Sequence record: OR327751.1
DNA length: 53,268 bases
Direction: 5' to 3' (one strand)
Source: Escherichia phage Ecp_YSF
The first letter of the stretch is position 1. The number at the start of each line of letters is the position of its first letter. This document shows positions 1-53,268 of the stretch, in pieces. Both the position numbers and the translations under genes were made by a program. The notes under the pieces are model-generated. The model worked only from the letters and a program-made list of their open reading frames with translations, did no database searches and was not told the origin of the DNA.

Positions 1-141
1 AAGTTCAGGCTTTCGTTTGGGTTACTCCTCATCCCGAAGTTAGCTGGATTCAAAATCCAGACTATGTTCCTATACACATGAAATATGCAAGTCGAGGGTT
101 CTTAATGTTCAAACATGATGCGAGCATTGAGCGGGTTTATA
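1..141. repeat. Left copy of direct terminal repeat; identical to 53128-53268
   Basis: Exact 141-nt identity with the last 141 nt of the window; repeat may extend beyond the window edge. Contains 7-bp hairpin CTGGATT-caa-AATCCAG at 44-60. Confidence 0.9.
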
Positions 142-306
142 CTTTTCCCCGATGGTCCCCATAAACAAGGCTGATTCACTTGGGCGGTTCGAATCAAATT
201 TAATAAGTGTCTTGGCCGCAGTGGAAACACCATTTAAGCCAATGTTTTGTAATGTCCGTAATAGTCCACGTCAGGGCACTTACTTAAATTTTAACTGGAG
301 AGAAAC

Positions 307-528
307 ATGAAAACTGCTGAAATTGCCGAAGAGATTTATAAGGCCGTAATAGCCAACCAAATTACCAGTGAAGTCCTGCACTTGGATATTGAAGAAGTTC
401 GCAATGCCTTTGGTGGTTTTGCAATCTTGTCAATAGAAGCTGCGGAAGCACTGACAAACACGTACAATCAACGCGAATATGAAAAGCGTTCTGTACTAAA
501 TGCGTCGCTACAGGCGTCATTAAAATAA
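307..528 (+). CDS. Hypothetical small protein (73 aa)
   Basis: ATG start preceded by GGAGAGAAAC; first ORF after terminal repeat. Confidence 0.45.
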   Translation: MKTAEIAEEIYKAVIANQITSEVLHLDIEEVRNAFGGFAILSIEAAEALTNTYNQREYEKRSVLNASLQASLK

Positions 529-584
529 TACCATTATCATGGTGCGGAGCTAATTAATCTCCCACCATATGAACCGGAGAGCAA

Positions 585-1235
585 ATGATTACTGCAACAC
601 TCGTTGACCACATGGGCAGCGACCTTACAACTGTTAATGCTGCACGAGTTTCTTACGGTGCAGAATCCCACGAAATGTCGCTTCGTGATGAGAAGCTGAT
701 TGAGTTTCTTGCCAAGCACAAACACATTACGCCGTTCCGTCATGCACAAGTAACTCTTCGTTGCAAAGCTCCAATCTTCATTGCACGTCAGCTTGGCAAA
801 CACCAAACTGGCTTTAGTTGGAATGAGGTAAGCCGTCGTTACAAAGATGGTGAAGCAATTTCAATCGAATGCTTTGTTCCGGAAACCGTGTTTGCACGGC
901 CCCAGAAGTTAATGACCCAGGCTGCACAAGCTGTTGAGCCAGAGGTGGCAAAAGCAATCTCAGAAATTATTGAGTATGCAAACCGTCGGGCTGTCCGAGA
1001 ATATAAATCCTTAGTTGGATTGGGTGTTGCTCCAGAGCAAGCTCGCATGGTGTTGCCACAATCCATGATGACTGAATGGGTTTGGACCGGTTCCCTTTAT
1101 GGCTGGGCATCCATGTATAATCAACGTTCCTCCGAACATGCGCAATATGAAGTTCGCTTGTTTGCGGAAGAAGTGAATAAAATCATGTCAGAACTGTTCC
1201 CAATTTGTTGGAAGGCTCTGACCAACCAGGAATAA
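585..1235 (+). CDS. thyX: Flavin-dependent thymidylate synthase (ThyX)-like
   Basis: Translation has ThyX-like blocks (VNAARVSYG; ITPFRHAQVTL; PIFIARQLGKHQTGFSWNEVSRRY). Canonical RHR triad is replaced by KHQ. Confidence 0.7.
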   Translation: MITATLVDHMGSDLTTVNAARVSYGAESHEMSLRDEKLIEFLAKHKHITPFRHAQVTLRCKAPIFIARQLGKHQTGFSWNEVSRRYKDGEAISIECFVPETVFARPQKLMTQAAQAVEPEVAKAISEIIEYANRRAVREYKSLVGLGVAPEQARMVLPQSMMTEWVWTGSLYGWASMYNQRSSEHAQYEVRLFAEEVNKIMSELFPICWKALTNQE

Positions 1236-1239
1236 ATAA

Positions 1240-3003
1240 ATGAACGTCAAGCAATGTGTGGCTAAGATTAAGCACGATGTACCAGACTGTAAATCCACAT
1301 CTGGCAAGTCTTTACAGGTTTGGTTGAATGTCGATGAAGCTGGTAATAAGAACTTCTCTGGTTACTGCTTTGCGTGTGGCGTTCTAGTACCAAATCCTTA
1401 TGGCAATAATCCGGACAACATTCCAGAGATTAAAGTCAAAACTCCAGAAGAAATTCAGGAAGAAGTTGATGAAATCACTGCTTGTCCTCCGTTTGATTTA
1501 ACCCATCGCAGCATCGAGCCAGACTTCTGGAAAGCTGCTGGTGTTCGACTTCTGTATTCAGAGTATGATGGGAAGACTCCAAATGCTCTGGCACATGGCT
1601 ACACCAAAAATGGTAAACTTGTTCGTTGGAAGATTAAACTTCTGAACAAGAAAGTTATGTGGTCAGTTGGCGACACCCAGGGTAACGACCCTTACAACTG
1701 GATGGCTGCAAAAGCAATTGGCGGTAAGACACTGTTCATCACAGAAGGTGAAGAAGACTGCATCGCATTGCGTCAAATCCTCAAAACTATGAACCGTGGT
1801 GGTGCATACGAAGATTTGGATTTTGCTGTAATTAGTTTGAGTGACGGAAGTGACTCCGTACACAAATGTTTGTCACCAGTTGCAGAAGAAATTAAGCAAC
1901 GTTGGGAGCAGGTTGTTATTGTATTCGATGATGATGAACCTGGACGTAAAGCTGCAAAAGAAGCGTGTCGATTGTTGCCTGGTGCAATGATTGCAACACT
2001 TCCAGCTAACGATGCCAACGATTGTTTGAAGCGTGGCTTGCTCAAAGCTACTCAATCTGCTGTTGTGTTCCGTGCTGCTCGTCCTCTGCCTACAGCACTT
2101 GTCAACAAAGAACTTCTTATGGAAGAGCTTGATGATGAGGTTGAACAGGGTGTGGATTATCCTTGGCCCAAGTTAACCGACTTAATGTTTGGTCAACGTC
2201 GAGCCGAAGTTATTACAATCGGTGGTGCAGAAGGTGGTGGTAAAACTACCCTGTCCCGTCAGATTGTGCATCACAACATTACCAAGCACGATTGGGGAGT
2301 GTTTACTGCATACATGGAGGAAACTCCTACAGAAACACTGCGCCGAATGGCTGGCCTTAATGACAACTTGCCATATTGGGAACCTGCGTTTACTCGTGAA
2401 GACCCTCGATATGATGAAGCTAAGTTCCGTCAAACTGCTGCGAAGATGCTTCGTAACATGGAGATTTGGGACCGCAAGCAAGCTGGAGAAGACCCTTATG
2501 AAACCTGGGATGGGTTAAAGACGATTCTTCGTCAGATTGGACCAGACATTGATATGTTTGTCCTTGATAACTTAACCTACTTATCGGAAGGGATTTCTGC
2601 CTCAGAGAAGAACGACTTCTTAGGTAAGCTGTATGCAGATATTACTAAGCTGGCAGACCAATACCAGTTCCATGTAAATATCTTGTCGCACCTTAACCCT
2701 GTGGCAAAAGGTCAACGACCTCATGAGGATGGTGGACGTATTAAGAAGTCAGACTTTACTGGCTCACGTGCTGCTGCTAAATATTCTCATGGCATGTTCG
2801 GCTTTGAGCGTAATAGCCAGGCAGTTGACCCAAACTGTTCTATCATTCGTTCCATTAAGGCTCGTAAGAGTGGTAAAACAGAAGGCTTCAAGACGTATTA
2901 TGACACCGAATCTGGTCGAATTATTCAACGTTCTTGGGACGACTCGCTGTTCGAAACCAAAGAGATTGTTCAACTTACTAAGAAGAACGGTCCACATCAA
3001 TAA
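1240..3003 (+). CDS. Bifunctional DNA primase/helicase (T7 gp4-like)
   Basis: N-terminal Cys-rich region and TOPRIM-like acidic motifs (LFITEGEEDC, VVIVFDDDEPGRK); C-terminal DnaB-like Walker A GGAEGGGKTT and Walker B FVLDNLTY. Confidence 0.85.
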   Translation: MNVKQCVAKIKHDVPDCKSTSGKSLQVWLNVDEAGNKNFSGYCFACGVLVPNPYGNNPDNIPEIKVKTPEEIQEEVDEITACPPFDLTHRSIEPDFWKAAGVRLLYSEYDGKTPNALAHGYTKNGKLVRWKIKLLNKKVMWSVGDTQGNDPYNWMAAKAIGGKTLFITEGEEDCIALRQILKTMNRGGAYEDLDFAVISLSDGSDSVHKCLSPVAEEIKQRWEQVVIVFDDDEPGRKAAKEACRLLPGAMIATLPANDANDCLKRGLLKATQSAVVFRAARPLPTALVNKELLMEELDDEVEQGVDYPWPKLTDLMFGQRRAEVITIGGAEGGGKTTLSRQIVHHNITKHDWGVFTAYMEETPTETLRRMAGLNDNLPYWEPAFTREDPRYDEAKFRQTAAKMLRNMEIWDRKQAGEDPYETWDGLKTILRQIGPDIDMFVLDNLTYLSEGISASEKNDFLGKLYADITKLADQYQFHVNILSHLNPVAKGQRPHEDGGRIKKSDFTGSRAAAKYSHGMFGFERNSQAVDPNCSIIRSIKARKSGKTEGFKTYYDTESGRIIQRSWDDSLFETKEIVQLTKKNGPHQ

Positions 3004-3068
3004 CAGAGCTGCTACGCTGCATGGTTCGCCCACCAGCGTAGCCCTCACCAATCCATTGGAGCCATACT

Positions 3069-5003
3069 GTGTTGTATCCTTGGGAAAATATGTATGCCAG
3101 TGACATTGAAACAACTGGTCTGTTGGAGCAAATGCGTAAGCAAGCTGCACCACGTCTTCACAACATCGGGTATATCGATGTTCTGACTCGTGAAGAAACT
3201 GTAATAGAGTGGACCGACAGAAAGTCTATCCAGGCATTTCTGGATACAGGCCCAACATTAATCATGCACAACGGCGCAACCTTCGACTTTGAAGCACTGA
3301 GGTTCCTTGGTTACGACGTTTCAAAATGTACACTAATTGATACTTTGTTTATCAGTTGGTATCTGCAACCTCGTCGTGTTAAGCACGGCTTAGAAGGTTA
3401 CGGCGAAGAGTTTGGTGTGCCAAAACCAGTCATTGAAGATTGGGAAAATCAAACTCAAGAAGAGTACAACCATCGTGTGATGGAAGACTGCAAGATTCAG
3501 TTGAAGCTGTGGGAACAGCAATACATTCAACTCTTAAAGATTTATAAATCTCCTGGCGAAGTTAAACGCTTCGTTGAATATCTGATGACAAAAGCTCGTC
3601 AACAGGTTATTCAGCAACGAACTCGCTGGAAGTTAAACATTGAGAAGGCACTGGCATTTAAGGCCAAGCTGGAACCAATGATTAAAGAGAAGACGGACGC
3701 ATTGGAAGCATCAATGCCGCGTGTTCCGGAATATGTTATCAAAACCCGTCCAGCTAAATGCCACAAGATGAACGGGCAACTGTCTGCCACTGGAATTAAG
3801 TGGAAGGCTATTTGTGATGCAAACGGTTTGGACTGGAAAGACCCAGACCTGGCTATAAAAGTTCTTAAAGGCTATAAGAAGCCTAATGCTGGTTCACATG
3901 TTCAAATTAAAGACTGGTTGTTCAGCCTAGGTTGGGAACCAGAAACCTTTAAGTTTGACCGTAATAAGGAAACAGGTGAAACTCGCCAGATTCCACAAAT
4001 CACTGTGAAGGATGAAGATGGCAATCCTGAAATATGTCCGAGCTTGCATAAGCTGGCGGAAAGAAACCCCGACTCTGGTATTCAACATCTTATTGGGATG
4101 GGCGTGTATAAACACCGTCTGTCTGTTGTTAATGGCTTCCTTCGCGACGTCGATGAAGATGGGTTCCTTACTGCACGATGTGGTGGCCTTACCAATACTT
4201 TACGCCTTAAACATCGCGAACTTGTTAACCTCCCTTCTATTCGTGTATTTGGCGGTGAAGAACTGCGTTCAATGTTGGAAGCGTGGCGCGAAGATTACGA
4301 ACAGTTAGGCTCTGACTTGTGCTCACTGGAAGACCGTTGTAAGCACCACTTCCAGTGGATGTATGACCCTGAATACGTTAAGAAGCAGTTGGCACCAGAC
4401 TATGATGCTCACCTTGCAATTGGCGTAATTGGCGGATTTATTACCGAACAGGAATCTCAGGACCACAAGGACGGGATTAAGAAGTGTAAACAACGTCCAA
4501 TGTTTAAGACTACAAACTATGCTTGTCAGTATGGTGCTGGTGTACCAACTGTAGCTCGTTCTGCTGGCTGTGACCAGACTACTGCTGCACGACTGCATAA
4601 AGCATATTGGGACTTGAACTGGTCTATTAAAGAGATTGCTGCCAACACCAAAGTTGTAACAATTGATGGTCAGATGTGGCAACAGAATCCAGTAAACAAA
4701 TTCTGGTATTCGTTGCGTACAGAGAAAGACCGCTTCTCCACATTGTGTCAGGGCACTGGTGCATATGTGTTTGATGTTTGGTGTAACAACATCATTGCAA
4801 TTTGTAATGAACGTTGGGGCTGTGACCCGCTTCTGTCTGGACAATTCCATGATGAATTGATTCTCCAAGTTAAGAAAGGTTTCCGTGATTTGTGGACGGA
4901 CTTGCTTAATGAAGCAATGGACCGGACCAACAAAGAACTTAAACTCAATCGTGATTGTGCATGTGATGTACAATTTGGCGATAACTACGCAGAGATTCAC
5001 TAA
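3069..5003 (+). CDS. DNA polymerase, family A, with 3'-5' exonuclease domain
   Basis: Exo motifs DIETTGL and HNGATFDFEAL; pol motif B KTTNYACQYGAG; motif C QFHDEL. GTG start at 3069 follows GGAG; in-frame ATG at 3090 is an alternative. Confidence 0.85.
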   Translation: MLYPWENMYASDIETTGLLEQMRKQAAPRLHNIGYIDVLTREETVIEWTDRKSIQAFLDTGPTLIMHNGATFDFEALRFLGYDVSKCTLIDTLFISWYLQPRRVKHGLEGYGEEFGVPKPVIEDWENQTQEEYNHRVMEDCKIQLKLWEQQYIQLLKIYKSPGEVKRFVEYLMTKARQQVIQQRTRWKLNIEKALAFKAKLEPMIKEKTDALEASMPRVPEYVIKTRPAKCHKMNGQLSATGIKWKAICDANGLDWKDPDLAIKVLKGYKKPNAGSHVQIKDWLFSLGWEPETFKFDRNKETGETRQIPQITVKDEDGNPEICPSLHKLAERNPDSGIQHLIGMGVYKHRLSVVNGFLRDVDEDGFLTARCGGLTNTLRLKHRELVNLPSIRVFGGEELRSMLEAWREDYEQLGSDLCSLEDRCKHHFQWMYDPEYVKKQLAPDYDAHLAIGVIGGFITEQESQDHKDGIKKCKQRPMFKTTNYACQYGAGVPTVARSAGCDQTTAARLHKAYWDLNWSIKEIAANTKVVTIDGQMWQQNPVNKFWYSLRTEKDRFSTLCQGTGAYVFDVWCNNIIAICNERWGCDPLLSGQFHDELILQVKKGFRDLWTDLLNEAMDRTNKELKLNRDCACDVQFGDNYAEIH

Positions 5004-5248
5004 TGGTTGTTGTATCTATATTCGACAAAGTGGACCATTTCCATTTTGTCAAGAAAGGTGAAGACGCACGGGAAGCTGTGCTGTCTGTAATTACCGAGAA
5101 TGCTGAAACATTATTTGGAAGTGGTTCTGCTACCAATTCAGTGTATCAGGCATTCATTAAAACTTTATCTGGTCCTGTCGTCAATGAGCAAGAGTTAATC
5201 TCTTGTATGAACGACCTGGACTTCTCCCTAGTTATCACTCAACTGTAA
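5003..5248 (+). CDS. Hypothetical protein (81 aa)
   Basis: ATG overlaps polymerase stop (TAATG); no recognisable motif. Confidence 0.4.
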   Translation: MVVVSIFDKVDHFHFVKKGEDAREAVLSVITENAETLFGSGSATNSVYQAFIKTLSGPVVNEQELISCMNDLDFSLVITQL

Positions 5249-5264
5249 TTTAAAGGTACTCAAA

Positions 5265-6131
5265 ATGGCATTTGCTGCTCCTACACTGGCCTCGAACAAG
5301 ACTCCTTCTGCTGCACCATTACTGGAAGCGGGTGGTTATCCTGCTCGTGTTTGCCGTATTATCGACCTGGGCTTACAGCCTGGTTCTGCTAAATATCCTA
5401 CTCCGTCCTTGAAACTTCTGGTTACTTTCGAACTGCTCGACGAGTACATGAAAGAAGTTGACAGTGAAGGTAAAATGGTCATGGTCCAAGACCCAGACGA
5501 AGATGACGGCATCATGATGGCGAAGAATCTTGAAGACAAGCCGCGTTGGTTTGACTTTGAGTTTACCTATAATGCTGACGGCTTCATGGGTGAGAACTCC
5601 CACATCTACAAATTCGCTAAGGCGATTGATGCACTGGAAGTTAAACCTAATCTGGAACAAGGCATCCAGGGCCATCCTGCCAAGAACCTGCCGGACTGGT
5701 TGGGCGAACCCCTGATTGTTGGCATTGTTCAGTATACCAAGCAGTCAGGTAAGAATGCTGGCCAGGTTGCAAACAAAGTTGCTACCTTCTCTCCGATGAA
5801 ATCTAAGGAGAAGAAAGAAGCTAAAGCTCTGGTTAACCCGACTGTCTTCTTTGACATGTCTGAGCCGGACTTAGAAGTATTCAACAAACTGCCAGGTGGC
5901 GAATCTCCGTATGCAATCAAGAACCGTATTACTTCCGGTGTTGATTTCTACAAGACTAAGCTGTCTGCACTGTTAGGCGGTAAACCTGCCGATGAAGGCG
6001 CTGTACCGAATCAGGCTTCTGATGAAGAAGTTGATGCAGCTATGAAAGCTGAACTGGAAGCACAGGCTGCTGCAAAAGCACAGCGTGAAGCAGAAGGTGG
6101 CGCTGCTGGCGGTACGGGTATGCCGTTCTAA
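5265..6131 (+). CDS. Hypothetical protein in replication module; possible ssDNA-binding or recombination protein
   Basis: 288 aa, acidic and Ala-rich C-terminal region ending GMPF; sits between polymerase and exonuclease. Function is inferred from position only. Confidence 0.3.
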   Translation: MAFAAPTLASNKTPSAAPLLEAGGYPARVCRIIDLGLQPGSAKYPTPSLKLLVTFELLDEYMKEVDSEGKMVMVQDPDEDDGIMMAKNLEDKPRWFDFEFTYNADGFMGENSHIYKFAKAIDALEVKPNLEQGIQGHPAKNLPDWLGEPLIVGIVQYTKQSGKNAGQVANKVATFSPMKSKEKKEAKALVNPTVFFDMSEPDLEVFNKLPGGESPYAIKNRITSGVDFYKTKLSALLGGKPADEGAVPNQASDEEVDAAMKAELEAQAAAKAQREAEGGAAGGTGMPF

Positions 6132-6141
6132 TTATAAATAT

Positions 6142-6166
6142 GGCTCCTTCGGGAGCCTTTAATTTT
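6142..6166 (+). terminator. Rho-independent terminator-like hairpin
   Basis: GGCTCC-ttcg-GGAGCC stem-loop followed by TTTAATTTT. Confidence 0.55.
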
Positions 6167-6179
6167 GGAGCTTACCAAA

Positions 6180-7202
6180 GTGAGTAAGAAACGAGTTTTG
6201 TTGCTGGTTGACGGCGACATGGTTGCATTCAGTCACTGTGCTGCTGAGGAATACGGCAAAGATTCAGAAGATATTAACTTTGCTAAGATTCAAATGTCAA
6301 TGGATTCCAAGATGGAATTCCTTGCGAAACGTGTAGGAGCTACAGAAGTAGTTACCTGCATTTCACCATCCAAAACATTCCGTAACGTTCTTGCCGAAAA
6401 TTACAAAGGCAACCGTGATGATGTTTGGCGACCAGAAAACTTGAAGAATGCGAAAGCACATCTTATGGTTGCCTGGAATGGCGTATGGATGAAAGGTTTG
6501 GAAGCAGATGACCTCCTTGCCGTATTCGCACGTCATGAATACGAAATGACAATGGGTAAACGTAATGAGATTAAGAGCCTCAAGCGCATTGGTCCTTGCA
6601 CATATGATGAAGTCTGGATTGCGTCGCTGGACAAAGACTTGCGACAAATCGGGCAGAATGGTGGTGCTGGTCCAGTAATTAAACATTACCAATGGGAACG
6701 AGAAACCCAAAACATTGGCGAGAAGGTTGTAACTCCGCAGGATTACGGCGAACTCAAATTAATCATCAAGGACAATGGCAAATCGAAGAAGAAAGAAGTT
6801 AAAGGCAATGGCCCTAAATTCTTCTTGCACCAATTGCTTATTGGCGACTCAACGGATAACGTTATGGGTTGCGGAGTTCTTGAAGAAAGAATCTACAAAA
6901 CTGGTGCCAAAGCCGGAGAAACTTATTTCCGTCGTGACGGCATTGGTGCAGTCGCTTCATTCGAGATGCTGGATGGTACAACCTCCTATGCAGAAGGTTT
7001 GAAGAAAGTTATTGGTGCATACATTATGCGCTTCGGAGATGGTTGGGAACAAGAGCTACTCAAAGTGGGCCGTCTTGTTTACATGCACCATCAAATTGAA
7101 AAGGGTAATTGTGTTCGCTTATGGCATTACAAGAACATTAACGAATACTTTGACCTTAAAGAGAATCGTATCCTCACTCAAGAAGAGTACCTCCATAAAT
7201 AA
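6180..7202 (+). CDS. 5'-3' exonuclease / flap endonuclease (T7 gp6-like)
   Basis: N-terminal LLLVDGD motif and H3TH-like LIGDSTDNVMG. GTG at 6180 follows a GGAG; the track's TTG at 6165 lies inside the upstream terminator U-tract. Confidence 0.8.
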   Translation: MSKKRVLLLVDGDMVAFSHCAAEEYGKDSEDINFAKIQMSMDSKMEFLAKRVGATEVVTCISPSKTFRNVLAENYKGNRDDVWRPENLKNAKAHLMVAWNGVWMKGLEADDLLAVFARHEYEMTMGKRNEIKSLKRIGPCTYDEVWIASLDKDLRQIGQNGGAGPVIKHYQWERETQNIGEKVVTPQDYGELKLIIKDNGKSKKKEVKGNGPKFFLHQLLIGDSTDNVMGCGVLEERIYKTGAKAGETYFRRDGIGAVASFEMLDGTTSYAEGLKKVIGAYIMRFGDGWEQELLKVGRLVYMHHQIEKGNCVRLWHYKNINEYFDLKENRILTQEEYLHK

Positions 7203-7213
7203 TTGGAGTTGGA

Positions 7214-7738
7214 ATGGCTTACGGTTATTGTGGAACGGAAGCCAAGTTTGTATCTTGGCTCCAATCTGCTATTCGAAGTGTTTGGTCTAAACACCCAAGC
7301 AAACTTGCGCTGATACAATCTCGACGCATTGCATTGAAGGTCGGTGACTCAAAGAAACCAATCTTCCACATTCAATGCTACCATTGCAAGAAGTTGTATA
7401 AGCTCAAAGATATTGAAGTAAACCACAAAGTTCAAGTTGGTGGCCTCCTTAAGTTGGAAGACCTGCACCGCTTTGTGGACAACCTTCTACTGGTTCAGCC
7501 AGAAGATTTGGAATTGCTGTGTAAAGATTGTCACGGCATTATCACATACATGGAACGATATGGTGTATCACGACGTGATGCAGTCATTGAGAAGAAGTGT
7601 ATTGCGTTTGCCAAATTGTCTGACGAAGAGCAAGTTGCCAAGTGCAATCTTGCTAAAATAGAGCCAGTTCCTAAAACCAAAATCGGACGCAAGAATGCTG
7701 TTCGAGAATACCTGAGAAAGAATCTTAATGTCTATTAA
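7214..7738 (+). CDS. HNH endonuclease (free-standing, homing-endonuclease-like)
   Basis: CYHCKK ... EVNHK ... CKDCH pattern (CxxC, H-N-H, CxxC). Confidence 0.55.
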   Translation: MAYGYCGTEAKFVSWLQSAIRSVWSKHPSKLALIQSRRIALKVGDSKKPIFHIQCYHCKKLYKLKDIEVNHKVQVGGLLKLEDLHRFVDNLLLVQPEDLELLCKDCHGIITYMERYGVSRRDAVIEKKCIAFAKLSDEEQVAKCNLAKIEPVPKTKIGRKNAVREYLRKNLNVY

Positions 7739-8483
7739 GCTCCTCGATGATGGTACAAAATACACAAAGGCTCACGCACATGATTGGGAAGACCCAGATT
7801 GCCGTATCAAAGGGCGCTGTGAACTCTTCATCAAGATTGACGGAATTCGAGCTATCCGTAATAAATCAGGTAGTGTCTGGAGTCGTAATTCCAAACCCCT
7901 ACCTCATTTGGACCACTTACAGTTCAGAGATGCTGAGATATTCCGTAATAGTTGGAATGAGACTTCTAGCATCCTCGGACGTATTGACCCACCAAGCGTC
8001 CCTCTAACCCAGGACAATGTGTATGAGTTGAGCGATGGTGCGGTTGACCCACGCTTGTACATCGGCTGGTGCAAAGACCCAAGCAATGAAAACCTTAAGG
8101 CATTGATGGATAAATATCTGGCGCTTGGTCATGAAGGTATCATTGTCCGTGATGCAAAAGGTAAGTGGTGGAAGATTGTACCATATAAATATGCCGATGT
8201 GAAGATTACTGGTATGAAAGAAGGTACTGGTGCTCTTAAAGGTATGTGTGGTTCTATCTCCTCGAACTACGGCAGTGCTGGTTCAATGGTGAAGGATTGT
8301 CTGGCAGACCACGGTATTCCAGAATCTAACACATTGATTCGTAAGTGGTTGTGGGAACATCGCCACGAGCTAATTGGTTCGATTATGCAAGTTCGATATC
8401 GTGAGAAGACAGAAGCTGGCAAGTTCCGGTTCCCGTCACTCGTTCGTTTACGTGCAGACAAAAGTGAGGAAAGTTTTGATTAA
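7728..8483 (+). CDS. ATP-dependent DNA ligase (minimal phage type)
   Basis: Motif I KIDGIR (KxDGxR); EGIIVRD and WWKIVPYK resemble motifs IV/V; 251 aa. Confidence 0.75.
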   Translation: MSIKLLDDGTKYTKAHAHDWEDPDCRIKGRCELFIKIDGIRAIRNKSGSVWSRNSKPLPHLDHLQFRDAEIFRNSWNETSSILGRIDPPSVPLTQDNVYELSDGAVDPRLYIGWCKDPSNENLKALMDKYLALGHEGIIVRDAKGKWWKIVPYKYADVKITGMKEGTGALKGMCGSISSNYGSAGSMVKDCLADHGIPESNTLIRKWLWEHRHELIGSIMQVRYREKTEAGKFRFPSLVRLRADKSEESFD

Positions 8484-9102
8484 GCGATTAGCTGTTATTC
8501 TCAATGGACCTCCTGGCTGCGGTAAAGATACCATTGCAAATAAGATTGTTGCTGCCGAGGAACCTTACTTTCTTGGCAGGCGCAAATTCATTAAACACCA
8601 GTTTAAGGATGCACTGTATGAGCATACTGCCAAACACTTTCAAGTTGATGTGGACAAGTTTATTCACTACGCTTCGGACCGTGACCTCAAAGACTCTATC
8701 TCCCTTGCAGGTCTTGGTGGCAGAACACCTCGTCAGGCTCTTATTCACGTTAGCGAAGATGTGTATAAGCCTCGCTACGGACAAGACTACTTCGGTAAGG
8801 TTGAAGCTGCTCGTGTTGAAGAACTCGCGGGGCGTATGGGTGGCATTATTAATGTCATTTATCCCGATGGCGGTTTTGGTGATGAAGTCGTTGCCATTGA
8901 GTCTGCTTATGATTTTGTCCTCATTGTGCGTTTGCATCGTGATGGTTTTGATTTCACGGGCGATTCTCGCAGATACATCAACCTCCCAGACACACCTACC
9001 CGCGTAACAGTGGATGAGCATCTAGTTGATGGTAAAGTGGGTGATTCTGTATTCAAAGTGTTCAACTGGATTGAACGCGTAACTTATCAAGTAGAGAAAT
9101 AA
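8464..9102 (+). CDS. P-loop NTPase, putative deoxynucleoside monophosphate kinase
   Basis: Walker A LNGPPGCGKDT near N-terminus; nucleotide-metabolism neighbourhood. GTG start at 8464 chosen to avoid a long overlap with the ligase. Confidence 0.45.
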   Translation: MRKVLIKRLAVILNGPPGCGKDTIANKIVAAEEPYFLGRRKFIKHQFKDALYEHTAKHFQVDVDKFIHYASDRDLKDSISLAGLGGRTPRQALIHVSEDVYKPRYGQDYFGKVEAARVEELAGRMGGIINVIYPDGGFGDEVVAIESAYDFVLIVRLHRDGFDFTGDSRRYINLPDTPTRVTVDEHLVDGKVGDSVFKVFNWIERVTYQVEK

Positions 9103-9104
9103 TC

Positions 9105-9626
9105 ATGTCTTGTATGACCCAAGTTGTTGCAGTTAAACGAGTGCATCCTAATGCGAAATTACCTGTGTACGCTACTTCTGGCGCTGCTGCTGCTGATGTT
9201 TGCACTATCTCCGATAGCACTGTTGTTATCAATCCCGGCTGCTCTGCTGTTTTCGATACTGGCCTCCAATTCGAGATTCCAGTTGGATACGAACTCAAAG
9301 TACATAGCCGTTCTGGTCATGGCTTTAAGTCTGGCATTCGCCTGGCAAACTGCACAGGAATTCTGGACTCCGATTATCGTGGCAATCTTATGGTTAAGTT
9401 GCACAACGACTCGGACACAGCCTTTGTGGTTCAGCCAGGTGAACGTATTTGTCAAGTGCAAGTTAGTAAAGCTACTCAACACCATTTCGTCGAAGTTGAC
9501 CGCTTGAATGCAACTGGTCGTGGTGAAGGTGGGTTTGGCTCAACTGGTCGTGTGGAACTCGGTCAACACGAAAGACCACATATTCCAGAAGGCTTGACAG
9601 TCCACAATCACAGTATTGCCAAGTAA
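9105..9626 (+). CDS. dut: dUTP diphosphatase (trimeric dUTPase)
   Basis: Motifs SRSGHGFKSG, GILDSDYRGNL, PGERICQV and C-terminal RGEGGFGSTG. Confidence 0.9.
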   Translation: MSCMTQVVAVKRVHPNAKLPVYATSGAAAADVCTISDSTVVINPGCSAVFDTGLQFEIPVGYELKVHSRSGHGFKSGIRLANCTGILDSDYRGNLMVKLHNDSDTAFVVQPGERICQVQVSKATQHHFVEVDRLNATGRGEGGFGSTGRVELGQHERPHIPEGLTVHNHSIAK

Positions 9627-9665
9627 TATTCGACATTCTCAGTAACCAATTGGAACCTATCTGAA

Positions 9666-9995
9666 ATGAAACTGTCCTCACCTGTTGTAGTAAATAACCG
9701 CAAAGTTAAATTTGCATATCTAAAGTCTAATGTCACCTCCACTGGTGGCGGGACTTATCTCACCCGTGCACTTGCAGTTCGCAACGAAACAGGTGCGGAT
9801 GTTATCGTTTTCATGCTTCCTCATGGTGAAAACACAATCAAGAACGTCGAACGTATCAAGCGTGGGCGCGAAGATTTAATGTCGGCTGTTAAGCCGCTGA
9901 TACTACCATTTAAGATTGTGGTGGTTGTTGGTTCTACCCAAGCATATCTGGAAGATTTCTATAAAGATATGGCCTGGAGCGATATTAAATATTAA
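9666..9995 (+). CDS. Hypothetical protein (109 aa)
   Basis: ATG-initiated ORF with no recognisable motif. Confidence 0.45.
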   Translation: MKLSSPVVVNNRKVKFAYLKSNVTSTGGGTYLTRALAVRNETGADVIVFMLPHGENTIKNVERIKRGREDLMSAVKPLILPFKIVVVVGSTQAYLEDFYKDMAWSDIKY

Positions 9996-10011
9996 GCGAC
10001 ACGCGTAACTA

Positions 10012-10040
10012 GGGAGGCTATCTGGCCTCCTATCTTATTC
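10012..10040 (+). terminator. Terminator-like hairpin between replication and packaging modules
   Basis: GGAGGC-tatctg-GCCTCC then TATCTTATTC; enclosed by a longer-range pairing AAGCGAC (about 9995) / GTCGCTT (about 10044). Confidence 0.45.
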
Positions 10041-10050
10041 GGAGTCGCTT

Positions 10051-10236
10051 ATGCGCACAATACAATGTCCTAACTGCCATTATGAAATTGCAGAAGATGA
10101 TTTCATAACGCAGCAATGTCCTATCTGTGATTCATACATGCCACTAAACCGCCTGTACTTAAAGGCCGATTCTGGTTTAGGCAGCATCATTCGCATCAAT
10201 CCCGTGCAAACTCAGCCATTAGTGGATTGTGATTAA
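10051..10236 (+). CDS. Small zinc-ribbon protein (61 aa)
   Basis: CPNCHYE ... CPICDS (two CxxC pairs); immediately upstream of terminase. Confidence 0.5.
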   Translation: MRTIQCPNCHYEIAEDDFITQQCPICDSYMPLNRLYLKADSGLGSIIRINPVQTQPLVDCD

Positions 10237-12274
10237 AAACAAAGAGAACGAATCAATGTCAAAGACTGATGACCTCGGACCGGAGTTTAATGATACAGTA
10301 GCCTCGTATCTTGCCAAGCACTACGGTGACGTATTAAAAGTCTCAAGAGAAAGATTCTGTATTCTATCTTTGCCATTGCTCCGTCGATATATTTCAGAAA
10401 ATACTGCAATAGTTGACAGCTATGAAGAACAAATTCAAGCAGAGTTAGAAGGCCAGGGTCTTGAAAACGATGCTGTATTGCGTTCCGTTTTCAGAGCACA
10501 ACTTGAGCGTCTTCGCTCTGGCGACAAGAAAGACTCGACTGCCTATGCAGATGAGTTGAAGAAAGGTATTCAAGCAGGTGTTACTGACCGTGTTGCAGGT
10601 TCCACATTAGAGGAGCCAAACTCGGAGCATGATAACACCGAGGAACTTGTAGACAAGATTCTGCATGACCCACATAACGTGGACCCAACTGTAATCCCTG
10701 CCAAGGTTGCAGAACGTGTTCGCAAAATCTTGATGAAAAGTTTCGAAGCCTTTGGTAAATGGCAGTTCCATATTCAGATGGGATTTCCATTTCAAGCACA
10801 AGACTTTCATGATGTAATATTCAGTGTTGGTCAGAAGGTTGTTGATGGTGAGATTGACCGCTTAATAGTGACCATTCCTCCACGACACTCTAAGACTCAG
10901 CTTATGAGTATTGCATTGCCCTTGTATTCATTTTGCCACAATGAATCGAGCCATAACATTATCACCTCGTATGCAGAAGACGTTGTTCTTGAATCGAGTG
11001 GTTACATCCGTGCTGTAATGATGGACCCACTGTTCCAACGAATATTCCCGAAGGTGAGAATCGACCCTAACAAACGTTCACTTGAACGCTGGGGTACAAC
11101 CAAAGCTGGAGTTATGCACGCAGTACCTACTGGTGGTAAGCTAACTGGTAAAGGTGCTGGACTTCTTGTTGCAAAATATTCCGGCTGTTTCGTGGTGGAT
11201 GACGTTATCAAGCCGAAAGATGCCTACTCTGACACAGTTCGAGCAGAAATCAACGACCGATTTGATAACACCTTTATGTCACGTCTTGCCAACGATGGTT
11301 GCATAACTGATTCGTACGGAAACCAAATTAAGTGTGCCCGTACACCAATGGTTATCATCATGCAGCGAGTTCATGACCAGGATTTAGTTGGTTACATACT
11401 CCGTGGTGGCTCTTCTGATAAATACCATTATCTCAATATCCCAGCGATTATTGAGAAAGGAGTTGGAAGTGCTGAGTGGTATGATAAGTTAATCAAGAAG
11501 CAGAACTACACTCATGCTATTCCCATTCTGTATAATTTGAACAGGAAGGAAGAGAAGTCTGCATTATGGCCTTCACGTAAGAGCTTAGAATCCCTGGAGG
11601 CAATGAAAGAGTCTAACCCATACACATACAATTCACAGTATGCTGGCGACCCATCTGCACAAGGCCACGGCCTTATCAAAGAAGATTGGTGGCAAGAGTA
11701 TGAGCCAGACGTTTTCGACAGAAGTCGCATAGTCAGAAGTTTTATTACAGCGGATACGGCATCAACTGCCAAATCCTATTCTGATTATTCGGTCCTTAAG
11801 CATTGGGGCGTGACTAAAGAGCGTGATGTTTATTGTTTAGATATTATGCTCGGTAAGTTTGAAACTCCAGAACTCAAGACTGCTATCATCGACTTCTGGA
11901 ACAAATGCAACAAGTTGGACTTGAAGTGTGTAGGCTGTATTCCTCGTGCATTGTACATGGAAGACAAGTCTGCCGGACAATTCTTGAACCAACAATTTAT
12001 CAGAGATGGGAGTGTCCGAGTTTTACCATTGCCTCGTGATGGGATTAATGGTAATGACAAGGTAACTCGATTCCTTAACGCAATCCCATATTTCTCACAA
12101 AAGAGAATATTCTTCCCTGCTGGTCATGAACACATCGACCACGTTAGACGTGAAATACTTGGATTCACTTCTTTGGGTAGTGGTACTGGACACGACGATT
12201 GTGTCGATAACGTTTCAGATATGGTTGCAATCGAATTCTCAGGCCCAAGTGCCAACTACTCCGCATGGATGTAA
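10229..12274 (+). CDS. Terminase large subunit
   Basis: ATPase motifs IPPRHSKTQ (Walker A-like) and GCFVVDD (Walker B); C-terminal nuclease-like region with ITADTAST and GHDDCVD. Start ambiguous (GTG 10229 or ATG 10256). Long N-terminal extension of about 190 aa. Confidence 0.75.
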   Translation: MIKNKENESMSKTDDLGPEFNDTVASYLAKHYGDVLKVSRERFCILSLPLLRRYISENTAIVDSYEEQIQAELEGQGLENDAVLRSVFRAQLERLRSGDKKDSTAYADELKKGIQAGVTDRVAGSTLEEPNSEHDNTEELVDKILHDPHNVDPTVIPAKVAERVRKILMKSFEAFGKWQFHIQMGFPFQAQDFHDVIFSVGQKVVDGEIDRLIVTIPPRHSKTQLMSIALPLYSFCHNESSHNIITSYAEDVVLESSGYIRAVMMDPLFQRIFPKVRIDPNKRSLERWGTTKAGVMHAVPTGGKLTGKGAGLLVAKYSGCFVVDDVIKPKDAYSDTVRAEINDRFDNTFMSRLANDGCITDSYGNQIKCARTPMVIIMQRVHDQDLVGYILRGGSSDKYHYLNIPAIIEKGVGSAEWYDKLIKKQNYTHAIPILYNLNRKEEKSALWPSRKSLESLEAMKESNPYTYNSQYAGDPSAQGHGLIKEDWWQEYEPDVFDRSRIVRSFITADTASTAKSYSDYSVLKHWGVTKERDVYCLDIMLGKFETPELKTAIIDFWNKCNKLDLKCVGCIPRALYMEDKSAGQFLNQQFIRDGSVRVLPLPRDGINGNDKVTRFLNAIPYFSQKRIFFPAGHEHIDHVRREILGFTSLGSGTGHDDCVDNVSDMVAIEFSGPSANYSAWM

Positions 12275-12489
12275 ATATGGCGGTTATCACTCGTTTAGAT
12301 GCCCGCTCACGCAAGAACAACTCCTTCCAGATTCAAGATTTGGAAGGAAACATTTTATGTGTGATTGAGGCAGTTTCTACCACAGAGAGCGACTGTGTTA
12401 AGTTAAAGCACGAGTCAAATCTGCGACTCCACACCTCCGACAACATTCAAATTGTTAAGGGTAATGGAACTATTCTAAGGAAGAAATAA
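12265..12489 (+). CDS. Hypothetical protein (74 aa)
   Basis: ATG overlaps terminase stop; no motif. Confidence 0.35.
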   Translation: MDVNMAVITRLDARSRKNNSFQIQDLEGNILCVIEAVSTTESDCVKLKHESNLRLHTSDNIQIVKGNGTILRKK

Positions 12490-13805
12490 TGACTTCCAAG
12501 AAGAAAAACAATCTTTCTGTTAAAGTTGCAGATGGGTTAGAAAACCTCGTAACAGGGTTGGGCGGTCAGGCAGATAAGTCCACTTTTAACCAGTGGACTT
12601 TCTCAAACAAGAACGCGAACTATCGCGAACTTATGAACCGCTTCCGTGAGGACTGGGTTGCACAGAAAGTGTGTACCGTCATTCCTCAGGACATGACGCG
12701 TAAGTGGCGACATATTGATACCGAAGAAGGACGCAAAGCGGATAAGAAACTTCGTATCCGTAAGCTGTTCCGTGAAGCATATCAATGGGCCAGATTGTAT
12801 GGTACTTCATTTGTTCTGCTCGACCTGAAAGGTACGGGCAAACTTGATACACCATTGCGACTGGATAACTTGAAGACTGGATGTATTAAATCCATGAGAG
12901 TTATTGACCGCTCGCGCTTATTTGCCGCAGGGACTATGGTTCTGGACCCTATGAGTCCTCACTATGGTTTGCCAGAGTATTACACTTTGGCTGGATATCC
13001 CGGCTATATCCACTACACTCGTTTTCTTCGGTTCGAGGGTACTGAACTGCCGCTGTTCGAATTCCAACGTAACATGTGGTATTCCGATTCGGTACTTATT
13101 CCACTGCTGAAAACGATTGACCAATTCTACACAACTGCCGCTGCTGCTGCCAGCCTTGCCCAAGAAGCCACCATTGATGTGGTAACTGTTGAAGGCTTAC
13201 AATCTCTGCTTACATCACCGGAAGGTGAAGCTGCTGTGATGAAGCGCTTCAAACTTATGAAGCTGGCAAAGAGTATTTATAACGTCTTAATTCTCGACAA
13301 CACTGAGAAGTATGACACCAAGTCAATTGCACTATCTGGTGTGAAAGATTTGATTTGGGAATACTTAAAGATAGTTGCTGCCGCAGTTGGTATTCCGGCT
13401 ACACGTTTCCTTTCTGCATCTCCAGACGGTATGAACGCTACGGGCGAATCTGACCTCGTAAACTATATCGACTTGTTGACAGGCTTGCAGACTTCTGTGT
13501 TCGACCCTCGTTTAGATGTGGTAGACAAGATTGTCCAGGCGCACTTTGGCATCGAAGAATATGACTACGAATGGTTAGATATCTTCCCTGAATCCAATGT
13601 TGAGAAAGCGAAGCGAGCTAAAGATTTGGCATTCGCTGTTGACCTGCTGGTTAACAATGGCACTATAACTACCGAAGTTGCAAACGAAGTCATGTTCCAT
13701 TCGGGCGTGTTCGGAACTTGTGACCTTGGCAAGCCAAATCCTAATCCTCCTAACATCCAAAAGGGTAACGCAAGTGAAGCAAAACCAAAACCTGGTTCAG
13801 CTTAA
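12489..13805 (+). CDS. Portal protein
   Basis: 438-aa ORF directly after terminase and before head genes; composition typical of portal proteins. Assigned by position and size, not by a specific motif. Confidence 0.6.
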   Translation: MTSKKKNNLSVKVADGLENLVTGLGGQADKSTFNQWTFSNKNANYRELMNRFREDWVAQKVCTVIPQDMTRKWRHIDTEEGRKADKKLRIRKLFREAYQWARLYGTSFVLLDLKGTGKLDTPLRLDNLKTGCIKSMRVIDRSRLFAAGTMVLDPMSPHYGLPEYYTLAGYPGYIHYTRFLRFEGTELPLFEFQRNMWYSDSVLIPLLKTIDQFYTTAAAAASLAQEATIDVVTVEGLQSLLTSPEGEAAVMKRFKLMKLAKSIYNVLILDNTEKYDTKSIALSGVKDLIWEYLKIVAAAVGIPATRFLSASPDGMNATGESDLVNYIDLLTGLQTSVFDPRLDVVDKIVQAHFGIEEYDYEWLDIFPESNVEKAKRAKDLAFAVDLLVNNGTITTEVANEVMFHSGVFGTCDLGKPNPNPPNIQKGNASEAKPKPGSA

Positions 13806-14838
13806 CGACGAAGATACCGTGAATGAAGTAGTTTTGTTGAACGACAAGGCTACTTTGACGACCCGTCGTTTACGTGACTCTGGCGAGATGATTGCAGAAT
13901 GCACCATCGCTCGTACTGGCATTATGCTGTACAAGGCGAAAGAACTTGGTGAAATCGCAAAACATCTAGACCCAGAATCTATTTGCCGTGTTCGTACCAA
14001 GCCGGAAGTATTATTTGACGAAGCAACCATCGAAGGCTGTCGTTCAATTCCGGTAACTATCGGCCATCCGAAAAATGATGTTAACATCAAGAACAACAAA
14101 GAACTCCAGAAAGGGTTCATCGAAGGGCGTCCAGTTGCAGACGGTTCTTTCTTGGCTGCATCAATCGTTTTGAATGACGAGCAAGCTATTCGATTAGTTG
14201 ATTCTGGTGTTGACCAAATCTCCTTGGGCCATAATGCCGAACTGGCTGTATCAGAAGATGATGAAGCCGACTTCGATAAAGTTCGCATTATCCCTAACCA
14301 TGCTGCAATTGTTGTTCGTGGTCGTGCTCAGACTACTCGCATTGGTGACTCTGGTGAAGAGATTGCCATTGTTGATAAGGCAACCTTTGACGTTGTTGAA
14401 GCAGAGCGTGATGCAGCGCTTGACAAGATTAGCGTCCTTGAACAGAAACTTGCTGATGCAGAAACTGCACGACTATCCGATGAAGCTATCCAGGCTGAGG
14501 TAGACAAACGTGTAGTTGCTCGTACAGCATTGCTTGTTGATGTGGCCCGTCTTGGCGACGAGTTCTCCAACCTCGATTTCTCCGGCAAGACCGATGCGGA
14601 AATTAAGTTGGCTGTAGTTAATAAATTGCATGACAAGGATTTCAGCGATAAGAGCGAAGACTATATCTCCGCCCGTTTCGATGCAGCTCTTGAAGATTGC
14701 GATTCCATTACTTTGGGAGATGCCCTGAATCAGTCTATGCAATTCTCTGCTAAGAAAGATTCAGAAGCTCGTAAACCTAAAGTTTCTATTTCCGAAGAAG
14801 CTAACAAACGTCGTTTAGAACGCTTCAACTCTTTATAA
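13774..14838 (+). CDS. Head scaffolding / head morphogenesis protein
   Basis: C-terminal half is charged and coiled-coil-like (LEQKLADAETARLSDEAIQAEVDKR). Start ambiguous: track ORF begins 13678 inside portal; GTG 13774, GTG 13819 or ATG 13888 are possible. Confidence 0.45.
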   Translation: MKQNQNLVQLNDEDTVNEVVLLNDKATLTTRRLRDSGEMIAECTIARTGIMLYKAKELGEIAKHLDPESICRVRTKPEVLFDEATIEGCRSIPVTIGHPKNDVNIKNNKELQKGFIEGRPVADGSFLAASIVLNDEQAIRLVDSGVDQISLGHNAELAVSEDDEADFDKVRIIPNHAAIVVRGRAQTTRIGDSGEEIAIVDKATFDVVEAERDAALDKISVLEQKLADAETARLSDEAIQAEVDKRVVARTALLVDVARLGDEFSNLDFSGKTDAEIKLAVVNKLHDKDFSDKSEDYISARFDAALEDCDSITLGDALNQSMQFSAKKDSEARKPKVSISEEANKRRLERFNSL

Positions 14839-14847
14839 GGTAAGACA

Positions 14848-15321
14848 ATGCCAAAGCAAGATTGGTCTATTAATACTGGTGAAGCATATGCAGGTGAACA
14901 ATATGGCCTGGCTACCACCAACTCCCAGCGCCTGACCTACGTTGCCGAAGAAGAAATGGCAAACTTTGGTCTGGCTGTTGTTCAAGGTACAGCTTCTAAT
15001 CAGGTTAAACCTGGTATTGGTTCTGATGGCACTGTTCTGGGCATTACCATGCGCCAGATTAATATCGAATCCGCTACTCGTCCTGGTGACGGTACTGTTG
15101 CAATCAAAGTTGGCTGGCCTCTGGGTGTTATGCTGTCTGGCCCAATCATGGTCAAACTGAAAACTGCAATCACCGACAAGAACATTGGCGTATCCACTAA
15201 AGGCGAATTTGGCGGTGTTGGTGCTGGGTATACTAAAGCAACCAACCTGACTGCCCTGCGTTATCCGGCTTCCGCTGGCGATGTTGTCCCGGTCATGATT
15301 AACGTAGTCCCAAAGCCGTAA
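14848..15321 (+). CDS. Small head protein (putative decoration protein), zero-frame product
   Basis: 157 aa, Gly/Val-rich, immediately upstream of major capsid gene; ends 4 nt after a CCCAAAG slippery heptamer. Confidence 0.5.
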   Translation: MPKQDWSINTGEAYAGEQYGLATTNSQRLTYVAEEEMANFGLAVVQGTASNQVKPGIGSDGTVLGITMRQINIESATRPGDGTVAIKVGWPLGVMLSGPIMVKLKTAITDKNIGVSTKGEFGGVGAGYTKATNLTALRYPASAGDVVPVMINVVPKP

Positions 15322-15614
15322 CGCCACCTCCAGCCCCTACAGTATCTGCTGTAGCTGGAGTTGTAACGGCTGATGCGTCTTCTACTGATGCCACTGTAAC
15401 TGTAGACAAGCTGTTCAAGTTTGGGAACTCTACAGCAACAGATTATAACTTCGCTGTTACACCTCCTGTGACTGGTGTTTCTGTGGCGGCAAACGGCACT
15501 GTGACTGTCTTGAATGAGACGACCACAGAGACTTCTGCTACAATTAAGGCAACAAACAAAACAACCTCTAGCGTAACTGCGACCAAAGAAATTACCATTA
15601 CGCCGAAGGCTTAA
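15309..15614 (+). other. Predicted -1 programmed frameshift site and Ig-like C-terminal extension of the upstream head protein
   Basis: Heptamer C_CCA_AAG at 15309-15315; -1 frame open from 15303 to TAA at 15612-15614 with no usable start codon; encodes about 100 aa rich in T/S/V/A. Hairpin CCAGC..TACAG/CTGTA..GCTGG at 15330-15358. Confidence 0.5.
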
Positions 15615-15669
15615 GTTGCAATGGCGCAATTAATGGTTGCGCCTCATCAAACAAAACGGATTAATTTAC

Positions 15670-16677
15670 ATGCCTAAGATGATTAAACTGGCGGACGGTT
15701 CTGAATTTGAACTGAACGACGCTATCACCCGTATTCAGGATTCTGGCACTGTTGTCCTGAATGACGACGATGCAGTATTCTTTCAACGCCAGCTTGAGTT
15801 CATTGAAGCTCAAACTTACGACACTCTGTATCCAGAACTGGAAGCTCGTGCTGCTTTCGGTGTGGACACCACTGGTGGCGCTGGCGTAAACACTCTGACC
15901 TACCGTTCCTACAACCATGTTGGCAAAGCCCAGGTAATTAACGCCCGTGCAACCGACCTGCCGAAGTCCAGCATTTCTGGTAAAGAATACAGCATCCCTG
16001 TTAAATCAGTTGGTACTGCATTCGACTACGATATTGACGAAGTAGCGTCTGCTGCTGTTACTGGCCTCCCGCTGGAAACTCGTAAAGCGAATGCTGCTAT
16101 TCGTGGTTACGAGCAGTATGTTAACTCTGCTGCATGGTACGGCGATAAAGCTAACGGCTTTGTTGGCTTCTTCGAAAACCCAGACATTACCAAAGCAACT
16201 GTTGCTCAGGGTGCTGGTGGTTCTACCAAGTGGGCCGAGAAGACCCCGACCGAAGTTATTGCCGACCTGACTGCTGCTGTGTCTGCAATGTATGCTTCTA
16301 CTCTGAAAATTATGCGCCCGGATGAAATCTGGATGCCTGTTGAGCATGAGCAGTACATCTTCAACACTGCACGTTCTGAACAGTCTGATAAGACGATTGG
16401 TCAGTTCTTCATTGACAACAACCAGTTCATCAACTCCCGCGATAAAATCAAGGGTCTGAACGCAATCAAAGGTCACGGCGATTCTGGCTCCGATTGCTTC
16501 GTTGTTGTTTGCCGCAATGCAATGGGCAACCGTACTTTCCGTCTGCGTGAGCCTCTGCCACTGACCTGGCAACCGGTACAGCTTCATGGTCTGGTTTATG
16601 AAGTTCCTGGCCGTGGTCGTTTCGCTGGCTTCCAAGCGATGTACCCGGCAGCAATCTCCATCAACTCCGGCATCTGA
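15670..16677 (+). CDS. Major capsid protein
   Basis: About 335 aa, directly after scaffold and decoration genes. ATG at 15670 preferred over the track's 15637 alternative start. Confidence 0.7.
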   Translation: MPKMIKLADGSEFELNDAITRIQDSGTVVLNDDDAVFFQRQLEFIEAQTYDTLYPELEARAAFGVDTTGGAGVNTLTYRSYNHVGKAQVINARATDLPKSSISGKEYSIPVKSVGTAFDYDIDEVASAAVTGLPLETRKANAAIRGYEQYVNSAAWYGDKANGFVGFFENPDITKATVAQGAGGSTKWAEKTPTEVIADLTAAVSAMYASTLKIMRPDEIWMPVEHEQYIFNTARSEQSDKTIGQFFIDNNQFINSRDKIKGLNAIKGHGDSGSDCFVVVCRNAMGNRTFRLREPLPLTWQPVQLHGLVYEVPGRGRFAGFQAMYPAAISINSGI

Positions 16678-16683
16678 TAAATA

Positions 16684-16703
16684 GGGCGGGACTGTTCTCG
16701 CCC
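16684..16703 (+). terminator. Hairpin after capsid gene (possible terminator or stability element)
   Basis: GGGCG ... CGCCC with wobble-extended stem; no U-tract. Confidence 0.3.
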
Positions 16704-16723
16704 ATAACTTAAGAGAAATAGTA

Positions 16724-17164
16724 ATGCAGATTAAGAACAACGAATCACGCAACCTTCAATTCTTCTTCTATAAGAAGGGAAAGTCTGGCAAATCTGAACT
16801 GGACTTTGTTCACATTCCTGGTGGCGCAACTGTAGAAATCGATGACGAAATCTACAAATCTCTTACGGCATCTCTGACGGAAGTTGAAGAACTGCGCGAA
16901 GAAGTGGTTCCGCTTGATGACGAGAATATCGGTGCTTCTGTTAAGACTGGTAAAGAAGCTCTTGTCATTAAAGAGTATTACAGCACTGGCAAAACTCGCA
17001 AAGTCAACCTGGTTAAAGAAGCAATCAAAGCTGGTTCTCTTACCATTGTTGAACGTGTGAAAGTTGGTATGCCTGACATTGATGCTATTCTGACTAAGAA
17101 TGGTATTGATATTAAGGGTATGCCGGAAGACGTTAAACTGGCACTCTACGATAAGTTGGCGTAA
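16724..17164 (+). CDS. Hypothetical virion or morphogenesis protein (146 aa)
   Basis: Tightly packed between capsid and tail genes. Confidence 0.4.
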   Translation: MQIKNNESRNLQFFFYKKGKSGKSELDFVHIPGGATVEIDDEIYKSLTASLTEVEELREEVVPLDDENIGASVKTGKEALVIKEYYSTGKTRKVNLVKEAIKAGSLTIVERVKVGMPDIDAILTKNGIDIKGMPEDVKLALYDKLA

Positions 17165-17554
17165 ATGATAACACTAACCGATTTGGTGAAACGTTATCCG
17201 GCTATGGCTGACATGACCCAAGCACGTTTTGACATTTTAATTGAAGATGCAAAACTTGTGATGGGAACAATCGAATCGCGTTGGTGTGGGTTTTATGACC
17301 CAGCTATGGCATCACTTGTCGCGCACTGGTCTTCAACAATTGATGACTTAATGCCCGGTGATGCCGCAATGCCAGCTATGCCTGTAAGTCGTACTGATGT
17401 AGACGATGTTCAGGTAGAGTTCAGCGACCGAATCATTTCGACTATCCCATATATCGAAGCTGATTTCATGTCAACCGTGTACGGTCAACGTTATTTACAA
17501 TGGCGGCGCATGGCATTTGCTGGGCCGAGGGTAAGCCCTGGGTCACAGTTTTGA
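17165..17554 (+). CDS. Hypothetical head-tail joining protein (129 aa)
   Basis: Position in head-completion block; ATG overlaps previous stop. Confidence 0.4.
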   Translation: MITLTDLVKRYPAMADMTQARFDILIEDAKLVMGTIESRWCGFYDPAMASLVAHWSSTIDDLMPGDAAMPAMPVSRTDVDDVQVEFSDRIISTIPYIEADFMSTVYGQRYLQWRRMAFAGPRVSPGSQF

Positions 17555-17916
17555 TTAATCAACGCCTAGCTTTCAACAGGTACACAACCACGGGTCGTCC
17601 TACTCTTGCAGTATATGTAGAGGGTCACTACGACAATCTTAATAATTGGGTGGAAGATTCTTGGGAACCTCCAAAGAAATTCCGCTGTACTCCTATCGCA
17701 TATGGGGACAGGGATTCGGGCGTAGCTGGACAACAGCTTAAAGCAACGGATGTTGGCGAGCGTCAACCAGCATTCATGAAGATTCATAGTCGTACTGAGA
17801 TGCCGATGAAATCAATCATCACTGTTTATGGCATTCAGTATAAAGTTATAGCAATAAACGATTATGAAGATGCCGGATTCTTCTCTGTAATTGCTGCCCG
17901 CGTACTGGAGAAGTGA
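17500..17916 (+). CDS. Hypothetical head-tail joining protein
   Basis: Start ambiguous (ATG 17500 overlapping upstream gene, or TTG 17551). Confidence 0.35.
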   Translation: MAAHGICWAEGKPWVTVLINQRLAFNRYTTTGRPTLAVYVEGHYDNLNNWVEDSWEPPKKFRCTPIAYGDRDSGVAGQQLKATDVGERQPAFMKIHSRTEMPMKSIITVYGIQYKVIAINDYEDAGFFSVIAARVLEK

Positions 17917-18431
17917 TGGATATTCGACTCGAAGAACTACAATCCATGAAGGAGATTGTAGATGTGTGTGTAGGTATTCCGAAGTTTACCTACAACATGC
18001 AAATTAATGCTCCCAGACCTCATGGCGAGTATGCCGCAATCAAATGTCTATCAAGCACCAATCCGGGCTTTGACGAAAACAGAATAGTAACCATTAACGG
18101 TGAAGAGATGTTTCGTACCCGTGGCGTGCGCATCCTGACGTTTGCAATAATGTTTTCTCGTGAGGGTGATGAATTTATCAAGTTTGATAATTCGTTTTAC
18201 CGTCCCGATGTTCAAGCCAAATTGAAGCAGGAGAAGTTTGCTGCTCTTGGTAAAGAACCTTTAAATCTTGCCACCATACAAATGGAAACCAATTGGGAAG
18301 TTCGCCAAGCGGTTAAAATGCAATTCAATATTATACGTGAAGATTTGAGTCCTATTGGGGTCATGTCTGGCGCATATGTTGGTGGCAACTTCTATGATGG
18401 TAATTCACTCATCACAACCAAAAAGGTTTAA
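17916..18431 (+). CDS. Hypothetical tail completion / terminator protein (171 aa)
   Basis: ATG overlapping upstream stop (TGATG); position just before sheath gene. Confidence 0.4.
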   Translation: MDIRLEELQSMKEIVDVCVGIPKFTYNMQINAPRPHGEYAAIKCLSSTNPGFDENRIVTINGEEMFRTRGVRILTFAIMFSREGDEFIKFDNSFYRPDVQAKLKQEKFAALGKEPLNLATIQMETNWEVRQAVKMQFNIIREDLSPIGVMSGAYVGGNFYDGNSLITTKKV

Positions 18432-18433
18432 TA

Positions 18434-19882
18434 ATGTCAATCCCAATTTCTGACTTAGTTCAGGTTGATATCGCAATCTCCCCGAACGCCATTGCGACTG
18501 ATGGTTTTGGGCCATTGCTCTTCATGAGCAAAGAGTTTGTACCATCTGTTGATATATATCCAGTTCGTTCTTACACCAGTTTGAAAGAAGTTCTGGCAGA
18601 TTTCCCTGGTGGCGAGATTGCCAAAGCTGCTACCACTTGGTACTCGCAGAAACCGACTCCGAAGACTTTCCTGGTCGGCGCTATCAAGAATGATACAATG
18701 ACTCCAGCAACTCCTGCCACTGTTACTGCTGCATCTGCTGGTGTACTGTCAACGATTAAGCTGGAAACTGCTGCAACCCTACAGTTGAGTGTTAGTGGTG
18801 TTCAGTATGTCACTGACCCGATTAACTTCTCTTCTGCCGGAGATTTTGAAGAAGTTGCAACCCTGGTGACTACTGCACTGTCTTCTGTTGGTGCTGGCGT
18901 AACTGTTACTCAAGATGCTGGCAAGTTTAAGCTGACTACCTCTGCAACTGGCGCTAACGCAACTATCAGCAACGTTGGTGGTAAAGTTGGGGAAGTGTTG
19001 AAGCTGCAATCTTCCGACAATGCAGTCACTGTTGATGGCAAGAACGAGTTGTCTATTTCCTCCGACCTGGCTGCCATTGCGGATGCTCCATTTAACTTCT
19101 TCTATGTGGGCCTTGACCGCAAGTATCGTGGCAAGTTTACTCCGGTAGACAACCAAATGTCTGTGGCGAAGTGGTGCGAAGCATCCAGCAAAGTATTTGG
19201 CTGGGGCGACAGCGACAAGAATATTCTTATCAACGGCACTAACAACAGTTTCCGCCGCGCTAAGAACCAGAACCTGCGTAACACTCTGTGTGTTTACGAT
19301 GCTTCTACAAATGGTGACGAATATCCGGAAATTTCTATTCTGGGTCGTGCATCAACTGTCAACTTTAATGTTGCAAACTCTGTCCTCACTCTGGCATATA
19401 AGAAAGGTCCAGGTGTTGCCACTGCTGACTTATCTTCTGGCCAGTTGAGCGCACTACTTTCTTGTGGCGGTAACGCATTCATCTCCGTTGCTGGCAACGT
19501 AATGTTCTACAACGGCCGTATGGCTGACGGTACGTGGTTCGACTCCGTACAAGGTGTTGAATGGCTTACCCAGAAAGTTCGACTGAATGTGTTCAACTTG
19601 TTCTACACCTCCAATACCAAGATTCCTTGGACAGACACTGGTGTAGCAATGGTTAACCAGCAAGTAACCCTGGCGCTCGAACTCGCTAAGACTAACGGCC
19701 TCATTGCCCCTGGCTACGATAACGAAGGCGTCTTCTACCCAGAAGGCTACAAAGTTATCTCCACTCCGTTAGAACTCTTGCAGTCGCAGAAGGGTGAACG
19801 TATTTGGGAAGGTACTTCCTTTATTGCTATCGGTTCCGGTGCAATCCAGGGTGCTGTAATCTCTGGCAACTTCATTCAGTAA
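18434..19882 (+). CDS. Tail sheath protein
   Basis: 482 aa, first gene of the sheath-tube-chaperone-tape measure block. Confidence 0.5.
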   Translation: MSIPISDLVQVDIAISPNAIATDGFGPLLFMSKEFVPSVDIYPVRSYTSLKEVLADFPGGEIAKAATTWYSQKPTPKTFLVGAIKNDTMTPATPATVTAASAGVLSTIKLETAATLQLSVSGVQYVTDPINFSSAGDFEEVATLVTTALSSVGAGVTVTQDAGKFKLTTSATGANATISNVGGKVGEVLKLQSSDNAVTVDGKNELSISSDLAAIADAPFNFFYVGLDRKYRGKFTPVDNQMSVAKWCEASSKVFGWGDSDKNILINGTNNSFRRAKNQNLRNTLCVYDASTNGDEYPEISILGRASTVNFNVANSVLTLAYKKGPGVATADLSSGQLSALLSCGGNAFISVAGNVMFYNGRMADGTWFDSVQGVEWLTQKVRLNVFNLFYTSNTKIPWTDTGVAMVNQQVTLALELAKTNGLIAPGYDNEGVFYPEGYKVISTPLELLQSQKGERIWEGTSFIAIGSGAIQGAVISGNFIQ

Positions 19883-19891
19883 GGGTGAACA

Positions 19892-20347
19892 GTGAAGCAA
19901 TATTCGTTTTATAATACAGACCTCCTGATTGACGGTGCTCGTGTAGACGGTTTTCAGGCAGGGCAATCTGTAATTACGGCACGCTACAACGTGCCACAAC
20001 ATGTTCCTGTAATGGATGCTTACGGCAAACTTGCTGTAGCAACCACTGCTGACCAGTCTGGGGTTATTACTTTCCCTCTGCTGCAAACGGCAGACTGGAA
20101 CGAAATTCTGTATCAACGTGCGCAGCTTACTCGTGCAACTGGCCTGTCTGGTAATAAATCCCTGTGGGAACCTTTGCAGATTCAGTTGGTAGATAAGATG
20201 GGCGACGTTCTGGTTAACGGTGTTAACGGTGCAATCCTGCAACAGCCTGCTATTGTTCGTGGTGTAACCTTTACATCCAACATGTGGGCTATCTTTGTAG
20301 AGCGCCTCACCATCGTAACTGGCCAGTATCCAGAAATCGGCGTATAA
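19892..20347 (+). CDS. Tail tube protein
   Basis: 151 aa immediately after sheath; GTG start with upstream AGGGTG. Confidence 0.45.
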   Translation: MKQYSFYNTDLLIDGARVDGFQAGQSVITARYNVPQHVPVMDAYGKLAVATTADQSGVITFPLLQTADWNEILYQRAQLTRATGLSGNKSLWEPLQIQLVDKMGDVLVNGVNGAILQQPAIVRGVTFTSNMWAIFVERLTIVTGQYPEIGV

Positions 20348-20362
20348 CATTAAGGTAAGAGC

Positions 20363-20821
20363 ATGGCTTGTGAACTTCGTCAACGCGAGTTACAAGCCGA
20401 CTCTGGTGATGTAGTCTTGGTTGGTACTCGTCAATTGAGTGCCAGCCAAGCTCTTGACCTACAAGTCGAGCTTGTTCAGAAACTTGGAACTTCAATCTTC
20501 CCATTCGTTGAGAATAAATATAACTTTGCAGACATTATTTATTTAATGCAGCAAGGTGGGACGAGTAACGAAGTAACAGAATTAATTAAACGTGTAGTGT
20601 GTATGGCAACCATTGATGGTGTCGAAGTTACTCCACGCACTATGCAAATGAAATACAACGGCAACTTGATGCTTATGCACCATGTGTTTGCATTTGTTTT
20701 GGAATCGAACTTCCTTGATTTTTTCAAGCAAGGGCTCGAACTCAACGAACGCAGACGATTGGAGGCGGTGGAAGCATCCAAGATGGCCGAGCAGAAGAAT
20801 TCGAGTCCGGAAACGATTTAA
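20363..20821 (+). CDS. Tail assembly chaperone (G-like), zero-frame product
   Basis: 152 aa directly upstream of tape-measure gene; contains a T_TTT_TTC slippery heptamer. Confidence 0.55.
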   Translation: MACELRQRELQADSGDVVLVGTRQLSASQALDLQVELVQKLGTSIFPFVENKYNFADIIYLMQQGGTSNEVTELIKRVVCMATIDGVEVTPRTMQMKYNGNLMLMHHVFAFVLESNFLDFFKQGLELNERRRLEAVEASKMAEQKNSSPETI

Positions 20822-20997
20822 CTGCAAAGTTCCCGGAAATAAAATACTTCTTGCACCGTCCTGTAATAGAGGACAGTTCACTCTGTTCTCTTAAAGAGTT
20901 ACAAGATGGGACCTACTCTATTATGGATTTGTTGACCTTCCACGCAATACTCGATTTGCGTAACGAATTAAAACCTAAAGAAGAAGACAATGGCTAA
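20719..20997 (+). other. Predicted -1 frameshift extension of tail assembly chaperone (GT-like product)
   Basis: Heptamer T_TTT_TTC at 20719-20725; -1 frame is open for 93 codons from 20719 to TAA at 20995-20997, ending at the tape-measure start. Confidence 0.5.
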
Positions 20998-23900
20998 TAA
21001 CATAAAAGATTTGATGAGAATGTCCGAAGCCGAATTGATTGGCTTAGGCGCTCAATATGGTCTGTCGTTCAATCCAGGTATGCGCAAACGAGATATGGCA
21101 CAGCAACTTGAATCAAGTGCTGCATCTGGTTGGATGGAAACAAATTCGCAGCTTATGGAAGAAACCCATACAGAAGATGATGGCATCTCTTATGGCACTT
21201 CCGACATGATTTCAGACTCAGCCCACATTGCACAGATGATTTCTGGCGCTGGGCTGACTGAAACATTCCATGCTGCAATGAACGGTCCAAGTCACCATGT
21301 AGAAGCTATTCATGCCTACATGGAGAAATTAGGTGTATCCGCCGATGATGTGTGGATGCACATGCCCAAAGCAAACCCGAACAAACCGGAAGGTCATTGG
21401 GGAATGCTTAATGCGTACATGCGTGATACGCTGACAGGCCATCAAGATATAATGCCAGAGCTTCCTGGACATTATTCGGGCGACATTATGGGCGAGTATT
21501 CCACAAACCGTGGAGATATTGCCAAGTCGTTCGGCTATCTTGCCCACATGTATGTTGACCGTGAACAATACGACAACCCAGACCGCTATGCACGAGATGT
21601 TTATCGTGTAGCCAAACGTTTAGAATCAGAATTGCCGCAAAACTTCCGAGAAGTTGCTGCGGTATCTGCAATGAATGTAGGAAATAAGTCGGGGCCAAAA
21701 CTTTCATACATGGATTCATTGCCTAAACTTGGCTCTGAATCAATTGTTAGTGGTATCCAACACCCTCGACAGCCACTTAACGCATCTGGTTTACCACTTG
21801 GTTCATTTGGCAGCGGTATTAATGCCGAATACTCATTATCTGCATCCTTGTCTGGCTCGCCAGGCTGGTCTGATGTAAGTAGGACTCTGTACCAAGATGT
21901 TTCTAGCGTAGTTAAGTCTGCGGCAAAGGTCTATTCTGGTGATTCTGAAAGAGGAATGAACGCGTACCGCACTCAATCTTCTGACAGAGATTTGATTCTT
22001 GATTCTGCTTCCCGCTATGCAGACATTATAGATGTTCGTTCTGGGTATGAGAATCTTAAGAAAGATATTGGTGACGACCCTCGCTACTCTGGTGCATCCA
22101 TCCGTGGCGTACTTGAGAATGCTCACCAATATAATGAGGCAGAGGTAAGCAAGACATTTGACCCTGCTGAACGCTTAAGAAACACTGAACCTGCCGAACT
22201 AAGCCCTTCAACAGAGTTTATTACGCAACTCGATTCACCAACGAGTTGGAACTCTGCTCGCGCTCGTCGTGAGAGTATTGCTATATCTAACTTGGACTCT
22301 GCTCCACAACCAGCTCCGAAAGAAGGCCCAATCCATTATCACAACATGGAACAGGGAACTCAGGAATGGTTGGACTTCCGCAAACAATACGACATTACTG
22401 GCTCCACTGTTGGTTCGTTTCTTGGTAACAATGAATACACCCGACCTTGGGCTGCAATGATTGATAAAATTGGCCTACAACGCGGAAAGGGGCCAAGTGA
22501 ATTTACTAAAAGAATGTTCGAAGCAGGTCATCGGACGGAAGAAATTGCTCGTAACCGTGTCGCCAAAGAGTTTGGATTCGATATCGAGCAAGCTGGCGCA
22601 ATAACAAATGACAATTATCCGTCGTTCATGTATTCTCCAGATGGCCTTATCGGTGATGACGCGATTTGGGAACACAAGAATCCTGAAAGGGCTAAAAAGT
22701 TTTCTAATCTCTCTGCTGGCGAGCATAAGGACTATTTCGACCAAATTCAATTTGGCTTGCTTGTATCTGGCCGTAGTCGTGCACTGTTCTCTCAGACAAT
22801 CGGGGACAAGACGGTATCTGAGTGGATTGAGAAAGACGAGGGATGGTACGAGCGCAACAAAGATAAGATTGATTCTACTATTGGGCGTCTCAATGCTGGT
22901 CGAAAGTTTGTTGAAGATAATCCAGACTTACCTAATGATGAGTTAATCAAGGGTGCTCGTGCTGCAATGACTGGCGATGGCATCTGGAAAGATGTTAAGC
23001 AAAGGTCGACTCGTGGATATTCTGCCGCAGCTGGAACACCTGATGACCCATTCATAGGCAACCGCACTGATGCTGGAATTGGCGAGGCCACGACTTCTGC
23101 CGTAGGCTCTGACAGCACGACTGGCAATGACTCGATGGCAGTATCTGTCAAGAAAGGTATTCTTGCTGCACAGGAAGAAAACAAACTGCGCGGACAAGAT
23201 GCCGACTTTGGTGGAAATGATGGTCGTGGTGGCGGTGGTGGCTTCTGGGATACATTTGATGCCAGCAGTTATGGTATCAGCGGAGGTGGTTCTGGTGGCG
23301 GTGGTCGTGGTGGTTGGAGAGTTGGCGGTAGCTTCTCAGATGACTTCGGTCGTGCTGGTGGGGCATTGGCTGCTGGCGTAGCTGGTGGCAGTATTGGTTC
23401 ATTATCCAATGGCGCAATGAATGCCCTCATGATGACTCCTTGGGGTCGTGTAGCTGGCATGGCTATTGGTGCTGCCCAGATTGGAAACGAAGCTCTGGAA
23501 GGTCTGAACGACTTCTATGGCAATTCTTTAGATGCTGGTGTTAATAATCCTAACGAGTATTCTTCCATGACTCAGGGCATGGAAATGTTGGGACTTAACT
23601 CACAACAAGCCAATCGACTCAATCAAACCACACATAGTGCCTATAACACCCTCCTAAATGGCGACCCCAGCGGCGCTGTGAACATCGTTCAGGGAACCCG
23701 TGGTCTTATCACAATTGGCGACATTCGTGCGGCACAGGGCGACCCTGTGGCCCTAGCGCGGATAATGCGTGAGCGTGGTCAGGAACGGGGTTGGAGTCAG
23801 GCCCGTATTGCTGGTGCAATGCAAATGGCTGGTCTGGATGGTATGGCTCGTGCCTATGACCGTACAGAATACAGCATGGGCGAGGCTGAGGCGAACGTTA

Positions 23901-24661
23901 AGCGCGGAGCCGACTCAAACTATGCCGAAGGCGTTGCACAGCTAGGAATCGCGCAGACGGAGCGTGCTGGCGTACTGCCTGGATACGCTGTTCCGCAAGC
24001 TGCAATTTCATACGGCAGCACCTTTATTGAGGCAGGTGGTGACGCAGCCAGAGTGATGCGTATGACCTCCAACGGTACAGCCGATGCAGCACGTAATGTT
24101 TATGACTTTATCGCGGGAGAAGAGTCAGGGAACCGCGATTTTAACGCAGATGGTTCGGTAGTTACATCGCCAACTGGTGCTAAAGGTCGTATGCAAGTTC
24201 TTGATTCAACTTCTCGTGACCCTGGCTTTGGTGTTCGTCCTGCCAAAGATAACTCACTTGAAGAACGTGCTCGTGTTGGTCGTGATTATTACGATGCAAT
24301 GCTTAAGCGATATAATGGTGACGCTGAGAAGGCTATGGCGGCGTATACAGATGGTGCCGGGACTGTTGATGATGCTATCAACAAACATGGAACCGACTGG
24401 CTGAACGCTGTTCCACTACAGGCACAGAACCGTGTCAAGAAGTACCGCGAATGGGCTTCTCAGGGAGATTCTATTGCAGAAGGTGCAACTGGATTCACCA
24501 GAAACGGACTGTCCTATGGTCAGACACAGCCCACCATAGTTAACGTTGAAGTCAAAGCTACCGTAAACAACAAACAAGCGTCTGCAACCGTGTCAACTCC
24601 GAACGGTCAAACTGTTACCCAAACAATCAACATGGGTAATGGTGCAATGGAACGCAGATAA
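20990..24661 (+). CDS. Tape-measure-like protein with embedded YqaJ-like PD-(D/E)xK nuclease domain and C-terminal lytic transglycosylase domain
   Basis: 1223 aa after chaperone. Central block QGTQEWLDFRKQYDITGSTVGSFLG ... EAGHRTEE ... SPDGLIGDDAIWEHKNPE (about nt 22340-22800); Gly-rich hydrophobic stretch about nt 23200-23450; SLT-like ESGNRDF ... GAKGRMQVLDSTSRD (about nt 24100-24420). Confidence 0.6.
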   Translation: MANNIKDLMRMSEAELIGLGAQYGLSFNPGMRKRDMAQQLESSAASGWMETNSQLMEETHTEDDGISYGTSDMISDSAHIAQMISGAGLTETFHAAMNGPSHHVEAIHAYMEKLGVSADDVWMHMPKANPNKPEGHWGMLNAYMRDTLTGHQDIMPELPGHYSGDIMGEYSTNRGDIAKSFGYLAHMYVDREQYDNPDRYARDVYRVAKRLESELPQNFREVAAVSAMNVGNKSGPKLSYMDSLPKLGSESIVSGIQHPRQPLNASGLPLGSFGSGINAEYSLSASLSGSPGWSDVSRTLYQDVSSVVKSAAKVYSGDSERGMNAYRTQSSDRDLILDSASRYADIIDVRSGYENLKKDIGDDPRYSGASIRGVLENAHQYNEAEVSKTFDPAERLRNTEPAELSPSTEFITQLDSPTSWNSARARRESIAISNLDSAPQPAPKEGPIHYHNMEQGTQEWLDFRKQYDITGSTVGSFLGNNEYTRPWAAMIDKIGLQRGKGPSEFTKRMFEAGHRTEEIARNRVAKEFGFDIEQAGAITNDNYPSFMYSPDGLIGDDAIWEHKNPERAKKFSNLSAGEHKDYFDQIQFGLLVSGRSRALFSQTIGDKTVSEWIEKDEGWYERNKDKIDSTIGRLNAGRKFVEDNPDLPNDELIKGARAAMTGDGIWKDVKQRSTRGYSAAAGTPDDPFIGNRTDAGIGEATTSAVGSDSTTGNDSMAVSVKKGILAAQEENKLRGQDADFGGNDGRGGGGGFWDTFDASSYGISGGGSGGGGRGGWRVGGSFSDDFGRAGGALAAGVAGGSIGSLSNGAMNALMMTPWGRVAGMAIGAAQIGNEALEGLNDFYGNSLDAGVNNPNEYSSMTQGMEMLGLNSQQANRLNQTTHSAYNTLLNGDPSGAVNIVQGTRGLITIGDIRAAQGDPVALARIMRERGQERGWSQARIAGAMQMAGLDGMARAYDRTEYSMGEAEANVKRGADSNYAEGVAQLGIAQTERAGVLPGYAVPQAAISYGSTFIEAGGDAARVMRMTSNGTADAARNVYDFIAGEESGNRDFNADGSVVTSPTGAKGRMQVLDSTSRDPGFGVRPAKDNSLEERARVGRDYYDAMLKRYNGDAEKAMAAYTDGAGTVDDAINKHGTDWLNAVPLQAQNRVKKYREWASQGDSIAEGATGFTRNGLSYGQTQPTIVNVEVKATVNNKQASATVSTPNGQTVTQTINMGNGAMERR

Positions 24662-24666
24662 GAAAG

Positions 24667-24695
24667 TGCCGGGATTAATCTCGGCATTCTTCTTT
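24667..24695 (+). terminator. Terminator-like hairpin after tape-measure gene
   Basis: TGCCGGGA-ttaa-TCTCGGCA followed by TTCTTCTTT. Confidence 0.5.
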
Positions 24696-24736
24696 AACAT
24701 TATTTGAATATGTATTAATTTCAATAGGTGTATAAC

Positions 24737-25834
24737 ATGCCGTGGATGCGTGGTATAGAGATAGTTGTCTCAAGAAAGGATGACCCAGAAACCAAGTCTG
24801 TGTTTAAAGCACACAAGATTGATTTCACCATCCGGTCAACTGTTGGTTGGCCAGCAGATACTGCCGATATTACTCTATACAACCTGGGCGTCGATGAAGT
24901 TAAATTCCTTCAAGACAAGTCCTATGGTGATATGTATATTGAAATTCGTGCAGGATATTACGAAGACGAGCGTGTCGTTAATGCTGGTCATAATAAGTAT
25001 CAAAGCCCAGGTCAGATGGATTCGGAAGTAAGGGTTGAGATTGGCCAAGTCCTTCCAACAATCTTCTCTGGCATCGTAACAAACGCAGTGGGATTCAGAC
25101 GCCCTCCAGAACACATAACACAATTGTTTTGTATCTCCAAAGCCTATGGTGCATCTACTGAGTTTACTCAGATGAGGGACATTCCAAATGGGGCAACCTT
25201 GGAAGATGCCATTCGTTCTATGTGTGCTGACTATGGCTTCTCAACCATTTCATCTTTTGGTGTTGAAGAATCTGTATTCAAAACCAAGTTGAAGTTAGGT
25301 CGAGTATTCCATGACACATTCTTGGAAGAATTTCGGGCCTTGCTTGGGGAATATAATTTACTATTCTCAGTAACAACTGGTGAGATTCAAATCTTTCCAG
25401 ACACCTACGGCAATAAAGATGCTGTAGACAGAATGTCAAAAGACCGTGAACCAATCAAGCTGGATGCCAATCAGGTTATTGGGAACCCTATTGCTGGAAT
25501 TGCAACATACTCCTTGAATACATTTCTTAACGCCAGCTATCAGCCAGGAATGATTCTGGATGTATCTCCTTTGTTGGGAGAACAATTGCTGGCTAATGGC
25601 GTTACTTCGGTAAATGGAAAAGGTGTTGTATTAAACACAGACCAAAGCGTGTTCCGTTGGGCGATGGAAGATAAATACTTCATCACAGAAGTTGTCCATC
25701 ATGGCTCAACCCATGAAACTGTTTTCCAAACATCCATCACTGCAATGCTTGGTGGCAATACTGCAATGGGCGGTAAAGAAGCGGCTTGGCAGCAAGCCTA
25801 CTTAAACAGTGGAATGGCTATGGAGTCTTTCTAA
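24737..25834 (+). CDS. Tail / baseplate hub-associated protein
   Basis: About 365 aa, first gene after tape measure; ATG 24737 with AGGTG upstream. Confidence 0.4.
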   Translation: MPWMRGIEIVVSRKDDPETKSVFKAHKIDFTIRSTVGWPADTADITLYNLGVDEVKFLQDKSYGDMYIEIRAGYYEDERVVNAGHNKYQSPGQMDSEVRVEIGQVLPTIFSGIVTNAVGFRRPPEHITQLFCISKAYGASTEFTQMRDIPNGATLEDAIRSMCADYGFSTISSFGVEESVFKTKLKLGRVFHDTFLEEFRALLGEYNLLFSVTTGEIQIFPDTYGNKDAVDRMSKDREPIKLDANQVIGNPIAGIATYSLNTFLNASYQPGMILDVSPLLGEQLLANGVTSVNGKGVVLNTDQSVFRWAMEDKYFITEVVHHGSTHETVFQTSITAMLGGNTAMGGKEAAWQQAYLNSGMAMESF

Positions 25835-26736
25835 TGGCATTAATTGATACAAGTCTTATTGGGGATGGATTATCATCCCTATCGAAAGCATTTAGTTATG
25901 GGCATAACCCGTCTGTGATTATGTGGTCTAATGGCCCATCGGTCCAGAAAGAAGACGAAGGATTGTTTGGTAAAGCCTTTGGTGGCATTGCTAAGACAAT
26001 GGAACCTCTTGTTACATCTTCGGCCCCAGAGAGTTTCAACTCTTTTAAGTTCGATGCAATTGTTAGTGAAGAGCACGATGCTCAGTCGGTCGTTACCAAG
26101 TTCCCTGTAAGTTCTGGCTTCATGGTTAGTGACCACATTATCAAACAAAACCGAATCTTAAAACTAACTGCTGTTGCAACAAACATGCAGAACGCTGCAA
26201 TGTGGACTGCTTCTGTTCAGGGTTTATCTGTTGCCACTGGTGCAATCTTTAACAACCCAATCATTCCCATCATCGGTGCTGCTGCTGGTGCTGTTGCCTC
26301 TGCATTTGAAACGAGCAATCGAATCCAGTCTACCTACGATTTGTTCAACAACTTTCGCTCAACCGGAACCAAGCTGTACATCTCCACTATCATCGGCCCT
26401 TATTTGAATTGTGTAGTAACTGGCATTCGAACTAAGACTGACAAAATGACTTCTGCAATTCTGGCTGTTGAAATTACACTGGAAGAGCTGCAAGTTATTG
26501 GTGAAGATGTTCTGGCAATCGAGGCTCGTAAAGCAATGCAGTCTATGACAGATTATTCAGAATTTGGGAAGATTGCTCAAAGTGCTGGTATAGGTGCTCT
26601 TGGCGGTGCTGGCGTAACTCTCCCAGGTCTGGGTGCAGTTGGCGCTACGGCAGTGAGTCAGCTTGGTACGTTAAAAGATAAACTTGCCAAACTGGAATCT
26701 CCTCTGTCCTCGGTTAAAGGGAAGCTGTTCAAATGA
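25834..26736 (+). CDS. Baseplate protein
   Basis: About 300 aa; ATG overlaps upstream stop (TAATG). Confidence 0.4.
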   Translation: MALIDTSLIGDGLSSLSKAFSYGHNPSVIMWSNGPSVQKEDEGLFGKAFGGIAKTMEPLVTSSAPESFNSFKFDAIVSEEHDAQSVVTKFPVSSGFMVSDHIIKQNRILKLTAVATNMQNAAMWTASVQGLSVATGAIFNNPIIPIIGAAAGAVASAFETSNRIQSTYDLFNNFRSTGTKLYISTIIGPYLNCVVTGIRTKTDKMTSAILAVEITLEELQVIGEDVLAIEARKAMQSMTDYSEFGKIAQSAGIGALGGAGVTLPGLGAVGATAVSQLGTLKDKLAKLESPLSSVKGKLFK

Positions 26737-27095
26737 CAGAACAACAAGCTATGCAAGAGATATTATCACTACTCCCACCAGGATATGTGAAGACTGTCCC
26801 ATACGATACCTCAAAGGATGTATCTTTCGAGTTTCGTGGTGTCACAGTTAAAATGTCTGCATTGTATTTAAACGAGTATTTAAACTGCTACATGTTTGAC
26901 CTTGCTTGGGGTTCATCTGAAAAGATTTATGGAATCCCTATTCGCGGAGGTGTTGATATTCTTAAGCAATACAGCACACCACTGCCAAACATGTACGTTA
27001 CGAATACTGTAAGTCCAGGAGAAGAGGTCTACACTTGGCGACAAATGTTCCTCTTCATTGTAGATGCGAGTGTACTTGAACGTGGCGAGTCATAA
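26733..27095 (+). CDS. Hypothetical baseplate protein (120 aa)
   Basis: ATGA overlap with upstream gene. Confidence 0.4.
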   Translation: MTEQQAMQEILSLLPPGYVKTVPYDTSKDVSFEFRGVTVKMSALYLNEYLNCYMFDLAWGSSEKIYGIPIRGGVDILKQYSTPLPNMYVTNTVSPGEEVYTWRQMFLFIVDASVLERGES

Positions 27096-27855
27096 CAACG
27101 ATGTAAAGTCTGCAACTGTTAATACAGGATACCCAGGCCATATTTATAACTTCGATGCTGTAACTCAAACCTGTGAGGTGCAGCTTGCAATCGAAAACCT
27201 ATTTACAGGCTACACCAATGCCTACACCTTAGAGAAGAAGAAGCGGCTCAGAAATGTTCCTGTGCAGTTCATCCAAGGTGGCGGCTGGAGTCTAACACAT
27301 CCGGTTCCAGATGGTACTCCTTGCTATGTTCATTTTGCTCAGCGCGGGATTGAACATTGGTTGGCAGAGAATAGAGACTCTGCTGGCATGATTGGTGGAA
27401 GACCTGCCCCAGCATTCAGTCAGTTGTTCTCCCACAACTCTGCTGTGTGCATTATTGGGATACAACCAATTCCAGGTGCAATACCAGGATTTAATGCAGG
27501 AGTTACTGAACTCCGAAATGCAAGTCGTGACCAACGTCTGACTCTTCATGGTGACGGAAAGGTAGAACTTATTACTGGTGCTGCAAAGATTACAATCACG
27601 AAAGATTCGGAGATAGTAATTGAAGCGACAGAAAAAGCGTCTGTTATCTCGCCGCAAATCCTTTTGGATGGCGACACCACAGTTACAAAATCGCTCACCG
27701 TTCTCGGAGGAATGTCAGTGTCAGGTGGCAGTGGTGGAACAATGTCAATTACGGGCGATATGGTTCAACAGGGTACGTTCACCATTAACGGAGTCACGGT
27801 TAACGAACACACCCACACTAACCCAGAAGGCGGCGATGTAGGGCCGATGAAATAA
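27064..27855 (+). CDS. Baseplate spike / gpV-like protein
   Basis: Gly-rich C-terminus SGGSGGTMSITGDMVQQGTFTINGVTVNEHTHTNPEGG. Confidence 0.5.
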   Translation: MRVYLNVASHNNDVKSATVNTGYPGHIYNFDAVTQTCEVQLAIENLFTGYTNAYTLEKKKRLRNVPVQFIQGGGWSLTHPVPDGTPCYVHFAQRGIEHWLAENRDSAGMIGGRPAPAFSQLFSHNSAVCIIGIQPIPGAIPGFNAGVTELRNASRDQRLTLHGDGKVELITGAAKITITKDSEIVIEATEKASVISPQILLDGDTTVTKSLTVLGGMSVSGGSGGTMSITGDMVQQGTFTINGVTVNEHTHTNPEGGDVGPMK

Positions 27856-28226
27856 TGGCTGGAAACTTACTGTTAGATTCTAACCACGATATTATTATTG
27901 GTCGTGGTGCAACCAGGGTCGGTGGTGTAGAAGAGGTTGCTCAAATAGTTAAGTGCAGATTACTAACAGTGTTCGGAGAATGGAAACATGACACGACCAC
28001 TGGCCTCCCTTGGTTCGAGGGAATCTTCACTAAGACTGTCAGAACTGCTGATATTGAAGCAGCCATCGCCAACGTCATTCGAAGCACCCCAGGTGTTCAA
28101 CAACTTATCTCTATAAATATTGATGCTGACTTCCGTGAGCGTGAAGTAAGAGTTTCATTCATTGCTATCTCAGATTATGGAAGTCTTGAGGATTACTTAA
28201 CATGGCAACAATCCAGTACGGCGTGA
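27855..28226 (+). CDS. Baseplate wedge protein (gp25/GPW-like)
   Basis: 123 aa, position immediately before J-like gene. Confidence 0.45.
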   Translation: MAGNLLLDSNHDIIIGRGATRVGGVEEVAQIVKCRLLTVFGEWKHDTTTGLPWFEGIFTKTVRTADIEAAIANVIRSTPGVQQLISINIDADFREREVRVSFIAISDYGSLEDYLTWQQSSTA

Positions 28227-29356
28227 CTGAAAACGGGTTCGTACAGAAGCCTGTTCAAGAAATCGTGTCACACATTAATAGCAGATTCCGTAGCGTGTTC
28301 GGTGCCAACTTCGACATTAGTCCAGAAGGCCCAGATGGACAGGTTATTGGAATTATTTCAGAAGAAATTTCTAAGTGTTGGCAACAGGCTGAAATGGTAT
28401 TCAATGCCTATCGTCCTGGTGCAATGCAGAAGGTTGGTCTGGACAACATCTGCGAGCTAACCTTCACAAAGCGATTAGTCAATTGGCCATCTCGTGTTGG
28501 TGTTCGTTGTGCTGGTCAGGCTGGCACTCTTGTCCCTGCTGGCTCTATTGTCAGTGACGGGACGATGAACTTCAAAACACAGTATGATTGTATTATTCCA
28601 GGAACTGTTACGGCAGTAGCAACTGAGTCTGGCGAATATTACATTGCTGCTAACACTGTTAATAAAATTGTTACCACAGTCGCAGGTTGGGAATCAGTTA
28701 ACAACCCAGAGATTGGGCAAACAGGTGTGGATTATGAGTCTGACCCAGCACTTCGTATCCGCCGTGACAGAACTACTGCGCACAGCGGTTCAGCATTTGT
28801 TGAAGCTATTTACGCTGCACTCGCTGACCTTAATCTTTCTTACATTCGTATTCGTGATAATGATACCGGCGCTCCTATTGGGACTCAGCCTCCGGGTACA
28901 GTATTTGTTGTCGTAGAGGGTGGAACAGAGGACGAAATTGCTCGTCGAATTTACTCCTCCAAAACAGGCGGTGTTCCTACCCATGGTACTACATCCGTAT
29001 CTATCTACGATAGTAAAGGCTATCCGCACGAAATTAAGTTCAGTCGTCCAGAAGATGCAACCATTTATGTAACTGGTACATTCAAGCGTCGCCCTGGTTC
29101 TAATATTAGTTCCAACGATGCGGCACGCCAGTTGCAAACGGCTATGATGGAGTATATCAACTCCCTGAACCCAGGTGATTCTGTTATCTGGTCAGAATGT
29201 TTCAAGCCTATCATGGACGCTACTAACGGTGTTCAGGTTGATTCATTATTCATTGGTACTTCTGCAAGTCCAACTGGAATTGCTACAATCGAGCTGGACA
29301 TTGACAAGAAGGCTGTAGCCACATCTGCGTCTGTAGTTTTCACTGAAACACCATAA
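28202..29356 (+). CDS. Baseplate J-like protein
   Basis: 384 aa following W-like gene in conserved order. Confidence 0.5.
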   Translation: MATIQYGVTENGFVQKPVQEIVSHINSRFRSVFGANFDISPEGPDGQVIGIISEEISKCWQQAEMVFNAYRPGAMQKVGLDNICELTFTKRLVNWPSRVGVRCAGQAGTLVPAGSIVSDGTMNFKTQYDCIIPGTVTAVATESGEYYIAANTVNKIVTTVAGWESVNNPEIGQTGVDYESDPALRIRRDRTTAHSGSAFVEAIYAALADLNLSYIRIRDNDTGAPIGTQPPGTVFVVVEGGTEDEIARRIYSSKTGGVPTHGTTSVSIYDSKGYPHEIKFSRPEDATIYVTGTFKRRPGSNISSNDAARQLQTAMMEYINSLNPGDSVIWSECFKPIMDATNGVQVDSLFIGTSASPTGIATIELDIDKKAVATSASVVFTETP

Positions 29357-29364
29357 GGTTAATA

Positions 29365-30009
29365 ATGGCTGGTAAATCTGGTTTAGATATGCTGCTAATG
29401 CAGTATAGCGATTCTCCAAACTTACGGGCGTACATTCAGATTTTCTTGGACGAGTTAAAGCTCGTCCAGAATGCTCAAGAAGAGTCTGTTAAATACCGAT
29501 ACCTTGCCGATTCATTTGGCGTTATGGTTGATGATATTGCATACCTCGTTGGTGCCAGCCGTACTATCTATGGTGCAGCACCACTTGGGTACTTCGGTTT
29601 CTATTCTGACCCAAGTGCATTCCCTGCCGGAGATGATAATAATCCTGGCGTTGGTGGCATTTTGAAATCAGATGGCGACCGGGACTCTGGTGACTTTGTT
29701 CGTACCGATACTCAACTTAAAGATGCAATACGTGCACGTATCCGCAAGGTTGTAGGAAGCTGCACAATCGAAGAACTGATTGTTTATGTGGACCTTGTTC
29801 TTGGTCGTAGCCTGAATCTTGAAATCATTGAAGGATTCCAGACTCTACATTACCAAGTGCATAACACGCTGTCAGTTGCAGAGAAAGTGTTGTTGGCTTA
29901 CATGCTTCCAGACTTTAAGCCTGTTGGCATCTCCATAACTCTTTCGGACAATGGTGGTGCTATTGAACTCCCATATGTTTCTAAAGTTTATCCACCGGAG
30001 AACCGATGA
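29365..30009 (+). CDS. Baseplate / tail-fibre attachment protein
   Basis: 214 aa between J-like gene and fibre genes. Confidence 0.4.
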   Translation: MAGKSGLDMLLMQYSDSPNLRAYIQIFLDELKLVQNAQEESVKYRYLADSFGVMVDDIAYLVGASRTIYGAAPLGYFGFYSDPSAFPAGDDNNPGVGGILKSDGDRDSGDFVRTDTQLKDAIRARIRKVVGSCTIEELIVYVDLVLGRSLNLEIIEGFQTLHYQVHNTLSVAEKVLLAYMLPDFKPVGISITLSDNGGAIELPYVSKVYPPENR

Positions 30010-31205
30010 CAAATCGTTTGAATTACGCAGAATATTGGGCGCAGGATGGCGAAGCACTTGACCCCGACTTGGATACGACTGCACCATCCTATATCCCAGA
30101 CCGATACGAAAATGTCGGCTGGGAAGCCGAAAAGCCTCCCGAACAATGGCAGAACTTCTTAACTCAAATCACTGACGTTAAGATTCGAGATATGTTGGTT
30201 GGTGGGATATTGCAATGGTGTGATACCGTAACATATTCGCTTGGCGCTTTTGCAATAGTTGATGGTAAGATTTATCAGAAGCGGGAAGAAGTTCCTGGCA
30301 ATATAAATCCTCCAACTTCTGGAAGTGGTTGGCAAGAGGTTCTTGAGACAAACCTTATTAAGTTTAATGAAAAGGTTCAATATCTCAAGAATGTGTTCAA
30401 TGCTCATATGGCAGAACAGAACCCTCACAAAGATACTGTAGACACAATTGTTGATGGGACATACCTTCAAGAATATGTGTACGACAGATTTGCCAGCGAC
30501 GAACGAGTTACAACAATCCCATACCACATCTCCAGAACCGGCGCATCTGTCCACAGGGTAACTCCAGAACAGCTTGGAACACTCCCAACATCTGGTGGGA
30601 CTTTCACAGGACCGATAACTTTCACCGAAGAAGCGTATGCTGGTGGTGGTGTTTCACAATATGTACACCGAAATGATTCGACTGGCATATTCGAATTGGT
30701 TAATGGAACCACTGCAATTGGTGTGGACAGCAGTGGTCATGCGTGGTTCATCAACTCCGCTGGTGCTTTTGAAATCATTACAGAAGCAAACTACAACAAG
30801 TTCAACATTAAGTATGGAAACCAGTTTGCACTCCCTGTGCCAATGCTTCGTGCTGACTTTCATGAAGACATTAATGATGCGGAGTCTGTTGGTTTATGGA
30901 CTGTTGAGACAACCGCTGCCCCAGAATTTTGGTATGGCGGATTTAACATCTCCAACAATGGGTTGAAGTTCTTTGGACCAACCTTTAATATCCCAACCAC
31001 AGTTGTTGTTGTAGTTACTACCGATGAAGTTGATGTAGTTATGCGAACTTCTAATGAAGATTCTTTCAGCTTTCCAGACGGACTTGACCTGAAAGACTAC
31101 ATTGATAACAAACTCTTTGCAGATAAGAATGTAATGGCCCTAAGATTCTTTGAGGTATATCCAAGACTTTCTGCTAACCAAATCTCTATGCTTGCGAGAC
31201 GATAA
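30006..31205 (+). CDS. Tail fibre protein
   Basis: Shares motif NPHK...TPEQLG...GGTFTGPITF with next gene. Confidence 0.55.
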   Translation: MTNRLNYAEYWAQDGEALDPDLDTTAPSYIPDRYENVGWEAEKPPEQWQNFLTQITDVKIRDMLVGGILQWCDTVTYSLGAFAIVDGKIYQKREEVPGNINPPTSGSGWQEVLETNLIKFNEKVQYLKNVFNAHMAEQNPHKDTVDTIVDGTYLQEYVYDRFASDERVTTIPYHISRTGASVHRVTPEQLGTLPTSGGTFTGPITFTEEAYAGGGVSQYVHRNDSTGIFELVNGTTAIGVDSSGHAWFINSAGAFEIITEANYNKFNIKYGNQFALPVPMLRADFHEDINDAESVGLWTVETTAAPEFWYGGFNISNNGLKFFGPTFNIPTTVVVVVTTDEVDVVMRTSNEDSFSFPDGLDLKDYIDNKLFADKNVMALRFFEVYPRLSANQISMLARR

Positions 31206-32596
31206 TGTTAAGACCAAAACTTAATAGAGTCTGGACTTCAAACAATGCCAACCTGCGGCGTGACCCTGGGGATGCCAAGTATCTTCAAGGGTGGATTGCA
31301 GAAATCCCAACCTTCCAGGTTCTTAACTATTTGCAGTATAAGGTTGACACTACTCTCCTAGCACTGGCTGAGCGTGGTGTCTTCGAATGGGGAACCGATG
31401 TTCAGTATGGACTTGGTTCCCTCGTGTGGGATGATGCAACTCGAACTGTTTATGTTGCAACTGTTGGTTCTCCTAGCCGTACTTTACGTCCTAGTGAGAA
31501 CTTGGGGCAGTGGGCTGCAAGTGCTATTCAAGTATCTCGTTACGACTACGATGATATTGTTAGCAAGATTTCTGCACACATCGCAGATACCACTTCCAAC
31601 CCACATCGACTGACAGCCAACATGATTGGTGCATACAACAAAGCACAAATCGATTCGCTGATTTCTCAGTATAATGCCCTTGTTGCAAGTCATGCCAATG
31701 ACCGAAACAATCCGCACAAAGTAACTGCTGCCCAGGCAGGTGCTGTTCCTGTCACTGGTGGTACTTACACCGGACCTGTTACATTCCAGCAAGGTATGCT
31801 GTTTGATGTAAGCGGAACTTCTAAGTTGTCGTTTGGTCCTGCTGGCCTTTATATGCAGTCAGGTGACGAACGTATTGGGCTGGATGCCAGTGGTGTTCCG
31901 GTTGTTGGCAAGGCATCAACAAACACCAACTCCCGAATTATTACTGATGCAACATTTGCAGAAGTTAAGGCGCGAGAAGAGCCAAAGTATGCAGTACCTG
32001 CACCAAATTTCTGTCAGCACTTGATTGGTGATTTTAATATCAACTCTGGCAAGGGTGCAATCAATGCCTCCGACAGTCTATATTTTAACAACAATTATGG
32101 TGGCGCTCTGTACAGAACTGCCGGGCAGGATGTTCGAGAAACTCTTTACGAAGGTGCGGGATATGGATTTACAGACTGCACAATCTGTGTAGATGTTCTT
32201 TCCAACTCACCTCGTGCGCCGAGCAGTGACGACTCTGTTGGCGTATTCTTCTCCTTAAATGGATTGAATAGTGAGAACATAGACTTCTATTTGCAGAACA
32301 AGGGGCAGCTTAACCTTAACCGAAATGCCTCTGGTGCTAGTGACTGGATTTACTATAATCTCCCTAACCGAGTGAATCGCTGGTATCGTATTGCTGCAAC
32401 CCTAAGTACTACCACTGGACTTGAAATATACGTTGATGGTGTTCGTGTGGCTTCTGATGCCTCGCAGAATGGTGCGGCTGCATGTGTTGGCAGGTATCCT
32501 CAGATTCATTTCCAGCCAACATCAAGAAACTATGCTGTTCGCAACTTCCGAGTTTGGGATTTCAAAATGACACCAAACCAAATCTCTACTTTATAA
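31205..32596 (+). CDS. Tail fibre protein
   Basis: Two NPH(R/K) repeats and GGTYTGPVTF; paralogous segment with 30006-31205. Confidence 0.55.
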   Translation: MLRPKLNRVWTSNNANLRRDPGDAKYLQGWIAEIPTFQVLNYLQYKVDTTLLALAERGVFEWGTDVQYGLGSLVWDDATRTVYVATVGSPSRTLRPSENLGQWAASAIQVSRYDYDDIVSKISAHIADTTSNPHRLTANMIGAYNKAQIDSLISQYNALVASHANDRNNPHKVTAAQAGAVPVTGGTYTGPVTFQQGMLFDVSGTSKLSFGPAGLYMQSGDERIGLDASGVPVVGKASTNTNSRIITDATFAEVKAREEPKYAVPAPNFCQHLIGDFNINSGKGAINASDSLYFNNNYGGALYRTAGQDVRETLYEGAGYGFTDCTICVDVLSNSPRAPSSDDSVGVFFSLNGLNSENIDFYLQNKGQLNLNRNASGASDWIYYNLPNRVNRWYRIAATLSTTTGLEIYVDGVRVASDASQNGAAACVGRYPQIHFQPTSRNYAVRNFRVWDFKMTPNQISTL

Positions 32597-32605
32597 GGTA
32601 ATGTA

Positions 32606-33958
32606 ATGGCTAAAGGTTGGTCATTTGGCGGCTTAATTGCCGCCTTAAAGTCTGCTGCATTCTTAAATGCAGGTACTGCTCGTGGTGAAGTAATCACTGT
32701 TGGACAAAAGAATGCCCAGATTCCAACCACAGCATTTGTAACAAACTTCAATTTCAATACATACACATTCACCAATGGTGAAGTTCTATATGTTGAGATG
32801 AACTCTGCTGTAAACGTTCCACCAGAGTTACAGAAGTGGGACCTTGGGAAGTTCAGTGGGGCATGTGTAATTATAACTGTGCTTGGAATTTCTGATAACA
32901 GCAATGCCTCCATCCTCGTAACGCATGGTGAGGCAGCACGACCTCCAATCATGTACTATTCTCGCGGACCGTCTGGTGGCAGGTCGTACACAGCGCAACC
33001 CCTAATGTCTTGCAAGGATGCCGGAAGCGCGAACATTAACCTGTTTACAGGTGCGTCAGATGTTGGTGTTTATTATCAAGAGTCTGATGCTGTTGCTGGC
33101 TCTGCTGGTGGCTATCCAGCAGCACATGCTGGCACACTGGAAGTTTTGCCAACTGCATATGGTGTACAGCAACGCTATACATCCATATATGGTAACGTTT
33201 GGGTTCGTAGTCGTACGCTTGATTCCTCGCAGAATTGGGCTGATTGGAGAGAGCTTGCACGAGTAAATCAGCGCGACCGCATCACAGAAGTTGGTGCAAT
33301 GGAGTTGTATAACGATATTCCATACATCGACTTCCACTATGCAAACTCTGGTTTAGACTACACTGCACGTATTATCGCAGAAGGATACAATCAGTTAGCT
33401 TTACGTGGAACTGGCACAGACTTCAAGCTGTTCCTGAATGGGCAGTATCGCGGCGTAACTTGGGGCCGTGGTTGGGGTCAAGAGACAGATGGGCACGTCC
33501 CTTATGGAGTGTACAACTGTGAAGTTGGTCCAGATGCCTGGGTCCCAATCTTGACACTCCAAACTGTAACATCTGGTCAAGGGTATGGAACTCATATTTC
33601 GTTTGGTGCGTACAGCAGAAATAATGATTTCTCAAATCCTGTAATCTCACGACGTGGTGATAATGGTGCTGTACATAACTGGACATTCCAGAATGACGGC
33701 AACATTGACTACACTGGCAATGGTGGTCCATTCCGTTTTGCACGGGAGAATTGGGTAAACGCTTCTTTCATGAGCGATATTCGCCTGGCCTCCTACCAAG
33801 AGACTACAACATGGCGTGGCTACGGGTATCGAGATGAATCTGGTTGGGTAATCACTGCTGTAATCAACCAAACTGCTGACGAATTCATCGACTACGTTGG
33901 TCGTCGTAAACTCCAGAAATATATGAATGGAACATGGTATGACAGCTATTCTGTGTAA
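32606..33958 (+). CDS. Tail fibre protein (distal / receptor-binding candidate)
   Basis: 450 aa, Gly/Asn/Tyr-rich C-terminal half. Confidence 0.5.
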   Translation: MAKGWSFGGLIAALKSAAFLNAGTARGEVITVGQKNAQIPTTAFVTNFNFNTYTFTNGEVLYVEMNSAVNVPPELQKWDLGKFSGACVIITVLGISDNSNASILVTHGEAARPPIMYYSRGPSGGRSYTAQPLMSCKDAGSANINLFTGASDVGVYYQESDAVAGSAGGYPAAHAGTLEVLPTAYGVQQRYTSIYGNVWVRSRTLDSSQNWADWRELARVNQRDRITEVGAMELYNDIPYIDFHYANSGLDYTARIIAEGYNQLALRGTGTDFKLFLNGQYRGVTWGRGWGQETDGHVPYGVYNCEVGPDAWVPILTLQTVTSGQGYGTHISFGAYSRNNDFSNPVISRRGDNGAVHNWTFQNDGNIDYTGNGGPFRFARENWVNASFMSDIRLASYQETTTWRGYGYRDESGWVITAVINQTADEFIDYVGRRKLQKYMNGTWYDSYSV

Positions 33959-34469
33959 GTATGAAGGGTTTGTTGAGAATACGAACCTGACTGAAAGCCA
34001 ACAAGTGCTCAGGGACGAGCACAAGATTCTATTCGGATGCGATAAGAATGGAACATGTTGGTATAAAATTCGTGAGTCTTTAAAGGACGGTACAGCCAAA
34101 GTTGTATACGAAAATGATGGGACTATTCGACACATTGACTTTGGTCCTGGCGATACTGTGGCTACACCGCTGGGTGGAAACATAGTTGAGCTGGAGTCAC
34201 TGCCAGAGGGTGTCGAAGAAAACAGACACTTTTGGAAGTTTGATGGTGAGAAGTTTGTCGAGCATAAAGAAAACCGTGTGAAATATAACGAGTTTATGCG
34301 TAAGAAGAAACTTGCACCATTGACGGAAGAAATTGGCATTCTCACCGACATGGTTGAGCTTGGTATGGCCAAGAAGTCTGACAACGAACTGCTTGTTAAA
34401 CTTAAGAAGAAGCGTATCAAACTGTCTCAACTCGACCTAACCGAAACAATCGACTGGAATGAATTCTAA
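33927..34469 (+). CDS. Tail fibre assembly chaperone candidate
   Basis: 180 aa directly after fibre genes, charged C-terminal half; overlaps fibre gene end. Confidence 0.35.
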   Translation: MEHGMTAILCKYEGFVENTNLTESQQVLRDEHKILFGCDKNGTCWYKIRESLKDGTAKVVYENDGTIRHIDFGPGDTVATPLGGNIVELESLPEGVEENRHFWKFDGEKFVEHKENRVKYNEFMRKKKLAPLTEEIGILTDMVELGMAKKSDNELLVKLKKKRIKLSQLDLTETIDWNEF

Positions 34470-34810
34470 TGGATAGACAAACTTTCCAGATGATTTGGGA
34501 AGCAATGCACCAATACGGCGTTTGGCATGGGCTGTTGGCTGGACTGACAGCCTTAATCCGTGGTGCATATGAGAGTGAGGGTTTAAGCAAAGCGTTGCTG
34601 GATGCGACGCTATGCAGCTTAATCGGCCTGTTTGCATTTCAGGTCGCAGGTACATTTGAAACTTTCACAACTAACGTCACTATGCAGTTGGTGTTAGCTA
34701 TTGTGATTGGCGTCATTGGTGCCAACCTCATTATCACAACTGTCAGGGAAAGTTTCTCTGGCGCAATCAAACAACTTAATCCTTTGACGTGGTTCAAGAA
34801 GGCACGATGA
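34469..34810 (+). CDS. Holin candidate
   Basis: 113 aa with about three hydrophobic segments and charged C-terminus; immediately upstream of hydrolase. Confidence 0.5.
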   Translation: MDRQTFQMIWEAMHQYGVWHGLLAGLTALIRGAYESEGLSKALLDATLCSLIGLFAFQVAGTFETFTTNVTMQLVLAIVIGVIGANLIITTVRESFSGAIKQLNPLTWFKKAR

Positions 34811-34827
34811 AATGGTAAGGAACTCGA

Positions 34828-35382
34828 ATGTTATCATTCAAAGTCCTTGCACTTCTGACAGCTTTAGTTCACATCAACGCCCCAGCTTCGGTTGGGGCAG
34901 TGAATTCTGCTATTACAGATTTTGCAAGTCACTCTTATTTAAATGGAAGTCTGAAACTATCTTCTTCACAACGCAAAGAGCTAGAATGCTATACTAAAGT
35001 TATCTGGTATGAAGCTCGCGGAGAAGACAAACATGGAAAGATTCTGGTAGCTAATGTCGTCCGTAATAGAACTAAGTTCGGGAAGCCATTCGCTAACACC
35101 GTTTGTGATGTTGTCTATCAACGCAATCAATTTGCATGGACACGAGAAGCAAAGAAGAAGAATGCTCAATGGAAGCATGTAGCAAAGATTAATTATGCCA
35201 CAGAACAACAACAAGTTCTGGACACCATTAATGTTGCAATCTCTTTTGTACTATTCAATCAACCCTCTGTCACCAAAGCAACCCACTTTTGTACAGCATC
35301 GGAGAAGTGCAACTTCAAGAATGTTAAAGGTTTGGGACGTTATGGTGGCCATAAATTCTATGAGTATCTAGGAAATCTGTAA
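34828..35382 (+). CDS. Endolysin candidate: SleB/CwlJ-like cell-wall hydrolase with N-terminal signal peptide
   Basis: N-terminus [24 protein letters not shown] is signal-like; motif [24 protein letters not shown]. Confidence 0.6.
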
Positions 35383-36482
35383 TGGCTTACACTACCTTTT
35401 CACAAACCAAGAATAACCAACTATTAGAACCAATGTTCTTTGGTCAGAACGTTAACGTTGCTCGATATGACCAACAGAAGTACAGCATCTTCGAGAAGTT
35501 AATCGAGAAGCAGTTATCTTTCTTTTGGCGACCTGAGGAGGTTGATGTTAGCCAGGACCGAATTGACTATGCTGGTCTTCCTGAGTGTGAGAAACACATT
35601 TTCACCAGCAATTTACGATACCAAATCCTGCTTGATTCCATTCAGGGGCGTGGACCAACTACAGTTTTGCTACCAATTGTGAGCATTCCTGAGCTTGAAA
35701 CTTGGATTGAAACTTGGTCATTCTCAGAGACAATTCATTCTCGTTCTTACACGCATATTATTCGTAATATCGTGACAGACCCAAGCGTAATTTTCGATGA
35801 AATTGTGGAGAATGAGCATATTAAAATGCGTGCAATTGGCATCTCCCAATATTATGACGAGCTTCAACACCTAACTTCCATGTGGCATCTGCATGAAGAC
35901 AAAGTTTCTCTTCGTGAGCTTAAGAAGAAGCTGTATTTATGCCTCATGTCTATCAATGCATTGGAAGCAATCCGCTTTTATGTCAGCTTTGCTTGCTCAT
36001 TTGCCTTCGCTGAACGCAAGTTAATGGAAGGAAATGCCAAGATTATTCGCTTAATTGCTCGTGATGAAGCACTCCATTTGACTGGAACTCAACACATGCT
36101 GAACCTTCTTGCAAGCGGTGTTGATGACCCAGAAATGGCCGAAATTGCTAAAGAATGCCGCCAAGAATGCCAAGAAATGTTCGAAAATGTGGCCCAACAA
36201 GAGAAAGATTGGGCTGATTATTTGTTCAAAGATGGCTCAATGATTGGCTTAAATAAGCAAATTCTGTGCGGATATGTGGAATATATCACGAATATTCGTA
36301 TGCAAGCAGTTGGATTGGATGCTCCATTCAAAGGTGCTACTAACCCGATTCCTTGGATTAACGCATGGTTGAATTCGGATGCTGTACAAGTCGCTCCACA
36401 AGAAACGGAGATTAGTTCGTACCTTGTCGGGCAGATTGATTCCGAAGTGGACACCAATGCTCTTGGCGGATTTGAGCTTTAA
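35382..36482 (+). CDS. nrdB: Ribonucleotide reductase class Ia small (beta) subunit
   Basis: Translation is colinear with E. coli NrdB as recalled from memory, not computed ([11 protein letters not shown]...; EEVDVS; [16 protein letters not shown]; [11 protein letters not shown]). Confidence 0.9.
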
Positions 36483-36769
36483 CGATTATATGCGAGAAGA
36501 GATTCGATGCGTTAGCGTCGTTTCTCTTTGAGCTAGAATAAGACAAGTAAATTAAATATTTATTTATTCCCAATATTGCTACAATATTAAGAGTAATATT
36601 AGGAATGCGTAAAGTTAAAACCAAATGGTACATGGTCGGTCAACTGTACCTAGACATAGACTTGTTCACAATCGGTCAGCTGTATCTAGCCGGAATTTGT
36701 TCGAACAGAAGTCCGACTATGTTATAAAAATTTTTATATAATTTTTTTTAATTTAAATATTGTTACGGA

Positions 36770-36847
36770 ATTAATGAGACTCAAATTGTTTCAATATTAA
36801 TGAGACTAGAATTGTAACGATATTGACGAGACTAGAATTGTGGCAAT
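36770..36847 (+). repeat. Three tandem imperfect 26-bp repeats
   Basis: ATTAATGAGACTCAAATTGTTTCAAT / ATTAATGAGACTAGAATTGTAACGAT / ATTGACGAGACTAGAATTGTGGCAAT; core resembles T7 promoter TAATACGACTCACTATAG. Confidence 0.8.
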
Positions 36848-36852
36848 ATTAT
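36823..36852 (+). promoter_or_regulatory. Sigma70-like promoter candidate upstream of RNAP gene
   Basis: TTGACG, 18 nt, TATTAT (TATAAT also present at 36850-36855); AT-rich tract upstream at 36700-36770. Confidence 0.4.
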
Positions 36853-37030
36853 AATTTTTATTTTGGGCCAGCGGGGGAGGGGAAGCCCAACGTCCTATCG
36901 GACTTAAATACGGTCCCTACTCCAACTTTTTCCTACAGCCTATCGGCTTTCAAACAACACCAAGTTAGGCGCTTCGCTTATGGGTCAAGGTCAAAGTCTC
37001 CGTGCTGTTGTAACAATGGCACAGGTTTGT

Positions 37031-37052
37031 GATATTAGTTGGTTGTGAATTG
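37031..37052 (+). promoter_or_regulatory. Conserved phage motif copy a (candidate phage-RNAP promoter)
   Basis: GATATTAGTTGGTTGTGAATTG; matches consensus CTGAAACATTAGTTGGATGTGAA; about 65 nt upstream of RNAP start. Confidence 0.4.
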
Positions 37053-37115
37053 TGTAATGGCTACGCTATTATAATCCGTTTCAGTTAAATCATACACAAT
37101 CTTGGAGACTTACAA

Positions 37116-39056
37116 ATGATTACTATCACCACTCAAACTATCAAATCTGTTGTTCCTGCTATCACTGCTCTGGTATACCGTGCCAAAGAGAAGCAGAACT
37201 ATATGCAGCCTCAGACTTGTGCTATTGCTGCCCTAGCCATATTCAAGATGATGACGTCTTTCACTCGTGATGACGTTGTTCCTGCCATTGCGATGGTTGA
37301 GCTGGCTTCTGCTTCTATTGCTGATGCCAACCGCTACAACAACGATTTGAAAGCAATGCACTATGTTGACCCAGCTATCAACCTCATTGGTTTGGCTAAG
37401 CACTTTGGCTTCATCACCATGAACGAAGACAAGTCATTCCAGCAAACTGACACATGGGTTGAACTGGTTACAACCAAAGACACAGCAGTGCCATTCACTG
37501 AGCGTGTTACATCTGAATCTCGTCGCAAGCCTTTCGTTAAAGGTGGCAAAGTTAAGCCATCCAAAACTCTGAAAGCTGCAATCGAATTCCTGCAAGATAC
37601 TGAGTACCATGTGGAGACTGAGATGGTTCGCATCATCCAGTCCATGCTTGAGCAACGTACTTATGGTGGCTTGCAGATGCCAGAAGCAATCCAAACTGAA
37701 CTCCATGTTTGGAACAATGCTGTAGCAATGATGAATCAGGATAAGCTGTATTCTGACTACTTTGCTGATAACCGTGGTCGTCTGTATCATGTAGCATGTG
37801 CTGGTCCTAACCCACAATCCTCTGACTTTGCTCGTTGCTTGTATTCTCACAATGTTGAGAACATCGTTAAGAAGTTTAACGAAGATGGTTCTACTACCAT
37901 TGCATACAACATGTTCATGGCAGAGCTGGAAGATATTTCCGGTGGTGAATGGTGCAGTGCTAAGCGTTTAACTTATGTTGCTCAGAATCCAGCTGGTTCA
38001 CTTGCTCGCATGATGAACATGCCTAAAGCTGAGCGTCCTTCTAAGCCATTCACTTATGTTCGTCTGGCTCTGGATTGGTTCAAGTTTGAGACTACAGGTG
38101 AATGCGATTCTCGTGTAGGCTTTGGCTTAGATGCTAAATGTTCTGGTACTCAATATCTGGCATTCATTGCTGGTAACATGGAAATGGCTCGTGCAACAGG
38201 TCTGGTTGATTCTGAGACTAAAGCATCTGACCCATACCAGTTGAGTCTTCGTGAACTGTTGAAGCTGCTGGACAAGTCTTCAATGAAACCATCTCCTGAA
38301 ATTATGGATGAATTCTTGAATCCGAAAGCTGGTCGTAAGTTTATCAAAACTCCATACATGGCTATCCAATATGGTGGTGGTAAAGCTGCACTAACTGGTT
38401 CTTCTGACTTTATCTCCTACATGACAGAAGCTCTCCAGATTCCTATGGAGAAAGCTGAGGCATTTGCTGAACTGTGTGTAGAAGCAATCCATAACGCATT
38501 GGGTGCTAAGATTAACATGTTCATTGAGAAAGCTGCTGATGCTGCATACAACCGTTGTGTTGAACTTGGTAAAGAGTACATCACATACCGTCACACTGAT
38601 GGTCAGGTTGTAATGAAGCCTTGCTTCCCATCTCGTGAAATCTGTGAGGCATTCAGCATTCGTGTTGACTCCCAAACTCGTGTTATCTTTGGTCAGATTC
38701 AGGAGAATAAGCCTTGGACCATTCGTGAATCCAATCCAACTAAAGAAGAATTCAAGCGTACTTTCGTTGTTAACTACATTCAAGGTATTGACGCACTGGT
38801 TGCTCGTACTGTTGCAGTTAAAGCTAAAGAAGCTGGTCTTCGTGGCTTTACTTCAATTCACGATTGTTTCCGTTGCTGCTTAGCTGATGCTCCACGTATG
38901 ATGGAAGTTATTCGTGCAGCATATGTTGAAATCTTCGTAACCAACAATCAATTCGAGAATCTGTCTAAGCAACTCGGTGGCATTCAGATGTATCATGAGA
39001 ACATCGTAACCGAAGAGCTTCTGATGAGCGAACACGCTTACTACTTCTGTCAATAA
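37116..39056 (+). CDS. Single-subunit DNA-dependent RNA polymerase (T7-like catalytic core, compact 646 aa)
   Basis: Motif A-like LDAKCSGTQYLAF; motif B-like RKFIKTPYMAIQYGGGKA; motif C-like FTSIHDCFRC; RBS GGAGAC before ATG. Confidence 0.75.
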   Translation: MITITTQTIKSVVPAITALVYRAKEKQNYMQPQTCAIAALAIFKMMTSFTRDDVVPAIAMVELASASIADANRYNNDLKAMHYVDPAINLIGLAKHFGFITMNEDKSFQQTDTWVELVTTKDTAVPFTERVTSESRRKPFVKGGKVKPSKTLKAAIEFLQDTEYHVETEMVRIIQSMLEQRTYGGLQMPEAIQTELHVWNNAVAMMNQDKLYSDYFADNRGRLYHVACAGPNPQSSDFARCLYSHNVENIVKKFNEDGSTTIAYNMFMAELEDISGGEWCSAKRLTYVAQNPAGSLARMMNMPKAERPSKPFTYVRLALDWFKFETTGECDSRVGFGLDAKCSGTQYLAFIAGNMEMARATGLVDSETKASDPYQLSLRELLKLLDKSSMKPSPEIMDEFLNPKAGRKFIKTPYMAIQYGGGKAALTGSSDFISYMTEALQIPMEKAEAFAELCVEAIHNALGAKINMFIEKAADAAYNRCVELGKEYITYRHTDGQVVMKPCFPSREICEAFSIRVDSQTRVIFGQIQENKPWTIRESNPTKEEFKRTFVVNYIQGIDALVARTVAVKAKEAGLRGFTSIHDCFRCCLADAPRMMEVIRAAYVEIFVTNNQFENLSKQLGGIQMYHENIVTEELLMSEHAYYFCQ

Positions 39057-39073
39057 CATTAATTGGGTCAAGG

Positions 39074-39298
39074 ATGACCACAAACTTGGAGACTACAATG
39101 AATACCATGCAAATCAATCAAATCGAAAACTGTTTCAATCCTCATCACACCTGTGACATGAGTGATTTATCTCGTCCTACGGTGGAGGAGACTAAAGACT
39201 TCTTAGAATTGTTATCAGAATATAAGCAAGAGTCGCATGTATTATTGCACGCATTCTTGCATAATTCTGGATTCTTTGATACAGAAATACCGTTCTGA
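39074..39298 (+). CDS. Hypothetical small acidic protein (74 aa)
   Basis: ATG-initiated ORF after RNAP; in-frame ATG at 39098 with GGAG upstream is an alternative. Confidence 0.4.
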   Translation: MTTNLETTMNTMQINQIENCFNPHHTCDMSDLSRPTVEETKDFLELLSEYKQESHVLLHAFLHNSGFFDTEIPF

Positions 39299-39303
39299 TA
39301 CTT

Positions 39304-39328
39304 GGGAGCTTCGGCTCCCTATTTTTGT
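39304..39328 (+). terminator. Rho-independent terminator
   Basis: GGGAGC-ttcg-GCTCCC followed by TATTTTTGTTCT. Confidence 0.75.
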
Positions 39329-39367
39329 TCTAATTAATCTTAGAGCTGGCTTCAATATTGTAGCCAG

Positions 39368-39392
39368 TTGTAACATTAGTTGGATGTGAAGT
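39368..39392 (+). promoter_or_regulatory. Conserved phage motif copy b
   Basis: TGTAACATTAGTTGGATGTGAAGTA. Confidence 0.4.
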
Positions 39393-39599
39393 AACAGAAT
39401 ACGGAGAAGTATTCCGCATGTCATGTTGAAATCATTCTAGAAACATTTCAGCATGTCAACTAAACATACAGCGTTGTAATGATGTGGCAATCATTGAACT
39501 CCCTGTCTTTGGCCGGACAAAGTTCCAGCAACCATGTGTGAAGTAGGAATATCATTCGAAACTGTTCTTCAAATAAACATGACTTATCCCTAAAGAAGC

Positions 39600-40320
39600 T
39601 GGGACAGCTCATGTAGTACCAGCATGTTCAATTGTGACAATATTGCTCCATCTCCTATTATAAAGGCCCACCCACAAGCCGGGAGATAACTTTGGTAATA
39701 TTGGAACTTTTGGACATGCTTCTTTCTTTCAATCAGAATTCGAAAGAAGAGAAGAGTCGGAGCAAAGCCGCGAAACTAATCCCGTAGCCCGCCCCGATTT
39801 TGAGCAACAAATATTGTGACAATTTTGTCGCAGTATGGCATGTAAATATTGCTACAAATTGGCATGTTGGAATGTGGCAGAATTGTTAGAGGACTAATCC
39901 CCTCGAAGATACAATCGTCTACCAATCTGGCATGTTATTTTTGTAACAGTATTTGTGCCAATTTCGCATGTATTAGCTGTATCAGTATTAACCCAATATT
40001 CTTGCAACCCGCATGAATACTGGCTTCCAGCCAAGCGAAGGCTTTATCATCGCATGTAAATATTGTGACAATATTGGGATAAAACCCTTTATTTAATTAG
40101 TTTTATTATGCTGTACATGGTCGGTTTTCCGTACCTGCTTGCTCCAATCTTAATGTGCCAAATACGTTAAGTATGGGAGTAAACCTGTAATTAATGGTGC
40201 ATGTTTAATTGTGACAAAATTCGTCTATTTGGCAGATGAATTAGTTGCAATTAAGCATGTTCATTTATCATTAGTTGCATGTGAATAAGACCAAATCTCT
40301 GTAAATTCTGCCGAAATTGT
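39600..40320. repeat. Cluster of operator-like palindromes (AATATTGTGACAATATT family), each preceded by GCATGT
   Basis: Copies near 39616, 39810, 39836, 39925, 40050 (perfect 17-bp palindrome at about 40063-40079), 40197; related AATATTGCTACAATATT at about 36567. Confidence 0.7.
40265..40290 (+). promoter_or_regulatory. Conserved phage motif copy c
   Basis: TTATCATTAGTTGCATGTGAATAAGA. Confidence 0.4.
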
Positions 40321-40484
40321 GTGACAGATTTTAGAGAGATTATGTCTCCAAGCTAATCATTGCAGTTTTTCGACACTTTGTGTGTCACATATAGCCTGTG
40401 AAAAACGTGTGGTATATTGCTGGATTGCGACGCGCCCACCAGACTAGGAAGTCACTGACGGCGGCACACACAGGAATACTATAT

Positions 40485-40555
40485 AACTCCCTACAACTTT
40501 AAGGTGGATTGAGGTAAGACAAGACCTCCACAATCGTTCTGTAGGGAGTTCTTTT
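40485..40555 (+). promoter_or_regulatory. Long-range stem enclosing an inner hairpin, then U-tract, 8 nt before the RBS of the first small gene
   Basis: AACTCCCTACA (40485-40495) pairs with TGTAGGGAGTT (40540-40550); inner GTGGA/GAGG...CCTC/CAC; followed by CTTTT and AGGAG-ATG. Confidence 0.45.
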
Positions 40556-40571
40556 AACTCAGGAGAATAAA

Positions 40572-40790
40572 ATGACTCGTTTTAAAGATTTGGTAGATGG
40601 TGCAATCTTCTTTACGCGTGGTGGGGAACATCTGCAAAAGGTTTTGGAAGATGACATTAATGTAAATGCTGTATTCGTTGGTGATTCTAACATTGGTGTT
40701 TTATTAAATGACAATGAAAGGACTTTTACCGAGGAGGAGTTTAAAGAAATCTCAGCCTCTGATTTAGTTCAAGAGCCAATTGAAGTTTAA
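40572..40790 (+). CDS. Small acidic protein (72 aa), first gene after control region
   Basis: Strong RBS AGGAG; about 16 Asp/Glu versus about 7 basic residues. Confidence 0.55.
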   Translation: MTRFKDLVDGAIFFTRGGEHLQKVLEDDINVNAVFVGDSNIGVLLNDNERTFTEEEFKEISASDLVQEPIEV

Positions 40791-40833
40791 TGCGTGGGAG
40801 GGGGAGTAAACCCTCCAAATTTGGAGAGCAGAA

Positions 40834-41064
40834 ATGAATTATGCACTGTATTGTTATTTAAACAAGCAAGGCTTTGTTAAGCACGCCCTAGTTAACATTA
40901 AAACTAAGGAAGTATTATTGGCCGACCAATCAATTGTTGATTTCAGATTGGTATGGAAGAAAGCAATGCATCCTGGACATGTTTGGGAAACAATTCAGTT
41001 GGATAAGCACCACAAAATTGTGGCAACTGCTACTCGTCCAGACCATATTCTACCAAGAGGTTAA
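40834..41064 (+). CDS. Hypothetical protein (76 aa)
   Basis: RBS GGAGAG before ATG. Confidence 0.5.
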   Translation: MNYALYCYLNKQGFVKHALVNIKTKEVLLADQSIVDFRLVWKKAMHPGHVWETIQLDKHHKIVATATRPDHILPRG

Positions 41065-41066
41065 TC

Positions 41067-41255
41067 ATGGACTTCATCGTCTACTTTAAGTTAAATGGTG
41101 TGGAGCAAAGATTGTACTTCAATTCTTTACTTCGTCTGCAACAGTGGGCGGAGAAGTTTGTTGGGTATGACTTTGAATACATCAACGCATGTACACCTGA
41201 CGAACATGAGGAAATCGTGTTCAGTTCATTGAGCCAAATTCTGGAGGCAAAATGA
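41067..41255 (+). CDS. Hypothetical protein (62 aa)
   Basis: RBS GAGG before ATG. Confidence 0.45.
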   Translation: MDFIVYFKLNGVEQRLYFNSLLRLQQWAEKFVGYDFEYINACTPDEHEEIVFSSLSQILEAK

Positions 41256-41500
41256 CGCAGTTTAAATTGAAGGCCGACTTAATAGAGTTGGCCTCTTATG
41301 AAGAAAAGATTGAGTTCATACAAGAGCGTCTTGTTGTCAACTTTAATAATTGGATACACCTTCCAGTAAGTGATGTAGTTAAAGAAGTTAAAAATGATTT
41401 CGGCATCGAAATCACAAAAAGACAATTCAATAAAGATGTTATGACTGACCGAATCATGGACAGTTTGATTAACAACTTTATGTCCTACAAAGGTATGTGA
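41252..41500 (+). CDS. Hypothetical protein (82 aa)
   Basis: RBS GGAGG; ATGA overlap with upstream gene. Confidence 0.5.
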   Translation: MTQFKLKADLIELASYEEKIEFIQERLVVNFNNWIHLPVSDVVKEVKNDFGIEITKRQFNKDVMTDRIMDSLINNFMSYKGM

Positions 41501-41502
41501 TA

Positions 41503-41676
41503 ATGAACGACCAGCAATTCAACACATTCATGCAGCAAATTAATCATCAAGAATTGATGGACACTCTCAAAGGCAAGAAGCCAGTCGAACGTCAATATCG
41601 TAAAATTGATAATTATATGCCAACCATTATTGCATGTGTTGGATTTCTAATTGTTCTCTACTTCCTGGTGAAATAG
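41503..41676 (+). CDS. Small membrane peptide (57 aa, C-terminal TM helix)
   Basis: Not in ORF track (below 60 aa); ends IIACVGFLIVLYFLVK. A further 27-aa hydrophobic ORF follows at 41677-41760. Confidence 0.35.
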   Translation: MNDQQFNTFMQQINHQELMDTLKGKKPVERQYRKIDNYMPTIIACVGFLIVLYFLVK

Positions 41677-41773
41677 ATGGATATTGTAAAGAAACTAGTA
41701 TTCTGTATTATGATGTTCCCACTTGTGCTACTTGTTGTTGGCGCATTCATGTACTTTTAATGCCGGAGTTATT

Positions 41774-42037
41774 ATGGCTACCAGAACAGGCATGATGATT
41801 GTCCCAAGCCGTAATAACTCTTTAAGCGGCTTTACACCATATAAAATCTATGAAGTGATTTCTGGCACTGGTGAAGCAAACCTGTCAGAAGTTGCTTTGA
41901 AGTTGGGCCGTATGGTCCATTCCGAAATCTCCTGTAACGTAGTTGATGATGAAGGTAAAATCCGTTTTGTAACAATGGATTTCTTTCGTGAATTTAACCT
42001 CAAATCTGAGATAGGTGTTTTATATCATGAAATTTAA
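41774..42037 (+). CDS. Hypothetical protein (87 aa)
   Basis: ATG with GGAG upstream; track ORF starts earlier at 41723. Confidence 0.45.
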   Translation: MATRTGMMIVPSRNNSLSGFTPYKIYEVISGTGEANLSEVALKLGRMVHSEISCNVVDDEGKIRFVTMDFFREFNLKSEIGVLYHEI

Positions 42038-42254
42038 ATGTGTTGCTTCAACCAAAGATTATGTTCCAGTTGGCTTCATCGTTGAGGGTGAAGCTATCTC
42101 GCCTTTGGAATTTAAAGTGACTAAATCTGCTGAGAATGTGTCTCCAGCATTTCGTAAAGGTGCTGTAGTGCCTATGAATGGTGCATTCTGGACATGGCAG
42201 CGTGACCATGAAGCAGAATTTGCAGATATTTGTGAACAAGGGTTATTGCAATGA
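42027..42254 (+). CDS. Hypothetical small protein, paralog family member A
   Basis: Starts MKFKCVASTKDY, ends with WTWQRD motif. Confidence 0.45.
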   Translation: MKFKCVASTKDYVPVGFIVEGEAISPLEFKVTKSAENVSPAFRKGAVVPMNGAFWTWQRDHEAEFADICEQGLLQ

Positions 42255-42481
42255 CAAAGTTTAAGTGCGTGAAATCGACCTCTTCATCTGAATACTCTCC
42301 GAAAGTTGGAGATGTGATTGAGGGGAGGATTATGCACGTAGAGCGGAGAGGCAAAATCGAGCCTCGCATACTCCTTTCAAAAGTCAGTGACCGTAAAGAT
42401 GCCAATGGCAATCCATACTTTGGTGAAGGAGAAAATATTCCTTTAGAGGGTGGAATCTGGTCCTGGGAAGAAGTTAAATAA
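42251..42481 (+). CDS. Hypothetical small protein, paralog family member B
   Basis: Starts MTKFKCVKSTSS, ends GGIWSWEEVK; similar to the preceding gene. Confidence 0.45.
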   Translation: MTKFKCVKSTSSSEYSPKVGDVIEGRIMHVERRGKIEPRILLSKVSDRKDANGNPYFGEGENIPLEGGIWSWEEVK

Positions 42482-42544
42482 TTTCCTCAACCATTCTTAT
42501 AATGAGAGTGGTTGCTGAATATTATTAATTAACTTGGAGCATTT

Positions 42545-42835
42545 ATGAAACAACGTACTCGTTTACAGCGTGACCCCGCCACAGGCCGCTTGTTACCAGC
42601 ATATTTGAAAGTTGGTGACTTAGTTTACACTCGTGACTTTGCTTTTGATATTTGCCCAAGCAAAGCATATGAAGTTCTCGCCACCAGCTTGTCTGGTCCT
42701 AAAGTAATATTTGGTGCTCTTGAGCCAATCCAGTTAACTGGAACTCAGTTTGTCATTAAAGATGAATCTGGTTGCAATCGTATCTTCAATCTCGAAGGTG
42801 GATTATCCAAATGGGAGAAGGTGAAGCGTGGGTAA
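42545..42835 (+). CDS. Hypothetical protein (96 aa), possibly related to the paralog family
   Basis: C-terminus GGLSKWEKVKRG resembles GGIWSWEEVK. Confidence 0.45.
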   Translation: MKQRTRLQRDPATGRLLPAYLKVGDLVYTRDFAFDICPSKAYEVLATSLSGPKVIFGALEPIQLTGTQFVIKDESGCNRIFNLEGGLSKWEKVKRG

Positions 42836-43061
42836 GAATTATATCGAAATGTTTAAACGACTGACCGTCAATGGGCAGGAGTTCTTGCTGAATGATGCAA
42901 GGCAAGATATCGAATTGTCTGACAAGTATTCTTATTTTGACCAAAAGACAATTGTGAAGTGGACATTCTCTTACATGTCCGCCAATACTCCCGGAGAAAC
43001 GCTTGTGATTAGCGGCTCTGGTGATTCCGTATTATCCGCTTTGGAGAAACTAAAGCAATGA
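42828..43061 (+). CDS. Hypothetical protein (77 aa)
   Basis: GTG start with GGAGAAGG upstream. Confidence 0.4.
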   Translation: MGKNYIEMFKRLTVNGQEFLLNDARQDIELSDKYSYFDQKTIVKWTFSYMSANTPGETLVISGSGDSVLSALEKLKQ

Positions 43062-43345
43062 ACAAGAATTCAGTCTTACGTTATGTTGGTAAAACAAATT
43101 ACAACTTTACCAACGGTAAGAAATACAAAATCGTCGCAGGTCGTGGTGACGGGGTTCCTCGCAACAACGGTACACTCGGTGCGTATATTCAATCTCCTTT
43201 GGGTTTTGTCGTTAATGACGATAACCGCAATTTATGTTATCGCACATTCTCCGATAATTGGGAACTTGTGAAAGATTCTGGTGAAGTTAGTTGGTATAAA
43301 CCTGAATCAAACATTGACCCAATTCCTGTATCGAAGGTGATGTGA
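43058..43345 (+). CDS. Hypothetical protein (95 aa)
   Basis: ATGA overlap with upstream gene. Confidence 0.45.
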   Translation: MNKNSVLRYVGKTNYNFTNGKKYKIVAGRGDGVPRNNGTLGAYIQSPLGFVVNDDNRNLCYRTFSDNWELVKDSGEVSWYKPESNIDPIPVSKVM

Positions 43346-43500
43346 GGATTGAATATTAAATACCTAATACTGACACTTACTATTAGCGTTGTTATACTTA
43401 CGATTGTTATAGGCTTTGCCAACCTGCTGCTATTACAAGCAGGAATATAAACTGGCGCGTTAAATTAACAAGGAGCATTCATTGAGTGTTCCTGATTAAT

Positions 43501-43521
43501 CTGACATTAGTTGCGTGTGAA
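43501..43521 (+). promoter_or_regulatory. Conserved phage motif copy d
   Basis: CTGACATTAGTTGCGTGTGAA, 22 nt upstream of ATG 43543. Confidence 0.4.
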
Positions 43522-43542
43522 TAACAACTTTTGGAGGTATTT

Positions 43543-44064
43543 ATGTTTTACACTGGTGTGGGAAGTCGTGAAACTCCCGAGCATATTTGCGAACTGCTGA
43601 CTAAAGTAGCTTCCAAACTGGCCAGGCTTGGCTGGGTAGTTCGTACGGGAGGTGCTCAAGGTGCTGACGAAGCATTCCTGGCTGGCTGCAACGGAAGGAC
43701 AGAGAACTTTATACCTTGGAATGGTTTTGGAAGTTATGGTGGCGTAGTACCGGACCTGAATCGAAATTGGGAATACCTGCAAAGTGTTGAAAACGTAAAC
43801 CCGCTAATTCACAAGAAAGAAACCAGAAACCTCGACAAATACAGAGGATTTTGGAAACTGCAGGCACGAAATGTTAGTCAGGTACTTGGGCTTAACTTAG
43901 ACACTCCATCCAAGTTCTGTATCTTGTACGCTCTGACAACATCAACTGGTGTGAGCGGAGGCACCAACACTGCATATCAGGTTGCAGTGCAGTCTGGAAT
44001 ACCTTGTTTTAACCTGTTTGACCCTGCTGTAGTAGCAAGGTTTGAGAAATTTGTATCTGAGTGA
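43543..44064 (+). CDS. Rossmann-like SLOG/DprA-like protein (possible nucleotide-binding or processing)
   Basis: N-terminus MFYTGVGSRETP ... VVRTGGAQGADEAFLAGC. Confidence 0.35.
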   Translation: MFYTGVGSRETPEHICELLTKVASKLARLGWVVRTGGAQGADEAFLAGCNGRTENFIPWNGFGSYGGVVPDLNRNWEYLQSVENVNPLIHKKETRNLDKYRGFWKLQARNVSQVLGLNLDTPSKFCILYALTTSTGVSGGTNTAYQVAVQSGIPCFNLFDPAVVARFEKFVSE

Positions 44065-44100
44065 TTATCAGGGTGCATTTACGAGTGTACCCGAATAATC

Positions 44101-44119
44101 CAATTAGTTGGATATGAGG
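44101..44119 (+). promoter_or_regulatory. Conserved phage motif copy e (variant)
   Basis: CAATTAGTTGGATATGAGG. Confidence 0.35.
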
Positions 44120-44189
44120 GACAAAGCTATTCCGTGGTTAGCAATGTCACTGAAACTTAAACTGTAATTAACTTAAGAGAATCTTAATC

Positions 44190-44564
44190 ATGGCACAATA
44201 TTCAGATGTAAACACTGGCATTATCGGTCCTAACGGCTTCAAGAAAGACCCAAAACATCCTGACATTCGTGGGCGTATTAACGTTGACGGAATCTGGTAT
44301 TGGGTATCTGGCTGGAATAAGCAAGCAAATGGTAATGAATTTACCTCACTTGCATTAACCATCATGACCCAAGAACAGGTTGATGAAATGATGCGTAAGC
44401 GTGAAGAGAAAGCTAAAGCCAAAGCTCAACCTCAAGCTGCCGCTCAACAGCAACAGCAACGCCAGCAACCTTCTGCGCAACAGCAAGCTCCTACTCAACA
44501 ACAGCAGCAGAGCAACTATAACCCGAACGAGCCGAAAGATTTCGACGACGACATTCCGTTCTAA
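44190..44564 (+). CDS. Small protein with Q-rich linker and SSB-type C-terminal tip DFDDDIPF
   Basis: Last 8 residues DFDDDIPF match the conserved SSB acidic tip; preceded by a Q/A-rich low-complexity linker; N-terminal domain only about 60 aa. Confidence 0.55.
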   Translation: MAQYSDVNTGIIGPNGFKKDPKHPDIRGRINVDGIWYWVSGWNKQANGNEFTSLALTIMTQEQVDEMMRKREEKAKAKAQPQAAAQQQQQRQQPSAQQQAPTQQQQQSNYNPNEPKDFDDDIPF

Positions 44565-44685
44565 TGGAGATGCCCTATGAAAATTCTATGTTTTATGGGG
44601 CTACATAATTGGGAAATTTCACACGAAAACGATTATGTAACCATTTGGGTTTGCAAACACTGTGCAGTAATGCGTGAGGAATATC

Positions 44686-45411
44686 ATGGGAGCTAGAATC
44701 TTCGAAATTCCAGTAAATCTGGTTAAGAATGGTGATACACTTTGGTATGGAAATAAAGAGTATCCAATCGTAAATGTAGTACGTCTACGAGACTGCACAA
44801 CACTTAACTACTTATTGGGAAAAGACCAGAGCGGATACTTTAACTTCGAAAACAGTCGAATTGTTAAACTCATCGACAAACAAAATGAATTCAATATTCC
44901 TTACACTGCGGTGTCACCAACAATTGAGTTCCCTAATCAAATAAAACCAGCATTCCTTCCTGTGGAGGAGTTCAAGAAGCAGGAAATATCCGATGAAGAA
45001 GATGTTCTCGGAAAAGATGTGGAAGTTGGTGACGTTATTTGGTACAACGCCAATTGGGCAACTGTTACAAATGTGTACAAACATCCAAACTCGCCATACA
45101 ACAAAGTCAATATTGACTACGATGGTGTAAAAGGTTTGCAAGTACGACTAACGTTAACCGGAACTTACTCAAGAAAGGTAAGAGCAGTAATGGAAACATT
45201 AAATATTCAAAATGCAATCGAAGCACAACGAATTCTTCTGCAAAAGCTGGAGCAAATGCTGGAAGCAATCCTACTTGAGCCAGGAGAAGATGGCAAGATT
45301 GCGGTAGTAAACACATCGTTTCGTGTTGATAAGGCAACAGTTGTTAAAGTAACGCGAGATGAAATGAAAGCTGCCGCAAACAAATCCGCAGAGCTTATCA
45401 AGAAGCTGTAA
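44686..45411 (+). CDS. Hypothetical protein (241 aa)
   Basis: ATG with GAGGA upstream; coiled-coil-like C-terminal third. Confidence 0.5.
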   Translation: MGARIFEIPVNLVKNGDTLWYGNKEYPIVNVVRLRDCTTLNYLLGKDQSGYFNFENSRIVKLIDKQNEFNIPYTAVSPTIEFPNQIKPAFLPVEEFKKQEISDEEDVLGKDVEVGDVIWYNANWATVTNVYKHPNSPYNKVNIDYDGVKGLQVRLTLTGTYSRKVRAVMETLNIQNAIEAQRILLQKLEQMLEAILLEPGEDGKIAVVNTSFRVDKATVVKVTRDEMKAAANKSAELIKKL

Positions 45412-45417
45412 TTAACA

Positions 45418-45455
45418 GAGGCCATTCCACTTCGAGTGGCCTCGATTAATTATTG
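45418..45455 (+). terminator. Terminator-like hairpin
   Basis: GAGGCCA-(12 nt loop)-TGGCCTC followed by GATTAATTATT. Confidence 0.4.
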
Positions 45456-45597
45456 GAGGATTTATGTGGGATATTTATCTTGAAGGTGTTGACGAGCCAA
45501 TTTCAACACTTAATACACAATTTATTGCAGTTGGGTGTGCAATTCTTTATAAAGGTAAGTTACACACTGTATCTAAAATCGTTCAGAGGTTTTAATT

Positions 45598-45957
45598 GTG
45601 AAACTTAAGTACATTATTATTTATACTTTAGCATTAATTGTTTTGGCATTCTTTAGCTTTGAGTCTAAAGCGTCAACAAAGAACTTCAAATGTGGAGCGT
45701 ATACTCTTGTAGTTGATAACATCGGAGACAGCCAACCTCTGATTGCGTCAATAATTCCTGAAGCTGGTGTTTGGATAGAGGTTCCAAGTGATGAACCCAA
45801 TCCTGCAACAGTTTTATTTTACAACATTAAAGATAGCAGGTTTGCTGCACTGTTTATAAATCATGAAGATAAACTTGTGCTACAGATTTTCCGTGATGGG
45901 GATTTCCTCAAAGCAAACTATCCTGTCTTGTCCACCAGCTGTACGGAGAAGAAATGA
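45598..45957 (+). CDS. Secreted / periplasmic protein with N-terminal signal peptide
   Basis: MKLKYIIIYTLALIVLAFFSFESKA signal-like N-terminus; GTG start with GAGG upstream. Confidence 0.45.
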   Translation: MKLKYIIIYTLALIVLAFFSFESKASTKNFKCGAYTLVVDNIGDSQPLIASIIPEAGVWIEVPSDEPNPATVLFYNIKDSRFAALFINHEDKLVLQIFRDGDFLKANYPVLSTSCTEKK

Positions 45958-46187
45958 CTTCAACAGAATTTATTATTGATGGGGTTCAATACCTGCTGGA
46001 ATCCAATTGCGAGTATCGCCATTGGGCAGTAATTCACGACCGAGTTGTAAAATACTTGGAACGTGTAGGGAAGGAAACTGCTAAATCTATGCTGTTTGAG
46101 GCAACAGTTCTTGGAACAACCTCAATCAATAAAGAATTAGTGTCTTTCAAATTAACCATTCACCCTAGTGGGAATAGCTTTCAATGA
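45954..46187 (+). CDS. Hypothetical protein (77 aa)
   Basis: ATGA overlap. Confidence 0.45.
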   Translation: MTSTEFIIDGVQYLLESNCEYRHWAVIHDRVVKYLERVGKETAKSMLFEATVLGTTSINKELVSFKLTIHPSGNSFQ

Positions 46188-46459
46188 TTTCAATAGACCA
46201 AGTTCCAGTTGAACTAAGTAAGGCAAAAGGTAAGCTAGATGATGCCAAATCTGACTTATCTACCTTTGATTTAAATGCTCCGGCCGATAAAGTTAAGGTT
46301 TTCATCGACTGTATTGATGGATGGGTGCTTATTGAGCATGGAGTCCTTCGAGCATTACTTGTTGATGAAGTTGCCAAGGCTCAGGAAGCATTTGACGAGA
46401 TTGATAACCTCAACACACTGTTAAACAACACTTTAAGCGATGCGCTAAAGGATAAGTAA
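46184..46459 (+). CDS. Hypothetical protein (91 aa)
   Basis: ATGA overlap. Confidence 0.45.
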   Translation: MISIDQVPVELSKAKGKLDDAKSDLSTFDLNAPADKVKVFIDCIDGWVLIEHGVLRALLVDEVAKAQEAFDEIDNLNTLLNNTLSDALKDK

Positions 46460-46854
46460 TGAATGTTAAGCTCGGTCAACGTTCTTTGGACCGACTTAAG
46501 GGAGTAAATCCTTCATTAGTTGCAGTTTTCAAACGTGCATGTGAAACGATGCCTTTTGATGTGACTGTTTTGGAAGGTTTACGCTCTTATGAACGTCAAC
46601 AAGAACTATTAAAACAGGGTGCAACCAAAGTTTCAGTTAGCCGACACATGTCAGGCAACGCTTTGGACATTGCGCCGTACCCAATTGACTGGAATGACCT
46701 TGAACGATTCCAAATTGTGGCTGAACACATGTTCAAAGCCGCAGAAGAGCTTGGAGTTGTTATTCGCTGGGGCGGAACATGGGAACGAACCTTCACTAAG
46801 CCAGTGAAATGGGCCAAGTTCCTTGATGCACCGCACTTCGAACTTCCGGCATAA
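46459..46854 (+). CDS. Peptidase M15-like (VanY / L-alanyl-D-glutamate peptidase-like) zinc peptidase
   Basis: Motifs SRHMSGNALDIAP (H-x6-D) and DAPHFEL. Confidence 0.6.
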   Translation: MNVKLGQRSLDRLKGVNPSLVAVFKRACETMPFDVTVLEGLRSYERQQELLKQGATKVSVSRHMSGNALDIAPYPIDWNDLERFQIVAEHMFKAAEELGVVIRWGGTWERTFTKPVKWAKFLDAPHFELPA

Positions 46855-46862
46855 CTTCATCA

Positions 46863-47153
46863 ATGGAGCATCCGATGGAATATCAGGAAATACCGAAAGA
46901 GTTAGAGCGTATGCAATCTCGCACATATCGTGCAGGGGCAGAACTCCACCAGCATTTGTCAAACTATGTGAACGATTCTCGAAATCTCAGGTCCGAAATT
47001 GCGGTTGATGGTTGTTGCTATCTGGTAACATACGACGAGAAGACCGCCATACTAGACATGCTAGTAAAGGGTGGAAAAGAGCGAATTGAACAGCTCAAAA
47101 TCCTTAATGCGGAACTTCAAGGCATGTGGGAGAAACTCAATGCAAAACGATAA
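46863..47153 (+). CDS. Hypothetical protein (96 aa)
   Basis: ATG-initiated; coiled-coil-like C-terminus. Confidence 0.45.
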   Translation: MEHPMEYQEIPKELERMQSRTYRAGAELHQHLSNYVNDSRNLRSEIAVDGCCYLVTYDEKTAILDMLVKGGKERIEQLKILNAELQGMWEKLNAKR

Positions 47154-47688
47154 CATTGCTCAAGCAGTAGAACAGCTTAAGTCCTGGCGTAGAGATGAAA
47201 CCTTATTGGTTCGTTTCTACACAGGCGAAACTAATTCTGAATTTGTAGATGCGTGGATTGATGGCCTGTCTTGGCGTCATTATGATTTCGACATGCGGGA
47301 GTATTTGCATGAAGAATATGGCATCGAGTATCCAGAATCCGGTACATACGACGTAATTGAATCGAATGAGGAAGATGTTACCGAAGTTTGCTTTGTTGAC
47401 GGGCTGTTCAGCATTCGTAAATATGACAAGTTCAACGAACTGCTTGTTGATACTGACTTGGACGTAATTCTTGCGGCATTCCGTAGCGGTGATATCGACA
47501 TTTTCACTGTAGACGATTTGAATGACAAGGTTATTTGCCGATGTGATTCAATTGCGGATTATTTCCAGCAATATGATGGCATAGAAGTTCCAGACCATCT
47601 TCGTCCATATATCGATTGGGATGCAGTTGCGAGAGATTACGGAAGTGATTACACTTTCTCCGAAGGGATACTATTCTCAAATGCGTGA
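47140..47688 (+). CDS. Acidic protein, ArdA-like anti-restriction candidate
   Basis: Highly acidic; segments VDAWIDGL and YIDWDAVARDYGSDYTF resemble ArdA blocks as recalled from memory; start taken at ATG 47140. Confidence 0.4.
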   Translation: MQNDNIAQAVEQLKSWRRDETLLVRFYTGETNSEFVDAWIDGLSWRHYDFDMREYLHEEYGIEYPESGTYDVIESNEEDVTEVCFVDGLFSIRKYDKFNELLVDTDLDVILAAFRSGDIDIFTVDDLNDKVICRCDSIADYFQQYDGIEVPDHLRPYIDWDAVARDYGSDYTFSEGILFSNA

Positions 47689-47920
47689 TTTAAATATCGC
47701 TGAACTTGAGGCTGGATTGATTGTCCACCACCAGCCTCGAAACACTTTCTATCGTATTCTTGGGCCTACAAAGATTAAAACTCATTGCGGAAGTTGGGTA
47801 GATGGGTTTGCTTACCAAGAAGTTAAGAAGTACGGGGACCATACTTTCTTAAGTATTGATTCTTCTACTATCTACACACGACCGAAAGAGTTATTTGACT
47901 CAGATTGGAAAACGCTATAG
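47681..47920 (+). CDS. Hypothetical protein (79 aa)
   Basis: ATG 47681 overlapping upstream stop. Confidence 0.4.
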   Translation: MRDLNIAELEAGLIVHHQPRNTFYRILGPTKIKTHCGSWVDGFAYQEVKKYGDHTFLSIDSSTIYTRPKELFDSDWKTL

Positions 47921-47984
47921 TTCCAGGCGGGTTTCTTCGAAGTGCCAAGCGGGTTTTGTACTCGCATTGGCCTTCGGCTTTAGT

Positions 47985-48008
47985 CTGAAACATTAGTGGG
48001 ATTTGATT
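47985..48008 (+). promoter_or_regulatory. Conserved phage motif copy f
   Basis: CTGAAACATTAGTGGGATTTGATT. Confidence 0.35.
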
Positions 48009-48124
48009 CTGACCACTTAGGGAAGAAAGGCATTATACACTTATCGCCAAATGGGTGTCAAGCACTTTCTTCATTTATTTAATTTATTCTTATTATTCTT
48101 TTTGTTTGGAATATTGGAATAATC

Positions 48125-48147
48125 CTGAAACATTAGTTGGAATTGGA
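48125..48147 (+). promoter_or_regulatory. Conserved phage motif copy g
   Basis: CTGAAACATTAGTTGGAATTGGA immediately before ATG 48148. Confidence 0.4.
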
Positions 48148-48324
48148 ATGATTAAAGTTCTGGAAAAAGATAACGTAACCTTCGCACGTCAGTGTGGAGG
48201 ATGTTTCTCTGTAGTATCTTACGTGTTCTCTGACTTAAAGATGTACACAGGAAAGAATGACCGAGGATACTTCGCATACAGATTCATTACTTGTCCTGTT
48301 TGCAAGAAGAGTATTCGGCATTAG
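48148..48324 (+). CDS. Small Cys-containing protein (58 aa)
   Basis: Motif copy g abuts the ATG; C-terminal CPVCKK; the track's longer ORF (48055) would contain the motif. Confidence 0.35.
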   Translation: MIKVLEKDNVTFARQCGGCFSVVSYVFSDLKMYTGKNDRGYFAYRFITCPVCKKSIRH

Positions 48325-48337
48325 TTGGAATTGAAAC
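48317..48337 (+). promoter_or_regulatory. Conserved phage motif copy h
   Basis: CGGCATTAGTTGGAATTGAAA; overlaps stop codon of the upstream ORF. Confidence 0.35.
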
Positions 48338-48352
48338 AACATCAGATAAGAG

Positions 48353-48417
48353 CTTTGTAACTAGGTAGTCCGTCTGGTACCAAGACGTGTGAGAACGTTC
48401 GATTCGTTCTACAAAGC
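48353..48417 (+). ncRNA. tRNA-like structured element (acceptor-like stem and canonical T-arm; reduced D region)
   Basis: CTTTGTA pairs with TACAAAG (extendable to 11 bp); hairpin CGTCT-GGTACCA-AGACG; T-arm GAACG-TTCGATT-CGTTC; followed by CTCTTTTCG. Confidence 0.4.
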
Positions 48418-48969
48418 TCTTTTCGATGGAATGTTTCCATCATATACATTTATCTTTTAACATAGGCCAAAGGGCCGGAATACTTATTCGCAGAAAAGCT
48501 ATTCACTTGTTATAGGCGATGTATTGGGATGAATTAGAACTAAATAAGCAAGCTGTTAGGGCTGAATAATTAGAGGGTTGTGCCTCATGCTTATGTTAGT
48601 CATTCGAAAATAGGTTTGTGCCACAAGCTGCTGGTGCTCTGAGGAAGTCGGACAAACAGGGCTTAGAGTGGCATAATCCGCACAAAACCGCGCCACCAGC
48701 TATGCCAAAGCAGGTGGATTGGGTGAATGTATTGGGAAGGGTTGCAAAGCCTCTGCGAGCACGGTATCGCGTATAATAAGTGACGTCTGCGCTGCGTGTA
48801 TCGCACCCTAACGGGAGTAACCCTTCGCCAATGCAGTTATCCAGAATTGACACAAACGGTAGGCAGTGGCCCGATTTTCGGCCTTCCTGTGCTACCCTGT
48901 GGCCTGTTTCATGGGCCAAAAGATGAGAAGAGAAGTCACAAACCCCGAATCGAAAATTGGAGAGTTCCT

Positions 48970-49260
48970 ATGATTCGCAAACATTCTATCCGGGTAATTA
49001 AGGCCCGTAATATTCACACAGGAGAGATGGAAGCATTCGCTTTCTTGGGTGGAAAGTTTTATTTATTTGGTTGGGAAGGAAGTGATTTAAAGTTTGAATT
49101 CTTTATGAATATGTACTCGATTAAAGAGTTGTTAAACAATGCGACCTACGGACCATCCTACATGGAATATTGTTTCGGCAAGCCAGTCGAGCATCTTCTG
49201 TCCAAATCTTTCATTTACAGCTGGACAACAAACCAACCAGTTTACGGAGTTCCATTTTGA
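48970..49260 (+). CDS. Hypothetical protein (96 aa)
   Basis: ATG with GGAGAG upstream. Confidence 0.45.
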   Translation: MIRKHSIRVIKARNIHTGEMEAFAFLGGKFYLFGWEGSDLKFEFFMNMYSIKELLNNATYGPSYMEYCFGKPVEHLLSKSFIYSWTTNQPVYGVPF

Positions 49261-49547
49261 ACTTACAAGACAAATCTAAAGAAGAGTTGATTGAGATTAT
49301 CCAGAAAGAGCACGAACTCGCTGGCATCACAATCAACTATGAACTCCGGGCAATGCAAGCTGTTGCTTTGGGTCATGGTCTAATGGCTACACTCATTCAT
49401 GCCAAGAATGTGTTAGGCATTGACAACGAAAAATACCAAATTCTGGAGAAAGCTGCGCAAGAGCGGATTTCGCAGTGCTTGGTGACATTAGTTGATTTGG
49501 GAATCGACGCAGAAACTGCGAACAAACGTATCCTACAAGGCCACTAA
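49257..49547 (+). CDS. Hypothetical protein
   Basis: TTG start with GGAG upstream, overlapping previous stop; internal ATG is an alternative. Confidence 0.35.
   Translation: MNLQDKSKEELIEIIQKEHELAGITINYELRAMQAVALGHGLMATLIHAKNVLGIDNEKYQILEKAAQERISQCLVTLVDLGIDAETANKRILQGH
49484..49501 (+). promoter_or_regulatory. Conserved phage motif copy j (inside 3' end of upstream gene)
   Basis: GACATTAGTTGATTTGGG, about 48 nt upstream of ATG 49549. Confidence 0.3.
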
Positions 49548-49548
49548 A

Positions 49549-50223
49549 ATGTCTTATCATGATGATGACAAAGAGATTGCACTATCAACGTGTAAGCAAT
49601 GGCTCAATGATAATGATGCCGTCTATCTTGCCAAGGAAGATGTTATCATTATGTGGGTCCATTTTAATCCAGAATCGAAGCGCGGTGAGTGGCAACGCTA
49701 CAAGATGAAAGAGGCTTGTCGCATAATTAAAGCCACACGCGCTGGCTTCTCTGCTATGAAATACATCAAGCCAGAGATGCTGATGCTTGCTGCACAGGAA
49801 GAAGAACGTGCATATAAGCAAGCTGTTAAATCTCGTTCAACTGTTCCTCCAGAGTTCTTTAATTTGGAGCGCGCTGGACACTTCAACAATTTAGAAATGT
49901 TGACACTGTGCCTGTTGCAAGAATTAGTTGGAAGAGGACAAAACATTGAAGCTGTTTGTCTTGGAGAACTTATGAAAGAGTTGTTCTCGGCAAAGGGCTT
50001 TGCTGTGCCAAATCGAACTTTACGCTGGAAATTGTTGCGAGCAGTCGCTCAAGAAGCTGGTGTAGTTGTTCGTGACAGAACAAACCGACTCACTGTAACT
50101 GGAGTTGGGCGTTTTGTAGCAATCCAGATTGAGGGTTATGACGAATCAATCATCACTGAACTCACTGTCGATGAGACAAAGGATTTAGTAAATAAAACAC
50201 TAGAACGATTCAATAGATACTGA
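49549..50223 (+). CDS. Hypothetical protein (224 aa)
   Basis: ATG-initiated; no recognised motif. Confidence 0.5.
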   Translation: MSYHDDDKEIALSTCKQWLNDNDAVYLAKEDVIIMWVHFNPESKRGEWQRYKMKEACRIIKATRAGFSAMKYIKPEMLMLAAQEEERAYKQAVKSRSTVPPEFFNLERAGHFNNLEMLTLCLLQELVGRGQNIEAVCLGELMKELFSAKGFAVPNRTLRWKLLRAVAQEAGVVVRDRTNRLTVTGVGRFVAIQIEGYDESIITELTVDETKDLVNKTLERFNRY

Positions 50224-50247
50224 GTCGTTTGACGAATCAGAGCAGTT

Positions 50248-50272
50248 CTGAAACATTAGTTGGATGTGGAAA
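50248..50272 (+). promoter_or_regulatory. Conserved phage motif copy i
   Basis: CTGAAACATTAGTTGGATGTGGAAA. Confidence 0.4.
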
Positions 50273-50346
50273 GAGAAAGGCTCTTTAATTTTATCTAAGT
50301 CACGTCATCGTGGCGTGCAAAACTATTCAATATAAGGTATATACAA

Positions 50347-50685
50347 ATGGCTAAGATTGTAACCGTAACTCAGTACGAAGCTAACGATGGTTCCCTGTTC
50401 CTGACCGAAGCAGAGTGTAATGCACACGACTTCAAACTGGAAAACGGTGCTAAAATTGAGAAAGCTGCCGAAGCGTACCTGAACACCGTTGGCGCTATCG
50501 ACCGTTCTCGCTCCATGCAGAAGAACACCATCGAGCAGTTCCTGGCATTCTACCTGCCGTGGGTTGAAGCTGGTGAGCCGGAAGTTGAGCGTACTAAGTT
50601 CGATACTCCGAAAGAAGCCAAAGTTGCTGACGCAAGTGTTGCCGAAGCTGCCGAAGCTGCTGTTGAAGAAGCTCCGGTATTCTAA
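50347..50685 (+). CDS. Hypothetical protein with acidic Ala/Glu-rich C-terminus (112 aa)
   Basis: ATG with AAGGT upstream. Confidence 0.5.
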   Translation: MAKIVTVTQYEANDGSLFLTEAECNAHDFKLENGAKIEKAAEAYLNTVGAIDRSRSMQKNTIEQFLAFYLPWVEAGEPEVERTKFDTPKEAKVADASVAEAAEAAVEEAPVF

Positions 50686-50726
50686 GTTGCCGATGGCAAA
50701 CTTGAGAGACTAAGCTAAATCGATCT

Positions 50727-50757
50727 GGCATGCACTGGGAGATCTGCCAGTGCTGCC
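50727..50757 (+). other. Stable hairpin downstream of last small gene
   Basis: GGCA-t-GCACTGG (8-nt loop) CCAGTGC-t-GCC; no U-tract. Confidence 0.35.
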
Positions 50758-51583
50758 TTGAATCCCATTCCAGAGTGAGTGGGCTTCAATGAGCATTCTT
50801 GTGATTAGAGTTGGGAGGTAGGCCGATGCCCAAGCTCGTGGCCCAGACAAGAGTGTTCATTGAAGTAGTTTTCTGAGTCTTACGACGGGCCTAAACTGCC
50901 TGGAGTTATTGCGACTGTTTTATTCATTTAAAATAAATGCAAATGATTCTGAAATGCGAGTTGCGGCTTAATTAAATTTAAGTCCTCTCCGTGGTCTTCC
51001 AATCCCACGTAACCAAATTTGGCGCATTGTGGCTTCGAGATGTGATTAATAAATCGGAGCAATAATTAATTTGTATTCTGCGATGCAAAGCAGGCTTAAG
51101 TCCTCCAGTGCGCGTGGGGATGTGACAGAGTACAAACTTAATTATGCAGTTGGATATTTCTAGAGGACGGACGAGCACACTGGAATGTCTTCAATTGGTT
51201 TAGTGTGAGAAGCTATGCCAATTTGAAACGTAACTCCTTGGGGAAGTGCTCCTCTGGATTTCCCTCCACACAGGAATCTCAAGCCTGTGGCAGCGACTTC
51301 GAAGCTGCACTGCGTAACCTAATTCACCCTAAAGTGAGTTGCCCTGAGCATGGAAATAAACTGCTCTAACCGATGGTATCTACAAAGGTAGATTAAATCA
51401 GGTTGCCTGTTGGTACTTGGGTTCAACACCTGCTTGCACTCGCAAAGTAGTGCCTCGTACCTGAGATGAAGTGAGTCGGGACCATCAATCCCACGTTATG
51501 TCAAAACACAGTAGGCGACTCACAGATTCTACAAGCCTCGCAGTTCGGGAAAACCTGCGTTATCAAAACCCCCCCCTCAATTT

Positions 51584-51676
51584 GGACGAGTAGCTCAGAA
51601 GGTCTGCTCCAGAGCTTAGTCAGGTAGAGCAATCTGTTCGACAGATGTGTCGTTGGTTCGAATCCAACCTCGTCCA
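51584..51676 (+). tRNA. tRNA-like gene, possibly type II (Leu-CAG-like), with atypical D region; CCA encoded at 51677-51679
   Basis: Acceptor GGACGAG / CTCGTCC; T-arm GTTGG-TTCGAAT-CCAAC; candidate anticodon arm 51614-51630 with loop GTCAGGT; variable-arm hairpin ATCTG-TTCGA-CAGAT; D region does not fold canonically by hand. Confidence 0.45.
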
Positions 51677-51706
51677 CCAACTCTCAATAATAAACATGGA
51701 GTCCTT

Positions 51707-51847
51707 ATGGACATTGATGCACTAGACAATTTGGACTTCGGTGCTGCCGAAGAAGCAATTGAAGAACTCAAGAAAAAGCAGGACGAAGAAGCAATCGTTC
51801 CTGGTGCTGGCGATAACGACTGCTCAAGTGGTGCGTGCGCCATCTAA
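51707..51847 (+). CDS. Small acidic protein (46 aa)
   Basis: RBS GGAG before ATG 51707. Confidence 0.35.
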   Translation: MDIDALDNLDFGAAEEAIEELKKKQDEEAIVPGAGDNDCSSGACAI

Positions 51848-51855
51848 GGTGATTT

Positions 51856-52092
51856 ATGCAACAGCTTAAATCAATAATTCTTGGCGTCCTGACTGCATTT
51901 GGTATTATCATTGCAGTGTTCCTCAAAGGCAAAAGCTCAGGCAAAGCCGAGGAGCGTCAGGAAGCCACAGAGAAGCAACTAGATTCATTAAAAGAATCTA
52001 TCGAGATTAAATCGCATGTTCAGAAAGAAGTGTCTAGCAGTTCTGATAGCAATGTCGATAGTGAGTTGCTCTCAAAGTGGGTTCGTAAGTGA
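51856..52092 (+). CDS. Small membrane protein, i-spanin-like topology
   Basis: N-terminal TM segment IILGVLTAFGIIIAVFL followed by charged helical region. Confidence 0.4.
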   Translation: MQQLKSIILGVLTAFGIIIAVFLKGKSSGKAEERQEATEKQLDSLKESIEIKSHVQKEVSSSSDSNVDSELLSKWVRK

Positions 52093-52225
52093 TTATTGCT
52101 TAATTGCACAACCAATCTATTTGGATGTTGCAGAAGTGAAAATCTTATCACGCGAAACCAAAACACAGATTTTAGTCCACAATGAAACGTGGGCACAAAA
52201 GTGTTCGAAACTTACCCGACAGTGA
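52016..52225 (+). CDS. Putative lipoprotein, o-spanin-like, overlapping the upstream gene in another frame
   Basis: MFRKKCLAVLIAMSIVSC has lipobox-like IVSC; ORF overlaps 3' end of 51856-52092. Confidence 0.3.
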   Translation: MFRKKCLAVLIAMSIVSCSQSGFVSDYCLIAQPIYLDVAEVKILSRETKTQILVHNETWAQKCSKLTRQ

Positions 52226-52546
52226 GTGAACATGGCCTAGCTAGTTGGTGGTGTAAAGACTGACCAAGGTGACGACAGCCAAAGTCGAGGGAGTGCGCGA
52301 CTTTAAATAACGAGACTCTAGCCACTTGTGGTATGGCAGGTGTAACTCCTGCAATTGCTCTGGGCATAACAATTAAAATTGCTGCCTCGTATTGAACGCG
52401 AGAAAGTTCAGGTGGTCACTTCCTAGAACAGTGTCCGAGAACACACTCGCCAAAGTGCTTGAGAACGTTAGCTCTGTCTTGCCAGCATTAATGGCACGTT
52501 GGCCGCGTAAAGGCCGCAACCTCAATCATATATAAGGTAGTCTTCT

Positions 52547-52747
52547 ATGGACAAAATTAGCATTCGTGCAATCATTCGTAACGCAATCATTAATAATGAG
52601 GTGCGTACATATCAGTATCAAGAAATTCAGGTAGCTCTAGGTTGTAGCCGACATAAGGCAAAGCAACTTTATTACGCATTTCTGTATAACGCAGGGGATG
52701 CATTTCTTCGCAAGAAGTTGACAGAACCTGATAGCGACCCTTGTTAA
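52547..52747 (+). CDS. Hypothetical protein (66 aa)
   Basis: ATG with AAGGTAG upstream. Confidence 0.45.
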   Translation: MDKISIRAIIRNAIINNEVRTYQYQEIQVALGCSRHKAKQLYYAFLYNAGDAFLRKKLTEPDSDPC

Positions 52748-52789
52748 TCATCACAGCGTCTGGCCAACGTATCGGCCGCCAAATTCAAT

Positions 52790-52857
52790 GGGATTTTCGT
52801 ATGTACGGGCTTGACCGTGGTGAAACGACCTGACTGGTTCGATTCCAGTGAATCCCA
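52790..52857 (+). ncRNA. tRNA-like acceptor/T-arm element
   Basis: GGGATTT pairs with GAATCCC; T-arm ACTGG-TTCGATT-CCAGT; intervening region does not form a cloverleaf by hand. Confidence 0.3.
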
Positions 52858-53127
52858 CGAACAATGGATTCGTAGAGTTAATTAAACCTGCACGATGGGA
52901 TAGGGATGAAGCATCCGAGGCCGACTGTGTAATTGTGAACTTATCGTTCACCGAATCCACCAAATACCCGGGAGAAAGTGCTGTGGACGATATTGTATCG
53001 TAGGTGGTCGCATTCCACCCTCCCAACTCTTACCAAACAGTTATGCCTCTGTTCAAAAGGCTCAAGAGAGCGTCTGGCATACCGTAGCGATACGGCTTAG
53101 TTGCGCTGATTGTGTTGTGCAGAAAGA

Positions 53128-53268
53128 AAGTTCAGGCTTTCGTTTGGGTTACTCCTCATCCCGAAGTTAGCTGGATTCAAAATCCAGACTATGTTCCTAT
53201 ACACATGAAATATGCAAGTCGAGGGTTCTTAATGTTCAAACATGATGCGAGCATTGAGCGGGTTTATA
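53128..53268. repeat. Right copy of direct terminal repeat; identical to 1-141
   Basis: Exact 141-nt identity with window start. Confidence 0.9.

What the first reader, a model, noticed from the sequence alone, without database searches (positions are those of the whole stretch)
51584..51679. Atypical 93-nt tRNA-like gene at the right end
The 5' acceptor strand with TAGCTCAG and the 3' T-arm / acceptor / CCA (GTTGG-TTCGAAT-CCAAC-CTCGTCC-A-CCA) are textbook tRNA, but about 20 extra nt lie between them. One reading is a type II tRNA with anticodon loop GTCAGGT (anticodon CAG, Leu) and a variable-arm hairpin ATCTG-TTCGA-CAGAT, yet the D region does not form a canonical stem. It could be a functional unusual tRNA, a tRNA with an insertion, or a tRNA-like decoy / processing element.
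Basis: seen in the sequence. Interest (0 to 1): 0.5.

Follow-up and report, generated by a model that had tools for sequence, protein, structure and literature searches.

The report
Phage tRNA look-alike with swollen D-loop
This is a real, strongly conserved gene for a tRNA-shaped RNA in phiEcoM-GJ1-like coliphages (databases call it "tRNA-Arg"), but it has 21 extra bases in its D loop, a shortened anticodon arm and an anticodon that differs between near-identical phages, so it is probably a tRNA mimic and not a normal decoding tRNA.

Summary
Window 51584-51679 (+) has a perfect 7-bp acceptor stem, a canonical T arm and about 20 extra nucleotides. The window is a Carltongylesvirus (Chaseviridae) genome; the same locus is annotated "tRNA-Arg, may contain an intron" in phiEcoM-GJ1.

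The type II tRNA-Leu(CAG) reading is wrong. The ATCTG-TTCGA-CAGAT hairpin is the anticodon arm (2 nt short), and the 21 extra nt sit in the D loop as a partial duplication of the 5' D-arm half. Removing 17-29 nt there makes ARAGORN call a standard tRNA. A natural allele with a 6-nt shorter insert scores 45.6 bits, full length, on Rfam tRNA.

Across 28 genomes the 72-nt body is almost invariant, while its flanks vary 5-15 times more. The anticodon (UCG, AAG, UAG or CGA), the insert, the discriminator and the CCA drift like intergenic DNA. Homologues in sister genera have only a 12-nt mini-hairpin in place of an anticodon arm. Some phages lack the element, and one has a long hairpin plus U-run in its slot.

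Best reading: a non-decoding tRNA mimic recognised by host tRNA-processing enzymes. A functional tRNA-Arg(UCG) remains a serious rival.

Side finding: about 610 nt upstream lies an unreported, chasevirus-specific structured RNA with a tmRNA-like tag frame (ANDSEMRVAA*).

The parts
51584..51590 (+). 5' acceptor strand GGACGAG
   Evidence: Pairs 7/7 with 51669-51675. Invariant in 28 genomes. The only change in the partner strand is C68->U, which gives G.U.
51593..51596 (+). D-stem 5' strand GCTC (first copy)
   Evidence: Pairs with GAGC at 51627-51630. This is the D stem used in the full-length Rfam tRNA alignment of the SA91KD allele and in the constrained fold, which is within 1 kcal/mol of the MFE.
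51597..51626 (+). Expanded 30-nt D loop. It holds two copies of the A14-R15..G18G19-U20 motif (AGAAGGT and AGTCAGGTA) separated by a variable spacer.
   Evidence: TAGCTCAGAAGGT and GAGCTTAGTCAGGT form a partial tandem duplication. Outgroup homologues lack exactly 21 columns here. 177 of 451 in-silico deletions in this region restore a default ARAGORN tRNA call.
51604..51618 (+). Variable centre of the D-loop insert (v1 CTGCTCCAGAGCTTA; v2 in GJ1-type phages TTGCATT-GTGCTCA; SA91KD lacks TAGTCA)
   Evidence: pi 0.146 and 1.67 Fitch steps/site, against 0.14 for the tRNA core. The predicted internal hairpin has a different register in v1 and v2.
51627..51630 (+). D-stem 3' strand GAGC
   Evidence: Invariant; pairs with 51593-96 (or alternatively with the second copy GCTT at 51614-17).
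51632..51646 (+). Short anticodon arm ATCTG-TTCGA-CAGAT (15 nt instead of 17)
   Evidence: The Rfam alignment shows the loop 2 nt short. ARAGORN draws it as A.G + 4 bp + a 7-nt loop G-U-UCG-A-C. RNAfold closes it to 6 bp + a 3-nt loop.
51637..51641 (+). Anticodon loop TTCGA (anticodon UCG if read as a tRNA); not conserved
   Evidence: Alleles are TTCGA, TAAGA, TTAGG and TCGAA in otherwise identical bodies. With the insert removed they are called Arg(tcg), Leu(aag), Leu(tag) and Ser(cga). 4 of 5 columns vary, pi 0.167, 2.2 steps/site.
51647..51651 (+). Variable loop GTGTC
   Evidence: Invariant; an ordinary class I 5-nt variable loop with G46 and C48.
51652..51668 (+). T arm GTTGG-TTCGAAT-CCAAC
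   Evidence: Canonical T loop. The only variation is at position 60 (T/C). The 50:64 pair is compensated (U-A to C-G) in outgroup L044.
51669..51675 (+). 3' acceptor strand CTCGTCC
   Evidence: Complement of 51584-51590.
51676..51679 (+). Discriminator A + CCA (not conserved)
   Evidence: Relatives have A-CCA, G-CCA, A-CCC or G-CTC, and A-CCT in the outgroup. pi 0.216.
51529..51573 (+). Invariant block just upstream (CTACAAGCCTCGCAGTTCGGGAAAACCTGCGTTAYCAAAACCC, contains hairpin GCAG..CTGC), followed by a C-run of variable length
   Evidence: Identical even in phages that lack the element (PYps3T) or carry a different cassette (BSBP01). It marks the upstream edge of the variable slot. Its role is unknown.

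Best explanation
What it is (shown). The element is a tRNA-derived gene for an RNA of about 93 nt with a class I cloverleaf: a 7-bp acceptor stem, a 4-bp D stem, a 5-nt variable loop and a canonical T arm. The tertiary-contact nucleotides are present (U8, A14, G15:C48, G18G19, G53-T54-T55-C56, A58). The genus Carltongylesvirus has added 21 nt to the D loop by a partial duplication of the 5' half of the D arm. The anticodon arm is 2 nt short.

How it most likely works (inferred). The RNA does not decode. It lies inside a long phage-polymerase transcript; the nearest phage promoter motif is about 1.3 kb upstream. It folds into an L-shaped tRNA mimic that host tRNA-maturation enzymes recognise: RNase P at G51584, 3' trimming, and CCA repair or addition. 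This processing cuts the polycistronic RNA 28 nt ahead of the small acidic ORF and the spanin genes, and it releases a stable tRNA-like RNA. The function would then depend on the tRNA body (the acceptor/T-arm/D-arm elbow) and not on the anticodon triplet. Whether the released RNA has a further target, such as a tRNA-binding host factor, remains open.
For: Structure:
- The deletion scan restores standard tRNA calls.
- The SA91KD allele scores 45.6 bits, full length, on Rfam tRNA, with an 18-nt D-loop insertion.
- The constrained cloverleaf is within 1 kcal/mol of the MFE, and equals the MFE in SA91KD.
- The cloverleaf is 94.7% paired across lineages, with 3 compensated pairs.

Selection:
- The core has 0.14 steps/site and pi <= 0.02. 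Flanking genes and intergenic DNA have 0.77-0.94 steps/site (pi 0.06-0.17). All 31 unpaired core positions other than T-loop position 60 are invariant.

Non-decoding:
- The anticodon differs (UCG, AAG, UAG, CGA) between phages whose bodies are identical, with no accompanying identity changes. For example, the Leu-type AAG allele has a G discriminator.
- The discriminator and CCA are free to vary.
- The loop is closed by G-C and U-A/U.G pairs.
- Outgroup homologues in the syntenic slot have only a 12-nt mini-hairpin there, and mismatches in the acceptor stem.
- Position 20 is U, whereas E. coli ArgRS relies on A20 (established knowledge of tRNA-Arg identity).

Processing role:
- The element sits 28 nt before the next ORF, inside a transcription unit.
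- In BSBP01 the same slot holds an unrelated long hairpin plus U-run, which looks like a terminator or RNase III site. In PYps3T/4T/16T the slot is empty (PMC8762354).
Against: - RNase P needs little more than the acceptor/T-arm minihelix and the elbow. A pure processing signal does not explain why every nucleotide of the D arm, anticodon stem and variable loop is invariant.
- The commonest allele (UCG, 22 of 28 genomes) would read CGA. The phage uses CGA for 16% of its Arg codons, against about 6% in E. coli (the host figure is from memory).
- U33 and a purine at 37 are kept in all four alleles.
- The three non-UCG alleles are each a single lineage, so they could be rare exceptions.
- There are no expression, processing or charging data.
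- Phages without the element are viable, so whatever it does is dispensable.
Confidence: 0.45

Rival explanations
1. It is a functional elongator tRNA-Arg(UCG) that tolerates a looped-out expansion at the D-loop elbow. It supplements decoding of CGA/CGG, which the phage over-uses and E. coli reads poorly. The other anticodon alleles are rare anticodon shifts or loss-of-function variants.
For: - Database and literature calls of tRNA-Arg by tRNAscan-SE (PMC6266442).
- ARAGORN calls Arg(tcg) once the insert is removed.
- Strong purifying selection on the whole body, as in real tRNAs.
- U33 and R37 are kept.
- CGA makes up 16% of Arg codons (102 codons) in the phage.
- UCG is the majority allele.
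Against: - Natural D loops are 4-11 nt (review PMC7609411). Here the D loop is 30 nt.
- The anticodon arm is 15 nt, with G32-C38 able to close the loop.
- There is no A20, the main E. coli ArgRS determinant (established knowledge).
- Three independent multi-nucleotide anticodon changes to Leu or Ser triplets occur with zero change elsewhere in the body.
- Outgroup homologues lack a usable anticodon arm.
- The element has been deleted or replaced in some phages.
Confidence: 0.28
2. It is a decoy or substitute substrate in a conflict with host tRNA-targeting defences (anticodon nucleases and related enzymes). The body mimics a tRNA and the loop changes under an arms race.
For: - The anticodon loop and the insert evolve at least twice as fast as the average flank, while the body is frozen.
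- The loop changes are multi-nucleotide and confined to the loop.
- Phage tRNAs are known to evade or neutralise tRNA-cleaving defences (PMC10264068, PMC11464382, PMC11555353).
Against: - The rate in the loop is no higher than in the fastest neighbouring spacer (2.04 steps/site), so relaxed constraint is sufficient to explain it.
- I found no known E. coli defence that targets Arg(UCG), Leu(AAG/UAG) or Ser(CGA) tRNAs.
- A 5-nt or G-C-closed loop is a poor mimic of a real anticodon loop.
Confidence: 0.1
3. It is the tRNA-like-domain partner of the tmRNA-like tag RNA encoded about 610 nt upstream (50862-51145), together forming a split, phage-specific trans-translation device.
For: - A conserved structured RNA with a start-less frame ANDSEMRVAA*/ANDNEMRAAA* lies upstream in all four chasevirus lineages examined. 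Its stop codon sits in a covarying hairpin like tmRNA helix 5.
- Weak Rfam tmRNA-family hits.
- The tRNA-like element lacks a functional anticodon arm in the outgroups, as a tRNA-like domain would.
- In L044, a T-arm-like hairpin and a closing stem give a tmRNA-like topology around the tag.
Against: - The acceptor stem has A3-U70, not the G3.U70 alanine determinant.
- The element is a closed cloverleaf with no strand to tether the tag RNA.
- The distance to the tag varies from 0.45 to 2.2 kb, with genes in between.
- BSBP01 and L050 keep the tag module without a downstream tRNA-like element.
- No SmpB-like gene is annotated.
Confidence: 0.05
4. It is a type II tRNA-Leu(CAG) with ATCTG-TTCGA-CAGAT as the long variable arm.
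For: - ARAGORN calls tRNA-Leu(cag) in GJ1 and L030.
- The GTCAGGT loop has U33 and G37.
- A variable-arm loop would be expected to vary freely.
Against: - No D stem can form.
- The anticodon stem would have an A.A mismatch.
- There are 5 nt between the 'variable arm' and the T stem.
- SA91KD deletes the proposed anticodon loop yet is the best-scoring tRNA.
- The Rfam model aligns the hairpin as the anticodon arm.
- Outgroups lack exactly the segment that would hold this anticodon arm.
Confidence: 0.02
5. It is a decaying tRNA pseudogene with no function.
For: - Non-canonical features.
- Missed by predictors in the window.
- Dispensable in some phages.
Against: The core is about 6-fold more constrained than the adjacent protein-coding genes: 2 variable columns of 72 in 28 genomes, where about 25 would be expected at the flank rate. 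Homologues are retained in the same slot across genera.
Confidence: 0.03

Closest known systems
The 'tRNA-Arg' annotated in phiEcoM-GJ1 (NC_010106, gt01, 'may contain an intron'), ST32 ('95 bp, without an intron', PMC6266442), Pel53 and PYps16N/23T
   Same: It is the same orthologous locus, 90-99% identical.
   Different: Those are automatic tRNAscan-SE labels. Nobody has described the D-loop duplication, the short anticodon arm or the non-conserved anticodon. Most relatives (Mangalitsa, flopper, SKA49 and others) do not annotate it at all.
Canonical class I elongator tRNA (Rfam RF00005)
   Same: Acceptor stem, D stem, variable loop, T arm and tertiary-contact nucleotides.
   Different: A 30-nt D loop (natural range 4-11 nt, PMC7609411), a 15-nt anticodon arm, and an anticodon, discriminator and CCA that are not conserved.
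tRNA-like processing elements and stable tRNA-like RNAs: MALAT1 mascRNA in mammals; phage T4 stable RNAs C and D in the tRNA cluster (own knowledge)
   Same: A cloverleaf-like RNA with a reduced or non-functional anticodon arm. Its role would lie in being recognised by RNase P, 3' processing and CCA-adding enzymes, not in decoding.
   Different: No sequence relationship. Processing has not been shown here. The D-loop expansion has no counterpart in those RNAs.
tRNA-like domain of tmRNA
   Same: A tRNA-shaped module without a working anticodon, encoded next to an RNA with a tmRNA-like tag frame.
   Different: It has a true D stem and a closed hairpin in the anticodon position. There is no G3.U70, it is not covalently or obviously base-pair linked to the tag RNA, and the two modules occur independently.
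allo-tRNAs (8/4 and 9/3 cloverleaves; PMC5389517)
   Same: A tRNA family from bacteria and phages with a conserved non-canonical body and many different anticodons.
   Different: allo-tRNAs have altered acceptor/T-stem lengths and a long variable arm that recruits SerRS. This element has a 7/5 acceptor/T layout, a short variable loop and its extra sequence in the D loop.

Membership tests
Canonical elongator tRNA | 7-bp acceptor stem, discriminator, 5-bp T stem with a 7-nt T loop (T54-Psi55-C56, A58) | tested here: met
   GGACGAG/CTCGTCC pairs 7/7; T arm is GTTGG-TTCGAAT-CCAAC. These helices are 94-100% paired across lineages.
Canonical elongator tRNA | D arm: 3-4 bp stem with a 7-11 nt loop carrying G18G19 | tested here: not met
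   The stem GCTC/GAGC is present, but the loop is 30 nt and has two GG motifs. The reviewed natural range is 4-11 nt.
Canonical elongator tRNA | Anticodon arm of 5 bp plus a 7-nt loop with U33 and R37 | tested here: inconclusive
   The arm is 15 nt. It can be read as 5 bp + a 5-nt loop, or as A.G + 4 bp + a 7-nt loop whose 32:38 positions are a G-C pair. U33 and R37 are present in all alleles.
Canonical elongator tRNA | Anticodon conserved among orthologues | tested here: not met
   UCG, AAG, UAG and CGA in identical bodies. Outgroups have no anticodon arm.
Canonical elongator tRNA | Reaches the Rfam RF00005 gathering score / default predictor call | tested here: inconclusive
   Window copy: 27.9 bits, local (gathering score 29), and no ARAGORN call. 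SA91KD allele: 45.6 bits, full length. GJ1 allele: called by ARAGORN, but as Leu(cag).
Canonical elongator tRNA | Aminoacylation and use on the ribosome | not testable with these tools
   Needs charging assays or tRNA-seq from infected cells.
E. coli-type tRNA-Arg | Identity set A20 + C35 (+ G/U36) | tested here: not met
   C35 and G36 are present in the UCG allele only. Position 20 is U whichever GG is taken as G18G19. The identity set itself is from established knowledge.
Type II (long variable arm) tRNA-Leu | D stem, 5-bp anticodon stem around a CAG loop, and a variable-arm hairpin abutting the T stem | tested here: not met
   No D stem is possible; the anticodon stem has an A.A mismatch; there are 5 nt between the hairpin and the T stem. 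SA91KD deletes the CAG loop.
Intron-containing tRNA | Bacterial or phage tRNA introns are self-splicing group I introns (>200 nt) in the anticodon loop; archaeal ones need a bulge-helix-bulge motif and a splicing endonuclease | tested here: not met
   The extra segment is 21 nt and lies in the D region. Its sequence and predicted hairpin differ between variants. The absence of a splicing endonuclease in E. coli is from established knowledge. A bulge-helix-bulge motif was not searched for formally.
tmRNA tRNA-like domain | G3.U70 alanine determinant | tested here: not met
   A3-U70 in Carltongylesvirus; U3/C70 and U4/U69 mismatches in L044 and L047.
tmRNA tRNA-like domain | Physically joined to the tag-encoding domain (one piece, or two pieces sharing the acceptor and P2 helices) | tested here: not met
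   Both acceptor strands lie within the 96-nt element. The tag is 0.45-2.2 kb away with genes in between, and each module occurs without the other.
tRNA-like processing element (mascRNA-type) | tRNA-shaped fold with a reduced anticodon arm, embedded in a longer transcript | tested here: met
   Cloverleaf. The nearest promoter motif is 1.3 kb upstream and there is no terminator between it and the element.
tRNA-like processing element (mascRNA-type) | Cleaved by RNase P and 3' processing enzymes in vivo | not testable with these tools
   Needs end mapping or in vitro RNase P assays.

The most novel reading that the evidence does not exclude
Chaseviruses of the subfamily Cleopatravirinae carry a previously unrecognised pair of translation-mimicking RNAs. 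One is a tRNA look-alike without a working anticodon (this element). The other is a tmRNA-like RNA that lacks a tRNA-like domain and encodes the start-less tag ANDSEMRVAA/ANDNEMRAAA. In this reading the two act together, or with host SmpB and host tmRNA components, to redirect or exploit ribosome rescue during infection. That would amount to a split, phage-specific trans-translation system.
Probability: 0.06. Interest if true: 0.9.

Novelty: new variant of a known kind. Interest (0 to 1): 0.5.

Why it matters
- **Annotation.** A label carried in GenBank since 2008 ("tRNA-Arg") is probably misleading. Studies that count phage tRNAs to explain codon usage or evasion of tRNA-cleaving defences would misread this family.
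- **tRNA structure.** Natural selection here keeps a tRNA body nearly invariant while the D loop carries 21 extra nucleotides and the anticodon drifts. Either the translation machinery tolerates a much larger D loop than any described natural tRNA, or small virulent phages maintain tRNA mimics for purposes other than decoding. Both can be tested directly in an easy E. coli phage system.
- **Side finding.** The neighbouring tmRNA-like tag RNA is confined to chaseviruses and, as far as I could find, unreported. It could open a new view of how phages deal with ribosome rescue.

Tried and rejected
1. **Type II tRNA-Leu(CAG).** Rejected.
2. **Intron.** Rejected on size, position and variability.
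3. **ARAGORN with intron, relaxed-threshold, mitochondrial and tmRNA options.** The calls were inconsistent (Thr(agt) with a 7-nt intron; an undetermined 4-base anticodon), so I did not use them.
4. **Finding the ancestral tRNA by similarity.** The repaired 75-nt body has no relative above about 81% identity. Hits are spread over Lys, Phe, Arg, Asn and Ile phage tRNAs, with none on the E. coli chromosome, so no identity can be assigned.
5. **More alleles from IMG/VR, metagenomes and bacterial genomes.** Only 2 extra metagenome copies and no bacterial copy.
6. **'Hypervariable anticodon under positive selection'.** The tree-based rate in the loop (2.2 steps/site) is no higher than in the adjacent spacer (2.04), so relaxed constraint is sufficient. 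The tree is also blurred by recombination.
7. **Resemblance of the upstream module's 5' end to the tmRNA 5' end.** Not significant: 69 of 1000 shuffles score as high.
8. **A complete tmRNA around the tag.** Only L044 shows a T-arm-like hairpin and closing stem. These are absent from L045, L047 and L050 and from the window. ARAGORN finds no tmRNA.
9. **L003 jumbo-phage hit sharing the 21-nt T-arm/acceptor string.** It is a degenerate tRNA remnant with no matching 5' acceptor strand, unrelated to this element.
10. **Sigma-70 promoter and intrinsic terminator scan around the element.** Nothing above the chance expectation.
11. **Literature on tRNA-targeting defences.** I found no system aimed at the relevant Arg, Leu or Ser isoacceptors.
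Full report
**Context.** The 53-kb window is a complete genome of a phiEcoM-GJ1-like virulent coliphage (Chaseviridae, Cleopatravirinae, Carltongylesvirus). A 601-nt query around the finding matches 47 phage records, 45 of them at 90% identity or more. All genes run on the + strand. The element lies at the end of the early region of small ORFs. It is 28 nt upstream of a 46-codon acidic ORF (51707-51847), which is followed by the Rz-like spanin pair and then the DNA-metabolism block.

**Observation.** In the window itself the predictors fail. ARAGORN gives no call. Rfam at gathering thresholds gives nothing. The permissive scan gives a local tRNA match of 27.9 bits (gathering score 29) over 51613-51668. 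The orthologous locus is annotated "tRNA-Arg, may contain an intron" (95 nt) in phiEcoM-GJ1 and "tRNA-Arg" (a 71-nt call that starts inside the element) in Pel53. The ST32 paper reports it as a 95-bp tRNA-Arg "without an intron" (PMC6266442). ARAGORN calls the GJ1 allele tRNA-Leu(cag). Most other records do not annotate it. So the object is real and partly known, but it has only ever been labelled automatically, and the labels contradict one another.

**Structure.** Reading the sequence, TAGCTCAG...GGTAGAGCA is a standard D arm interrupted by extra sequence. The 5' half is present twice (TAGCTCAGAAGGT and GAGCTTAGTCAGGT). Four tests agree on this layout.
- I removed every segment of 10-31 nt in the D region in silico. 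263 of 451 constructs gave a default ARAGORN call, and 177 of them were tRNA-Arg(tcg). Essentially any deletion of 17-29 nt works.
- The natural SA91KD allele lacks TAGTCA. It gets a full-length Rfam tRNA match of 45.6 bits (E = 5e-7). The alignment uses GCUC/GAGC as the D stem, places 18 inserted nt in the D loop, and shows an anticodon loop 2 nt short.
- With the cloverleaf enforced, the window allele folds at -31.1 kcal/mol against an unconstrained MFE of -32.1. For SA91KD the cloverleaf is the MFE.
- Homologues in sister genera (L044:5721-5792, L047:5950-6021) align with a clean 21-column gap in the D region.

On that alignment the four helices are 94.7% paired, against 32-45% with slid partners. 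Compensatory changes occur in the D, anticodon and T stems.

It also loses its anticodon loop in SA91KD. I reject it.

The anticodon arm is 15 nt. ARAGORN draws it as A.G plus 4 bp plus a loop G-U-NNN-R-C. Rfam aligns it as 5 bp plus 5 nt. RNAfold closes it to 6 bp plus 3 nt.

**Variation.** I collected 28 independent genomes.
- The 72 core nucleotides have two variable columns: C68->U, which makes G.U, and T-loop position 60. Core pi is 0-0.02, while the upstream intergenic region has pi 0.109, the downstream spacer 0.174 and the neighbouring coding sequence 0.061-0.076.
- On a flank-based tree the core shows 0.14 Fitch steps per site, against 0.77-0.94 in the flanks.
- The unconstrained parts are the centre of the insert (two forms plus the SA91KD deletion; 1.67 steps/site), the anticodon loop (2.2), and the discriminator plus CCA (3.0; A-CCA, G-CCA, A-CCC, G-CTC).
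- The loop alleles are TTCGA (22 genomes), TAAGA (3), TTAGG (2) and TCGAA (1). TCGAA is the exact inversion of the common loop. Each rare allele is a single lineage.
- With the insert removed, ARAGORN reads these alleles as Arg(tcg), Leu(aag), Leu(tag) and Ser(cga).
- The body does not change with the anticodon. The AAG allele carries a G discriminator, whereas E. coli tRNA-Leu identity needs A73 (established knowledge).
- The loop rate is about that of the fastest neighbouring spacer (2.04). So I read this as loss of constraint, not proven positive selection.

**Presence and absence.** PYps3T, 4T and 16T lack exactly the element, with a junction at a short CCAC(C) repeat. The authors noted the same absence (PMC8762354). 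BSBP01 has an unrelated imperfect hairpin of about 50 nt plus a U-run in the same slot. The 45-nt block just upstream (51529-51573) is invariant in all of them. The slot therefore carries exchangeable RNA cassettes.

**Sister genera.** L044 and L047 have Rfam-level tRNA hits (35.2 and 37.8 bits) with the same T arm (GYTGG-TTCGAGT-CCARC) and a similar acceptor (GGTTGAG / CTCTCCC, with 2 mismatches). They end in A-CCT and have only GC-UGAAAU-GC where the anticodon arm should be. ARAGORN does not call them. In L045 and PM1, ARAGORN calls an A/U-rich "tRNA-Cys(gca)", but Rfam does not report it at E <= 0.1. The L045 element lies just upstream of a homologue of the acidic Cys-containing ORF and the spanin gene. 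In every lineage, then, the syntenic element is tRNA-shaped but atypical.

**Function.** The decoding hypothesis has real support.
- Selection acts on the whole body.
- U33 and R37 are kept.
- The phage's codon usage fits: CGA is 16% of Arg codons and CTT 24% of Leu codons, against roughly 6% and 10% in E. coli (from memory).

Against it stand the following.
- The 30-nt D loop. Natural D loops are 4-11 nt according to the review PMC7609411, and I found no precedent for a larger one.
- The short, self-closing anticodon arm.
- U instead of A at position 20.
- The non-conserved anticodon, discriminator and CCA.
- The outgroup homologues with no anticodon arm.
- The element's dispensability.

I therefore favour a non-decoding tRNA mimic recognised by host tRNA-processing enzymes. 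It lies within a long transcript: the phage promoter core ATTAGTTGGA occurs 19 times in the window against 4 expected, and the nearest copy is at 50255. No terminator lies between that promoter and the element. Cleavage at the mimic would free the downstream spanin-cluster mRNA, and the hairpin in BSBP01 could do the same job. This mechanism is an inference, and I give the whole statement 0.45. A functional tRNA-Arg(UCG) gets 0.28, a defence decoy 0.10, a tmRNA partner 0.05, and a pseudogene or the type II reading a few percent each.

**Side discovery.** The ORF-poor stretch upstream contains a conserved module of about 285 nt (50862-51145). Its flanks are unrelated sequence in Mangalitsa. A core of about 125-175 nt is conserved in four chasevirus lineages.
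- *The frame.* It holds the start-less frame GCA AAT GAT TCT GAA ATG CGA GTT GCG GCT TAA (50939-50971), i.e. ANDSEMRVAA*. The variants are ANDSEIRVAA* and ANDNEMRAAA*. For comparison, the E. coli tmRNA tag is ANDENYALAA.
- *Coding signature.* Across alleles this frame shows 5 synonymous and 3 conservative changes, and all four Ala codons occur at the penultimate position. The overlapping +1 frame (ATG/GTG start, MQMILKCELRLN) shows 1 synonymous and 8 mostly radical changes. GJ1 has an in-frame stop 6 codons upstream of the tag with no start codon in between.
- *Structure.* The stop codon sits in a hairpin whose closing pair covaries (G-C, C-G, A-U), as in tmRNA helix 5.
- *Similarity to tmRNA.* Rfam tmRNA-family hits are weak (14.6-27.2 bits against gathering scores of 47-50). 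The best local alignment with E. coli ssrA is the tag plus helix-5 region, with 8 of 300 shuffles scoring as high.
- *What is missing.* I found no tRNA-like domain in the module. The exception is L044, where a T-arm-like hairpin and a 7-bp closing stem give a tmRNA-like topology (z = -4.97), but without CCA or G3.U70.
- *Distribution.* The core is absent from 185,579 bacterial and archaeal genomes, and the tag peptides are absent from the searchable literature. BSBP01 and L050 keep the module without a downstream tRNA-like element, so the two RNAs are not obligately linked.

**Verdict.** The gene call already exists, but the anatomy and the evolutionary pattern are new, and they argue that "tRNA-Arg" is probably a mislabel. 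I rate the novelty as a new variant of a known kind and the interest as moderate (0.5). The interest would rise sharply if the neighbouring tmRNA-like RNA proves functional or linked to this element.

Noticed in passing
window 50862-51145 (+); tag frame 50939-50971: A conserved structured non-coding module with a start-less, tmRNA-like tag frame: ANDSEMRVAA* (ANDNEMRAAA* in sister genera). Changes in this frame are synonymous or conservative. The stop codon sits in a covarying hairpin like tmRNA helix 5. Rfam tmRNA-family hits are weak. The module is found only in chaseviruses (four lineages), is absent from 185k bacterial and archaeal genomes, and is not in the searchable literature. No tRNA-like domain was found in it.
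   Followed up: partly
L044:3555-3965 (IMG/VR contig of 56,621 bp, a sister-genus chasevirus): Around its copy of the tag, this genome has a T-arm-like hairpin (TTCGG-TTCAAGT-CCGAA) stacked on a 7-bp closing stem (GCCTGAG/CTCAGGC), which gives a one-piece tmRNA-like topology (fold z = -4.97). It has no CCA and no G3.U70, and the feature is not conserved in L045, L047 or L050.
   Followed up: partly
window 51707-51847 (+): A 46-codon acidic ORF (MDIDALDNLDFGAAEEAIEELKKKQDEEAIVPGAGDNDCSSGACAI) directly downstream of the element and upstream of the spanins. It is conserved across genera, including the C-terminal C-x-x-G-x-C-x-I motif (L045: ...ESDCDGCKI). Its shape (acidic leader plus Cys/Ser-rich tail) resembles a small modified-peptide precursor. 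Function unknown.
   Followed up: no
L032:~440-540 (Escherichia phage BSBP01) and L031 (Yersinia phage PYps3T): The slot that holds the tRNA-like element is polymorphic. BSBP01 carries an unrelated long imperfect hairpin followed by a U-run (terminator or RNase III-site-like). PYps3T/4T/16T have an empty site, with the junction at a CCAC(C) microhomology.
   Followed up: partly
window 51529-51583 (+): A 45-nt block (CTACAAGCCTCGCAGTTCGGGAAAACCTGCGTTAYCAAAACCC, with hairpin GCAG..CTGC) is invariant in all relatives, including those without the element. It is followed by a C-run of variable length (3-10 C). It could be a regulatory or processing signal.
   Followed up: no
window, 19 sites (e.g. 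39375, 44103, 48132, 48320, 49923, 50255; + strand): The core of the phage promoters annotated in phiEcoM-GJ1 (ATTAGTTGGA) occurs 19 times with up to 1 mismatch, against 4.0 expected. 17 of the 19 sites are on the + strand, clustered in the early/middle region. The nearest site upstream of the element is at 50255.
   Followed up: partly
window 51169-51175 (+): A second exact copy of the 5' acceptor strand GGACGAG lies just after the tag module, about 410 nt upstream of the element. It is present in GJ1 but not in Mangalitsa, so it is probably chance or a duplication remnant.
   Followed up: no
L003:7168-7222 (-) (370-kb jumbo-phage contig, IMG/VR 3300030385_002649): Between the tRNA-Phe and tRNA-Trp genes of a 20-tRNA cluster lies a degenerate tRNA remnant (Rfam tRNA 23.8 bits). 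It shares an identical 21-nt T-arm/3'-acceptor string with this element but has no matching 5' acceptor strand.
   Followed up: partly
L002 (PP952070.1, 'Staphylococcus phage Pel53'): This record is 93-97% identical to the coliphage window across this region and is classified in Cleopatravirinae, so the stated Staphylococcus hyicus host looks doubtful. It also has an HNH endonuclease gene inserted between the upstream 112-aa ORF (window 50347-50685) and the tag module.
   Followed up: no
window 51146-51528 (+): The stretch between the tag module and the element has only short ORFs here. Relatives annotate different things in the equivalent place: GJ1 gp30 (80 aa), an 86-aa 'endolysin' in PYps3T, and a T4 Imm-like superinfection immunity protein in Mangalitsa. 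The gene content of this stretch is mosaic and inconsistently annotated.
   Followed up: no

What the first reader, a model, noticed from the sequence alone, without database searches (positions are those of the whole stretch)
51856..52225. Candidate overlapped spanin-like pair far from the holin-endolysin cassette
Gene 51856-52092 encodes an N-terminal TM helix followed by a charged helical segment (i-spanin-like topology). Overlapping its 3' end in another frame, ORF 52016-52225 begins with a lipoprotein-like signal ending in IVSC (o-spanin-like). The lysis cassette at 34.4-35.4 kb has no obvious spanin, so this separated pair might provide outer-membrane disruption. The i-spanin candidate is short (78 aa) and the o-spanin candidate is not Pro-rich, so this is tentative.
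Basis: inference. Interest (0 to 1): 0.45.

Follow-up and report, generated by a model that had tools for sequence, protein, structure and literature searches.

The report
Known overlapped spanin pair, Chaseviridae phage
The two small overlapping genes are a real and conserved inner-membrane/outer-membrane "spanin" pair, of the kind that breaks the bacterial outer membrane at the end of phage infection, but this exact pair was catalogued in 2018 for the near-identical phage phiEcoM-GJ1, so the finding is correct but ordinary.

Summary
Both ORFs exist as described: 51856-52092 (78 aa) and 52016-52225 (69 aa, +1 frame, 77-nt overlap). The first has one N-terminal transmembrane helix and a charged tail. 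The second has a signal peptide, the lipobox S-I-V-S-C18, and Ser at +2.

They match PHROG families annotated "Rz-like spanin": phrog_1026 (2e-20) and phrog_1275 (1e-17). Both frames are intact in 13/13 related genomes, and substitutions in the o-only part favour third codon positions.

Homologues of both proteins lie directly after the endolysin gene in lambdoid phages mEp390 and HK639, in Pseudomonas phage AF, and in two metagenomic contigs.

The window is a Carltongylesvirus (Chaseviridae), about 95% identical to phiEcoM-GJ1 relatives. The SpaninDB tables of Kongari et al. 2018 list the phiEcoM-GJ1 homologues as an overlapped two-component spanin: 78 aa, 69 aa, 77-bp overlap. UniProt names the Mangalitsa and PP101 homologues "O-spanin".

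The position far from the holin-endolysin genes is real. It is shared by the four other Chaseviridae genera examined and has precedents in T4 and T7.

Function has not been tested experimentally. Novelty: already known. Interest: low.

The parts
51856..52092 (+). i-spanin gene (78 aa): N-terminal transmembrane anchor and a charged, predicted helical periplasmic domain with no Cys
   Evidence: ORF. phrog_1026 'Rz-like spanin' at 2e-20, full length. BLASTP 2e-11 to PM1 and 6e-08 to mEp390 i-spanins. Homologue listed as i-spanin in SpaninDB.
51874..51930 (+). Coding region for the transmembrane helix of the i-spanin (residues 7-25)
   Evidence: Kyte-Doolittle 19-residue mean 2.41. Substitutions among relatives here are I/V/L/F exchanges.
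51846..51852 (+). Shine-Dalgarno-like AAGGTGA 3 nt upstream of the i-spanin ATG, overlapping the stop codon of the upstream 46-aa ORF
   Evidence: Read directly from the sequence.
52016..52225 (+). o-spanin gene (69 aa precursor, 52-aa mature lipoprotein), +1 frame relative to the i-spanin
   Evidence: ORF. phrog_1275 'Rz-like spanin' at 9.8e-18. 70 homologous 50%-identity clusters at E<=0.001, two of them long multi-stretch proteins and the rest 42-118 aa. BFVD top fold matches are named O-spanin. Listed in SpaninDB.
52016..52092 (+). 77-nt dual-coding overlap: conserved i-spanin C-terminus (VQKEV...D..VD.EL..W.R) in frame 0, and o-spanin residues 1-26 (signal peptide, Cys18 and the first mature residues) in frame +1
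   Evidence: Lowest variability of the three zones: 6/77 variable sites against 22/160 and 16/133. Same 77-bp overlap reported for phiEcoM-GJ1.
52067..52069 (+). TGC codon of Cys18, the predicted lipid-modified first residue of the mature o-spanin (lipobox S-I-V-S-C, +2 Ser)
   Evidence: Sequence. Lipobox pattern match. Cys invariant in 52/52 family members, and none of the 45 pattern-matching members has Asp at +2.
34469..34810 (+). Holin, the functional partner that acts upstream in the lysis pathway
   Evidence: Pfam Phage_holin_3_1 at 2.1e-08 and phrog_126 at 2e-18.
34828..35382 (+). Endolysin (SleB-like cell-wall hydrolase) with a hydrophobic N-terminus; its action would release the spanin complex
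   Evidence: Pfam Hydrolase_2 at 8.8e-16 and phrog_938 at 4.2e-20. N-terminal sequence.
50255..50270 (+). Nearest upstream phage-RNA-polymerase promoter-like site (ATTAGTTGGATGTGGA), probable start of the transcript carrying the spanins (inferred)
   Evidence: Matches 'putative phage promoter 7' of the phiEcoM-GJ1 record. 11 matches in the window against 1.9 expected. No + strand terminator-like site between 50600 and the spanin genes.

Best explanation
The two genes encode a two-component spanin of the overlapped architecture. The steps below are inferred unless marked otherwise.

- The 78-aa protein inserts in the inner membrane through its N-terminal helix and projects a helical domain of about 55 residues into the periplasm.
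- The 69-aa protein is exported, lipid-modified on Cys18 and cleaved by signal peptidase II.
- The two periplasmic domains bind through their C-terminal parts and bridge the envelope through the peptidoglycan mesh.
- Once the holin (34469-34810) has triggered and the endolysin (34828-35382) has degraded the peptidoglycan, the complexes are free to move and change shape. They then fuse or rupture the outer membrane, which completes lysis.

The genes sit in the early/middle region, between the host-takeover genes and the replication genes. They are probably transcribed by the phage RNA polymerase from the promoter-like site at 50255. Early production would be harmless, because spanins are inert while the cell wall is intact.

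What is shown here: the ORFs, the sorting signals, purifying selection, family membership and the genomic association with endolysins elsewhere.

What is inferred: membrane topology, lipid modification, complex formation, expression timing and the membrane-disruption step.
For: - ORFs and signals.
- Full-length hits to phrog_1026 and phrog_1275, both annotated 'Rz-like spanin'.
- The same two families cover pairs placed directly after the endolysin in mEp390 (holin-holin-endolysin-Rz-Rz1), HK639 and Pseudomonas phage AF.
- Two distant metagenomic loci show Peptidase_M15_3 or CHAP, then an uncalled TMD protein, then the lipoprotein, with overlaps of 77 and 83 nt.
- Both frames are intact in 13/13 close relatives, with third-position bias in the o-only zone.
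- Conservation across the family: Cys18, Cys28 and Pro33 are invariant in all 52 members, and Ile34, Asn56 and Cys63 are nearly invariant.
- 45/52 members fit a strict lipobox pattern, and none of those has Asp at +2.
- The AlphaFold2 model of the o-spanin has mean pLDDT 86. Its top BFVD matches are 'O-spanin' of Mangalitsa and PP101 and 'Putative o-spanin' of Myduc.
- The SpaninDB tables list phiEcoM-GJ1 as 'ovl', i-spanin 14724-14961 and o-spanin 14884-15094, 77-bp overlap, i-spanin coiled coil at residues 26-58.
- The mechanism follows the established lambda Rz/Rz1 model as summarised in PMC6139136.
Against: - I found no experimental test of this spanin family; no lambda Rz/Rz1 complementation or deletion phenotype turned up in the literature searches.
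- There are no Pfam or NCBIfam hits, so the pair does not belong to the lambda Rz (Phage_lysis) or Rz1 sequence families.
- The i-spanin has no Cys, unlike lambda Rz.
- The genes are not next to the holin-endolysin pair in this phage. The separation is about 16.5 kb in window order and roughly 35 kb in the phiEcoM-GJ1 linear order (estimated).
- The Shine-Dalgarno element for the o-spanin is weak (GAG about 10 nt upstream).
- The orientation of the i-spanin in the membrane was not predicted with a dedicated tool.
Confidence: 0.85

Rival explanations
1. The lipoprotein, with or without its membrane partner, is a superinfection-exclusion or receptor-masking factor. It would resemble T5 Llp or the Cor lipoproteins and be made early to block the phage receptor, and it would not be a lysis protein.
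For: The genes lie in the early/middle region, far from the lysis genes. This region carries exclusion-type cargo in a relative: a T4 Imm-like gene in Mangalitsa. The product is a small outer-membrane lipoprotein with two further conserved Cys, a description that also fits Llp (own knowledge).
Against: There is no hit to any exclusion or defence family in Pfam, PHROGs or PADLOC. The lipoprotein gene is always paired with the same TMD-protein family. In unrelated phages that pair follows the endolysin directly. It is conserved as core synteny in five Chaseviridae genera, not as variable cargo.
Confidence: 0.05
2. Only the 78-aa gene is real. The +1 ORF is a by-product, and the downstream 130 nt are non-coding. 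Many public annotations imply this by omitting or truncating the second gene.
For: The o-spanin is missing or truncated in many records: absent in phiEcoM-GJ1 RefSeq, JL1, SKA49 and Faunus; shortened calls starting after the i-spanin stop in MLP1, DE15, FXie-2024a and Pel53; a 57-aa form in Ecp_YSF. Its ribosome-binding site is weak.
Against: The frame is intact in 13/13 genomes, and substitutions in the o-only zone favour the third codon position. 70 homologous clusters were found in a 1.84-billion-protein library. In the 52 that were aligned, the lipobox Cys and motif residues are invariant. Truncated starts would remove the signal peptide. Kongari et al. document exactly this gene-caller bias: 196 o-spanins unannotated and 64 with the wrong start.
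Confidence: 0.03
3. The pair is a degenerate or accessory spanin. Outer-membrane disruption in this phage would depend mainly on another, unrecognised factor such as a disruptin-like peptide (as in phiKT) or the endolysin itself.
For: The pair is among the shorter spanins, with about 107 periplasmic residues in total. It is uncoupled from the lysis cassette. No experimental data exist.
Against: Purifying selection acts on both genes. The pair is conserved across Chaseviridae genera and no second spanin candidate appears anywhere in the window. Its length lies within the published range of 62-300 residues.
Confidence: 0.07

Closest known systems
phiEcoM-GJ1 overlapped two-component spanin (SpaninDB; Kongari et al. 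2018, PMC6139136) and its annotated orthologues: Mangalitsa gp37/gp38, vB_Shi_2KOFFS, BSBP01, PYps23T 'Rz1-like protein'
   Same: 98% nucleotide identity over the 370-nt locus. Same lengths (78 and 69 aa), same 77-nt overlap, and the same genomic position downstream of the tRNA-like element and a few hundred to about 2 kb upstream of thymidylate synthase, depending on the record.
   Different: A few conservative substitutions in the transmembrane helix and one in the C-terminal tail of the o-spanin. Nothing of functional note.
Cassette-located spanins of the same sequence families (phrog_1026 / phrog_1275): mEp390 gp51/gp52, HK639 gp70/gp71, Pseudomonas phage AF gp21/gp22
   Same: Homologous i- and o-spanins, 30-38% identity. 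Short i-spanin of 82-91 aa. Lipoprotein with three conserved Cys and the C..(K/Q)PI...TK..I..HN..W...C motif. Overlapped architecture.
   Different: In those phages the pair follows the endolysin directly in a classical late lysis cassette. Here, and in the other Chaseviridae examined, it is detached and lies at the early/replication boundary.
Lambda Rz/Rz1, the prototype two-component spanin
   Same: Type II membrane protein plus outer-membrane lipoprotein, encoded in two frames of the same DNA. Presumed C-terminal interaction and release after peptidoglycan breakdown (model summarised).
   Different: No detectable sequence similarity (no Pfam Phage_lysis or Rz1 hit). Overlapped, not embedded. 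The i-spanin is half the length and lacks Cys. The o-spanin is predicted to be a compact helical domain with 1 Pro in 52 residues, whereas Rz1 is unstructured and Pro-rich (10 Pro in 40).
T4 PseT.3/PseT.2 and T7 gp18.5/18.7 spanins
   Same: Precedents for spanin genes that are not adjacent to both other lysis genes. T7, like this phage, encodes its own RNA polymerase (own knowledge; T4 family noted).
   Different: Unrelated sequence families. T4's pair has the separated architecture and T7's the embedded one. In T7 the spanin is still a late gene near the holin.

Membership tests
Two-component spanin (functional class, criteria of Summer 2007 / Kongari 2018) | i-spanin: small protein with a single N-terminal transmembrane domain (type II, N-in/C-out) | tested here: inconclusive
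   A single strong hydrophobic segment at residues 7-25 (KD 2.41) is present. Orientation was not predicted with a dedicated tool and is inferred from the homologues.
Two-component spanin (functional class, criteria of Summer 2007 / Kongari 2018) | i-spanin periplasmic domain mainly alpha-helical or coiled coil | not tested
   Not computed here. SpaninDB tables for the 97%-identical phiEcoM-GJ1 protein give 35 of 55 periplasmic residues helical and a coiled coil at residues 26-58.
Two-component spanin (functional class, criteria of Summer 2007 / Kongari 2018) | o-spanin: outer-membrane lipoprotein signal (signal peptide, lipobox Cys, no Asp at +2) | tested here: met
   MFRKKCLAVLIAMSIVS-C18-S fits the PROSITE-type pattern and has Ser at +2. 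The Cys is invariant in 52/52 relatives, and 45/52 pass the strict pattern.
Two-component spanin (functional class, criteria of Summer 2007 / Kongari 2018) | o-spanin gene embedded in, overlapping, or immediately following the i-spanin gene | tested here: met
   77-nt overlap in the +1 frame. Erwinia phage Faunus and a metagenomic relative have the same pair with only a 4-nt ATGA overlap.
Two-component spanin (functional class, criteria of Summer 2007 / Kongari 2018) | At least one periplasmic Cys available for intermolecular disulfide bonds | tested here: met
   The o-spanin has Cys28 (invariant) and Cys63 (at least 90% conserved), and 44 of 45 mature chains have exactly three Cys. The i-spanin has none.
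Two-component spanin (functional class, criteria of Summer 2007 / Kongari 2018) | Required for outer-membrane disruption; complements lambda Rz/Rz1 defects | not testable with these tools
   Needs genetics and microscopy. No published test of this family was found.
PHROG phrog_1026 (i-spanin) and phrog_1275 (o-spanin) | Significant full-length match to the family HMM | tested here: met
   2e-20 (profile positions 4-84 of 85) and 9.8e-18 (4-73 of 81). The cassette-located pairs of mEp390, AF and PM1 hit the same two models.
Lambda Rz / Rz1 sequence families (Pfam Phage_lysis PF03245, Rz1 PF06085) | Match to the Pfam model above the gathering score | tested here: not met
   Neither model appears for either protein even at E<=1. 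The pair is analogous to lambda Rz/Rz1 and shows no detectable homology to them.
Unimolecular spanin (T1 gp11 type) | [quoted passage not shown] | tested here: not met
   The 69-aa lipoprotein has no hydrophobic segment after the signal peptide. Its C-terminal half is polar (ETKTQILVHNETWAQKCSKLTRQ).
Superinfection-exclusion lipoproteins (T5 Llp, Cor) and anti-phage defence proteins | Match to a family model | tested here: not met
   No such family appears in the Pfam, PHROGs, NCBIfam or PADLOC scans.

The most novel reading that the evidence does not exclude
The phrog_1026/phrog_1275 pair may be a mechanistically distinct 'minimal' spanin. It has about 107 periplasmic residues in total and a Cys-free i-spanin. 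Its o-spanin is a compact helical domain with two conserved Cys, where lambda Rz1 has an unstructured proline-rich chain. In the Chaseviridae examined the pair has been moved out of the late lysis cassette into a middle transcription unit, so the envelope would be pre-loaded with spanin long before holin triggering. If the expression timing or the fusion mechanism really differs from the lambda model, that would be a new variant of spanin biology.
Probability: 0.15. Interest if true: 0.35.

Novelty: already known. Interest (0 to 1): 0.1.

Why it matters
It matters little for discovery. The pair completes the expected holin-endolysin-spanin set of a Gram-negative phage and was catalogued in 2018.

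Its practical value is for annotation. In many public Chaseviridae records the o-spanin is missing or starts too late, which removes its signal peptide. This appears to include the record the window probably comes from, where a 57-aa 'hypothetical protein' is called. The i-spanin is mislabelled 'endolysin' or 'L-alanyl-D-glutamate peptidase' in several records.

The family has no experimental characterisation and no solved structure. Its small size makes it a convenient test case for how short a spanin can be.

Tried and rejected
- Pfam, NCBIfam and PADLOC scans of both proteins gave nothing significant.
- The word-indexed protein search found only near-identical proteins for both queries, because o-spanin genes are rarely called and the proteins are short. 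The exhaustive representative search was needed to see the family.
- A sequence search of solved structures and a Foldseek search of the PDB found no relative.
- tblastn with the i-spanin found only Carltongylesvirus-level relatives. More distant homology needed the PHROG profile and pairwise BLASTP.
- The sigma-70 promoter and terminator scan around the locus was at background level.
- The original phiEcoM-GJ1 genome paper (PMC2223254) is not held.
- The Myduc and Mangalitsa genome announcements say nothing about lysis genes.
- I considered and rejected a unimolecular spanin (no C-terminal TMD), a second spanin near the holin/endolysin (none found), and an exclusion lipoprotein (see rival explanations).
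- I could not measure the Cys28-Cys63 distance in the model, because model coordinates are not exposed.

Full report
**1. The observation**

The two ORFs are in the sequence exactly as described. ORF 51856-52092 is on the + strand, starts with ATG and encodes 78 aa. ORF 52016-52225 is on the + strand, starts with ATG and encodes 69 aa. The second starts 160 nt into the first, so it is read in the +1 frame and shares 77 nt with it.

A good Shine-Dalgarno sequence (AAGGTGA, 51846-51852) precedes the first ATG. Only a weak one (GAG about 10 nt upstream) precedes the second.

The 78-aa product has one strongly hydrophobic segment at residues 7-25 (Kyte-Doolittle 19-residue mean 2.41). The remaining tail is rich in K, E, S and D and has no cysteine.

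The 69-aa product begins MFRKKCLAVLIAMSIVS-C18-SQ. This fits a PROSITE PS51257-type lipobox pattern. Ser at +2 is the residue type that allows Lol-dependent sorting to the outer membrane in E. coli, whereas Asp at +2 would retain the protein in the inner membrane (established knowledge).

I ran the same pattern over all 2168 ORF/start combinations of at least 30 aa in the window. It returned only six other hits at four sites. None of those has a family match, and those I placed lie inside larger ORFs in another frame or strand.

**2. What the window is**

The region is 92-98% identical to Carltongylesvirus genomes of the family Chaseviridae, subfamily Cleopatravirinae. These include phiEcoM-GJ1, vB_EcoM_JL1, ST32, flopper and Mangalitsa.

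A 57-aa protein identical to residues 13-69 of the o-spanin is recorded on a 53,268-bp contig as 'hypothetical protein [Escherichia phage Ecp_YSF]'. That contig length equals the window length, so the window is probably that genome.

Every gene identified below is on the + strand. In window order they are:
- thymidylate synthase (585-1235)
- primase/helicase
- DNA polymerase
- terminase (10229-12274)
- portal, then the virion genes
- tail-fibre assembly protein
- holin (34469-34810)
- endolysin (34828-35382)
- ribonucleotide reductase small subunit
- T7-like RNA polymerase (37116-39056)
- small early genes, including an anti-restriction protein
- a tRNA-like element
- the spanin pair

In the conventional phiEcoM-GJ1 orientation the RNA polymerase comes first and the spanin pair lies at 14.7 kb.

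**3. Evidence that both genes are real**

Both frames are open and full length in 13 of 13 Carltongylesvirus genomes that I extracted.

There are 44 variable sites in the 370-nt locus. The dual-coding zone is the least variable: 6 of 77 sites, against 22 of 160 in the i-only zone and 16 of 133 in the o-only zone.

In the stretch read only in the o-frame, 11 of 16 variable sites are third codon positions and none are second positions. Codon changes there are 10 synonymous and 6 non-synonymous. That is the signature of a translated frame.

The overlap pairs the most conserved part of the i-spanin (C-terminal motif VQ.EV...D..VD.EL...W.R) with the least constrained part of the o-spanin (its signal peptide). 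This is a sensible arrangement for two genes sharing DNA.

**4. Evidence for what they are**

- *Family hits.* The 78-aa protein matches phrog_1026 (2e-20) and the 69-aa protein matches phrog_1275 (9.8e-18). Both matches are full length and both families are annotated 'Rz-like spanin'.
- *Cassette context in known phages.* The same two families cover gene pairs in lambdoid phage mEp390 and Pseudomonas phage AF. HK639 carries an equivalent annotated pair, whose lipoprotein matches the window's o-spanin by tblastn. In all three phages the pair sits directly after the endolysin in a classical lysis cassette.
- *Cassette context in metagenomes.* In two distant metagenomic contigs the lipoprotein gene follows a Peptidase_M15_3 or CHAP hydrolase gene after a gap of about 180-190 nt. 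Each gap holds an uncalled ORF with an N-terminal transmembrane helix and the same C-terminal motif. Those ORFs overlap the lipoprotein gene by 77 and 83 nt.
- *Family size and conservation.* An exhaustive search of 1.84 billion representative proteins found 70 clusters at E<=0.001. Two are long multi-stretch proteins and the rest are 42-118 aa. In an alignment of 52 members, Cys18, Cys28 and Pro33 are invariant. Ile34, Asn56 and Cys63 are nearly invariant.
- *Lipoprotein signals across the family.* 45 of 52 members pass the strict lipobox pattern, and none of those has Asp at +2. The median mature length is 50 residues. 44 of 45 mature chains have exactly three Cys. Median proline content is 4%.
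- *Predicted structure.* AlphaFold2 on that alignment gives mean pLDDT 86, and above 95 for residues 31-60. It predicts the signal helix followed by a small helical domain with helices at 26-30, 38-43 and 46-67.
- *Fold matches.* The best BFVD matches are 'O-spanin [Escherichia phage Mangalitsa]', 'O-spanin [Pectobacterium phage PP101]' and 'Putative o-spanin [Proteus phage Myduc]'. No solved structure resembles the model.

**5. Already known**

The supplementary tables of Kongari et al. 2018 (BMC Bioinformatics 19:326, PMC6139136) list phiEcoM-GJ1 as follows:
- architecture 'ovl'
- i-spanin at 14724-14961
- o-spanin at 14884-15094
- 77-bp overlap
- i-spanin of 78 aa with a coiled coil at residues 26-58
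- o-spanin of 69 aa
- periplasmic domains of 55 and 52 residues, 64% and 42% helical

These are the orthologues of the window's genes, at 98% nucleotide identity. In the main text the o-spanin is grouped with PM1's, and the i-spanin is listed as a singleton.

RefSeq names gp31 of phiEcoM-GJ1 'Rz-like spanin'. Both genes are annotated as spanins in Mangalitsa, vB_Shi_2KOFFS, BSBP01, PM1 and Myduc.

Its two reservations dissolve. Combined periplasmic lengths of two-component spanins range from 62 to 300 residues. Several o-spanin families, T4's among them, lack proline-rich regions.

**6. The detached position**

The separation from the holin-endolysin pair is real, and no alternative spanin lies near those genes.

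It is not peculiar to this genome. The pair occupies the same slot, after the early genes and before thymidylate synthase and primase/helicase, in PM1 (Suwonvirus), Myduc (Myducvirus), Faunus (Faunusvirus) and a metagenomic relative. tblastn places it at a similar coordinate in 4HA13 and SSEM1.

Within the family the architecture varies. The genes overlap by 77-80 nt here and in Myduc, but only by a 4-nt ATGA in Faunus and the metagenomic contig.

The last phage-RNA-polymerase promoter-like sites upstream are at 49923 and 50255. The motif ATTAGTTGGAWGWGGA has 11 matches in the window against 1.9 expected. No + strand terminator-like site lies between 50600 and the spanin genes.

I therefore infer that the spanins are transcribed by the phage polymerase together with gp29 and the tRNA-like element, earlier than or independently of the late lysis genes. 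Under the established model this is tolerable, because spanin complexes are held inactive by intact peptidoglycan. Scattered lysis genes are familiar from T4 and T7 (own knowledge).

**7. Mechanism and rivals**

The best explanation is a two-component spanin acting as in the lambda model (confidence 0.85). The steps are inner-membrane anchoring of the 78-aa protein, lipid modification and outer-membrane sorting of the 69-aa protein, formation of a complex across the periplasm, and outer-membrane disruption after endolysin action.

Shown here are the signals, the selection, the homology and the association with endolysins. The biochemical steps are inferred.

The rivals are an exclusion-type lipoprotein, a spurious second ORF, and an accessory role with some other factor doing the outer-membrane work. 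The pairing, the cassette context in other phages, the conservation and the absence of any competing candidate make each unlikely. Only genetics can exclude them.

**8. Verdict**

Novelty is 'already known' and interest is low (0.1).

The residual value is as an annotation correction. There is also a small chance that this minimal, Cys-poor, non-proline spanin family, expressed outside the late cassette, differs mechanistically from lambda Rz/Rz1.

Noticed in passing
window 51587-51683 (+): A tRNA-like element lies just upstream of the spanin operon. It has a 7-bp acceptor stem (GGACGAG/CTCGTCC) followed by ACCA and a canonical T-arm (GTTGG-TTCGAAT-CCAAC). It also has about 24 extra nucleotides in the D region, and a 15-nt hairpin (ATCTG-TTCGA-CAGAT) where the anticodon arm should be. 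ARAGORN finds nothing in the window but calls the homologous element tRNA-Leu(cag) in phiEcoM-GJ1 and SKA49. Rfam tRNA scores 27.9 bits, below the gathering score of 29. The GJ1 record says 'tRNA-Arg, may contain an intron', and the Mangalitsa paper reports 0 tRNAs. JL1 differs in the hairpin loop (TTAGG). PYps3T lacks window 51572-51682 altogether.
   Followed up: partly
window 51707-51847 (+): A 46-aa acidic ORF (MDIDALDNLDFGAAEEAIEELKKKQDEEAIVPGAGDNDCSSGACAI) sits immediately upstream of the i-spanin, and its stop codon lies inside the i-spanin's Shine-Dalgarno sequence. An ORF of the same size, position and C-terminal D-C-x3-C-x-I motif precedes the spanins in Myduc (gp32), Faunus (gp31) and a metagenomic relative. 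It has no Pfam, PHROG, NCBIfam or PADLOC hit. Whether it belongs to the lysis function is unknown.
   Followed up: partly
window 50700-51640, 52230-52540, 52750-53268: ORF-poor stretches flank the spanin pair and are 81-98% conserved in relatives. The 'gp30' ORF of phiEcoM-GJ1, called 'endolysin' in PYps3T, is split by a frameshift near 51366 in the window, so it may not be a gene. Only weak, probably chance, tmRNA-like Rfam hits fall at 50864-51026. A T-arm-like GGTTCGATTCC occurs at 52837-52847. The nature of these conserved non-coding stretches is unexplained.
   Followed up: partly
window 52519-52751, and 51145-51332 relative to Mangalitsa: The neighbourhood is mosaic. The segment carrying ORF 52547-52747 (66 aa, phrog_9565, unknown function) is absent from phiEcoM-GJ1 and Mangalitsa but present in JL1 and PYps3T. 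Mangalitsa carries a T4 Imm-like 'immunity to superinfection' gene between the equivalents of 51145 and 51332. DE15 and vB_Shi_2KOFFS have an HNH endonuclease directly after the o-spanin, which shortens its C-terminal tail.
   Followed up: partly
public records homologous to window 51856-52225: Public annotation of the pair is inconsistent. The i-spanin is labelled 'endolysin' (PO103-1, PYps23T, PYps4T, PYps16T, PYps16N) or 'L-alanyl-D-glutamate peptidase' (Pel53), although I found no hydrolase domain in the window's orthologue. The o-spanin is absent from the phiEcoM-GJ1 RefSeq, JL1, SKA49 and Faunus records. It is truncated to start after the i-spanin stop in MLP1, DE15, FXie-2024a and Pel53, and is called as a 57-aa protein in Ecp_YSF.
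   Followed up: yes
L008 (PP952070.1, 'Staphylococcus phage Pel53'): A Chaseviridae genome recorded with host Staphylococcus hyicus carries this Gram-negative-type spanin pair. Its i-spanin is 82% and its o-spanin 97% identical to the window's. An outer-membrane lipoprotein spanin makes no sense in a Gram-positive host, so the host label is doubtful.
   Followed up: no
window 34828-35382 (+): The SleB-like endolysin (Pfam Hydrolase_2) has a hydrophobic N-terminus, [24 protein letters not shown]. This suggests a secreted or signal-anchor-release (SAR) endolysin, not a cytoplasmic one, although it sits next to a lambda-S-type holin (Phage_holin_3_1).
   Followed up: no
L018 2465-2701 (Erwinia phage Faunus) and L019 753-992 (metagenomic contig): In these relatives the same spanin pair is in the 'separated' architecture, with a 4-nt ATGA overlap. 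The Faunus o-spanin has a proline-rich linker (CQSPPAVPPTK) that the window's protein lacks. The family therefore spans both architectures. The Faunus o-spanin is unannotated in RefSeq.
   Followed up: partly
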